A DNA stretch of 41,028 bases from the NCBI GenBank assembly GCA_964409635.1, contig CAYPEL010000002.1, forward strand, positions 1 to 41,028, in the 5' to 3' direction. The position numbers and the translations under genes are program-made. The notes beneath the pieces were generated by a model. That model did not search any database. It saw nothing but the letters and a program-made list of their open reading frames with translations, and was not told where the DNA came from. Below are positions 1 to 41,028 of the stretch, one piece after another. The first letter of the stretch is position 1; each line of letters starts with the position of its first letter. This stretch comes from an uncultured Gammaproteobacteria bacterium (GTDB taxonomy: Bacteria > Pseudomonadota > Gammaproteobacteria > DSM-19610).

Positions 1-81
1 TGTTGTTGGCACTGCTGTATATGTTTGTATTTTTGTATCCACAATACAGGTATGCTTTGAAATCAGATTTGCTTTGGGAAG

Positions 82-897
82 CTAGCGCTGGCAGTTGACA
101 CAGTAGACTGTAGAACGCTGGCCCAGGCGAATTTCTTTTAAAGGTGCTGCACAGTTCTGGCAAGGTTCGCCACCGAGGCCGTACACACGTAGTGTCTGCT
201 GGAAGTAACCGGGTTTGCCACTGCTGTCAACGAAGTCTCTTAAGGTAGTACCGCCGAGTTCGATCGAATATTCCAGCACTTCTTTAACCGCATCAACCAG
301 CAGCTGATAACGGGGTTTTGAAATACGTCCCGCCGCACGCTTCGGGTTAATGCCTGCCATGAATAGGGATTCGTTGGCATAAATGTTACCGATACCGGTC
401 ACAATGTGGCTGTTCATCAGGAAGGCCTTAATGTTGAGTTTGCGCCCGCGCGATACTTTAAAAAGATAACCGCTGTTGAAGGCTTCCGATAAAGGTTCGG
501 GGCCTAGCTTGCAAAGCAGCTTGTGTTGCATGGGGTCGCTTGCTGTCCAGAGCAGGCAGCCAAAACGGCGCGGGTCTGTGAATCGGAGGGCTTTTTTATT
601 CGTTAACAGTAGATCAACGTGATCGTGAGGGCCTGCGCTTTTTTTTGTGCTGACGATCTGTAAACTGCCTGACATGCCCAGATGGAAAATTGCGGTACCC
701 ACATCGGTATTTAATAGTAAATATTTCCCACGGCGTGTTACCGAACGCACCTTTTGGCCGGTGAGTGACTTTTCCAACAGTTTGGGGATTGGCCAGCGTA
801 GTTTCCGTTGGCGAATAATAATTTCTTTTATTTTAATCCCGGTGAGATGGGGTTCGATACCGCGGCGGGTGGTTTCTACTTCGGGGAGTTCGGGCAT
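82..897 (-). CDS. mutM: Formamidopyrimidine-DNA glycosylase (Fpg/MutM)
   Basis: N-terminal MPELPEVE catalytic motif. C-terminal zinc finger CQNC...CVNC. Length of 271 aa is typical. Confidence 0.95.
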   Translation of the reverse strand: MPELPEVETTRRGIEPHLTGIKIKEIIIRQRKLRWPIPKLLEKSLTGQKVRSVTRRGKYLLLNTDVGTAIFHLGMSGSLQIVSTKKSAGPHDHVDLLLTNKKALRFTDPRRFGCLLWTASDPMQHKLLCKLGPEPLSEAFNSGYLFKVSRGRKLNIKAFLMNSHIVTGIGNIYANESLFMAGINPKRAAGRISKPRYQLLVDAVKEVLEYSIELGGTTLRDFVDSSGKPGYFQQTLRVYGLGGEPCQNCAAPLKEIRLGQRSTVYCVNCQR

Positions 898-1066
898 GTT
901 GTGATTCTACTGCGTTATGACTATTGCTGTTGTCTTATACTTCCTTTTCTTCCATTGGGTGGGTGAATCTTACCGTTTTCTACGGCATCTGGTGGGTTTC
1001 ACCCAGCCGGTAACTGTTGCGGGAGCCCCGTTCGTATTGTGGTGGTTTGTCTCTTAACTTGCTAGG

Positions 1067-1945
1067 TCACTCGGTTTTGATTTCAACCTGTTCCAGGTTG
1101 CCGTCATCTGTATCAGTTGGTATTTCAATAAAATCCCCGCTCCGGTCGCCTAGTTTATATTGAATTCCATAATCCGGGCGTGCCAGTATCAGTTGTGACT
1201 CACTTGCCTGGATAATAAATTTAACCGCTTCTTCCTGCCCGGACAGCGTTACATAAATAGTTTCACCTGTTGTCTCCGGATCCATTTTCTGGACATTGAG
1301 TGCGCTGGCTGCCTGCCAGCCTTCAATAAATAGGTGTAATTTGTCGGTGCTGACGGTTTGTTCCGGTGTAAGCTGCCATTTACCCTCGACTTGTTGCATC
1401 TGAAAACCGGGCAACTTTAGAGCGGTAATTTTATCACTTTCAGCAAACAGTCTGTGGCGCACAAAGTTCGTAAAACTGGACTGTATCTGGTTCTGATACA
1501 GGTCTTCGATCAAATGGACGGTATTGCCGGCTTTGACATAACGCAGTGCTTCTAACGGATCGATGCCACCAAAAATTAATTCCTGTTGATTGAGCGTTAC
1601 GCGGTTTTCCGGGGAGCTCAGCCCAACTTGTGCCAGATCCAGTTCTGTGGGTGCATAGCGACGCTTGACCGTTTGTACGGCCAGGCGTGTGAGTGCGTTA
1701 ACCTGAAACTTATTTGCCGGTAGCGGGGGGTCTTGTTCAATAAACCACGCATTGTCTTTTTTCACCAGCACCAGTTTTGGCAACAGGCTGCGGTCAAGCT
1801 GGATGCGCGTCACAGCATCTTGTGTGAGCGAAGTCAGGTAAATTTCAGCGGCAGGCTTTTCAATGCCGGGCTCAAAGTGTGCAATCAGGCTAAGAATGCC
1901 GATAGCGAATACAAGGAATAGATTGGTAACCCAGCGTGATTTCAT
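1067..1945 (-). CDS. DUF4340-like protein, last gene of the ABC-2/GldG operon
   Basis: N-terminal membrane anchor (MKSRWVTNLFLVFAIGILSLI). I use the internal ATG at 1945 because the longer ORF (to 2002) would overlap the upstream gene. It occupies the position usually held by DUF4340 after GldG-like genes. Confidence 0.7.
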   Translation of the reverse strand: MKSRWVTNLFLVFAIGILSLIAHFEPGIEKPAAEIYLTSLTQDAVTRIQLDRSLLPKLVLVKKDNAWFIEQDPPLPANKFQVNALTRLAVQTVKRRYAPTELDLAQVGLSSPENRVTLNQQELIFGGIDPLEALRYVKAGNTVHLIEDLYQNQIQSSFTNFVRHRLFAESDKITALKLPGFQMQQVEGKWQLTPEQTVSTDKLHLFIEGWQAASALNVQKMDPETTGETIYVTLSGQEEAVKFIIQASESQLILARPDYGIQYKLGDRSGDFIEIPTDTDDGNLEQVEIKTE

Positions 1946-1980
1946 GACTAGTAGCCCTTTAACAGGATAAAGACGGGTTA

Positions 1981-3354
1981 TTAGCGCGCGCGGCGCCGCC
2001 ACCAGATAAACAGACCCGTCGCCAGCAGCAGTGCGGGCAGTACAAATAAAAACCCGAAGCCGATGAACATCTGAGCGGTCTTGCTAAGTTCCAGTGTGGT
2101 GTCACCGGCGGGACGTGCGGCGATTGAGATGAACTGGTCATCATGGTTTAGCCAGTCAATCAGGTTGATACCCAGATCCATGTTGCCGCCGTTACCCAGG
2201 TAGCTGTTAGCAAGAAAATCGCCATCACCGATAACAACGACGCGTTGCTGCTTTGGCTGATCATTGTTATCGCCGCCTGTATCTTCAGGGGTGCGCGTCA
2301 ACGCAAAACCGATATCTAGCGGGCCACCCTGCTCATCGCTGTCCGGATCCAGGCTGATGGTGCCGCTCAGTTCACCCAGTTCGGTCCAGGATCGTTCCAG
2401 TGTGGTGAGGATAGGTGTTGCCTGCCAGCCATTTTCAGCTTCGACTTTGAGCGCAACGGTCTTTGGAAACAGCGTCAGACTATCCATGTTTTGGGTTATA
2501 GCGTGGCGTGGGTATTCGGGTATCAGCGCAAAAGCCGGGTTATCAATACCAAATAGTTGCGTGGTAGCGTCGACGATAACGCCCGGTAGAAATTCCACCC
2601 CCAGTAATTCAGCGAGTGGCGCTAGCCCGGTGTTTTCTTCGGGTTCGGACAGCCATAATAAATTTCCACCTTGTTTCACATAATCGTCAATGATTTTTAC
2701 TTCACCCGGCAACAGGTTAACTTGTGGGCTGGCAATTACCAGTAGCCGTGTAGATGCAGGGATCTCAGGCGTTTCGGCCAGGTTCAGGGTGTCGAGTTCG
2801 ATGCCTTTTTGTTCGACGACTTTGCCAAAGTTGCCCATCGCGTGGTTAGCTTCGCCGTGTGGGTCGCGTTCACCGTGGCCGCTGAGAAAGAAAATTTTGC
2901 CTTCTTTCTGACGCGCGATACGCAGCAGGGCGTTGGTAATCGCCTGCTCGGCGAGCTGGCTGACCTTTTCGCTGCGGCCCTGGTAGGCGATGAGTAATTC
3001 ACCGTCGTGGGTAATACCCAGGTCGCGTACCCTGTCCGGTTCGGCGTCTGGGTTGACGAATTTAAAATGGATATTATTTTTATTGCGTTGGTAACGCTCG
3101 ATAAGGTTGCGTATGCGTTTACGTAAAACCGGGTCTTCCCGGGTGAAGGCCGTGATGTGTACGTCTTCCGGAATAGTCTGCAGCAGTTTGATGCTGTCGA
3201 CTGAAAGGCTGTTACTCTGGCTGGCAGTCCAGTCTGTCTGGTAGCTGTATTGAGTACTCAGCCAGGCGAGCATGCCCATGACTGCTAGCAGTACAATCAG
3301 AAAAACCAGATTCTGTATTTGCAGTAGCCGGCGTGATTTGCGGTTAATTTCCAT
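1981..3354 (-). CDS. GldG-like ABC transporter auxiliary protein
   Basis: 457 aa with N- and C-terminal TM helices and a large extracytoplasmic domain. It follows an ABC-2 permease, matching the GldG family pattern. Confidence 0.8.
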   Translation of the reverse strand: MEINRKSRRLLQIQNLVFLIVLLAVMGMLAWLSTQYSYQTDWTASQSNSLSVDSIKLLQTIPEDVHITAFTREDPVLRKRIRNLIERYQRNKNNIHFKFVNPDAEPDRVRDLGITHDGELLIAYQGRSEKVSQLAEQAITNALLRIARQKEGKIFFLSGHGERDPHGEANHAMGNFGKVVEQKGIELDTLNLAETPEIPASTRLLVIASPQVNLLPGEVKIIDDYVKQGGNLLWLSEPEENTGLAPLAELLGVEFLPGVIVDATTQLFGIDNPAFALIPEYPRHAITQNMDSLTLFPKTVALKVEAENGWQATPILTTLERSWTELGELSGTISLDPDSDEQGGPLDIGFALTRTPEDTGGDNNDQPKQQRVVVIGDGDFLANSYLGNGGNMDLGINLIDWLNHDDQFISIAARPAGDTTLELSKTAQMFIGFGFLFVLPALLLATGLFIWWRRRAR

Positions 3355-3359
3355 CGCTG

Positions 3360-4112
3360 TTATCCGGTCAGCCGATGGTTATCGAGGCGGCGAATACAGA
3401 GGATCAGGAAAGTTGCCACAATGATCAGGTAGTAGATGACATCAGTGCTGCTGAACAGGCCGTTCATAAAAGATTCCAGGTGGGTTTGCATTGACAGGTA
3501 ACTAAACAGGCCGCTCACGTCTTCACGCTCAGTGCCACTCCAGTCGATGATCCATAACAGTAACAGCAGGCCAAAGGTGCTAATGGCCGCAATCACCGGT
3601 TGTTCTGTCAACGATGACATGAACACGCCGATCGCAGAAAAAGCCGCTAATAACAGCATTAAGCCAACTGCGCCTGCTGCGAGTTTACCGCTATCCAGGC
3701 TTGCCCCTGCGTAGAGTGACAGTGGCATGGCCAGCAGCATCACCAGCAGGATCAGGAAGAACAGGAAGATGCCGAGAAATTTACCGAGCACAATTTCGGT
3801 CATTGATAAGGGTGCGGAAAACAGCAGCGGCAGGGTGCCGTTGCGCTGTTCGTCGCTAAATACGCGCATGGTCATGGCGGGTGCCACCCAAAGAATCAGA
3901 AAGCCCGCCGTTTTCAACAGCGGGGTGATGATGATTTCCGTGACACCCGGTGCGCCTTCCATGCCGGCCAACTGGGGTTGCCAGTACATGTAAGTGTCGA
4001 GCTGTGACAGGAACAGGTAAGCCAGAATCAATTGCATGACCGCCAGCAAGGCCCAGGCCAGCGGTGACAGAAACAAGCTTTTCAGTTCTCGCAGGGCTAT
4101 GGTGAAAATCAT
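3360..4112 (-). CDS. ABC-2 type transporter permease (GldF-like)
   Basis: 250 aa and strongly hydrophobic, with multiple TM segments. Its start overlaps the ATPase stop (TGATG). Confidence 0.85.
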   Translation of the reverse strand: MIFTIALRELKSLFLSPLAWALLAVMQLILAYLFLSQLDTYMYWQPQLAGMEGAPGVTEIIITPLLKTAGFLILWVAPAMTMRVFSDEQRNGTLPLLFSAPLSMTEIVLGKFLGIFLFFLILLVMLLAMPLSLYAGASLDSGKLAAGAVGLMLLLAAFSAIGVFMSSLTEQPVIAAISTFGLLLLLWIIDWSGTEREDVSGLFSYLSMQTHLESFMNGLFSSTDVIYYLIIVATFLILCIRRLDNHRLTG

Positions 4113-5059
4113 CAGGCCACCTCGTTGTCTGGGGGTTGTTCACCAGTGGTTAGTTCAACAAAAATCTGCTCCAGGCCACGCCGCTCCAGCGCCAGTTCTA
4201 CCAGACCCCAGTTTTGTTCAGCAACCAGACTGGCAACTGTACCCGCTGGATTATCCTTGTTGAAGGTAAGCCGTGCCGAAGTGTTGCTTAATGATGCAAC
4301 ACTTTCAATGCCTTCCAGCCCACGCAGTTTTTCTGTTTCAATGGGCGCTCGGGTTTCCAACGTTAATGCATTTCCGGTTAAGCGTTGCTGCATGTTGGCC
4401 ATGGATTCCGAGAACACCAGTTGCCCTTGATGAATAATCTGTACCCGGCTGCAGGTCGCCTGGACTTCGGGCAGGATGTGGGTGGATAAAATGATGCCGT
4501 GATTCTCGCCCAGTTCACAAATCAGTTTACGGATATCACGAATCTGATTAGGGTCCAGTCCGACGGTCGGCTCATCGAGGATAACCACGGCCGGGCTGTG
4601 CAGGATGGCCTGGGCGATGCCAACACGCTGCTGAAAACCCTTCGATAAATTCCCGATCAGGCGTTTTCCAGTATCACCCAGGCCGCAGCGTTGTTTAGCA
4701 TTATTAATCGCCTTGCTGCGTTGGGCTTTGGCGAGCCGGTGCAAACGGGCGCAGTAGCTGAGGTATTCGTCGACCGTCAACTCGCGGTAGATCGGTGGTT
4801 GTTCAGGCAGGTAGCCGATATGGCGTTTCGCCTGTTTGGCGTCCTCGAGCAGGTCGATGCCGTTGATGGTGACACGGCCGGCACTGGGCGCGAGATTGCC
4901 CGTGATCATCCGCATGGTGGTGGATTTCCCAGCACCATTTGGGCCTAGAAAACCCAGCACTTCGCCTTGTGCCAGGGTAAAGCTGACATCCTGCACAGCG
5001 GTGTGGTGGCCGAAGTGCCGGTGCAGTTGCTCAACGCTGATCAGGATTTTTGAGGCCAT
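4112..5059 (-). CDS. ABC transporter ATP-binding protein
   Basis: Walker A GPNGAGKST, signature LSKGFQQR and Walker B VVILDEPT. The start is trimmed to the ATG at 5059 (MASKILISVEQL...), because the 5' extension to 5185 has no homology-like content. Confidence 0.9.
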   Translation of the reverse strand: MASKILISVEQLHRHFGHHTAVQDVSFTLAQGEVLGFLGPNGAGKSTTMRMITGNLAPSAGRVTINGIDLLEDAKQAKRHIGYLPEQPPIYRELTVDEYLSYCARLHRLAKAQRSKAINNAKQRCGLGDTGKRLIGNLSKGFQQRVGIAQAILHSPAVVILDEPTVGLDPNQIRDIRKLICELGENHGIILSTHILPEVQATCSRVQIIHQGQLVFSESMANMQQRLTGNALTLETRAPIETEKLRGLEGIESVASLSNTSARLTFNKDNPAGTVASLVAEQNWGLVELALERRGLEQIFVELTTGEQPPDNEVA

Positions 5060-5171
5060 GTCAATTATGATGTGTTTAATTAAGAGCGCAGTCCCTAATG
5101 CCATGGGCGTAAGCCGAAACTGTGCGGTGCGATAGCATAACTGAAAGTTTTCTAAATTGGGATAGTTTCGA

Positions 5172-6248
5172 ATGTCTGCAGACACGCCATTGAGTGATCA
5201 GCTCGGGTTTGGCGCTGATTGGCGCGAAAGCCAGTTGTTGCTGGCCGGGATAACAGGAATTGACCAGGAGCTGGTGATTTTGCTGCACGAGCTGCTGGAT
5301 CAGGATAAACATATCCAGACCCTGGTAAACCAGTTTTACCAGTATCTTTTCGGTATTCCGCAGGCAGCGGTTGTTTTGAATAAATTTGACCGTGCGCAGC
5401 TGGAAAATGTTCAGGCCGACTTTCTAACTACATTCGGCAAGGGCTTGGCAGGTGCCGCCTATTTTGAAAACCGCATCAGGCTAGCGTTAGTGCATATGCA
5501 ATTGGATATAGCGCCGAGCCTTTACAATGCGGCCCTCAGTTATCAGCAGGGCCTATTGAATGATTTTATCATCAAGGTTGCTCGTACTAAAAAGCTTAGC
5601 CGCTCTTTGGTCGAGTTAGTTGGCAAGCTGACAGCGCTGGACATACTGATCGCAAATGAGGTCTACAAAACGGCATTTCCACAAGCCGCCGAACAGGCGC
5701 TCCGACAAGACCGTCCCAGTTACGAAACCTATGATAACCGTTTGCAGCAGGATGCCACGAGCGGTGCGGCGGGCCGTTTGACGGTTCTCAAGGCGGTTGA
5801 GTGTGGTCTTGAGACGGCGCACCGGACCGGTCAACCCCTGAGTCTGATACTGGTTGAGTTGGATACGCTTGCAACAGAGAAATCTATTGATATAGAAGCT
5901 GCACTTGAACAGATACTGCGTGAAATGGTGGTGCGCCTGAAGTCCTCAGTACGTAGTTTCGACCTTGTCGGCCGCTATGGCGCGCGCAGCTTTATTATGT
6001 TGTTGGAAAATACATCCTTGCATACCAGCCGCCAGATTGCCGAGCGGGTACGCTGCCGGATGCAGGAAAAACCGGTGCATAGTCGGCAACATGAATGGAA
6101 AATTACCGTTAGTCAGGGGATAGCAGGCGCGCTCAGCAAGGATGATCAGGACAGCCTGTTATTGCGTTGCGGCCGGGCGCTGGAACAGGCCAGATCTGCA
6201 GGAGGTAATTGCATTAAAGAGGAGACCGGTTTTGCTGCTGGGGGTTGA
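5172..6248 (+). CDS. Globin-coupled-sensor-like protein with a degenerate GGDEF domain
   Basis: The N-terminal ~160 aa resemble a protoglobin/globin-coupled sensor domain with a candidate proximal His (LALVHMQLDI). The C-terminal domain is GGDEF-like, but the active site reads GARSF (5979-5993). An RxxD motif (RSFD, 5952-5963) sits five residues upstream. Confidence 0.7.
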   Translation: MSADTPLSDQLGFGADWRESQLLLAGITGIDQELVILLHELLDQDKHIQTLVNQFYQYLFGIPQAAVVLNKFDRAQLENVQADFLTTFGKGLAGAAYFENRIRLALVHMQLDIAPSLYNAALSYQQGLLNDFIIKVARTKKLSRSLVELVGKLTALDILIANEVYKTAFPQAAEQALRQDRPSYETYDNRLQQDATSGAAGRLTVLKAVECGLETAHRTGQPLSLILVELDTLATEKSIDIEAALEQILREMVVRLKSSVRSFDLVGRYGARSFIMLLENTSLHTSRQIAERVRCRMQEKPVHSRQHEWKITVSQGIAGALSKDDQDSLLLRCGRALEQARSAGGNCIKEETGFAAGG

Positions 6249-8202
6249 TACCGGCGGTACCTTCACGGATTTTGTATTTATTGACGGTGAACGTCTGCGT
6301 ATCCATAAAGTGCTGTCTACCCCGGACGCGCCGGAGCGGGCCATCTTGCAAGGTATCAGCGAGTTGGGACTTGAAAATAAAACCTATACGTTAATCCATG
6401 GTTCGACGGTAGCAACCAATGCCGTCTTGGAACGCAAGGGCGTGCGCACGGTGTATATCACGAACCGCGGCTTTGCCGATCTGCTGACGATCGGCCGCCA
6501 GGCCAGACGCGAACTCTATAATCTGCAACCTGCCGTGCAGCCGCCACCGGTACCGGCAGCGCTCTGTCTGGAAACCGGTGGCCGTCTGGCTGCCGATGGC
6601 AGTGAAATCGAACCGCTTAGCGAGGCAGATCGTGTACAGTTACAAGCGCAATTGCAAAACCTCAAGCCGCAGGCTGTGGCAATTAATTTACTGTTTTCCT
6701 TTCTCGATGACCGCTTTGAAAAACAAATTGCGGAGCTGGTGCCTGATGAGGTGTTTGTTTCGCGTTCGTCTGCCGTGCTGCCCGAGTACCGGGAATATGA
6801 GCGCGGTATTGCGACCTGGCTGAATGCCTGGGTAGGCCCACTGGTTGAGGGCTATGTGCAACGCTTATCAAAAGCGGTTGCGCCGTCACCGGTCAGCGTT
6901 ATGCAGAGTTCCGGGGTGACAATTTCAGCAGAACTGGCGGCACAACGCGCGGTGGAATTATTATTATCCGGGCCAGCAGGTGGTTTGATGGGTGCGCGCA
7001 GCATCGGTCAAACTCTGGGTATTGATCGATTGCTCAGCTTTGATATGGGAGGCACTTCCACCGATGTGGCGTTGCTCGACGGTCAGATCGGATTGACTTC
7101 CGAGGGCAGTATTGGCGGCTGGCCGGTGGCTGTTCCAATGGTGGATATGCATACCATCGGTGCCGGTGGCGGATCCTTGGCGCGTGTAGATTCTGGTGGC
7201 ATGCTGCAGGTCGGTCCGCAATCGGCAGGTGCTGACCCCGGTCCGTCCTGTTACGGCCGTGGTGGTGTCTTGCCAACAGTGACGGATGCCAATCTGTTGC
7301 TGGGCAGATTACTGCCCGATGTTTTCCTGGGTGGAGAGATGCGACTGGATATTTCAGCCGCGCGACAAAGTTTTCAACCCTTGGCCACAGCCATGAAGGT
7401 GTCACTCGAGCAAGCGGCGCTCGGTGTGATTCAGCTTGCGAATGAGCACATGACGCAGGCGCTGCAGGTGATCTCTGTGCAGCGTGGAATTGATCCGGCC
7501 GGTTTTACCCTCACAGCTTTTGGGGGCGCCGGAGGCCTGCACGTTTGCGCGTTGGCCGAAGCCTTGAGTATCCGGCAGGCGTTAGTGCCGGTACATGCCG
7601 GTGTACTCTCTGCATTTGGCATGCTCGCTGCGCCGCGCGGCCGCCAGCTGTCACACGCGGTACGTAGTTTGTTGGTGGAGCAGGATGATGTTTGCTTGCT
7701 GCAACGCTTTGCGGATCTAGCATCCAGCGGAAAAATGGAGTTGGCACAAGAAGGTGTTACCGCAGCAGAAATCGACACCGAGTATAAAATGGATTTGCGC
7801 TATCAGGGGCAAAGTTATTATTTAACGGTGCCTTTTCAAAATATAGTGCAGGCTGAGCGGGATTTTCATGCATTGCATAAACAGCGTTTTGGCCACGCTA
7901 TGCAAGTGCCTGTTGAGCTAGTCAATATCCGCATCAGTTTGCAAACTGCCGAACCCGTTATTGCAGTACATTTTGAGTCTGCGGCAGAGCAGGGCGATGA
8001 ACCCTGCCTTGTGGAAGTAGCAGGGTGCGACAGGCAGGTTCCAGTTTGGCATCGGTCGTCACTGGTGTGCGAACAGGAAATTGATGGCCCGGCTTTAATA
8101 GTGGATCCAGTGGCAACCACCTGGCTTCACCCGGGCTGGCAAGCGAAGCTGCATGCCAGTGGTAGTTTGCTGCTGTTCTGGAAAGCGGCAGATAATAATT
8201 AG
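6232..8202 (+). CDS. Hydantoinase/oxoprolinase A family protein (HyuA-like)
   Basis: The N-terminus LLLGVDTGGTFTDFV is typical of the family, and a second ATPase motif DMGGTSTD is present. I propose a TTG start at 6232, preceded by AAGAGGAG (6216-6224). The ATG at 6142 would place 30 extra residues inside the upstream gene. Confidence 0.8.
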   Translation: MLLGVDTGGTFTDFVFIDGERLRIHKVLSTPDAPERAILQGISELGLENKTYTLIHGSTVATNAVLERKGVRTVYITNRGFADLLTIGRQARRELYNLQPAVQPPPVPAALCLETGGRLAADGSEIEPLSEADRVQLQAQLQNLKPQAVAINLLFSFLDDRFEKQIAELVPDEVFVSRSSAVLPEYREYERGIATWLNAWVGPLVEGYVQRLSKAVAPSPVSVMQSSGVTISAELAAQRAVELLLSGPAGGLMGARSIGQTLGIDRLLSFDMGGTSTDVALLDGQIGLTSEGSIGGWPVAVPMVDMHTIGAGGGSLARVDSGGMLQVGPQSAGADPGPSCYGRGGVLPTVTDANLLLGRLLPDVFLGGEMRLDISAARQSFQPLATAMKVSLEQAALGVIQLANEHMTQALQVISVQRGIDPAGFTLTAFGGAGGLHVCALAEALSIRQALVPVHAGVLSAFGMLAAPRGRQLSHAVRSLLVEQDDVCLLQRFADLASSGKMELAQEGVTAAEIDTEYKMDLRYQGQSYYLTVPFQNIVQAERDFHALHKQRFGHAMQVPVELVNIRISLQTAEPVIAVHFESAAEQGDEPCLVEVAGCDRQVPVWHRSSLVCEQEIDGPALIVDPVATTWLHPGWQAKLHASGSLLLFWKAADNN

Positions 8203-8366
8203 TAAAGGCTATGTAATGACTAAGCAGTACGTTGACTACCCGACAGAGATATACTTTTTGCGGGATAGCCGAAAAATTGTCGGGCACAAGTTAATTCCAC
8301 ATCTGCAGGTTGTGGTATCTTTTGCTGGTAAAGCTATTTCCAAGGACTACTAGCGACCTATATATT

Positions 8367-10433
8367 ATGGATACACCCAATCTTTCCCAGCCTGATCTGT
8401 ACATCAATCGCGAGCTAAGCCTGCTCGAGTTCAACCAGCGGGTACTTGCCCAGTCCCGTGATCCGGATACGCCGCTACTGGAACGGCTGAAATTCCTGTG
8501 TATTGCCAGCACCAATCTTGACGAGTTTTTTGAAATCCGTGTGGCCGGTGTCAAACAACGGATAGAATCGGGTTCGGTACAGGCGGGGCCGGATAATTTT
8601 TCGCCGACTGAGGTCATGAACAGCATCAGTAGCCGGGCGCACCAGCTGGTCGACGAACAATATTATGTGCTGAATGAGGAGTTGATTCCGGCTCTGGAAG
8701 CAGAGAAAATCCGCTTTTTACGCCGCGCCCAGTGGGATGAAAAGCAGTCCGCCTGGTTGCGCCAGTTTTATGATCATGAATTGCTGCCGGTATTGAGTCC
8801 GCTGGGGCTGGATCCGGCACACCCGTTTCCTCGCATCCTCAATAAGAGTTTAAACTTTATCATGTCGCTGGAAGGTAAGGATGCGTTTGGGCGTTCCAGC
8901 GGTGTGGCCATTGTGCAGGCGCCTCGTTCCCTGCAACGGCTAGTGCACTTTCCTGAAGAATGTGCCAGTGGTCCTTATGATTTTGTGTTTCTCTCCTCGA
9001 TCATTCATGCCTATGTTGATGATCTTTTCCCGGGCATGAAAGTGACCGGCTGTTATCAGTTTCGGGTTACCCGTAACAGCGACATGTTTGTGGATGAAGA
9101 AGAGATCGATGATTTATTGCACGCGGTAGAAGGTGAATTACTATCGCGGCGTTACGGTGACGCCGTGCGCCTCGAAGTCGCGGATAACTGCACCCATGCC
9201 ATGGAAGAATTTTTGCTCGGCCAGTTCGAGATGGGCGCGATCGATTTATACCGCGACAACGGGCCGGTGAACCTGAACCGTTTGTTGGCAATCTATGACC
9301 TTGTCGACCGGCCGGATCTAAAATACATGCCGTTTAAACCGCGGCGTCCGGCGGGCATTTCGCCGGATACTTCTATGTTTGAGGCAATGCGTGGCGGCGA
9401 TATACTGTTGCACCACCCCTTTGATTCGTTTGTGCCTGTGATTGATTTTTTAAAGCAGGCCGCAGTGGATCATAAAGTCCTGGCAATCAAACAAACGCTC
9501 TACCGTACCGGCCCTGACTCTGCGGTGGTTAATGCGCTGGTAGCGGCTGCCCGTGCAGGTAAGGAAGTCACGGTGGTGATCGAATTGCGCGCCCGGTTTG
9601 ACGAAGAGGCTAATATCAAGCTGGCTAACCGGCTGCAGGAGGCCGGGGCGCATGTGGTCTACGGTGTTGTCGGCTACAAAACACATTGTAAGATTATGCT
9701 GGTGACGCGCCGGGAATCGCGCCGTCTGCGTCATTATGTGCATTTGAGTACCGGTAACTACCATGCCCGAACCGCGCGGCTGTATACCGATTATGGTTTG
9801 ATGACCTGTGATTCGGCGATGGGGCGTGACGCACACCGTGTGTTTCAGTTGTTGACCAGCCTGGGCAAAGTCAAACAGCTCAAGAAAATGCTGCAATCCC
9901 CTTTCAATCTGCATCAGTCGATGCTGCAGAAAATTGAACGCGAAGCCAATCTGGCCGGTGCGGGTAAAGTGGGAAAAATTATTATTAAGTGCAATGCGCT
10001 GATTGAGCCGGAAATCATTCGCGCACTTTATAGTGCTTCACAGGCGGGTGTTAAAATTGAATTGATTATCCGCGGCGTCTGTTGTTTGCGGCCCGGCGTG
10101 CCCGGTGTGTCCGATAATATTACCGTGCGTTCGATCATAGGCCGGTTCCTTGAGCATACCCGGGTGTTTTATTTTAATAACCAGGGCGAAGATGAATTGT
10201 ATTTATCCAGCGCTGACTGGATGGATCGTAACTTTTTCCGGCGGGTGGAAATTGCCTTTCCGGTCGATGATAAAAAATTGCGGAAACAGATTGTCAGGGA
10301 AGGTCTGAATGGATACTTACAGGATAATACCGAGGCCTGGATTCTGCAGCGCGACGGTGTTTACAAACGCCGCAACAGGGCAAAAAATCAGAAACCACGC
10401 AGTGCACAAAATGCCTTGCTTGGGCAGGCCTAA
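8367..10433 (+). CDS. ppk: Polyphosphate kinase 1
   Basis: N-terminal YINRELSLLEFNQRVL and two PLD-like HKD-type regions (GYKTHCKIMLV, GRFLEHTRVFYF). Length is ~688 aa from the ATG at 8367. Confidence 0.95.
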   Translation: MDTPNLSQPDLYINRELSLLEFNQRVLAQSRDPDTPLLERLKFLCIASTNLDEFFEIRVAGVKQRIESGSVQAGPDNFSPTEVMNSISSRAHQLVDEQYYVLNEELIPALEAEKIRFLRRAQWDEKQSAWLRQFYDHELLPVLSPLGLDPAHPFPRILNKSLNFIMSLEGKDAFGRSSGVAIVQAPRSLQRLVHFPEECASGPYDFVFLSSIIHAYVDDLFPGMKVTGCYQFRVTRNSDMFVDEEEIDDLLHAVEGELLSRRYGDAVRLEVADNCTHAMEEFLLGQFEMGAIDLYRDNGPVNLNRLLAIYDLVDRPDLKYMPFKPRRPAGISPDTSMFEAMRGGDILLHHPFDSFVPVIDFLKQAAVDHKVLAIKQTLYRTGPDSAVVNALVAAARAGKEVTVVIELRARFDEEANIKLANRLQEAGAHVVYGVVGYKTHCKIMLVTRRESRRLRHYVHLSTGNYHARTARLYTDYGLMTCDSAMGRDAHRVFQLLTSLGKVKQLKKMLQSPFNLHQSMLQKIEREANLAGAGKVGKIIIKCNALIEPEIIRALYSASQAGVKIELIIRGVCCLRPGVPGVSDNITVRSIIGRFLEHTRVFYFNNQGEDELYLSSADWMDRNFFRRVEIAFPVDDKKLRKQIVREGLNGYLQDNTEAWILQRDGVYKRRNRAKNQKPRSAQNALLGQA

Positions 10434-11929
10434 GCATAGCGTAGTTTTACATCCATATTTTTTAGTATCTTTTTTTCCGTTTCCAGGCTGGATTCGGTCA
10501 GGCGATTTGACGATAACCATTGTTCGGGAAATGTCAGGTCTATTTTGTCAGTCTCGGCGGTGACTTTGATTGCCGGCAGCGGTTCGTCTGAACGGTCACG
10601 GTTTAAGATCACGGCCAGGCGGAATAATATTATCAGCTTTAAACCAACGGCTTGCATCGAGGCCGGAATCATATCGAGCATGGCCGGTTTTAGCTTGCGC
10701 CTGTGGGCGAGAATTAAGGTCGCCAGAAAATGTTGATCGCGCACGGAAAATCCCGGTAAATCCGAATTTTCTATTAAGTAGGCACCGTGTTTATGATACC
10801 GGCTATGCGCAATTACCAGCCCTGCTTCGTGTAGATAACTTGTCCAGTGCAACCATTGTCTGGCGGCCACCGTATCAAGATCCCAGGCGCTGGCGGCCTG
10901 TTCCAATAAATTGAGCGCGGTAGCTTCAACCTGTTGTGCCTGTTGTAGATCGGCTTGATAACGTTTGGCGAGTGCGAGCACGGTGGCTTCGCGAATATCC
11001 TGGTGGTGCAGGCGCCCGGCCAGGTCGTAGATAACTCCTTCGCGTACTGCGCCGGACGAATGCAGCATGCGATCGATTTTTAGCGCATCAAACACGGCAC
11101 TGAGGATAGCCACACCCCCTGCGAAAACCGGCCGGCGGTTTTCGCTCAGACCTTCAAGTTTAAGCGCGTCGGCGTGACCCAGGTCAATCATTTCACTGCG
11201 CAGTTTTTTCAATGCCCCGGGGGTGATGCCGTTTTCACTCCAGCCGGCCTGTGTCACCACATTGCGGATGGCGCGGATGGTGCCCGATGAGCCGGTCGCC
11301 ATCGTCCAGCCCAGTTTCCGGTACACCCTTTTGATCGGTTGTAATTCCAGACGTGCAGCAAGTATGGCTTGATGCATTGCGTCTTTGGTAATGGCGCCGT
11401 CAGCAAAAAAGCGCAGACTCAAGCCAACGCAGCCCATATACAGACTTTCCAGTTTTATCGGGTCAATTCCTGCGCCGATGATCAGTTCGGTACTGCCGCC
11501 GCCGATGTCCACAACCAGCCGTTGACCGCCAGGGTCTTGCAGGCTGTGCGCCACACCCAGATAAATCAGGCGGGCTTCTTCGATACCGGAGATGACTTCG
11601 ATAGAGTGGTTCAGGGCTTGTTGAGCCTGGTCAAGAAAGCCGTTGCAGCTTTGCGCTTTGCGCAGCGTATTGGTGCCGACTGCACGCACACTGTCCGGGG
11701 CAATGTCGCGCACCCGTTGCCCGAAACGGTGCAGGCAATCCAGGGCCCGCTGGGCGGCTTTTTCGTCCAGGCAGTTGTTCTCGTCCAGGCCTGACGCAAG
11801 CCTGACGGGTTCCTTGAGCCGATCCAGGATCTGCATTTGATTTTCCTGCAGCCTGGCAACAATCATGTGGAAGCTATTGGAGCCAAGGTCAATAGCGGCC
11901 AGTACAGAAGGAGTGTCTTTGTTATTCAA
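10430..11929 (-). CDS. ppx: Exopolyphosphatase (Ppx/GppA family)
   Basis: ASKHA motifs AAIDLGSNSFHM and DIGGGSTE. 499 aa. Convergent with ppk. Confidence 0.9.
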   Translation of the reverse strand: MNNKDTPSVLAAIDLGSNSFHMIVARLQENQMQILDRLKEPVRLASGLDENNCLDEKAAQRALDCLHRFGQRVRDIAPDSVRAVGTNTLRKAQSCNGFLDQAQQALNHSIEVISGIEEARLIYLGVAHSLQDPGGQRLVVDIGGGSTELIIGAGIDPIKLESLYMGCVGLSLRFFADGAITKDAMHQAILAARLELQPIKRVYRKLGWTMATGSSGTIRAIRNVVTQAGWSENGITPGALKKLRSEMIDLGHADALKLEGLSENRRPVFAGGVAILSAVFDALKIDRMLHSSGAVREGVIYDLAGRLHHQDIREATVLALAKRYQADLQQAQQVEATALNLLEQAASAWDLDTVAARQWLHWTSYLHEAGLVIAHSRYHKHGAYLIENSDLPGFSVRDQHFLATLILAHRRKLKPAMLDMIPASMQAVGLKLIILFRLAVILNRDRSDEPLPAIKVTAETDKIDLTFPEQWLSSNRLTESSLETEKKILKNMDVKLRYA

Positions 11930-12081
11930 TTTAGTTCTGCGGGCGATTTCTTCGATGCCGTATTTTCAGGGAGTTGGCCCGCTTTCTCAAGGCTTGTATA
12001 GGTTTTACTGCGATTTTTCTAGGAAAATGATGAAATTCCGCTCCGGCAGTGTAGCCGGTGAATCAGAGATGACTGGGAGAA

Positions 12082-13290
12082 CTAATCCTGAACAAGTTGC
12101 TGGCGCATTTGACTCGCCCACTTTAGGGCTTCCAGATAACAATTCCTGATTTCCGGCATCGGCAGTAATTGGCAGCGCACGGCTTCCCAGTTGCCGCGCT
12201 CATACGCCAGTACACAGCTCAGGGTTTCCCCGTGCGTGCCTGCCTGTGACAGAAGGGCATTGGATATGTGGTCTGCGAGTGGCAGCTGGGTAAGGATTTC
12301 TTCCATACTGTTGTCCATCAGCGCGTCCAGCGCAGAAAATAAACCCACTGTAAAGAAGGATTCTGGGTTCGGTAATTGCATTTTTGTCGCCAGTAGCTCG
12401 GCCATTTTACCGCGGATCATGGCCATGACGACCAGTTCAACAGGCTTGTTATCCACGGACGACATGGCCAGCAGCAGGCTCCAGCTTTTAATATTCTGCA
12501 GGCCCACCAGCACGACGGCTTCGTGGACTGATTCGACCTTGCGCGGCAGCGACAGGGAGGCCGAGTTTACATAGCGCAATATGCGGAAACTCAGGGCAAT
12601 ATCCTGGCTGACCAGGTCTTCGAGTTGTTTGGCTGTTATCGATGGATCCTGCAGTTTGCCGAGCAGATTAAGAATAGACAGTCTGTTATTGGGCAGGCGC
12701 TGTCCCTGGATAATGACGGGCTGGGCAAAGAAATATCCCTGGTAATACTCGAAACCTAATGCTACGCAATATTGGTACATTGCCTGGTCTTCAACTTTTT
12801 CTGCGAGCAGCTTTAGCGGGTATTGGCGTAACGCGTTTACATGTTCACGAATCTGTTCTCTGTCGAGCGCCATCACATCGATTTTGATGATTGAGGCTAT
12901 TTCTACAAGCGGCCTTAATGCTTCATTAAAAATAAAATCATCCAGCGCCAGTAGGTAACCCTGATTTACAAAACGGCGTGCGGCTTCAATGACTTCCTCG
13001 TCAGGGTGGATGTCTTCCAGTAGTTCCAGCACAACCCGGTCTTTAGGTAGAGAAATAGGCCGCTCGTCGACGATAAAACTGCGCGTCAGGTTGATGAAGG
13101 CCAGGCGGTCACCAACAATATTATTGAGACCGATTTCCATGAACGTATTGACAATGACATCCGCAGTTGCCTGGTCGCCATCGGTGATGCCGGCCCGGTT
13201 GATTTCGTTATCCCGGAACAGCAATTCGTAGGCATAGACATTCAGATCGCGGTCATAGATTGGCTGCCTGGCAATGTAGATATCACTCAT
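12082..13290 (-). CDS. EAL plus HDOD domain protein (COG3434/YuxH-like c-di-GMP phosphodiesterase)
   Basis: N-terminal QPIYD...YELLFR with NLT, ELLE, DDF, KID, AEKVE and QGYFF motifs. The C-terminal half is HDOD-like. Confidence 0.8.
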   Translation of the reverse strand: MSDIYIARQPIYDRDLNVYAYELLFRDNEINRAGITDGDQATADVIVNTFMEIGLNNIVGDRLAFINLTRSFIVDERPISLPKDRVVLELLEDIHPDEEVIEAARRFVNQGYLLALDDFIFNEALRPLVEIASIIKIDVMALDREQIREHVNALRQYPLKLLAEKVEDQAMYQYCVALGFEYYQGYFFAQPVIIQGQRLPNNRLSILNLLGKLQDPSITAKQLEDLVSQDIALSFRILRYVNSASLSLPRKVESVHEAVVLVGLQNIKSWSLLLAMSSVDNKPVELVVMAMIRGKMAELLATKMQLPNPESFFTVGLFSALDALMDNSMEEILTQLPLADHISNALLSQAGTHGETLSCVLAYERGNWEAVRCQLLPMPEIRNCYLEALKWASQMRQQLVQD

Positions 13291-13527
13291 GGTGGATCAG
13301 TCAGTCTTCAGGGTTCTGATAACGAAATTACGCAACTTATTTTCTGCCGTATTGTAGCCAATATTGATAACTGGGGTTGTCTTATTTTGTCGGCTATAGC
13401 GGGTAACTATTAAGCGCATTGGCTTAGTTGCAGAGGTAAGCGGCGATTTTTTAGTGGTAGTTGAGATTTATTCTCAAGACGGCCACAGTAGGTTCAACGG
13501 ATTTTTCTAGGATAACAGGTAGGCATT

Positions 13528-13550
13528 AAAAAACCCGACGCTACCGGGTT
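13528..13550 (-). terminator. Rho-independent terminator candidate after rpmG
   Basis: The minus strand reads ACCCG-GTAGCGT-CGGGT followed by TTTTTT, about 28 nt downstream of the rpmG stop. Confidence 0.55.
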
Positions 13551-13576
13551 CGTGGAAACAGATCAAAGCTACTCTG

Positions 13577-13732
13577 CTACTTAATCTTGGCTTCCTTGTA
13601 GGTTACGTGTTTGCGCACCACCGGATCGTATTTTTTCAGTTCCAGCTTGTCGGGCATGGTACGTTTGTTCTTGGTGGTGGTGTAGTAGTGGCCGGTACCG
13701 GCACTGGATACCATTTTAATTTTATCGCGCAT
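13577..13732 (-). CDS. rpmG: 50S ribosomal protein L33
   Basis: Hand translation gives [51 protein letters not shown]. At 51 aa it falls below the ORF-track cutoff. Confidence 0.95.
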
Positions 13733-13743
13733 GGTTGCTTCTC

Positions 13744-13980
13744 CTAGACCTGTTCGCCGCGGGAACGCATGCTGGCGAGGACGTCATCGATCCCCTTCTT
13801 ATCAATTATGCGTAGCCCTTTTGTCGAAATACGTAATTTAACCCAGCGGTTTTCACTGGCCACCCAGAAGCGGTGAGTATGCAGGTTTGGCAGGAACCAG
13901 CGGCGGGTTCGGTTTTTGGCGTGGGACACATTATTGCCTGCAATCGGCCGTTTGCCCGTGACCTGACACACTCTGGACAT
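13744..13980 (-). CDS. rpmB: 50S ribosomal protein L28
   Basis: [34 protein letters not shown]..., 78 aa from the internal ATG at 13980. It lies directly upstream of rpmG. Confidence 0.95.
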
Positions 13981-14179
13981 GGTTATTTCCTCAAAATCTG
14001 GTTGCACCGGGGCATTGGCCCGCTAGTGGGAACCGCGTTTTATACCAGAAGCGCCAGAGACCCTCAAGTCCGGCGTGAAAATACATCTCAATAAAGGCTG
14101 GCGGTAATGATCCTGGAAAGCGCCGCTCTGGTTGAAGTTAGGGTGTATAAGTTGACTTATAACTCAACTATATGCAAAT

Positions 14180-14273
14180 ATCTTTAATTATTGCGCTATA
14201 AATCAATATATAATTATTGCGTTATTTATCAAAAATGTTATTATTAAGGCATTAATATGATCTTTAAATCAAT
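14180..14273 (+). promoter_or_regulatory. AT-rich hipBA leader with direct repeats (candidate promoter/HipB operators)
   Basis: TAATTATTGCG occurs at 14185-14195 and 14211-14221. TAAATCAAT occurs at 14199-14207 and 14265-14273. ATCTTTAA occurs at 14180-14187 and 14260-14267. A possible -35 TTGCGT (14217-14222) and -10 TATTAT (14239-14244) are present. Confidence 0.4.
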
Positions 14274-14275
14274 TT

Positions 14276-14521
14276 ATGCACCCAAATACTCTGATCAGTG
14301 ACATCATTGCTGCAGCCAAATTGCAACGTATCTCCCAAGGTGAGCTGGCCAGACGGGCGGGCATTCGGCCCGAGACCCTGTCGAGGGCAAAAAGCAACCC
14401 GAATATCCGTCTGCAGACCCTGCTCGATCTCGCCGCCGTGGTTGGCTTACGTTTGAAACTCATCCCGGATCACCCGGTGGCCGAGCAGATTGACAGCGGA
14501 ACCTTGTTCCCACCGGCATGA
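14276..14521 (+). CDS. hipB: XRE-family HTH antitoxin (HipB-like)
   Basis: 81 aa with an HTH (ISQGELARRAGIRPETLSRAK). Its stop overlaps the hipA start (ATGA). Confidence 0.8.
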   Translation: MHPNTLISDIIAAAKLQRISQGELARRAGIRPETLSRAKSNPNIRLQTLLDLAAVVGLRLKLIPDHPVAEQIDSGTLFPPA

Positions 14522-15891
14522 GTACCGACCGGGAAGCGGTGGTCTGGACGCGTTTGGGTGGAACCCCGCAACGCATGGGGCGGCTTTATGTGACGGATAC
14601 GGATTGCCGTTTTACCTACGACCCGGCCTATGTCGAGACCGGCCAACCTGGACTCGGCCTGGTTTATGCCACTGAGTATTACCAGGCAAAGACGCTGTCG
14701 CGGCCGCGAAAAAAGCCGTTTGATTTGTTTCCACCGTTGCAATCGTTGATTCCTCCCGCACAGGAAGACAATTTTCAGCGCAATCTGGCGCTGAAGTATC
14801 TGGCCTCACAAGGCATCAAGGATCTCACGGGTTTCGCCGCCGATTGGGAGATCCTGAAGGCTTCGGGGCATGGCGGTATCGGCCACCTGGATCTGTTTCC
14901 TTCAGATGACAAGGCCGGTCAATGGTATAGCACAGTGCCCGCCCACCGGCTGACTGAGATCAGTGATGAACTCGGTTTTACACTCAAGGAGTTCATGACC
15001 TGGTTTGACGAAGACATCGAGATACTGATCCAGACTGTGGGTCCTACCCCGAGCGTTGGCGGCGCCATCCCGAAGCTTTTGTTGTCGATCCCGGCGTCCG
15101 GCTGGGATGGCCGTATCGGTCTGCCGACCCGTGAAACCACGCCCGGTGTCACCGATGTCGTGTTGAAGTTTGAGCAGACCACGCGCTACCCCGGCATCAT
15201 CGAACTCGAGGCCATGGCATTGGATATGCACCGCCAGGCGGGTTTTGAAACGCCGCGCTATTGGCCGTGCCAGTTCAAGGGGATGCCGGCGCTGGCGGTT
15301 GAGCGATTCGACCGTGATACAGACAATCATCCGCTGTGTATGGAAACGCTGTATTCGATCCTGGCCTCCGGTACGCTGTTACGCAATCACTATGATTACC
15401 GTTACGACCTGATTGCGGCTGCAATCGATCAATCTGCGGTGCGTATTGCCACCGATGCGGTGGCGGCCAAGGAACACCTGTTCAGCTGCCTGATCATGTC
15501 GATGCTGACCGGTAATGGAGATTTACATTTAGAGAATCTCGCCATTCTGACACGGGACACTACCCGCGCCTTCACGCCCATTTACGATCCAACGCCGATG
15601 CGTGCCTATTCACAGCACGACATGCTCAGCGTGATGCCCTTTGGTGGCTATGGTGAGTATCCTGAAGGCAGCGATAAGGCGACCTGTTTTGTCGAAGCAA
15701 TTTCACAACTGAGTAAAAGCTTTGGTCTCAGTGCGGCGCGTTTGGCTGAACTGCTTACTGGCTTGCTGGAGGCCACAAAAGACTATGAGTCGAGGGTTAA
15801 CGCGCTTGAGACCGTCCCGGATGAGAACCGGGAGCGTTTGATTAAACGCATCACGGAGGTGAGGGGGCCGTTGGTGTCGATGCTGGATTAA
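14518..15891 (+). CDS. hipA: HipA-family serine/threonine kinase toxin
   Basis: 457 aa with a HipA N-terminal coupling region, GGAIPKLLL, and catalytic loop GNGDLHLENLAIL. Confidence 0.85.
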   Translation: MSTDREAVVWTRLGGTPQRMGRLYVTDTDCRFTYDPAYVETGQPGLGLVYATEYYQAKTLSRPRKKPFDLFPPLQSLIPPAQEDNFQRNLALKYLASQGIKDLTGFAADWEILKASGHGGIGHLDLFPSDDKAGQWYSTVPAHRLTEISDELGFTLKEFMTWFDEDIEILIQTVGPTPSVGGAIPKLLLSIPASGWDGRIGLPTRETTPGVTDVVLKFEQTTRYPGIIELEAMALDMHRQAGFETPRYWPCQFKGMPALAVERFDRDTDNHPLCMETLYSILASGTLLRNHYDYRYDLIAAAIDQSAVRIATDAVAAKEHLFSCLIMSMLTGNGDLHLENLAILTRDTTRAFTPIYDPTPMRAYSQHDMLSVMPFGGYGEYPEGSDKATCFVEAISQLSKSFGLSAARLAELLTGLLEATKDYESRVNALETVPDENRERLIKRITEVRGPLVSMLD

Positions 15892-15926
15892 TTTAGTGTG
15901 ACCTTTACTTTATCCGAATTAATACG

Positions 15927-16042
15927 TACGTTGATTATGTGCCCCATGATTCGCAGACCCGCTGTGAATACATCCCTGTACGCTCAGCGGCAGCTTCCCT
16001 GCTGCCGATGGTCTGCAAATCATGGGGCACATAATCAACGTA
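15927..16042 (-). repeat. 116-bp palindromic structured element, copy 1 (32-bp arms, 52-nt conserved core)
   Basis: The arms 15927-15958 and 16011-16042 are reverse complements with 1 mismatch. The core 15959-16010, read on the minus strand, matches the core of the element at 34278-34329 at 42/52 positions. The strand is chosen from a G-U wobble and a GGGA tetraloop, so it is tentative. Confidence 0.8.
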
Positions 16043-16170
16043 GTAGATGTACTGAAGGGCGAATGCATCCGATCCAACAGTTCATTCTTAAAGCGTGGCT
16101 ACACAACAGGGTGTGTGTTAGCAACCATAGGATGAATACCCGAAAAATTGATGGGTAAGTAAACTCCATC

Positions 16171-16845
16171 CTACAATTGTCCGCGCTCTGCCAGTGAAAC
16201 AATTTCCCCGTCGCCGATAACCAGATGATCCAGAACCGGTACATCAATGAGCGCCAGCGCTTCGCGTAATCGTTTCGTCAAGCGGACATCCGCCTGGCTG
16301 GGTTCGGCCACGCCGGACGGGTGATTATGCGCGAGAATCACCGCTGCGGCGTTGTGTGCTAGACAGCGCCGCACGACTTCACGCGGATAAACACTGGCGC
16401 CATCAATCGTGCCCTGGAACAAGTCTTCCATAATGATGACGCGGTTGCGGTTATCCAGGAACAGACAGGCAAAAACCTCGGCTGGGCGGTTGCGCAGCCG
16501 GGCGCTGATATAGGCCCGGGTGTCGTCAGGATTTTGCAGCGCGTCTTCGCGTTGTAATCGCTCCAGGGTATGCCGCCGCGCCATTTCCAGTACCGCCTGT
16601 AACTGCGCGTACTTGGCCGGCCCGAGGCCGTGCTGCCTACAAAACTGCTCAGCATTGCTGTCGAGCAGGGCGCGTAATCCACCAAATTGTGTAATCAGCG
16701 AACGCGCCAAGTCGACAGCGCTGCTGCCTGCCACGCCGGTGCGCAGAAATATGGCGAGTAATTCAGCATCGGACAGCGTGCCGGGGCCGTGCTTGAGAAG
16801 TTTTTCGCGCGGCCGTTCATCTCTTGGCCAGTTAGGAATTGCCAT
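16171..16845 (-). CDS. radC: RadC-family JAB domain protein
   Basis: 224 aa with N-terminal PRERLL-type helix-hairpin-helix region ([26 protein letters not shown]) and JAB/MPN motif ILAHNHPSG. Confidence 0.9.
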
Positions 16846-16921
16846 GACTACCTCCTTGTAGGTGTAGGATTATCCGCCGGAGTCCTTTCCAGCACCTTCT
16901 TTCTGTTAAACTTTGAGGCAA

Positions 16922-18148
16922 ATGAAAAGCTTAGTCAACAAACGTATTCTGCTTGGGGTCACCGGTGGCATTGCAGCCTATAAAAGCGCCGAACTGGTGC
17001 GGCTACTGGGCACCGCAGGTGCTGACGTGCGCGTGGTGATGACACGCGCAGCACAGGAATTTATTACCCCGCTGACATTGCACGCGCTGTCGGGACAGCC
17101 AGTTTACAGCAATTGGTCTGAGCTTGAAGCGGCAATGGGCCACATCGAACTGGCGCGCTGGGCAGACCGCATCCTCATCGCACCCGCCAGTGCTGATACC
17201 ATTGCCCGACTGACGCAAGGCCGGGCGGACGGCTTACTCGATGCGCTGTGTCTGGCCAGCGCAGCGCCAATTCTGCTGGCGCCGGCCATGAACCGGGTGA
17301 TGTGGGAAAAACCGGTGACGCAGGACAACATTCGGTTATTGCAACAACGCGGGGTTGAAATTATTGGACCCGCAGCAGGCCAGCAGGCCTGTGGCGAGAC
17401 CGGTCCAGGCCGTTTGCTTGAGCCGGAACGGGTGTGTCAGCAGTTGGCTGATTCTTTTGCAACGGGTGAACTGTCTGGTCTGAAAGTGCTGATTACGGCA
17501 GGCCCAACGCGCGAAGCCATCGACCCGGTGCGTTGTCTGAGCAACCGCAGTTCCGGTAAAACCGGTTATGCGATTGCTGCCGCCGCCCAGGCTGCAGGGG
17601 CAGAGGTTATGCTAGTGAGCGGGCCGGTTGCACTCGCTGTGCCGGACAAGGTGCAGCGTTACCAGGTAGAGTCGGCCGCACAGATGCTCGATGCGGTACT
17701 TGAGCGAGTGGAGGCGTGCGACCTGTTTATTGCCACGGCCGCGGTGGCCGATTATCGCCCTGTCGAGATCGCTGATCAGAAAATTAAAAAAAGCGCTGCC
17801 CGCTTAAACCTGCAACTGGAAAGAACAACCGATATTCTGGCGGCAGTCGCGAGTCTAAAAGAGGCGCCATTTTGTGTCGGATTTGCCGCCGAAACCAGGC
17901 AGCTAGAGAAAAATGCACAAAAAAAACGCCTGGCCAAATCCCTTGACCTGGTCGTTGCCAACCTGGTCGGCGCTGGCCTCGGTTTCGACGTCGACGGCAA
18001 TCGCTGGCATTTATTCTGGGAAGGCGGTTCAACGGTGTTTGCACAGGCCTCGAAGACCCAGCTGTCCCGGCTGTTAATCGAAAAAATCTCTCATTTATAT
18101 AAATTAAAGGCAACGCGCAGTGGCAACCAAGAACAACATTCAGCTTAA
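16922..18148 (+). CDS. coaBC: Bifunctional phosphopantothenoylcysteine decarboxylase/synthetase
   Basis: N-terminal flavoprotein motif [14 protein letters not shown] and a C-terminal CoaB domain. The ATG at 16922 is preceded by GAGG. Confidence 0.9.
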
Positions 18149-18584
18149 GATTCTCGATAACCGCATCGGTACCCAGTTCCCGTTGCCAGATTATGCCACG
18201 CAAGGCTCAGCCGGCATGGATTTGCGCGCCTGTCTGGAGAGCTCCTTGGAGCTGTTACCCGGGCAGACCGAACTACTGCCGACGGGTATCGCCATCCATA
18301 TCAGCGACCCCGGATTGGCGGCTGTTCTATTACCTCGTTCCGGTTTGGGGCATAAGCACGGCATCGTGCTGGGAAACCTGGTCGGTCTGATTGATTCCGA
18401 TTATCAGGGCCAATTGTTCGTTTCTTGCTGGAATCGTGGTCAGACGGCTTTTGTGGTTGAACCCGGTGAGCGGATTGCCCAGATGGTCTTTGTACCCATT
18501 ATTCAGGTAAATCTTGAAGTTGTAGAAGAATTTGCCGATAGCCAGCGAGGGTCAGGTGGATTTGGGCACACGGGACGTACCTGA
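18120..18584 (+). CDS. dut: dUTP diphosphatase
   Basis: [18 protein letters not shown] and [10 protein letters not shown] motifs. The GTG start at 18120 overlaps the coaBC end, and no nearby ATG is available. Confidence 0.9.
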
Positions 18585-18665
18585 AGCGCCTGTTAGCAGT
18601 TCAATCGCTCACTCCCAAAATAGAAACTATACTTAATTAATAACTTATTGGAATCAGGATAAGCC

Positions 18666-21215
18666 ATGGAGCTACCGTTTCGGGCCGGTAAAAAAGACGC
18701 CGCTAACAAGGCATCTGATAAAGCGGGCAAGTCAAAAGTGAGTCGGCGTGCTGATACCAGCATGCGGAAGATGTTGTTGAGCCTGGTTTTAGTGACGCTA
18801 CCGCTATTGGCTATTCCACCGATCGTGGTTTACTGGCAAGCGGCAAAGCAACTTGAGTCTGCCGGCACAGCGCAGGCCGGGCTGTCGGCGAAGATGTTTG
18901 CCGGTAGCGTACAGCATTGGGTAGAACGGCAAATTGCCACCGCAGAACTGGTCGCAAAAGATGTCGAAATTGCACGCCTGTTGCAAGCGGGTGATGCCAG
19001 TGCGCTGCAGCAGAAGAGCCTGGCACTAGGCTACCTGTTTCCTGATTCCATCCGCGTGCGTTTGCTCGAGCCTGGCTTGGCGCAGGAGGATATGAGTGCA
19101 TCACCGCCGATTACCTTTGCCGCAGTGGATATGATCCGCGCTGCAGAAACCAGCGCCAAGCAACCGCCGATGGAAGTACACGCCTCCGGAACCCCTCAGC
19201 AACATATCAATCTGGTGCGGCGCGTGCTGGATCCCAGTGGACGGCGTATCGCCGGTCATTTGATGATCAGCTTTCCGATACTGGGGTTGCAGGAGATGTT
19301 ACAAAAGTCCAGTGTGCAGGGATTTGCCGAGCTACGGCAAAGCGGTTCACTGGTGCTGGCCAGCCAGGGAAGTGCAGACTTAAAAGCTGGCATGCCCGAT
19401 GCTAATTCTAAGGTCAATGGCAGCCGTTGGCAGGTCGCCTACTGGGTGCCGGGTACGCAAGCGGCCGGACAAAGTATGTTGTTATATGGTCTGATCGCGG
19501 CTGCGTTGGCAGCGCTTTGCCTGTTGCCTGTTGCCTTACTTTTGTACAAAAAACTGCTGGCTGCCTTGCGCAAGGATCAGGCGGCGTGTTTGACCATCGT
19601 CAAGGATTTGCGCGAGAACCGCAACAAACCCACCCACCCGATTGCGGCGGTTGCCGAAATGGGCGATACCCTCGAACTAATGTCGCGCGAAGCGGATAAA
19701 GGGTTGTTGGGTTCAAAGGCTAAGAAGCCGCCCGCGAAGCAAGCTAAACGGCCTATATTGGCAGACCCGATAGATGAAGTCGAGACGGATATGCTGTTTG
19801 ATAAATCGGCCCTGCAAATCAGTAAAGTTACCAGTGACCAAGGTGCAATCAGCAGTAGTATATTCAAGGCTTACGATATCCGCGGGATTGTTGGCGAGAC
19901 CTTAACAGCAGACGTGGTTTATCAGTTAGGCCGTGCGCTAGGCAGCGAAGCTTATTTCCGGGGTGAGCAAGTGGTCGTGGTCGGCCGTGACGGCAGATTG
20001 TCTGGCCCCGAACTTTCTGATGCCCTGATCCAGGGTTTGAAATCGACCGGGCGTGACGTCAAGGATATCGGGCTGGTGCCAACACCCGTGCTTTATTATG
20101 CGGCCCAGCACCTGGGTACCGGTTCCGGTGTGATGCTCACCGGTAGCCATAATCCGCCGGACTATAACGGCCTCAAGATGGTCATCGGCGGAGAAACCTT
20201 AGCCAGCGAGGCTATCCAGGAACTGCGCAAACGGATAGATAAAGGTGATCTGTTGACCGGTGATGGCAGTGTTGAAACTGTCGAGGTTATGTCAGATTAC
20301 ATAGGCAGGATTACTTCAGATGTACAGGTGATCCGTCCACTCAAGGTAGTCGTTGATTGTGGAAATGGCGCCGCCGGAGAGGCTGCACCTGAGTTATTCA
20401 ATGCGCTGGGCTGTAAAGTAGAGACCTTATACTGCGATATAGACGGCAATTTCCCCAACCACCACCCGGATCCAAGCAAGCCGGAAAACCTGACCGCCTT
20501 GATTCAGGCAGTGCAAGAACATGGCGCTGACCTGGGTTTTGCATTTGATGGCGACGGTGACCGCTTGGGTGTCGTGAGCTCAACGGGCGCCGTTATCTGG
20601 CCTGACCGGCTGATGATGCTATTTGCCGCCGACGTGCTGTCACGAAATCCGGGCGCGCAGATTATTTATGATGTGAAATGCACCAAAAATCTTGCCAACG
20701 TTATCAGCCAGAACGGTGGTGAGCCCTTGATGTGGCGTACCGGTCATTCCCTGATCAAGGGCAAGATGAAAGAAACCGGCGCCCTGCTGGCGGGCGAGAT
20801 GAGCGGGCATCTTTTCTTCAAAGAACGTTGGTACGGGTTTGATGATGCGCTCTACGCCGGCGCCCGTTTGCTGGAAATTCTTGCCAACGATGAACGCAGC
20901 CCCGATGAAGTGTTTGCAGCCCTGCCTGACAGTATCAATACACCGGAATTGAATGTTGCCATGGCGGAAGGTGAACCCGCCATTTTTATGGAAAAGCTGC
21001 GTAAATCTGCCCATTTTGCCGGTGCCAATATTGCCACGATTGATGGTGTGCGTGCCGAGTTTGATAATGGTTGGGGGCTGGTGCGTGCGTCGAATACGAC
21101 GCCTAGCCTGGTGATGCGTTTTGAGGCCGACGATGAAATGGCTTTGTACAATATCCAGGAAGAATTCCGCCGCGCCCTGTTAGAGACAAAACCTGACCTG
21201 GTATTGCCGTTCTAA
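18666..21215 (+). CDS. algC: Phosphomannomutase/phosphoglucomutase with a ~395-aa membrane-anchored N-terminal extension
   Basis: From residue 396 onward (SSSIFKAYDIRG, TGSHNPP, FDGDGDR, GEMSGH) it is collinear with AlgC. The N-terminal part has two TM helices (about residues 36-58 and 270-295) flanking a ~210-aa domain. AGGA lies 7 nt before the ATG at 18666. Confidence 0.85.
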   Translation: MELPFRAGKKDAANKASDKAGKSKVSRRADTSMRKMLLSLVLVTLPLLAIPPIVVYWQAAKQLESAGTAQAGLSAKMFAGSVQHWVERQIATAELVAKDVEIARLLQAGDASALQQKSLALGYLFPDSIRVRLLEPGLAQEDMSASPPITFAAVDMIRAAETSAKQPPMEVHASGTPQQHINLVRRVLDPSGRRIAGHLMISFPILGLQEMLQKSSVQGFAELRQSGSLVLASQGSADLKAGMPDANSKVNGSRWQVAYWVPGTQAAGQSMLLYGLIAAALAALCLLPVALLLYKKLLAALRKDQAACLTIVKDLRENRNKPTHPIAAVAEMGDTLELMSREADKGLLGSKAKKPPAKQAKRPILADPIDEVETDMLFDKSALQISKVTSDQGAISSSIFKAYDIRGIVGETLTADVVYQLGRALGSEAYFRGEQVVVVGRDGRLSGPELSDALIQGLKSTGRDVKDIGLVPTPVLYYAAQHLGTGSGVMLTGSHNPPDYNGLKMVIGGETLASEAIQELRKRIDKGDLLTGDGSVETVEVMSDYIGRITSDVQVIRPLKVVVDCGNGAAGEAAPELFNALGCKVETLYCDIDGNFPNHHPDPSKPENLTALIQAVQEHGADLGFAFDGDGDRLGVVSSTGAVIWPDRLMMLFAADVLSRNPGAQIIYDVKCTKNLANVISQNGGEPLMWRTGHSLIKGKMKETGALLAGEMSGHLFFKERWYGFDDALYAGARLLEILANDERSPDEVFAALPDSINTPELNVAMAEGEPAIFMEKLRKSAHFAGANIATIDGVRAEFDNGWGLVRASNTTPSLVMRFEADDEMALYNIQEEFRRALLETKPDLVLPF

Positions 21216-21315
21216 GTTTTCTAGGTTTAATGCTTGTCATTACACGGGTACCGTAAAGCACACCTGTTCTGCGTAGGTTGGGCTGCGTGCCTCAACCCAT
21301 CCTGCACAGTGCTGA

Positions 21316-23032
<1,717 letters not shown>

Positions 23033-23070
23033 GAATTTAACTCTGCCTAAAGGATTGCTCCAGCCTTGAT

Positions 23071-23826
23071 ATGAGTTTTACCGAGCATCTGTTGTTGTTT
23101 TCTATCTCTTTGATTGCAAATATATTTTCAGCTTTCTCGGGCGGTGGTGCCGGTTTGATCCAGCTGCCCGCACTGATATTTCTGGGCCTTCCTTTTCCCA
23201 TTGCGCTGGCGACGCACAAAGTTGCCAGTGTCGCTTTGGGTATCGGCGCAACCTTGAGGCACTTGAGAGAACGGCATCTCAACCCGCAGTTTGCCGGGTT
23301 GATGCTGCTCGCGGGCTTGCCGGGGGTTATGCTGGGTGCGCGGCTGATTATTGGCATTCCCGGCCGCACAGCTGAAATTGCCCTGGGGGTGTTGACCGTG
23401 GGGCTGGGCATCTACTCCATATTGCAGCCGCAGCTGGGGCAGGCCAGTCAGCCTACTCACCGGGAAGGATTTGGCCTGTGGTTGGGGGCGGCGGTGTTAT
23501 TTGTAATCGGTGTGTTGAACGGATCACTCACCTCGGGAACCGGCTTGTTTGTCACCCTGTGGCTGGTGCGCTGGTTTGGGTTTAACTTTCAGCGTGCAGT
23601 TGCCTACACGCTGATTCTTGTTGGGGTGTTTTGGAATGGAACCGGTGCTCTAACCCTGGGCTGGTTTGCTGAAATCCGCTGGAGCTGGTTGCCGGCGTTG
23701 TTACTGGGTTCTTTGCTAGGGGGGTATCTGGGCGCGCACTTGGCGATACTCAAAGGTAGTCGTGGGATAAAGAGAGTCTATGAAATTATTACCCTGCTGG
23801 TGGGTGTAAAACTGATGATGGGTTAA
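23071..23826 (+). CDS. TSUP (TauE/SafE) family membrane transporter
   Basis: 251 aa with about 8 hydrophobic helices and glycine-rich TSUP-like repeats. Confidence 0.75.
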   Translation: MSFTEHLLLFSISLIANIFSAFSGGGAGLIQLPALIFLGLPFPIALATHKVASVALGIGATLRHLRERHLNPQFAGLMLLAGLPGVMLGARLIIGIPGRTAEIALGVLTVGLGIYSILQPQLGQASQPTHREGFGLWLGAAVLFVIGVLNGSLTSGTGLFVTLWLVRWFGFNFQRAVAYTLILVGVFWNGTGALTLGWFAEIRWSWLPALLLGSLLGGYLGAHLAILKGSRGIKRVYEIITLLVGVKLMMG

Positions 23827-23882
23827 AGCCGTACGTAAGAGGCCGGATACCCTGGTCGTAGATTCTCCATAGGCAGCGCTAA

Positions 23883-24527
23883 TCAGGTAACGCCATATTG
23901 GTCGCGGTATGCATCAATCGCCTGCAGGGTTGGTTGATACTCCGGCCGGGTTGAAATGTAGCGGCGTAATTCATCCAGGGTGACGATGCTGGTTACTTTG
24001 AGATTCAGGTCAGCTTCGACTTCCTGAATGGCCGAACGGTCGGCTTTGCCGCGTTCCTGTCTATCCAGTGCGATCACGACACCCGTCGCGGTGGCGTTGG
24101 CCGCATTGATAATATCCAGCGCTTCGCGTATCGCGGTGCCGGCCGTAATAACATCGTCAATAATCAGAATCCGGCCTTGTAATGGCGCGCCAACCAGATT
24201 TCCACCTTCGCCGTGATCCTTGGCTTCCTTGCGGTTAAAACAGTACGGGATATCTATATTATGCTGGTCAAACAATGCAACAGCGGTGGCGGATGCCAGC
24301 GGGATACCTTTATAAGCCGGACCGAACAGGACATCAAATTCCCTGCCGCTAGTGACGATTGCCTGTGCATAAAATCGTCCTAGCCGCGCCAGCGCAGCGC
24401 CGGTATTAAACAATCCAGCGTTAAAAAAATACGGGCTGGTACGCCCGGATTTGAGTTTGAATTCACCGAAACGCAGCACGCCACATTCAATGGCGAATTC
24501 CAGAAATTCTCGTTTGTAGTTTTGCAT
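23883..24527 (-). CDS. pyrE: Orotate phosphoribosyltransferase
   Basis: PRPP-binding motif [13 protein letters not shown]. 214 aa, with N-terminus [14 protein letters not shown]. Confidence 0.95.
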
Positions 24528-24592
24528 CGGGCCATCTGTGGTCAGTTAACAGGTAGCTGTATGATACACAGGCTAATCAATAAGGAGAATGC

Positions 24593-25372
24593 ATGCGCAT
24601 CATCAGTGTAAACGTGAATGGCATACGTGCCGCAGCGCGCAAAGGCTTTTTTAGCTGGATGACGCGGCAGCGGGCAGATGTCATTTGTATTCAGGAAACC
24701 AGGGCGCAGGTACATCAACTTGAAGACCCTGTTTTCAGGCCGCGCGGCTACCATGTGTACTTCCATGATGCGGAGAAAAAAGGCTACAGTGGTGTAGCAA
24801 TCTATAGCCGGCATAAACCCGATCAGGTTATTGAAGGAATAGGTTGGCCGGATGTCGATGCAGAAGGCCGTTACCTGGAGGCACGTTTTGGAAAGCTCAG
24901 TGTTATTTCGCTTTATTTGCATTCCGGATCTTCCAGCGAAGAGCGGCAGCAAGTGAAATTCGGGGTGATGAAACGGTTTATGCCTTACCTGAAGAAGCGG
25001 GCGCGCAGCCGCCGCGAATATATTATCTGTGGTGACTGGAATATTGCCCATCGCCAGATTGATCTTAAAAACTGGCGCGGCAATCAAAAGAATTCCGGGT
25101 TCCTGCCCGAAGAAAGGGCCTGGATGGACGAGTTGTTCGGTAAAGCAGGTTTTGTAGACGCTTTCAGGGTCATCGACCCACGGCCGGAGCAATATACCTG
25201 GTGGTCAAACCGTGGCCAGGCCTGGGCAAAAAATGTCGGCTGGCGGATTGATTATCAGGTCACGACAGCGGCGATAGCACAAGGCGTCGAGCGCGCCAGG
25301 ATTTATAAAGACAAACGCTTTTCTGATCATGCACCGTTGATCATGGATTACAGCTACAAGTTGGTCAATTAA
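24593..25372 (+). CDS. xthA: Exodeoxyribonuclease III
   Basis: MRIISVNVNGIRAA, ICIQET, GDWNIAH and SDHAPL are present, so the catalytic residues are intact. AAGGAG lies before the ATG. Confidence 0.9.
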   Translation: MRIISVNVNGIRAAARKGFFSWMTRQRADVICIQETRAQVHQLEDPVFRPRGYHVYFHDAEKKGYSGVAIYSRHKPDQVIEGIGWPDVDAEGRYLEARFGKLSVISLYLHSGSSSEERQQVKFGVMKRFMPYLKKRARSRREYIICGDWNIAHRQIDLKNWRGNQKNSGFLPEERAWMDELFGKAGFVDAFRVIDPRPEQYTWWSNRGQAWAKNVGWRIDYQVTTAAIAQGVERARIYKDKRFSDHAPLIMDYSYKLVN

Positions 25373-25373
25373 C

Positions 25374-26696
25374 ATGCGTGGCTGGCTGGATGCATTTGCC
25401 GTTTATAAAAACCCGCAGGTCTTGTCGATGCTGTTTCTGGGATTTTCAGCAGGTTTACCGATCCTGCTGGTCTTCGGCACCTTGTCAGCCTGGCTGAATG
25501 TCGAAGGCGTGGACAAGACCACGATCGGTTTTGTCAGCTGGGTGGCGCTGGCTTACGGCCTGAAATTCCTCTGGTCACCGCTGGTGGATCGCATGGCCTT
25601 GCCCTGGCTGACCCGTCTTCTCGGGCAGCGCCGTGGCTGGATGTTGTTGGCGCAGGCCGGTGTGATCACCGGTCTGCTGGCAATGTCTCAGGTAAATCCC
25701 ACCAGTCAGTTGCAGTGGTTGGTAGCTTTTGCGGTGTTGACGGCATTTTCGTCGGCCACACAGGACATCACGATTGATGCCTGGCGTATCGAGGCGGTAG
25801 AAGAAGATATGCAGGGTGCGATGGCCGGCACTTACCAGTTGGGTTACCGCATCGGAATGATTCTGGCTGGCAGCATGGCGTTTGTGATTGCCGACATTAT
25901 TTCCTGGCCCGCCGCTTATCTGGTGATGGCGGCCTTTATGCTGGTGGGAGTGGTGACTACTTTTATCATCAGTGAGCCCGATCATGCGGCACGCAACAGT
26001 GAGTGGGAAACAGAAAAACGCGTCATCAGCCTGCTGGAGCGGAATCAGCACTTGCCAGAAAAAATCCGCCGCCTTCAGGCCTGGTTTGTAGGGGCCGTGA
26101 TTTGTCCGTTTGGTGATTTTTTCAATCGTCACGGCTGGACTGCGCTGTTGATTTTGTCTTTTATTGCGGTGTTTCGACTGAGCGACATTACGCTGGGCGT
26201 GATGGCTTTTCCGTTTTATCAGGACATGGGTTACAGCGGTAAAGAAATCGGTCTGGTGAGTGGCCTTGTCGGCAAGTTTGTGACGATTGGCGGCGCTTTA
26301 ATCGGGGGTGTATTGGTGGTTCGCTATGGGGTCATGCGGATGCTGTTGGCCGGTGCTATATTGGTGATTCTGACCAATCTGCTGTTCGCCTGGCTGGCGG
26401 GACAAGAACCTTTGCTGGTTTGGCTGATCCTGGTGGTCGGTGCAGACAATCTGGCCGGTGGGCTGGCCGGTACTGTCTTCATTGCCTATTTGTCGAGCCT
26501 GACTAACCGCTTGTATACCGCTACCCAGTATGCGCTTTTTAGTTCCATCATGTTGTTGCTGCCAAAATTTGTTGGTGGCTTTTCCGGTATGGTGGTTGAT
26601 GCAAGCAGTTACGAAATCTTCTTTTTATATGCGGCTTCTTTGGGCTTGCCTGCGGTGGCATTGATATTTTTATTAATGAAAAAAGGGCATAGTTGA
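25374..26696 (+). CDS. ampG: AmpG-family muropeptide MFS permease
   Basis: 440 aa with 12 or more TM helices and an N-terminus LSMLFLGFSAGLP typical of AmpG. It starts 1 nt after the xthA stop. Confidence 0.85.
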   Translation: MRGWLDAFAVYKNPQVLSMLFLGFSAGLPILLVFGTLSAWLNVEGVDKTTIGFVSWVALAYGLKFLWSPLVDRMALPWLTRLLGQRRGWMLLAQAGVITGLLAMSQVNPTSQLQWLVAFAVLTAFSSATQDITIDAWRIEAVEEDMQGAMAGTYQLGYRIGMILAGSMAFVIADIISWPAAYLVMAAFMLVGVVTTFIISEPDHAARNSEWETEKRVISLLERNQHLPEKIRRLQAWFVGAVICPFGDFFNRHGWTALLILSFIAVFRLSDITLGVMAFPFYQDMGYSGKEIGLVSGLVGKFVTIGGALIGGVLVVRYGVMRMLLAGAILVILTNLLFAWLAGQEPLLVWLILVVGADNLAGGLAGTVFIAYLSSLTNRLYTATQYALFSSIMLLLPKFVGGFSGMVVDASSYEIFFLYAASLGLPAVALIFLLMKKGHS

Positions 26697-26698
26697 TA

Positions 26699-27394
26699 AT
26701 GCCGGAGTTCAGTTATCTGGCGGCATTTATCGTCGGTTTACTGGGCGGCGTACATTGTGCAGGCATGTGTGGCGGCATAGTGACTGCACTCACGTTTGGA
26801 TTGCCAGAAAATCAGCGCCGCGGTCCACAGGCTTTGCCCTTTTTGCTGGCTTACAATCTGGCGCGGGTTAGCAGTTATACTCTGGCAGGTGTGTTGATGG
26901 GGGGCATTGGCTGGATGGCTGCGCACTGGCTTGATATACGGCAAGTGCAATTGATATTACAGTTCGTAGCCGCCCTGTTTATGATTTTGCTCGGGCTGTA
27001 TCTGGCGGGTTGGTGGATGGTATTGAGCCGGCTGGAAAGTGCGGGTGCCGGTGTCTGGAAAAAGATCCAACCCCTGACACGCCGCTTTATGCCGGTGCAG
27101 ACAGTACCCCAGGCCTTTATTATTGGTTTGCTATGGGGTTGGCTGCCCTGTGGTCTGGTGTACAGTGTGCTGGTGTGGTCGGTGGCCACGGCTGACCCGG
27201 TTTCGGGTGGCTTGCTGATGCTGGCGTTTGGCCTCGGCACCTTGCCGACATTGCTGGCGATGGGGGTAGTGGCGGTGGGCCTGTCACGCTGGATTCAGAG
27301 CCAGGCCACCCGTAGAGCCGCCGGTGGCCTGGTGATTCTGTTTGGTTTGTTTCAGCTATTTAACGCAGTTAGCCAGTATAAAATTGCTGTTTGA
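26699..27394 (+). CDS. DsbD_2/TauE-like membrane protein with paired Cys motifs (COG2836-like)
   Basis: Motifs GGVHCAGMCGG and WGWLPCGLVY sit in TM helices. I prefer the ATG at 26699 over the TTG at 26693. Confidence 0.7.
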   Translation: MPEFSYLAAFIVGLLGGVHCAGMCGGIVTALTFGLPENQRRGPQALPFLLAYNLARVSSYTLAGVLMGGIGWMAAHWLDIRQVQLILQFVAALFMILLGLYLAGWWMVLSRLESAGAGVWKKIQPLTRRFMPVQTVPQAFIIGLLWGWLPCGLVYSVLVWSVATADPVSGGLLMLAFGLGTLPTLLAMGVVAVGLSRWIQSQATRRAAGGLVILFGLFQLFNAVSQYKIAV

Positions 27395-27821
27395 AATCGA
27401 CGCTATAACTGTCTGAACTGCCTTCCGGTTTCACATCGACGGTGAAGCGTAAGGTTTCTTCGTTAGTGACAGGAAACTCCCCGATATAATAAATTGCGGT
27501 GCCCTCACGAACTTCTCTTAGCTTGATGTTGCGGTGCTGGCCAGTCAGATTTTTTGCCGAAGCCGTTACTTTTGCCGCAACTGGTTTGCCGGTGGTTCCC
27601 AACAATTTTGTCAGTATGGCAATGTTGATCATGCCGCGGTTTTTACTGCGTTTGATGCCGTATTGCTTGGTAACAGAAGGCGGTATCTGATTGGTATTAA
27701 GGGCATTGAAATGCACCACATACTCACCGAAATCCTGTGAATTTTCAGCTTGAGCATGGCTCGATGCAAACAAAGTAAAAAGCAGCAATAGGTATGAAAC
27801 GATAGTTTTTTTCGTATACAT
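27369..27821 (-). CDS. DUF4426 domain periplasmic protein
   Basis: A signal peptide is followed by DFGEYVVHFNALNTNQIPP and GMINIAIL, a DUF4426-like pattern. Confidence 0.7.
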   Translation of the reverse strand: MYTKKTIVSYLLLLFTLFASSHAQAENSQDFGEYVVHFNALNTNQIPPSVTKQYGIKRSKNRGMINIAILTKLLGTTGKPVAAKVTASAKNLTGQHRNIKLREVREGTAIYYIGEFPVTNEETLRFTVDVKPEGSSDSYSVDFKQQFYTG

Positions 27822-27970
27822 CCAGATTCTCCTCAGATCGGGGATACTATTAATGATAGACTATCTGTCTGCTGTCAAGTTGCAAGCTTAACTATTATCA
27901 GAAAAATCAACGGATACCGGGCGTGCAGTGGCGTAAGCTACGGTTTTCGGTCAGGGTGGGCCAATACGGG

Positions 27971-29965
27971 TTAGGCTACTGCGGGTGCCAGCGCCGGGTG
28001 TGGTGAAGTAGCCTTGGCGTCTGTTAAATCGGCCTGTACTGGCTGGTTGAGCGCGGTAGCAATATCCCCGAGTATATTAAGATTAATCCGGTTTTCACGG
28101 TACTCGGCTTCCAGCTCCTTGATACGGGCATCGACTGTGTCACGCGATTCACTGATTTTTTTCAGGGTCTCGTGGCGTTTTTCCATGCGCGCCTTATGCT
28201 CCTTGATCTGGTTAATCAAGGGGTTCATGACTTCTTTGATCCAGATGTCAGCGTCCTGGTTGGCCTTGTAAAACAGGCTGCGGGTATGGCTGACGAGGGT
28301 AATGAAAAACTTTTTAATGACGTAGGCTTGTTCGGTCATCGCCGTGGCCGGACTGCGCCGGAAAGTTTCAGCTTCCTGGTAGAGTCTTTCCAGTTCGGTG
28401 CTATAAGCCGACACGTTGAACTGCCGCGGGGTTAGCGCGGGCAGGCCATGGTCTTCATGGAATTTTCGATAGGTTGCCCGGATCAGCATACGGGTTTGCT
28501 CAGCCTGCGAAGTAACCTGCTCCATGGTGTCACGTGCGCCGTCAAAAAAGGTTTCCATGCCGCGTTTCATACCGGAGGTAGTCCAGCTTTGCTGCATTTC
28601 CTCACGGGTTTTACTAATTAATTTGTCGAGCATTTCAATGCTCAGTGCATTGACCATATTGCGCGCCTGGTTGTGCAGTACACGCCGGCTGGACTGGAAG
28701 CTTTCCACATTACGTAAATACGTGTCTTTTTCTTCCTGCGTCTTGTTTACCAGGTGCATGATGACATCAGAGTTTTTACCGCGGATTGCCCTGAGTTCTT
28801 CGAGCTGTTTTTTGAATTGCAGTTCCTGTGCGTTCATGCTGCCCAAGTGTTCATCGAGCATGGCGCCAACCTGTGCGACCAGGTTTTCTCTCACCATCGT
28901 TTGCCGGCTAGGGAGTATTTCTTCTGACAAATAACGTTCCAGTTTAAGCAGGCCGCTTTTCTCAAGCAGGGCTTCATCCTTGCGGATTTTGCCGAGCAAC
29001 CCTTTTTGAGCCGACAGGGTGAAAACCTGTTTCACAGGAATTTGCAATTGCTTAGCTGTGGATGTGCGTTGTGATTCAATCGCAGTGTTAATTTCAGCCT
29101 CAGATTTTAGTTCGTCCCACAAGGTATCAATTTTGTTCAGGATAATGGTCAGGCCACTGTCTTTACGTTGCCGTATGGAGCTGATGTGGTGCTCCCAGAT
29201 GTCAAGATCGCTGCGGGTCACACCGGTATCGGCGCTCAACAGGAACAGCACAGACTGAGCTGCAGGCAGCATGCTGACAGTGAGTTCAGGTTCATTCCCC
29301 AGCGCATTGAGACCCGGTGTGTCCAGAACCACTAATCCCTGCTTGAGTAATTCATGCGGGAAACTGACCAGCGCGTGCCGCCAGTGCGGTATTTCTACCT
29401 GTGCCGGGTGTTTGCCGTTGGTTTTGAAATTCGGATCCTGGTTTTCGTCGTATAACCCAAGTTCGCGGGCCAGCTCCAGAGAGACGGTTTTGGTTTTAAC
29501 GACTTCTTGCAGGGCTTCTGCGACCTGTTCCGGTGAATCTGTGCTCAGATTGATCCGGGTCCACTGGATGGGGTCGTGTTTTAGTTCGGCAATGCTGGTG
29601 TCCTGACGCCGTGATTCGATGGGCAGGAGTTTGATGTAGGACTCATGGGTGTCGGCGTCATAAAACAGCTCGGTCGGGCACATCGTCGTGCGGCCGGCTT
29701 CGGAAGGCAGCAGGCGTTGCCCATACTGGGCAAAAAACAAGGCATTGATCAATTCTGTTTTGCCGCGCGAGAATTCTGCGACAAAGGCAATAGTCAGTTT
29801 GTCTTTACGTAGCGATTCAACCGCTTCAAACAGGCGCAGCTCCTGCTCGGGGGTGGTTAGCTGGTGATCTTCAAGCCAGGCCTGAAAGCTTTGAATCGTC
29901 TGTGCGAGGTTCTCTCGCCATTTCTGGTAGGCGCCAAGCTGCTGATTAAGCGAATCCGTATGCAT
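27971..29965 (-). CDS. Dynamin-family (bacterial dynamin-like) GTPase
   Basis: G1 AEFSRGKTELINAL, G3 VVLDTPGLNA and G4 ILNKID, followed by a long, coiled-coil-rich C-terminal half. 664 aa. Confidence 0.8.
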   Translation of the reverse strand: MHTDSLNQQLGAYQKWRENLAQTIQSFQAWLEDHQLTTPEQELRLFEAVESLRKDKLTIAFVAEFSRGKTELINALFFAQYGQRLLPSEAGRTTMCPTELFYDADTHESYIKLLPIESRRQDTSIAELKHDPIQWTRINLSTDSPEQVAEALQEVVKTKTVSLELARELGLYDENQDPNFKTNGKHPAQVEIPHWRHALVSFPHELLKQGLVVLDTPGLNALGNEPELTVSMLPAAQSVLFLLSADTGVTRSDLDIWEHHISSIRQRKDSGLTIILNKIDTLWDELKSEAEINTAIESQRTSTAKQLQIPVKQVFTLSAQKGLLGKIRKDEALLEKSGLLKLERYLSEEILPSRQTMVRENLVAQVGAMLDEHLGSMNAQELQFKKQLEELRAIRGKNSDVIMHLVNKTQEEKDTYLRNVESFQSSRRVLHNQARNMVNALSIEMLDKLISKTREEMQQSWTTSGMKRGMETFFDGARDTMEQVTSQAEQTRMLIRATYRKFHEDHGLPALTPRQFNVSAYSTELERLYQEAETFRRSPATAMTEQAYVIKKFFITLVSHTRSLFYKANQDADIWIKEVMNPLINQIKEHKARMEKRHETLKKISESRDTVDARIKELEAEYRENRINLNILGDIATALNQPVQADLTDAKATSPHPALAPAVA

Positions 29966-30122
29966 TATTTAACCTGTTTGTCTGTCTTTTTATAAAAAGT
30001 GTAAGTGAGCAATACCAAAACCCTGAGCCTGGATCCTATCTCTGCAAATTTTTAGCGGCATGCGGGGCAGGTGCTTTAGTGGAATATTACGGGATTATCG
30101 TTGTAGTACAGGGATTTGCCGG

Positions 30123-30461
30123 TCAGACGCCGGTGGGTATGCCAATGCTCCCCAGAAATTGCCTGGGCTGTTCTATACGAATCAATTTGTTACGCCCCTT
30201 TGGTCCGGATAGCAGGGATATTTGCGGTTTACTCACGCCGCAGTGCCGGGCAAAAAATTTAATCAGCTGCTGATTAAATTTTTTCATCCACCGGTGGGGC
30301 GACGATGCTGACTTTCAGGCACCTCGATAATGCCCATCGATCCGATTTTGTTTGGCGTCGGCTTGGATGCGCAGACTCAGGATCAGTGCCTCGCTATCCC
30401 CGCGAAACCGGGTTGTACTCGGGTTTACAATAGTGACTGGCGTCTCTGTGAGTGTACGCAT
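30123..30461 (-). pseudogene. yggU: yggU (DUF167) disrupted by two compensating frameshifts
   Basis: The ATG overlaps the yggT stop (TAATG). Frame A gives MRTLTETPVTIVNPSTTRFRGDSEALILSLRIQADAKQNRIDGHYRGA then a stop at 30315-30317. The -1 frame gives LKVSIVAPPVDEK. The original frame then resumes with NQQLIKFFARHCGVSKPQISLLSGPKGRNKLIRIEQP. Together these match the DUF167 consensus. Confidence 0.75.
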
Positions 30462-31030
30462 TACAGGCTCGCCAGATGGTGCAGGGGTGGGATCAGCAGC
30501 ATTTTAGCTATCTGGATACCAATCAGCGCTACCATGGGCGACAGAGCAAGTCCGCCGATTGCGGGTATCAGCTGACGGCATGGCCGTAATACCGGTTCTG
30601 TCAGCGTGTGAAGGAGGGAGGTCACTGGATTATGGTTACCGGGATTTATCCAGCTGATGATAATCTGCACCAGGATGGCGAACAGGTAAACATTCAGCAA
30701 CAGTTCCAGCAACTCGCTGATGGCGCGGACGCCGATAAAAACCGGAGATAATGGCATACCCGCTAACACCAGTATCAGTACCAGCGCGATGACCTGCAGG
30801 ATGAGCATACTGACCAGTGTGCTGGTGTCAAACTTGCCCAGGCTGGGAATAACGCGGCGTAAGGGTAGCAACACCGGGTTAGTGATTTTAACCAGGAACT
30901 GGCTGATCGGGTTATAAAAGTCAGCCCGCACTTGAGCCAATAGAAAACGTAACATGAATGCCAGAATGTATAGGCCAAACAGGGTTTCTATTAGAAATGT
31001 TACCGGATTGGATAAATAGCTACCGCCCAT
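30461..31030 (-). CDS. yggT: YggT family membrane protein
   Basis: 189 aa with two YGGT-type repeats (FYNPISQFLVKITNPVLLPLRRVIP and NPVTSLLHTLTEPVLRPCRQLIP). Its start overlaps the proC stop (TAATG). Confidence 0.9.
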   Translation of the reverse strand: MGGSYLSNPVTFLIETLFGLYILAFMLRFLLAQVRADFYNPISQFLVKITNPVLLPLRRVIPSLGKFDTSTLVSMLILQVIALVLILVLAGMPLSPVFIGVRAISELLELLLNVYLFAILVQIIISWINPGNHNPVTSLLHTLTEPVLRPCRQLIPAIGGLALSPMVALIGIQIAKMLLIPPLHHLASL

Positions 31031-31857
31031 TAATCAGCTCCAAATTGCTCTGCTAGTTGTTTCGATCGATCGCGGGCAGACTTGAGTGCAGCAGCGATCA
31101 GGCCACGCAGATTCCCCTCTTCCAGAACTTGCAAGGCTTTTTCTGTCGTCCCGCCGGGTGAGGTAACCTGTTGTCTCAGGACGCTGGCGTCCTGCTTGCT
31201 TTCCAGCGCCATTTTGGCGGCTCCAAAAGCTGTTTGCAGTGCTAGCAGGCGGGCTGTTTCCGGCGCTAAGCCGAGCTCGGCACCGGCAGTTTGCAGCGCC
31301 TCTATAAACAGAAAAAAATACGCTGGCCCGCTGCCGGACAGTGCCGTGACGGCATCCAGCATGGCTTCATCATCGACCCAGAGTGTCAGGCCAACCGATC
31401 TGAGAATGGTTTCCGCTATGTCGTGCTGCTGCTCATTGACGAGTTCATTGGCATACAGGGCGGTTGCACCACTTTGCACCAGGGCCGGTGTATTCGGCAT
31501 ACACCGCACCAAGGCCGTTTGTCCGCCCAGCCAGCGGCGTATATCCGTTGCCCGGATGCCCGCGGCAATGGAAATGACGAGTGGGTTCTGCTGCTGAATA
31601 ATAGGGGCGATATCCTTTGCGACGCTGTGCAGTACCTGCGGTTTGACGGCCAGTACCACCACCTGGCTACCGGAAATTGCGTCGGTATTATCAGCAAAGC
31701 CCTGCAGGCCGGAATAACGCTGCATCCATTGCAGTTGATCTGGATTCGGGTCGGCAACCCGGATAGCGCCTGGATTCCAGCCATCGGCGATCAGGCCATT
31801 GATCAGGCTGCGCGGCATATTGCCTGCACCGATAAAGGTCAGAGTTGTCTGCTTCAT
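31030..31857 (-). CDS. proC: Pyrroline-5-carboxylate reductase
   Basis: Rossmann motif LTFIGAGNM and C-terminal VTSPGGTTEKAL. The start is trimmed to the ATG at 31857. Confidence 0.9.
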   Translation of the reverse strand: MKQTTLTFIGAGNMPRSLINGLIADGWNPGAIRVADPNPDQLQWMQRYSGLQGFADNTDAISGSQVVVLAVKPQVLHSVAKDIAPIIQQQNPLVISIAAGIRATDIRRWLGGQTALVRCMPNTPALVQSGATALYANELVNEQQHDIAETILRSVGLTLWVDDEAMLDAVTALSGSGPAYFFLFIEALQTAGAELGLAPETARLLALQTAFGAAKMALESKQDASVLRQQVTSPGGTTEKALQVLEEGNLRGLIAAALKSARDRSKQLAEQFGAD

Positions 31858-32047
31858 GGGTGCGACCATACCGCCCGGAGCTGGCGCTGACAAGTACGGG
31901 AGCTGCTTGTTTTAGTTATGAAAATTAAGCCCTGAAAGGCGCATTTAAAAGACGCTATACTGCATTTTCGCGCGCGGCTGACCACTTCAGTAATACCAGT
32001 GGCTGTCGATATGGACATCAAATTACGCTCTCTAATGGAGACCCCGC

Positions 32048-33085
32048 ATGGATATCGCAGAACTACTCGCCTTTGGCGTCAAGAATAACGCCTCTGATTT
32101 ACACCTCTCAGCCGGGATGCCGCCAATGATTCGCGTCGATGGCGATATCCGCCGTGTCAATGTGCCTGCATTGGATCACAAGGCCGTGCACGGTCTGATT
32201 TATGACATCATGAACGACAAGCAGCGCAAGGATTACGAAGAGTTTCTTGAGACTGACTTTTCATTCGAAATCCCGAATCTGGCGCGCTTCCGGGTTAACG
32301 CATTTAATCATAATCGTGGCGCCGGTGGTGTATTCCGTACTATCCCCTCGACTATTCTGAGCCTCGAAGAGCTGGGTGCGCCGGGTATCTTCGCTGAAAT
32401 ATCTGATCAAGCGCGTGGTATCGTGCTGGTTACCGGACCGACCGGTTCAGGCAAGTCCACCACGCTGGCGGCGATGATGGATTATGTCAATAACTCCCGT
32501 TTTGAACATATTCTGACGGTAGAAGACCCGATAGAGTTTGTACACGAAAGTAAAAAATGCCTGATCAACCAGCGCGAAGTACACCGCGATACGCACGGTT
32601 TCAATGAGGCTTTGCGGTCAGCCTTACGTGAAGATCCAGACATTATCCTGGTCGGTGAATTGCGTGACCTGGAAACCATCCGCTTGGCGCTGACGGCTGC
32701 AGAAACCGGTCACCTGGTATTCGGCACCCTGCATACCAGTTCAGCCGCTAAAACCATCGACCGTATTATTGACGTTTTCCCGGCGGCTTAAAAGACCATG
32801 GTGCGCTCTATGCTGTCGGAATCGTTGCGCGCCGTTATATCCCAAACGTTGTTGAAAAAGGTCGGGGGTGGTCGAATCGCCGCGCACGAGATAATGATTG
32901 GTACAGCTGCAATACGTAACCTGATCCGCGAAGACAAGGTTGCGCAAATGTATTCGGCTATCCAGACTGGCGCGTCAGTGGGTATGCAGACGCTGGATCA
33001 GAATTTGCAGGAAATTGTGCAACGTGGCCTGATCAACAAGAAGGATGCGCGTACCAAAGCAGCCAATAAAGAATTATTCCGTTAA
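32048..33085 (+). pseudogene. pilT: Twitching-motility ATPase PilT interrupted by an in-frame TAA at codon 248
   Basis: The two ORFs 32048-32791 and 32798-33085 share one frame and together are collinear with full-length PilT (Walker A GPTGSGKST, His box TGHLVFGTLHT, then DVFPAA-stop-KTMVRSML...AIRNLIRE). The TAA at 32789-32791 sits where PilT proteins have Glu (GAA). Confidence 0.85.
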
Positions 33086-33100
33086 GCATAAGGCAGACGC

Positions 33101-34219
33101 ATGGATTTTAACTCCTTACTCAAACTATTGGTTCACAAAGGTGGTTCCGACCTGTTTATTACTGCAGGTATGCCACCCAGCATGAAAGTTAATGGCCGCA
33201 TTTCACCGGTTTCTCAGTCTACGTTAACTCCTGAGCAGGCTCGCGATATCGTGGTCAGTATCATGTCTGCAGATCAGCGCAAGGAATATGAAGCAGAGCA
33301 CGAATGCAATTTCGCAATCAGTGCAACCGGCGTGGGGCGCTTCCGCGTCAGTGCATTTTACCAGCGCAATCATTGCGGCATGGTATTGCGCCGTATTGAG
33401 ACGCATATTCCGACAATAGAAGATCTGAAGCTGCCGCCTATTATAAAAAATCTGGCCATGACCAAGCGCGGCCTGATTATTTTTGTCGGTGCTACCGGCA
33501 CCGGTAAGTCCACCTCGCTTGCCTCCATGATTAGCTATCGAAATCAGAATAGCACCGGGCACATTATTACCATCGAAGACCCCATCGAATTCGTGCATCA
33601 ACATGCGGGCTGCATTATTACCCAGCGAGAAGTCGGTATTGATACTGAGAGCTTCGATGTGGCGTTGAAAAATACCCTCCGCCAGGCGCCCGATGTGATA
33701 CTGATCGGCGAAGTTCGTACCCGTGAAACCATGGATCACGCGATTGCCTTCGCTGAAACCGGGCACCTGTGTCTTGCAACACTGCATGCCAATAATGCTA
33801 ACCAGGCAATGGACCGCATCGTCAACTTTTTCCCGGAAGACCGCCGGGATCAGTTGCTGATGGACTTGTCGCTTAACTTGAAAGCCATTCTTGCTCAGCA
33901 GTTACTGCCGGCACCGGATGGTAAAAGCCGCCGGGCGGCGGTAGAAATCCTGATCAATACTCCGCTGGCATCGGATCTCATCCGTAAGGGTGAAGTCCAC
34001 GAATTGAAAGAACTGATGAAACGTTCTAATCAGCAGGGCATGAAGACCTTCGATCAGGCTTTGTACGAACTCTACAAAGCCAACGAAATTACCTACGATG
34101 ACGCGATTCACTATGCGGACTCAGAGAATGAAATACGCTTGCTGGTTAAACTCAAGGATACCGACGTGGCCAATTCCAAGGCACTGGACGGTATTACGCT
34201 AGTGGAAACGCCGGATTGA
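33101..34219 (+). CDS. pilU: PilT-paralogous type IV pilus ATPase PilU
   Basis: 372 aa with Walker A GATGTGKST and ETGHLCLATLHA. It occupies the usual position after pilT. Confidence 0.9.
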   Translation: MDFNSLLKLLVHKGGSDLFITAGMPPSMKVNGRISPVSQSTLTPEQARDIVVSIMSADQRKEYEAEHECNFAISATGVGRFRVSAFYQRNHCGMVLRRIETHIPTIEDLKLPPIIKNLAMTKRGLIIFVGATGTGKSTSLASMISYRNQNSTGHIITIEDPIEFVHQHAGCIITQREVGIDTESFDVALKNTLRQAPDVILIGEVRTRETMDHAIAFAETGHLCLATLHANNANQAMDRIVNFFPEDRRDQLLMDLSLNLKAILAQQLLPAPDGKSRRAAVEILINTPLASDLIRKGEVHELKELMKRSNQQGMKTFDQALYELYKANEITYDDAIHYADSENEIRLLVKLKDTDVANSKALDGITLVETPD

Positions 34220-34245
34220 GGCATTGAGCGGCTCGGTGTAAAACC

Positions 34246-34361
34246 GTACGCCAGTTAGCCGGCCAGCTTTTCGTGACCGTTGGCAGCATGGAAGCTGCCA
34301 TCGAGCGCACAGGGATGTGTTTACAGCGAGTCACGAAAAGCTGGCCGGCTAACTGGCGTAC
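34246..34361 (+). repeat. 116-bp palindromic structured element, copy 2 (perfect 32-bp arms, 52-nt conserved core)
   Basis: 34246-34277 is the exact reverse complement of 34330-34361. The core 34278-34329 matches the minus strand of 15959-16010 at 42/52 positions. The right arm abuts the stop codon of the PyrK-like gene. Confidence 0.8.
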
Positions 34362-35240
34362 TCACTGGGCTGTATATATCGCACTGGCTTCAAAAACGGG
34401 TCCGTCAACGCAAACGCGTTGCATCGCGGGCCCGTTTTTCGTTGCTACTTCTACCACGCAGCCGGCACAGCCACCCACAGCGCAGGCCATGTACTCTTCC
34501 AATGAAACCTGGCAGGGTAAATTAAATTCATCCGCCATTGCTGCGCAAGCGCTCAACATGGCGTGCGGGCCGCATGCATAGACTGCGACTTCCCGGCGTT
34601 GAGCCGCGTTGAGTGAAGCCAACCAATGCCGTGCGAGGTCAGTAATGTAGCCGTCAAAGCAGCCGGGATAATTCTGTAGGCTGGCGAGCCGGCTGGGAAT
34701 TTTCCAGTCTTCCATAAGTGGCATGGCCGCTATGGTGCCATCCGGCAAACCGGGTACGATGATTTTTGAAGGTTGTATGGTAAAGGGAAATGGAACTTCG
34801 GAACCCATGAGTAGCAGTGGTTGGCAGGTGCTGTCATTTCTTAACTGCTCAGCTAAAAATACCATCGGTGGAATACCTACACCGCCGCCGAGCAGCAAAG
34901 CTCGTGGCCGCTGTGGATCAACTTTGAACGGTATCCCGATGGGTCCGAGCATACTCAAATGTTCGTCCGGCTTGCGTTGCGCCAACAGCCGGGTACCTTT
35001 GCCGACTGATTTGTATAAAAAATCGACCCAGCCAGCCTCTGGATTCACGCGCATTATCGAAAGCGGCCGGCGCATGGGGAGTGCGGGATCACACTGTAAA
35101 TGGACAAACTGCCCGGCCTTTGCGAATGACGCGCACTTGGCTGCGTTAACGCGCAGGATAAACTGATCACCTGAAAAAGCCATATGGCTGATGATGCGTG
35201 CCTGTTCCAGGTGAATGGTGCCGCGATGTACCCGCTTCAT
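34362..35240 (-). CDS. PyrK-like flavoprotein (dihydroorotate dehydrogenase electron-transfer subunit family)
   Basis: FAD motif RRPLSI, NAD motif LLGGGVGIPP, and C-terminal 2Fe-2S motif CAVGGCAGC...CVDGPVF. The ATG at 35240 overlaps the pyrC' stop (ATGA). Confidence 0.8.
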   Translation of the reverse strand: MKRVHRGTIHLEQARIISHMAFSGDQFILRVNAAKCASFAKAGQFVHLQCDPALPMRRPLSIMRVNPEAGWVDFLYKSVGKGTRLLAQRKPDEHLSMLGPIGIPFKVDPQRPRALLLGGGVGIPPMVFLAEQLRNDSTCQPLLLMGSEVPFPFTIQPSKIIVPGLPDGTIAAMPLMEDWKIPSRLASLQNYPGCFDGYITDLARHWLASLNAAQRREVAVYACGPHAMLSACAAMADEFNLPCQVSLEEYMACAVGGCAGCVVEVATKNGPAMQRVCVDGPVFEASAIYTAQ

Positions 35241-36541
35241 GTGTTGGCGGGTGCGGTATAAATTATTTTGCCATCCCGCAGGGTATAGCGTACCCGGCCG
35301 GTCATTTCCCAACCTAAGAACGGTGTGTTTTTACCGCGGCTGTTGATGCGTTCCTGTTTCAGTTGCCAGGTTTCTTTAGGGTCAAAAATACAAATGTCTG
35401 CGGTCGCGCCCTTGGTCAACTGACCGTACGGGATATTCAAAATGGATGCCGGTCCGCAGGTTAAGCGGGCAACAAGATCCACGAGATCCAGGCAATTTTC
35501 ATCGACCAGGCGCAGCGCCAGCGGTAACAAACTGTCGAGACCGGAAACACCTGGTTCAGTCGCCGGAAAGGGCGCCAGTTTTGCATCTGGCTCGTGTGGC
35601 TGGTGGTCTGAACATAATGCTGCCAGGTCTGCGTTGCCGAGGCCGGCGCGCAGGCCATCTCTATCAGTTTGGGAGCGCAAGGGTGGCAAGAGGTGGTAGT
35701 TGGGGTCAAATTCGCCGGCATCGAGGTCGGTCAGAAAGAGATAAGGGATCGCTACATCCGCAGTGACAGGTGCACCATCATAGCGTGCCCGGGCGACCAT
35801 GCGCACAGCGCGCTGGGTTGTCAGGCGGCAGAAGTGTGCCCGTGCGCCGGTTTGTTCTATCAGCTCCAGGTCGCGGGCGACGGCTACTGTTTCTGCGGCT
35901 TCCGGAATGCCGGGTAAGCCTAGCCGGGTAGATACCCGGCCCTCATGGATGCAGCCATTGGCTGACAGCGCGTGGTCATTGGGACAAAGGAATACGGTGA
36001 GCCCAAAAGTGGACGCGTATTCGAAGGTGCGGCGTGCCACCAGCGTTGACAGCAGTGGTTTTCCGGCATTGCTGACACCGACACAACCGGCTGCTTTGAG
36101 TGCCGCCATTTCACTCAGGTGTTCACCGTTCAGGCCTTGGGTGAGTGCACCGAGTGACAAAACACGCGCCGCACCGGCCAGTTTTGAACGGTGTCTGATT
36201 AGCTCTATAACCGCCGGTGTGTCGATAACCGGATGGGTGTCTGGTGGGCAGACCAGGGTGGTGATGCCTGCAGCGGCGGCAGCCCGGCATTCGCTGTCTA
36301 TGGTTGCCTTATGTTCCTGCCCGGGTTCCCGGGTGCGCGCGCAAAGATCAATCAAACCGGGTATCACCACCAGTCCAGCTGCATCGATGGTGTGGTCAAT
36401 CCGGAAAGCATCGGGTGGATCGGCGATGCCGGCCACCCGGCCATCGGCGATAAACAGGTCGGTTATCCGGTCAATATTATCGACCGGGTCGATGAACCGT
36501 CCGCCCTGTATTTTAATTTGGCTGGCGTTCTGTTCGGCCAT
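35237..36541 (-). CDS. pyrC': Dihydroorotase-like non-catalytic protein (PyrC')
   Basis: 434 aa with an amidohydrolase fold. The metal-binding DxHxH motif is replaced by DLCAR (GLIDLCARTREPG). It sits directly after pyrB, as in Pseudomonas. Confidence 0.85.
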   Translation of the reverse strand: MAEQNASQIKIQGGRFIDPVDNIDRITDLFIADGRVAGIADPPDAFRIDHTIDAAGLVVIPGLIDLCARTREPGQEHKATIDSECRAAAAAGITTLVCPPDTHPVIDTPAVIELIRHRSKLAGAARVLSLGALTQGLNGEHLSEMAALKAAGCVGVSNAGKPLLSTLVARRTFEYASTFGLTVFLCPNDHALSANGCIHEGRVSTRLGLPGIPEAAETVAVARDLELIEQTGARAHFCRLTTQRAVRMVARARYDGAPVTADVAIPYLFLTDLDAGEFDPNYHLLPPLRSQTDRDGLRAGLGNADLAALCSDHQPHEPDAKLAPFPATEPGVSGLDSLLPLALRLVDENCLDLVDLVARLTCGPASILNIPYGQLTKGATADICIFDPKETWQLKQERINSRGKNTPFLGWEMTGRVRYTLRDGKIIYTAPANT

Positions 36542-36544
36542 GGT

Positions 36545-37512
<968 letters not shown>

Positions 37513-37516
<4 letters not shown>

Positions 37517-38016
37517 GCAGTCTTTTTTATCTCCAACGCCAGGGGTTCCGGCCCGGTGAGTTTGATATGCTCGTGGTTGCCGAGTGACATGTTCAGTCCT
37601 ACCGTACTGGCTTCGATGGGCAGCTCCCGGCCGCTGCGTTCGACTAGCGCGGCTAGAAGGATACTGGCTGGCCGTCCGTAGTCAAATAGTTCATTCATGG
37701 CAGCACGTACTGTCCGGCCGGTGTGTAGTACATCATCGACCAGGATAATGTGCCGGTCATCAACGCTGAAAGGTAACTGGGAGGGTTTGACCTGCGGGTT
37801 GATGCCAATACGGGTAAAATCGTCGCGGTAAAACGATATATCAAGTTCTCCTAGTGAGGCGTCTAGCGCCATCAGCTTATGTAATTCCCGGGCAACCCAA
37901 ACGCCACCGGTATGTATACCAACCATTAAGGGGGGTTGCTTATAGTGTTTGGTTAATTGCTGTAACTGTCCAGCCATGCTTGATAGCAGGGCGGGGATAT
38001 CTATGTGTTGATTCAC
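37513..38016 (-). CDS. pyrR: PyrR bifunctional regulator/uracil phosphoribosyltransferase
   Basis: PRTase motif [13 protein letters not shown]. 167 aa. It overlaps the pyrB start. Confidence 0.9.
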
Positions 38017-38417
38017 TGACCGGTTGCCTTTTGTTGTAACCAGCTTTCAAGGATGATTTCTGCTGCATATGCATCAATTTTATTGGCAGGTTCGCCGCGT
38101 TCTTTTAGTAACGTCTCCGCCTGAACCGAACTTAATCGTTCATCTGCGCGATGCACGGGTAACTGAAAGCGGCCCTCCAGCCGGCGGCAGAAGCGTTCTG
38201 CTGCCTGCGTCATGGCTTGTTCGCTGCCGTCCATATGATACGGGATTCCGACCACCAGTGCGCTAGGTTGCCATTCCTTGATCAGGTCTTCGACACGGGA
38301 CCAGTCTGGTGTGCCCTGATTGGCCGGCAGGGTGAGCAGCGCGTGCGCGGAACGGGTAATCATCTGCCCAGTTGCAACACCGATTCGCTTTTCACCAAAA
38401 TCGAAGCCTAACAGCAT
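38013..38417 (-). CDS. ruvX: Holliday-junction-resolvase-like nuclease RuvX (YqgF)
   Basis: LLGFDFGEKRIGVA at the N-terminus. 134 aa. Confidence 0.9.
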   Translation of the reverse strand: MLLGFDFGEKRIGVATGQMITRSAHALLTLPANQGTPDWSRVEDLIKEWQPSALVVGIPYHMDGSEQAMTQAAERFCRRLEGRFQLPVHRADERLSSVQAETLLKERGEPANKIDAYAAEIILESWLQQKATGQ

Positions 38418-38423
38418 TGGCCG

Positions 38424-38987
38424 TTATGCATGCCCGGCATCGCCGGAGAGTAAATCCAGATCAACACCCAGTGAAGCGGCAGCCGCTTTCCAGCGGTCTT
38501 CGTTGGCGGTATGAAACAGGATGTCCGGGTCAGCTGGCCCGGAGAGCCAAGCGTTGTCCGCCAGTTCCTGTTCAAGCTGGCCGGCCCCCCAACCGGCATA
38601 GCCCAGTGCGACCAGGCATTTTTCCGGGCCGGCTTCGTTGGCAATGGCGGTAAGGATATCGCTCGAAGAAGTAATACCGATCCGGTCGGTGACTTTGAGA
38701 GTTGCTTCCCAGTCGCCCAGTGGTTCGTGGAGTACAAAGCCCCGGTTTTGTTGTACCGGGCCGCCTAAATGGATGGCTCTGAGGCGTGCTTCAGGGCTGG
38801 CTGCTTTAAGTTCCATGTGCTGGAAGATTTCATCGAGTTGCATATCCAGTTGCCGGTTTAAGATCAGCCCCAGAGCGCCATCTGCATTATGCTCGCAGAT
38901 TAAGGTGACTGTATGCGAGAAATTAGGGTCTGCCAATGCCGGCATGGCAATAAGAAAATGATTGGTAAGGTACGCTTGCTCTACCAT
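38424..38987 (-). CDS. yqgE: YqgE/AlgH family protein (UPF0301)
   Basis: HFLIAMPALADPNFSHTVTLICEHN signature. 187 aa. Confidence 0.9.
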   Translation of the reverse strand: MVEQAYLTNHFLIAMPALADPNFSHTVTLICEHNADGALGLILNRQLDMQLDEIFQHMELKAASPEARLRAIHLGGPVQQNRGFVLHEPLGDWEATLKVTDRIGITSSSDILTAIANEAGPEKCLVALGYAGWGAGQLEQELADNAWLSGPADPDILFHTANEDRWKAAAASLGVDLDLLSGDAGHA

Positions 38988-39109
38988 GGGGATAGTATCC
39001 GGTAGACCGGGGCTTGATTCAAGCGCTACGAAATATAGATCAGCCAGATAAATATAGTTAAGGCACCATTGATTTATTCGTGTATCTTGTTTTTACCAAT
39101 GATGTTGAC

Positions 39110-39141
39110 CCGGTAGGAGCGGTTAAAACCGCTCCTACCGG
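39110..39141 (-). terminator. Perfect 15-bp stem hairpin downstream of the tonB-like gene
   Basis: CCGGTAGGAGCGGTT-AA-AACCGCTCCTACCGG lies 27 nt after the stop at 39168. No clear U-tract is present on the minus strand. Confidence 0.35.
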
Positions 39142-39167
39142 TCTTAATCAAGACCTGTCCTGGCAGA

Positions 39168-40013
39168 CTAATGTCCCTGTAAGCGATGGCTGCTGGTGAA
39201 TTCCCAGGTGCGGGTAATATGTAAAATATCGGTTTCCTTACGGATAGCATCCGGCAGGGGTGCGAACGGTGCGGCCAGCCTGACGATCCGCACAGCGGCA
39301 TCATCCAGCAATTTATGGCCGGAAGGCCGGACGACTTTAATATCGAGCACATTGCCATCCTGATCAATGGCGACATCGACGATCAGACTGCCGGATAACT
39401 GTTTGCGCCGGGCCTGATCAGGGTAGTTCAGATCGCCGACGCGCTCGACCTTGCTGACCCAGTCACGCATATAACTGGCATACAGGAATTCCCGGGTACG
39501 CGCCGAGATGTATTTTTGTTTGGGTGCGCTGGAGTAAGCTTTCAGGGACTGGTTGATTTCATTATTTAAGCTGACCATTTCCAGGCTCCGTTGGATCAGC
39601 TCGGCAGCACTCAGGTTTTCCGTTTCCGCGGGTGTTTCGGTCATTTCAGGGTGCTTAATGCGGCTGTTTTCGCGGCTGAGGATTTTGCTTACTGCCTGTT
39701 TTTCACTCGGCGGTGGTGTGGCCATAGACTGGGCAATGGTTTGCTCTTGAGGTTTGATTTTTTCTTCCGTATTACCGGCGCCATCCTGACTGGCTTCGGC
39801 AAGGTAATCGTACTCTTCCGGAGGCAGGTTGCGGTTCGGATTTACAATGGTGATATCCAGGGTTTGCGTAACCGGATCGGTTTTGTGACGATCCAGCGGG
39901 TTGAAACCGATACCGAGGATGATCAGCGCATGAAACGCGGTTGCGATCAGCAGCATCAGTACCAGCCGGTCATTGGTTTGCGCGTCGTGCGATGGGCTGG
40001 GAAGGGGATTCAC
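39168..40013 (-). CDS. TonB-family energy transducer (TonB3-like)
   Basis: An N-terminal TM anchor is followed by a Pro/Glu-rich spacer and a C-terminal TonB domain (YPDQARRKQLSGSLIVDVAIDQDGNVLDIKVVRPSGHKLLDDAA). Confidence 0.8.
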   Translation of the reverse strand: MNPLPSPSHDAQTNDRLVLMLLIATAFHALIILGIGFNPLDRHKTDPVTQTLDITIVNPNRNLPPEEYDYLAEASQDGAGNTEEKIKPQEQTIAQSMATPPPSEKQAVSKILSRENSRIKHPEMTETPAETENLSAAELIQRSLEMVSLNNEINQSLKAYSSAPKQKYISARTREFLYASYMRDWVSKVERVGDLNYPDQARRKQLSGSLIVDVAIDQDGNVLDIKVVRPSGHKLLDDAAVRIVRLAAPFAPLPDAIRKETDILHITRTWEFTSSHRLQGH

Positions 40014-40043
40014 GAATAGAGTTCTGAAAATAAATAAAAATTG

Positions 40044-41028
40044 TTAACCATCTTGTGGTATCGGCATTGGCCTGCTGATCCTGATTTCGGCTTCGTCATG
40101 GGTGAATTCTAACAGTTCAGCCATAGCCGGTGTCATATGTAAGGTGTTTTCTTCATCGACCAGCAGCACATATTCAATCTGCATCGCGCGGGCTACCGGC
40201 TGCCATTGTTCCGGGCCTGCGACAAACAAGGCCGTAGCGGCAGCATCGGCCAGCGTTGGGTCATTCGCCAGTACAGTCACCGAGCGGGATCCAGACGCGG
40301 AATAGCCCGTTTTAGGATGGATAATATGGTGAATGCGTTTGCCAGCCTGCTCGGTATAGCGTTCGTAATCACCCGAGGTGAACACGCATTGTCCTGGGGC
40401 GAGTTCCACGCTGGCCATGACGCCCGCTTTGCGCGGGTGGCGGATGCCGGCTTGCCAGTTGCGTTGGCCGTGTTTTCCACTGACGCAGAGGTCGCCCCCG
40501 GCATTAACCAGGGCATTGTGAATACCATGCTGTTCGAGTTTTTCTATGGCTTTACCAAGCGCATAACCTTTGGCAAAAGCACCGAAATCGAGTTGTACGG
40601 CGGGGTTACTGCTGCGCACTTCGTTGCCACTTATGGTCAACTGTAAACTGCTGGGCGCCTGTTCTACTAATGACTGAATCCTGGCAGGGTTGGGTGCTTG
40701 CCATGCAGGCGCCTCATTTTGCTGAAAACCCCATAGACGTATTAACTGTCCAATGGCAGGATTAAACAGACCCTGGCTTTGTCTTTCATAGCGCTGCGCA
40801 AGCTGGATCAAAGTAATGATAGATTCCGCAACAGCCATCGCTTGTCCTGCTGCAATGGCCGTGTTGAGTTTCTGCAGCGTGCCCGGCTCCCAGGCGTGCC
40901 AGGCGCGGTGTTGTTGTAGAAATAGCGCTTCAACTGCTTGAGTGGCTGCTACCGCCTGGGGTTTGCTGACACCGGCGTAGCTGATGTCAATCAGGGTGCC
41001 AAAGGCAAAGAACTGCTGGCTGATAATC
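40044..41028 (-). CDS. apbE: FAD:protein FMN transferase ApbE (5' end outside the window)
   Basis: ApbE motifs are present (FNPAIGQLIRLWGF, FTSGDYERY). The reading frame stays open upstream of the first Met at 40838 up to the window edge (..FFAFGTLIDISYAGV..). Confidence 0.85.
   Translation of the reverse strand, partial: IISQQFFAFGTLIDISYAGVSKPQAVAATQAVEALFLQQHRAWHAWEPGTLQKLNTAIAAGQAMAVAESIITLIQLAQRYERQSQGLFNPAIGQLIRLWGFQQNEAPAWQAPNPARIQSLVEQAPSSLQLTISGNEVRSSNPAVQLDFGAFAKGYALGKAIEKLEQHGIHNALVNAGGDLCVSGKHGQRNWQAGIRHPRKAGVMASVELAPGQCVFTSGDYERYTEQAGKRIHHIIHPKTGYSASGSRSVTVLANDPTLADAAATALFVAGPEQWQPVARAMQIEYVLLVDEENTLHMTPAMAELLEFTHDEAEIRISRPMPIPQDG

Follow-up and report, generated by a model that had tools for sequence, protein, structure and literature searches.

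A dispersed gammaproteobacterial intergenic repeat related to YPAL/RU-2 and TwoAYGGAY, and its putative role as a portable CsrA-binding RNA module

Closest described systems

TwoAYGGAY (RF01731) was described by Weinberg et al. in 2010 as a motif in which two hairpins end in AYGGAY loops and the P1 stem is "often very large (e.g., 24 base pairs)" (PMC2864571). CsrA binding has been predicted for this motif independently by Gardner and Eldai (PMC4333381). YPAL/RU-2 is a 168-bp MITE of Yersinia (De Gregorio 2006; Delihas 2007; PMC2759123, PMC2229807), of which each Yersinia genome harbors 40–140 copies (PMC2847712). It is intergenic, and its sites are filled in some cases and empty in others. 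It is reported to be transcribed together with its neighbors and possibly to influence the stability of the upstream transcript (PMC2229807). A role in RNA stability or processing has been proposed for REP, ERIC, and YPAL. The SELEX consensus of CsrA is RUACARGGAUGU, with the GGA placed in a short hairpin loop, and one CsrA dimer bridges sites that are 10–63 nt apart (PMC7652899).

The two elements described here lie in a stretch of 41,028 nt from an uncultured gammaproteobacterium (the window). Both are genuine copies, kept by selection, of an intergenic repeat that is widespread among Gammaproteobacteria. By sequence comparison, the repeat is classified as a divergent relative of YPAL/RU-2 and TwoAYGGAY whose window copies fall below both Rfam thresholds, and its arm-variable 116-nt minimal form is previously undescribed.

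Architecture of the two window copies

Both copies are composed of a long outer stem (P1) and a conserved core. The arms of copy 1 span 15927–15959 and 16010–16042 (33 nt each, 50 nt between them) and contain one mismatch, C15952 opposite A16017. Equivalently, the arms of copy 1 can be counted as 32 bp, and the innermost pair is then formed by the two end bases of the 52-nt core. The arms of copy 2 span 34246–34277 and 34330–34361 (32 nt each, 52 nt between them) and are free of mismatches. A sequence-only reading of the window had assigned a 32/52/32 geometry to both copies and a lone mismatch to the first, and the inverted-repeat coordinates agree with it on both counts.

The RNA sense of copy 1 is the minus strand. 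Its P1 5′ arm (16011–16042) and 3′ arm (15927–15958) form an inverted repeat that is paired in the MFE fold and encloses the core (15959–16010, 52 nt), a three-way junction. Hairpin P2 (15985–16010, core positions 1–26) takes on a 10-position stem in which position 3 is unpaired and ends in the hexaloop AGGGAA, with its GGA at 15996–15998. Hairpin P3 (15961–15983, core positions 28–50) ends in the loop AGGGAU and carries GUACAGGGAUGU at 15970–15981, with its GGA at 15973–15975. Copy 2 is read on the plus strand. Its 5′ arm (34246–34277, 32/32 paired) is followed by the core (34278–34329, 52 nt, recovered by the core pattern and by covariance model R1), which comprises P2 (34278–34303, hexaloop AUGGAA, GGA at 34290–34292) and P3 (34305–34327, loop AGGGAU, GGA at 34313–34315, with GCACAGGGAUGU at 34307–34318). 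The 3′ arm (34330–34361) directly abuts the stop codon (34362–34364) of a PyrK-like gene. The folding energies of the entire elements lie between −79 and −89 kcal/mol (z-scores, −10 to −13), and the cores alone reach z-scores of −2.4 to −4.4.

The copy 1 core on the minus strand and the copy 2 core on the plus strand are identical at 42 of 52 positions without a gap, exactly as had been counted by hand. Six of the ten differences form three compensatory pairs, 2/25 (A-U versus G-C), 4/23 (C-G versus U-A), and 31/42 (U-A versus C-G). The latter two had been recognized in the sequence-only reading and are both real; the pair 2/25 had been missed. A core pattern with 31 specified bases matches the two window copies only and none of 100 shuffled sequences. 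By hand count, 12 of 32 arm positions agree between the two copies.

Distribution and covariation

A genome scan yielded eight loci in MAGs labeled Acidiferrobacteraceae, Sedimenticola, Thiogranum, Pseudomonadales, Enterobacteriaceae, and unclassified Gammaproteobacteria, and a metagenome scan with a looser pattern, in which the stems were left free, yielded 63 loci. Viral contigs scanned for the core gave no match. Taken together, the pattern and covariance-model searches recover about 95 copies, from Gammaproteobacteria of marine and sediment origin. Model R1 finds 94 matches in the window and 71 loci, 92 of them in the loci and often two to four per few kilobases. With filters off, it matches only the two known copies in the window, at 120.7 bits (copy 1) and 125.1 bits (copy 2).

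It had been asked whether every copy has 32-bp arms. The arms directly abut the 52-nt core in nearly all copies that are not truncated by a contig end, and their length is typically 25–34 bp. In a few copies the arms have decayed, and in two tandem duplications the 5′ arm is missing from the second unit.

Covariation was counted in an ungapped alignment of 47 non-redundant copies, in which pairs were scored against the named structure. Of all cells, 93.6% are paired, compared with 61% in shuffles and 33–44% when the partner column is slid. Double changes occur in 40 of 45 pairs, covariation is seen in 32/32 arm pairs, and all three helices covary. P2 (core positions 1–26, position 3 unpaired) is paired in 99.3% of cells with double changes in 5/9 pairs, and the 3-bp upper stem of P3 shows compensatory variants such as GUC/GAC, CCC/GGG, and UAU/AUA. 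Core positions 30 and 48 hold G·A in 56 copies, C-G in 10, and G-C in 5, and these pairing variants indicate a lower P3 helix of positions 28–30 with 48–50. The alignment contains 27 invariant columns. RNAalifold independently predicts the same three-way junction, with both loops as hexaloops. The earlier view of GGGA as a GNRA tetraloop is not sustained, as the closing pair A34-N39 it needs is absent in 16/47 copies and RNAalifold predicts an A-GGGA-N hexaloop. The more general proposal, a structured element with a conserved branched core inside a long, sequence-variable stem that recurs in relatives and covaries in a larger alignment, is supported.

The arms of the two window copies had been called unrelated. 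Across the family, 24 of 47 copies chain at an arm identity of at least 61%, and this continuum of similarity marks the arms as fast-diverging homologs rather than unrelated sequences. A few arm pairs are conserved family-wide, namely GAC/GUC at the junction, U-A at arm positions 8–9, and G-C at 17–18.

Relation to known elements

At gathering thresholds, Rfam has no match in the window, and the miRNA-family matches that appear in a relaxed E-value mode were disregarded as generic long-hairpin matches. The element had been taken for novel, and this is not upheld. Its core is homologous to the center of the Yersinia YPAL/RU-2 MITE (Rfam Ysr224), and its architecture is that of the TwoAYGGAY motif.

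The module shares with TwoAYGGAY an adjacent hairpin pair, A-N-G-G-A-N terminal loops, and a large enclosing P1 stem, which measures 32–33 bp in the window. Like the module, TwoAYGGAY is multicopy in a gammaproteobacterium, Psychromonas, and is not bound to 5′ UTRs. The TwoAYGGAY model aligns to copy 1 along its whole length, and the score of 32.9 bits stays below the gathering score of 43 bits; copy 2 gives no match at E ≤ 10. Another family member (L007:2571-2697) passes this score with 47.3 bits. The two differ at position 2 of the loops, which is Y in TwoAYGGAY and usually a purine in the module family (AGGGAA, AGGGAU). Only one of the four window loops has a Y there, while the GGA and the flanking A are retained. 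True AYGGAY loops are found in some family members (L068:1-120, L061:11871). The second hairpin of the module is also much shorter than that of the Rfam motif, and the match skips eight consensus stem positions. The junction UCGAGCG and the tail UUYACAGCGU are specific to the module family.

The relation to YPAL is seen in the core. The Ysr224 (RF02770) consensus matches a Yersinia element that hardly differs from RU-2/YPAL as published (168 nt). On the opposite (UCC) strand, the Ysr224 model gives weak scores of 17–34 bits for the window and the family (copy 1, 17.3 bits; gathering score, 70). Conversely, model R1 scores YPAL at 61.8 bits and an element from an E. coli plasmid at 47.1 bits. 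The central 53 nt of YPAL, CGTCCGCGCCAAGGATGGCGCGGCTCGAGCCTACATGGATGTATTTACGGCGT, align with the window cores over the full core length, including both GGA hairpins, the junction, and the tail. The R1 score and this alignment show the core to be common to an enterobacterial MITE that Rfam lists as an sRNA of the other strand. Outside of the core, the elements differ. YPAL is 168 bp long, its flanks are conserved among copies, and it is accompanied by target duplications of 3–26 bp beside dyad symmetry, whereas the window copies measure 116 bp, carry arms unrelated to the YPAL flanks, and show no evident duplication.

The decoy RNAs CsrB, CsrC, and RsmX/Y/Z resemble the module in their loop GGA motifs, which fit CANGGANG, and in having multiple sites at dimer-bridging spacing (PMC7652899). 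In contrast to the module, each is encoded at one locus, with a GacA/UvrY-dependent promoter and a terminator of its own, and carries 5–22 sites. The module has two sites per copy, many dispersed copies, no promoter or terminator, and no similarity to these RNAs in Rfam.

REP/BIME, ERIC/IRU, Correia, and CGTC REP elements are likewise small intergenic palindromes with RNA folds, which often follow stop codons and are sometimes nested (PMC3733652). In these elements the palindrome arm or terminus is conserved and the center is variable; the module is the reverse. A CGTC-tagged REP is defined by an unpaired CGTC, an 8–9-bp stem starting with A-T, a 4–5-nt loop, and a CCA tail (PMC3733652), whereas in the module CGUC is paired in a 10-position stem, the loop has 6 nt, and no CCA tail is present. 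A contrast of this kind had led to the view that a conserved center with variable ends is the opposite of MITE logic. That view is not supported, since the module and its arms are amplified inside TIR-bounded MITEs in some lineages. The ERIC consensus is probably a different sequence. Other candidates considered were hammerhead, twister, pistol, group II domain 5, attC, Y RNA, and retron msr/msd; consensus features expected of them, or their partner genes, are missing, and none of them appears in the Rfam searches.

Strand and genomic context

The stem mismatches allow the two strands to be distinguished. Under neutrality, G·U and A·C mismatches are expected to be equally frequent on either strand. 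Read on the GGA strand, the raw counts are 58 G·U versus 14 A·C, and counted as events per arm cluster they are 44 versus 14 (p = 1e-4). This excess indicates that one strand is under selection, the minus strand in copy 1 and the plus strand in copy 2. The wobble test thus supports the earlier suggestion that the minus strand is the meaningful one in copy 1.

Both window copies are located in 3′ untranslated regions. Copy 1 lies 128 nt downstream of radC (16171–16845, minus strand, Pfam) and copy 2 lies 26 nt downstream of a pilU-like ATPase gene (33101–34219, plus strand, Pfam), each in the sense orientation. Both also sit in convergent gene junctions, as had been observed. This placement is not general, as the orientations of neighboring ORFs across the family are mixed and near random relative to the module (++15, --10, +-10, -+4). 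In many copies, read-through from neighbors would not produce the GGA strand. Scans revealed no promoter-like or terminator-like site at either window copy, and together with the near-random orientation this is the chief weakness of any model in which the module acts as an RNA in cis. The orientation pattern fits MITE-like insertion, flipping between the arms, or both.

Two simple roles could be set aside. An intrinsic terminator is contradicted by the lack of a T run after either copy and by negative scans at the elements. A replication-oriented single-stranded DNA element is contradicted by the strands of the two copies, which are opposite although the GC skew is positive throughout the window. 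Separately, a hairpin at 34392–34439 resembles a bidirectional terminator, yet it lies inside the coding region of the PyrK-like gene, in whose product the Pfam Fe-S domain extends to residue 311 of 316.

Insertion, orthologs, and carrier MITEs

The history of copy 2 can be read from an empty site. In the closest relative (L073, PilU 93% identical), the stop codons of pilU and of the PyrK-like gene overlap, and neither the 26-nt spacer between the pilU-like stop codon and copy 2 (34220–34245) nor the module nor either arm is present. The arms of copy 2 therefore came with the element and were not copied from the target, and copy 2 is an insertion that carried both arms. An inverted duplication of target sequence is rejected on this ground, and the earlier idea of a tiny mobile core that creates inverted flank duplications is not supported. 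A target-site duplication is not recognizable at copy 2 in comparison with the empty site of L073, where the sequences are too diverged to place the junction. In Thiogranum longum, the same gene junction holds an unrelated 91-nt spacer. Classical MITEs are recognized by TIRs conserved among copies together with a target-site duplication; the arms of the window copies, which agree at 12/32 positions, do not fit this picture.

Copy 1 has a likely ortholog. In L079 (RadC 88% identical), a module is found at the corresponding site. It is immediately followed by a TCGGAT motif that both sequences share and that stands ahead of the rpmB leader. The cores are identical at 50 of 52 positions and share the rare A2-U25 variant, the arms are identical at only 19/32 and 17/32 positions, and the four-fold degenerate sites of radC are 43% identical. 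The arms remain fully paired in each genome. Core and pairing have hence been conserved in place while arms and synonymous sites drifted to near saturation, which is unlike a decaying selfish repeat. Other relatives, about as distant, either show an empty spacer between radC and rpmB (L083, L084) or lack a module downstream of radC (L080, L077), and the site may have seen a gain followed by loss or repeated gain.

Relative to radC, the L079 core lies on the strand opposite to that of copy 1. Both orientations are also seen inside a carrier MITE of about 215 bp (G1, TIR CACTGCTGTCCCGTTAAC), where the core is inverted with respect to the asymmetric outer parts in two of six copies, L023 and L057 being opposite to L010, L024, L030, and L047. 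A second carrier of about 330 bp (TIR CCTGATTATCACTGAAACTCAG) harbors two modules head to head. The occurrence of both orientations is most economically explained by inversion between the arms and could also result from independent insertions. Assembly ambiguity is a less likely cause, given that final k-mers usually exceed the arms in length. The complementarity of the arms could be maintained by arm-to-arm gene conversion and not by selection at the RNA level.

Candidate CsrA/RsmA sites

The two core loops match the CsrA consensus, which suggests a putative portable CsrA-binding RNA module. GUACAGGGAUGU in P3 of copy 1 equals the SELEX consensus at 12/12 positions, and the corresponding GCACAGGGAUGU in copy 2 matches at 11/12; 0.34 matches with at most one mismatch are expected by chance in the entire window. 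Both loops in both copies fit the CsrA/RsmA site CANGGANG, and the two GGA motifs are spaced by 23 nt in each copy, within the 10–63-nt range of dimer bridging. The site CANGGANG is not enriched across the window, so the argument for CsrA rests on its placement in conserved loops. Weighing against the match, SELEX hairpins are short; in Rsm RNAs, CsrA is known to bind loops carried by 10-bp stems, and binding to the module would be of this kind.

The retention of GGA has to be read with the search design in mind. The search pattern forced GGA in 74 pattern-selected copies, which are consequently not independent, and about 25 copies count as independent evidence. GGA is kept in both loops of about 20 copies found by the model only and of L079, YPAL, and the E. 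coli-plasmid relative. Loop variants in these pattern-independent copies include AGGGAU, ACGGAU, AUGGAC, and AAGGAU. One copy (L038:6746-6914) has gained two additional GGA hairpins within loop 1. CsrA itself is presumably present in the host organism. A tblastn search with E. coli CsrA gave no match in the window and L001–L071, a sample of about 0.47 Mb from many genomes that is too small to be informative.

Proposed function and alternatives

These observations are best explained by an RNA module, mobile now or in the past, that was inserted, later domesticated, and presents a putative dual CsrA/RsmA site on an insulating stem of RNase III length. We give this reading a probability of about 0.5. 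The module of about 116 nt, dispersed and intergenic, would be transcribed and would act as RNA on the GGA-carrying strand. P1 (25–34 bp), free in sequence and constrained in pairing, closes the three-way junction that presents the hairpins side by side. Each hairpin has a hexaloop A-N-G-G-A-N on a C-G closing pair, and the loop pair would form a dual high-affinity site for one CsrA/RsmA dimer. P1 may insulate this fold from the surrounding host transcript, and its length would suffice for an RNase III substrate or a 3′-exonuclease barrier, by which the transcript could be processed. In the cell, the module may put its host transcript under the influence of CsrA, or many copies summed may buffer free CsrA. 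It arrives by insertion of a complete unit with its arms, in some lineages inside TIR-bounded MITEs, and is then retained in place by selection, and its center can take either orientation between the arms.

Alternatively, the repeat may be a selfish miniature transposable element whose core hairpins are recognized as single-stranded DNA or RNA by a transposase or mobilizing enzyme acting in trans, with the GGA motifs incidental to the host. Filled and empty sites exist, the module and its arms are amplified inside TIR-bounded MITEs, several copies crowd within a few kilobases in some contigs, and the near-random gene orientation is as expected of such an element. Its homology to YPAL, a recognized MITE with target-site duplications (PMC2229807), points the same way, and the wobble strand bias is also compatible with a single-stranded DNA intermediate. 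A selfish element is expected to decay in place, yet the core is 50/52 identical between likely orthologs whose synonymous sites are saturated. In a MITE the arms would be the termini bound by the transposase, yet they vary more than any other part of the element; no examined locus contains an associated transposase, and the exact 12-mer CsrA SELEX match would be a coincidence. We regard this alternative as unlikely, if still worth serious consideration.

Rather doubtful, too, is a generic stability or processing element in which the stem serves as RNase III site or 3′-exonuclease barrier and the core nucleates folding, with CsrA uninvolved. The near-perfect duplex of 28–33 bp has the length of an RNase III substrate, and both window copies follow stop codons in 3′ untranslated regions; for YPAL, co-transcription and a possible effect on the stability of upstream transcripts have been reported (PMC2229807). 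For such a function the stem alone suffices, which leaves the near-invariant loops and junction (27 invariant columns) and the retention of GGA in pattern-independent copies unexplained. Moreover, about 40% of the co-directional copies are antisense to their neighbors.

The two core orientations raise the idea of a DNA-level element, in which the arms invert the 52-bp center and the unit acts as a switch, a recombination site, or a protein-bound cruciform. Core orientation varies against fixed flanks in the G1 carrier and differs between copy 1 and L079, and the arms have about the minimal length for homologous recombination. A 52-bp loop is, however, short for recombinase synapsis, the core has no promoter-like site, and a function as double-stranded DNA or cruciform predicts no bias of G·U over A·C. 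The orientations could also stem from independent insertions or, less likely, assembly ambiguity. This explanation appears improbable.

A guide-like or antisense module, in which copy-specific arms of about 32 nt, in a duplex long enough for RNase III, are processed to small RNAs that target matching sequences elsewhere, is highly implausible: the arms have only chance 10–12-mer matches in the window and the collected loci and none in phage or plasmid collections, they drift near-neutrally between likely orthologs, and they form a continuum of diverged homologs instead of acquired sequences, so that the earlier label "guide-like" has been dropped.

A bolder variant of the CsrA reading is a long shot. 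Here the module would be a portable, invertible CsrA clamp. With dozens to hundreds of copies in each genome, it would serve as a distributed sponge or tag for CsrA, and recombination between the arms of roughly 30 bp would flip the core, leaving a host transcript with either the CsrA-binding GGA face or an inert UCC face. If true, this would provide heritable, locus-by-locus tuning of the CsrA regulon, and the flipping would drive arm-to-arm conversion, keeping the stems perfect while their sequence drifts.

Significance

The YPAL/RU-2 MITE, the "sRNA" Ysr224, and the orphan TwoAYGGAY motif become linked as one superfamily with a common 52-nt core, which reaches into uncultured lineages of marine sulfur oxidizers. 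A MITE-like repeat does not usually keep its core in place next to saturated neighboring sites, and this conservation suggests domestication. For these orphan elements, the exact SELEX match and the dual-site spacing provide a concrete hypothesis, namely CsrA binding. If CsrA does bind, mobile repeats would be a route by which CsrA control or buffering spreads through a genome, and the YPAL elements of Yersinia would become relevant to Csr-dependent virulence regulation.

Carrier elements and tandem arrays

The module, an intergenic repeat of about 116 nt whose 52-nt core with two GGA hairpin loops lies between inverted arms, is also found inside two families of carrier MITEs, each of which has its own terminal inverted repeats (L010, L023, L024, L030, L047, and L057; L016-L062 constitute group G2). 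The repeats are CACTGCTGTCCCGTTAAC in the family of ~215 bp and CCTGATTATCACTGAAACTCAG in the family of ~330 bp, and the latter harbors two modules in opposite orientation. Tandem duplications of the module occur at L002:5100-5350 with a period of 106 nt and at L003:1-190 with a period of 93 nt, the latter array being only partly contained as it reaches the contig end. In both, the unit comprises the core, the 3′ arm, and a few nucleotides, and the second core is devoid of a 5′ arm.

Surrounding hairpins

The copy of YPAL, the Yersinia MITE with a homologous core, at L081:200-520 (Yersinia similis plasmid) is flanked on both sides by a duplicated terminator-like hairpin, AAACCGCCTTTATGGCGGTTT, which agrees with the published variable target duplications adjoining dyad symmetry. 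The relative in L082 (Escherichia coli plasmid) is bracketed by another hairpin, CAGGGGC...GCCCCTG. At the place that copy 2 occupies in the window, 3′ of pilU, the close relative L074 has REP-like hairpins (3630-3750): TTCCCACGCTCCAGCGTGGGAA and, in inverted orientation, its diverged partner. The inverted repeat AAAAACGGGTCCG...CGGGCCCGTTTTT at window 34392-34439 resembles a terminator. It is contained in the 3′-terminal part of the PyrK-like coding sequence, whose conserved ...DGPVF tail it encodes, and is no intergenic terminator. A perfect, AT-rich 16-bp palindrome with a 1-nt center (AAAAAATTTAATCAGC/GCTGATTAAATTTTTT, window 30252-30284) looks like a terminator that could work in both directions.

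Insertions beside and within the module

In the window, a hipA-like gene (14276-15891, plus strand) is placed between radC and module copy 1 on one side and the rpmB/rpmG region (13744-13980 and 13577-13732, both minus strand) on the other. A candidate 81-aa ORF overlapping its start is possibly hipB. In the relatives L079, L083, and L084, rpmB directly follows radC, with rpmG next in L079 and L084; this adjacency identifies the toxin–antitoxin-like pair as an insertion beside copy 1.

Within the module, a mini-insert of ~42 nt, GAAGGTGAGACCGGGAACCGGTCGAGAGGCTGGCCTGGGCCA, is always positioned directly 3′ of CAGGGA in a GGA hairpin loop. It occupies loop 1 in L017, L025, L038:770-930, L045:2182-2342, and L062:954-1114 and loop 2 in L037:9766-9928, and is also present near position 6665 of L021 (minus strand); L017 and L025 carry two tandem units. 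The mini-insert looks like a second tiny insertion element that is nested in the module and specific for GGA loops. At L038:6746-6914, an insert in loop 1 brings two extra GGA hairpins, GCACAGGGATGTGC and GGGCAGGATGCCC, so that GGA sites have accumulated there.

Follow-up and report, generated by a model that had tools for sequence, protein, structure and literature searches.

A hairpin between the convergent pilU and pyrK genes is a copy of a MITE-like intergenic repeat family of Gammaproteobacteria and is predicted to display two GGA loops

The window, by which we mean the whole stretch of 41,028 nucleotides analysed here, contains a 116-bp element, copy 2, between pilU and a convergent PyrK-like gene (Table 1). 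The latter corresponds to a recorded product, P0001 (292 aa, 100% identity, same stop). Look-ups of exact protein sequences returned no record for the PilU of the window, its PyrK ORF or P0001. Copy 2 starts 26 nt past the last base of the pilU stop codon (34217-34219), and its last base directly precedes the stop codon of the PyrK-like gene (34362-34364, minus strand). When the pairing of its arms was recomputed, all 32 positions were reverse-complementary across a 52-nt spacer, exactly as described in the original prediction, and the core holds the two sub-hairpins TGGCAGC-ATGGAA-GCTGCCA and CACA-GGGA-TGTG. The predicted folding energies are −88.3 kcal/mol on the plus strand and −84.5 kcal/mol on the minus strand, with z-scores of −11.7 and −12.2, respectively, against dinucleotide shuffles. 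The arm of copy 2 has no further occurrence within the window when up to 3 mismatches are allowed (0 expected). On the minus strand, the sequence 3' of the hairpin reads GGTTTTAC (also given as GGUUUUAC).

Table 1. Positions of the repeat copies, their parts and the genes flanking copy 2 in the window.
Feature	Position	Strand	Remarks
Copy 1, sister of copy 2	15927..16042	- (GGA-sense)	core homology; 111.7 bits with covariance model R1 on the minus strand
pilU (PilT/PilU-family ATPase)	33101..34219	+	TIGR01420, 451.7 bits; synteny kept in relatives
P1 5' arm	34246..34277	+ (GGA-sense strand for copy 2)	32/32 complementary to 34330-34361; columns 2-30 of alignment A1
Hairpin 1	34278..34303	+	stem CG.TGGCAGC / GCTGCCA.CG; columns 31-56 of alignment A1
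Hairpin 1 loop ATGGAA, displaying GGA	34288-34293	+	
Hairpin 2	34305..34327	+	lower pairs GC/GC; upper stem CACA/TGTG
Hairpin 2 loop GGGA	34312-34315	+	
P1 3' arm	34330..34361	+	up to the base before the PyrK-like stop codon
PyrK-like dihydroorotate dehydrogenase electron-transfer subunit	34362..35312	-	converges on pilU; stop codon abuts copy 2

Copy 1, with arms that pair at 32 of 33 positions, is located 128 nt downstream of radC. The claim that the copy 2 core has a reverse-orientation homologue at 15959-16010 was borne out: 15956-16013 and 34275-34332 match over 58 nt at 83%, in inverse orientation. The two copies had further been described as inverted relative to flanking transcription, which was a misreading of two convergent intergenic regions. 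Both copies sit between convergent genes and each is found just downstream of the gene on its GGA-loop strand, pilU for copy 2 and radC for copy 1. A search of the window with the covariance model R1, built from the alignment A1 described below, returned exactly these two copies, with 116.7 and 111.7 bits on the GGA strand, while the opposite strand scored 38.6 and 34.2 bits from the stem alone.

We scanned a collection of species-representative genomes with a degenerate pattern, GAGCGNACANGGATGTNTTNACAG, derived from the right half of the core, and recovered at least 119 loci. The hosts among the matches listed include Marinobacter, Microbulbifer, Sedimenticola, Thiogranum, Tenderia, Cellvibrio, Catenovulum, Pectobacterium and Morganella, as well as MAGs of Lysobacterales, Legionellales and Competibacteraceae, among others. 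Taken together, pattern and covariance model brought the tally to at least about 170 copies, spread over more than 100 genomes of Gammaproteobacteria. In E. coli, neither the locus nor the core had a match, the core having been sought in 5,426 genomes. The original prediction had proposed a search of mobile-element databases; plasmids, phages and viral contigs gave no match. Ungapped arms of at least 20 bp flank the core in 76 of the 117 usable pattern matches (median 29 bp), and the arm sequences are unrelated between loci. Perfect Watson-Crick arms occur in 23 of these 76 members (about 30%), and 95% of all their arm pairs are Watson-Crick; stems with so few G·U pairs are what one would sooner expect of a DNA palindrome than of an ancient RNA helix. 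The median distance of the family members to the nearest ORF is 41 nt. In the fetched loci R1 gave 142, 28 and 1 matches, often 3-6 per 8 kb and in both orientations; copies beyond those defining each locus occur at roughly 1 per 20 kb, similar to the density in the window (2 copies per 41 kb). Extrapolated from the fetched loci, this would amount to roughly 200 to a few hundred copies per genome. Among adjacent copies, the (-,+) arrangement was not significantly enriched (13 versus 5, p = 0.10). Longer variants of 150-165 nt carry additional GGA-loop hairpins, some members having 3-4 GGA hairpins.

The alignment A1 comprises 43 members of equal length and is gap-free; P1 pairing was part of the selection of these sequences, whereas hairpin 1 pairing was not used for selection. 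RNAalifold predicts on A1 a P1 stem of ~30 bp, hairpin 1 in columns 31-56 with the loop A-N-GGA-Y, a short helix pairing columns 58-59 with 79-80, and hairpin 2 in columns 60-73 with the loop N-GGA. The tip of the family hairpin is a conserved three-way junction presenting two CA-N-GGA-N-G loops 23-24 nt apart, and the loop of hairpin 1 has this form in most members. Compensatory two-sided changes occur in 37 of the 45 predicted pairs, including all 29 pairs of P1 (columns 2-30, across 43 members) and 7 of the 9 pairs of hairpin 1. Paired cells make up 95.4% of the alignment at these positions, versus 60.8% after shuffling and 33-43% with slid partners. The family consists of a conserved core of ~52 nt on a hypervariable yet always paired stem of ~30 bp. 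Both the claim of a genuine conserved structured element and the similarity of the two cores, for which the addition of more copies had been set beforehand as a check, held up: the core is conserved across about 170 copies.

The element had been called novel; its kind, though, is already known. The 168-nt Y. pestis RU-2 sequence printed by Delihas 2007 (PMC2759123), which is the YPAL repeat of De Gregorio et al. 2006, has the window core at its centre, ...GCG-[stem]-AAGGAU-[stem]-CUCGAGCC-UACAUGGAUGUA-UUUACGGCG... Over 97-130 nt, RU-2 shares 76-88% identity with the Pectobacterium loci recovered by our pattern, and one of these (L025) scores 101 bits on the Rfam family RF02770 Ysr224 (cutoff 70). 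The same core is central to the published repeat of Yersinia and Pectobacterium, which Rfam lists as Ysr224. The core motif GAGC-N-UACA-N-GGAUGUA-UUYAC-R-GCG, preceded by a GGA-loop hairpin, is present in the window copies. A review (PMC2229807) describes YPAL as abundant and intergenic with internal inverted repeats, as creating target duplications of 3-26 bp at targets with or next to dyad symmetry, as recently mobile on the evidence of empty and filled sites, and as co-transcribed with upstream genes, whose stability it may affect. A systematic survey counted 101 YPAL copies in Y. pestis, and the literature classes the repeat as a MITE. Ysr224 is a multi-copy, temperature-responsive Yersinia sRNA family whose copies differ in expression; it is modelled in RF02770 on the strand opposite the GGA loops. 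YPAL and the family described here share the long hairpin, the multiple intergenic copies, insertion close to stop codons, the existence of filled and empty sites in relatives and, for YPAL as reported, co-transcription with upstream genes. The window copies differ from YPAL in being about 116-122 bp rather than ~168 bp long, in their unrelated arms, in having no counterpart of its non-palindromic termini, and in their host, an uncultured relative of Thiogranum, whereas YPAL hosts are enterobacteria. On RF02770 they remain below the 70-bit threshold (21.7 bits for copy 2 and 17.3-18.7 bits for copy 1, on the strand opposite the GGA loops), and against the ~168-bp RU-2 only 28-33 nt of the core align, at 82% identity.

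The large P1 and the two GGA loops also reproduce the layout of the TwoAYGGAY motif, a second point on which novelty had to be given up. TwoAYGGAY has two terminal hairpins with A-N-GGA-Y loops and multiple copies in Gammaproteobacteria, and its P1 is often very large (Weinberg et al. 2010, supplement), as is the P1 of 32 bp here (family median 29). Its multi-copy Psychromonas seed members show the same layout, including a second hairpin UACAGGGAUGUA, but with a different junction. More generally, TwoAYGGAY and our family do not agree in junction sequence or in the helices around hairpin 2, and the loops in the window are not strict AYGGAY: the second reads AGGGAU in both copies, the first AUGGAA in copy 2 and AGGGAA in copy 1, so that GGA and the flanking A are kept and the Y positions are not, while many other family members have AUGGAU or AUGGAC loops. 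With RF01731 (TwoAYGGAY, threshold 43 bits), copy 1 scored 32.9 bits (E = 8e-4), copy 2 gave no match and none of 18 other family loci reached the threshold. Either homology or convergence towards the CsrA optimum could explain the resemblance. TwoAYGGAY itself was proposed by Gardner and Eldai (PMC4333381) to be a CsrA-binding, CsrA-sequestering sRNA, and was described as relatively unexplored as late as 2025. The whole window gave no match at Rfam gathering thresholds. Matches to microRNA families in the E-value mode (mir-341, MIR2950 and others) were set aside, since they reflect the long hairpin only. As the window copies fall below both Rfam thresholds, we file the element as a divergent variant: it is a shorter member of the YPAL/Ysr224 repeat superfamily with a TwoAYGGAY-like architecture. 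We found no paper linking YPAL/RU-2, Ysr224 and TwoAYGGAY. REP/BIME, ERIC and other bacterial MITEs with a role as 3'UTR hairpins are likewise dispersed intergenic palindromes that are co-transcribed with their neighbours and can change mRNA stability. In these families, however, the arms (REP units or terminal inverted repeats) are conserved and the centre varies, whereas in the window family the centre is conserved and the stem is mostly hypervariable.

We inspected the pilU-pyr junctions of relatives, as had been suggested for copy 2, and all three were found without the element. In the closest syntenic relatives, with PyrK about 80% identical, pyrB-pyrC-pyrK converge on pilU-pilT as they do in the window. 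The stop codons of pyrK and pilU overlap (TTAA) in two of them (L120 and L121) and lie 23 nt apart with no hairpin between them in the third (L122); R1 gave no match at any of the three junctions. In the window the order is TGA, the 116-nt element, 26 nt and TCA. Since these junctions are empty in the relatives, copy 2 represents an insertion in the lineage of the window. At the other locus, a relative whose RadC is 88% identical (L127) carries an element 75 nt past radC. The core of this element agrees with that of copy 1 at 51 of 52 positions and its inner arms match at 12 of 15, while its outer arms are unrelated and its core has the opposite orientation relative to radC; three further radC junctions (L131, L132 and L133) are without an element. 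An inversion of the core in situ was considered and not demonstrated: both window copies have flipped counterparts (L127 and L054), each of which shares one flank only with the window, and recurrent independent insertion explains them equally well. No direct repeat that could be a target-site duplication flanks either window copy, and relatives at about 80% protein identity are too divergent for target reconstruction. No transposase partner was seen nearby. The element is shorter than 300 bp, non-coding and multi-copy, has terminal inverted repeats and is polymorphic for presence and absence, as bacterial MITEs are. It is a copy of a high-copy, MITE-like intergenic repeat family widespread in Gammaproteobacteria, of which YPAL/RU-2 is the enterobacterial branch, and it has very probably arrived at its site by mobile insertion.

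Some positions of the stem are semi-conserved in A1: G13-C100 in 27 of the 43 members, TT in columns 22-23 and GAC in columns 28-30. In addition, the outer box of copy 2, CG(C/G)CAGTTAGCCG (CGCCAGTTAGCCG in its P1 5' arm), is found again, on a stem with a different middle part, in L009, a Thiogranum MAG, and in L125, a metagenome contig. Both loci are unrelated to that of copy 2, and L009, which had been considered as its orthologous locus because the arms are alike, is not syntenic. L125 was the one true member in a metagenome scan for the arm box, the others (L124 and L126) being chance matches in about the expected number. A box that recurs at unrelated loci indicates that the hairpin moves, or is passed on, in its entirety; together with the semi-conserved stem positions, it speaks against the idea that the arms are inverted copies of local target DNA. 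We then compared copies within and between genomes (10-14 pairs). The hairpin 1 stem is 92-94% identical within a genome versus 42% between genomes, whereas arm identity within a genome falls from 78-85% in the inner part to 45-57% in the outer part, over a baseline of about 30%. Because the arms diverge far more within a genome than the freely covarying hairpin 1, renewal or replacement of the arms at the DNA level is suggested. Homogenisation of the cores within each genome would be one way to account for the pattern, replacement of the arms at a pace beyond that of compensated point mutation the other. Possible mechanisms would be gene conversion confined to the core, integration at targets with dyad symmetry, as reported for YPAL, or template-switch correction of the quasi-palindrome.

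We looked for traces of selection on RNA in the pairs that deviate from Watson-Crick complementarity. The search for arms had scored G·U, A·C and other mismatches alike and is therefore symmetric. Read on the GGA strand, the non-Watson-Crick arm pairs comprise 65 G·U versus 16 A·C (p = 4e-8), and 89 versus 25 in a larger set. The bias is 40 versus 6 where the upstream gene lies on the GGA strand of the element and 21 versus 1 at convergent sites; where the upstream gene is on the other strand it is 25 versus 13. Likewise, each element has two CA-N-GGA-N-G motifs on one strand, and the opposite strand has essentially none. The G·U excess and the one-strand motif point to GGA-sense RNA, mainly as the 3'UTR of the upstream gene: selection acts on RNA from the GGA-loop strand. 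The orientation of the elements relative to the neighbouring genes shows little preference (+E- 21, -E- 16, +E+ 16, -E+ 10), so many copies would not be read in the GGA sense by the nearest gene unless they have a promoter of their own. We hold with high confidence that the window element belongs to the family and is structured at the RNA level.

A different view would make the family a purely DNA-level palindromic repeat, REP- or MITE-like, whose hairpin or cruciform and core are recognised by a transposase or a DNA-binding protein and whose RNA structure is incidental. It would account for the high copy number, the clustering, the two orientations with no strong gene-orientation preference and the existence of filled and empty sites; arms that are 95% Watson-Crick and perfect in 30% of members, an outer-arm box conserved like a terminal inverted repeat (window, L009 and L125), within-genome arms far more divergent than hairpin 1, as if replaced at the DNA level, and the published status of YPAL as a MITE also speak for it. 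We nevertheless judge it unlikely, because it leaves without explanation the G·U excess on one strand (89 versus 25), the CA.GGA.G motif found twice on that strand and never on the other, and loops that fit the consensus of an RNA-binding protein; nor is a transposase partner known or seen nearby. Since mobility and RNA function are compatible, this view overlaps our main explanation.

The RNA-binding protein in question is CsrA/RsmA. The CsrA SELEX consensus is RUACARGGAUGU, in which ACA and GGA are invariant and GGA lies within a hairpin loop (PMC4347634). Hairpin 2 of copy 2 matches it at 11 of 12 positions (34307-34318, GCACAGGGATGT; given as GCACAGGGAUGU) and that of copy 1 at 12 of 12 (GTACAGGGATGT; given as GUACAGGGAUGU). 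The single deviation in copy 2 arises from a C61-G72 pair in place of the U-A of the family and is compensated across the stem. The window contains 4 matches to the CsrA-consensus pattern versus 0.34 expected. Both CA.GGA.G motifs are kept in 26 of 35 members chosen independently of the pattern, while their stems covary, and the spacing is 23-24 nt; shuffled elements have a mean of 0.04 and the other strand has none. The two GGA motifs of copy 2 are 23 nt apart, which places two loop sites in one RNA, in keeping with CsrA/RsmA-binding RNAs, which have at least two. There is no csrA gene within the window, and we found no paper linking CsrA to a dispersed repeat. Judging from these motif matches, CsrA/RsmA may be the ligand of the element, a tentative assignment to which we give slightly less than an even chance.

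[quoted passage not shown] Their genes are single-copy, with many GGA sites and with a promoter and terminator of their own, the promoters being GacA/UvrY-dependent. The window family, in contrast, is dispersed in many mobile copies, each long stem bearing two sites, and lacks both promoter and terminator.

We propose the following course of events. Copy 2 would be co-transcribed with pilU, and copy 1 with radC, as the upstream gene. The RNA would fold as a 32-bp hairpin capped by a three-way junction and expose two CA-N-GGA-N-G loops 23 nt apart, which together could form a high-affinity two-site target for one CsrA/RsmA dimer. The long stem may act as a 3' structural barrier that can make the upstream mRNA more or less stable, an effect reported for YPAL. 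Binding of CsrA would then put the host transcript under Csr/Rsm control, or titrate CsrA over the extrapolated ~200 copies per genome. Taken as a whole, this explanation, a mobile 3'UTR hairpin that is a two-site CsrA/RsmA target of a YPAL/TwoAYGGAY-type family, is one we favour with moderate confidence. A broader version, in which the family is a mobile genome-wide carrier of 3'UTR CsrA/RsmA sites and a distributed sponge, with a stem renewed much faster than the core and the same loci occupied in either orientation in related lineages, is speculative and we regard it as rather improbable.

The element could also be an independent small-RNA gene, a sponge of the CsrB/RsmY type with its own promoter and terminator. 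TwoAYGGAY was proposed as a CsrA-sequestering sRNA, Ysr224 was detected as a temperature-responsive multi-copy sRNA with differently expressed copies, and the members with 3-4 GGA hairpins would suit such a role. Yet a promoter scan found no sigma-70-like promoter next to either window copy and no intrinsic terminator was called at either of them; the loop is 52 nt long. At least 5 T in the 8-nt window after the hairpin occur in 4% of cases on the GGA strand and in 10% on the opposite strand, versus a background of 8.7% (119 members), so that the family lacks U-tract enrichment. Copy 2, 26 nt from one stop codon and abutting another, leaves no room for a promoter, and the G·U bias peaks in the 3'UTR-sense context. 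An sRNA gene is therefore quite improbable, and we return to the co-transcribed 3'UTR hairpin as the preferred reading.

The same data bear on the possibility that copy 2 does no more than terminate the converging pilU and pyr transcripts, as an intrinsic terminator working in both directions. Its site between convergent genes, the great stability of the hairpin and GGUUUUAC after the hairpin on the minus strand are in keeping with this, and termination of the pyr operon had been raised as a possibility. The negative terminator scan at copy 2 disagrees with that suggestion, and the T-tract frequencies of the family on both strands (4% and 10%, against 8.7%) bear out the accompanying statement that terminator function is not sufficient. 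Moreover, a conserved 52-nt branched loop is no feature of terminators, and the syntenic relatives, with their overlapping stop codons, do without a hairpin; this alternative is very improbable. Equally so is a recent inverted duplication or arm homogenisation specific to this locus, for although the arms pair at 32 of 32 positions and the element is missing in relatives at about 80% protein identity, perfect arms are ordinary in the family (23 of 76 members, and 95% of all arm pairs Watson-Crick) and so are no evidence of the recent formation or homogenisation that had been read into them, and the outer arm box at non-syntenic sites in two other organisms (L009 and L125) means that the arms are an inherited part of the element, which did not copy them from the copy 2 locus.

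The analysis joins the YPAL/RU-2 MITEs described in 2006-07, the multi-copy 'sRNA' Ysr224 and the orphan TwoAYGGAY motif, and extends the range of the family to many orders of Gammaproteobacteria. Its interest lies in the possible connection with CsrA, the apparently fast turnover of the stem and the finding that the same loci seem to be filled repeatedly, in one orientation or the other. If the loops bind CsrA/RsmA, a mobile repeat spreads the sites of a global regulator, which bears on the evolution of Csr/Rsm regulons; should the distributed-sponge reading also be true, a transposable element would both rewire and buffer a global post-transcriptional regulon. Binding of CsrA by the loops would possibly point as well to CsrA antagonists in lineages for which none is known. 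For annotation, such hairpins should be labelled as repeat elements, neither as terminators nor as novel sRNA genes. Such repeats also break metagenome assemblies: several short contigs terminate at or within the element, as is expected of repeats.

Many element copies in the MAGs JAWLHA01 (loci L001, L003, L056, L092 and L103) and JAWLGP01 (L093 and L115) share nearly identical 27-bp arms (GAGCGATGTAAGTCCTTGAAAGCAGGT), as if the entire hairpin had recently been amplified in a burst. Most genomes are unlike these two, their arms varying from copy to copy. Most neighbouring copies <400 nt apart face in opposite directions (18 inverted versus 5 direct), with the (-,+) order found 13 times and the (+,-) order 5 times among the inverted ones (p = 0.10); divergent genes flank several of the (-,+) pairs. 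The element also exists as variants of 150-165 nt, in which the tip of hairpin 1 is swapped for a branched insert bearing one or two additional GGA-loop hairpins, and up to three CA.GGA.G motifs are found per element.

Positions of variant elements, close element pairs (examples) and window genes
Feature	Source	Position	Strand	Remarks
150-165 nt variant	L028	5440-5602		
150-165 nt variant	L068	3168-3331		
150-165 nt variant	L079	7010-7163		
150-165 nt variant	L023	2049-2211		
Close pair	L094	7312-7640		
Close pair	L106	2624-2883		
Close pair	L050	3453-4069		
Close pair	L114	500-827		
HipB-like HTH gene (81 aa, HTH_3) and HipA_C kinase gene (457 aa)	window	14276-15891	+	between radC and rpmB-rpmG
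pilT	window	32048-33085	+	stop codon within frame at 32789-32791

Copy 1 of the window lies at the junction of radC with a hipBA-type toxin-antitoxin module, to which the HipB-like and HipA_C genes belong. Three relatives (L127, L132 and L133) carry rpmB-rpmG directly after radC, a gene order indicating that the module has been inserted between these genes in the window. Short metagenome contigs bearing radC (L128, L129 and L130) end within the 5' arm of the element or about 20 nt past the radC stop, which suggests that element repeats interrupt short-read assemblies. Two further contigs with family members, CAMBTO010000005 (L054) and CAMBTO010000040 (L062), are labelled 'MAG: Klebsiella pneumoniae', and the former also carries a pyrK with 74% DNA identity to that of the window; since no E. 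coli genome yielded a match to the element core, both contigs are probably mis-binned. Shewanella hosts the family as well, since core sequences occur in NC_008322, NC_009831 and NC_009997, where we found them beside other candidate RNA motifs (e.g. GACCGUUGGAGACAUGGAUGUCGCCGUCGAGCCUAUAGGGAUAUAUUCACGGCGAGUC), in the flanks of the alignments of those motifs (PMC2864571 supplement).

Elsewhere in the window, short simple palindromes at 39109-39142 and 30251-30285 match R1, the covariance model built from 43 aligned members, weakly (17 and 12 bits, respectively), with a signal that is present on both strands and comes from stem pairing alone; they could be terminators of the ordinary kind or hairpins resembling REP sequences. 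Outside the elements, the CsrA consensus is matched twice more with one mismatch each, at 30106-30117 (+, GTACAGGGATTT) and 6012-6023 (-, ATGCAAGGATGT). Finally, codon 248 of the window pilT is an in-frame stop (...DVFPAA*KTMVRSM...) that results in two ORFs of 247 aa and 95 aa, and PilT is intact (345 aa) in syntenic relatives; the gene could be a pseudogene, or the stop could stem from a sequencing error or a nonsense mutation at the strain level.
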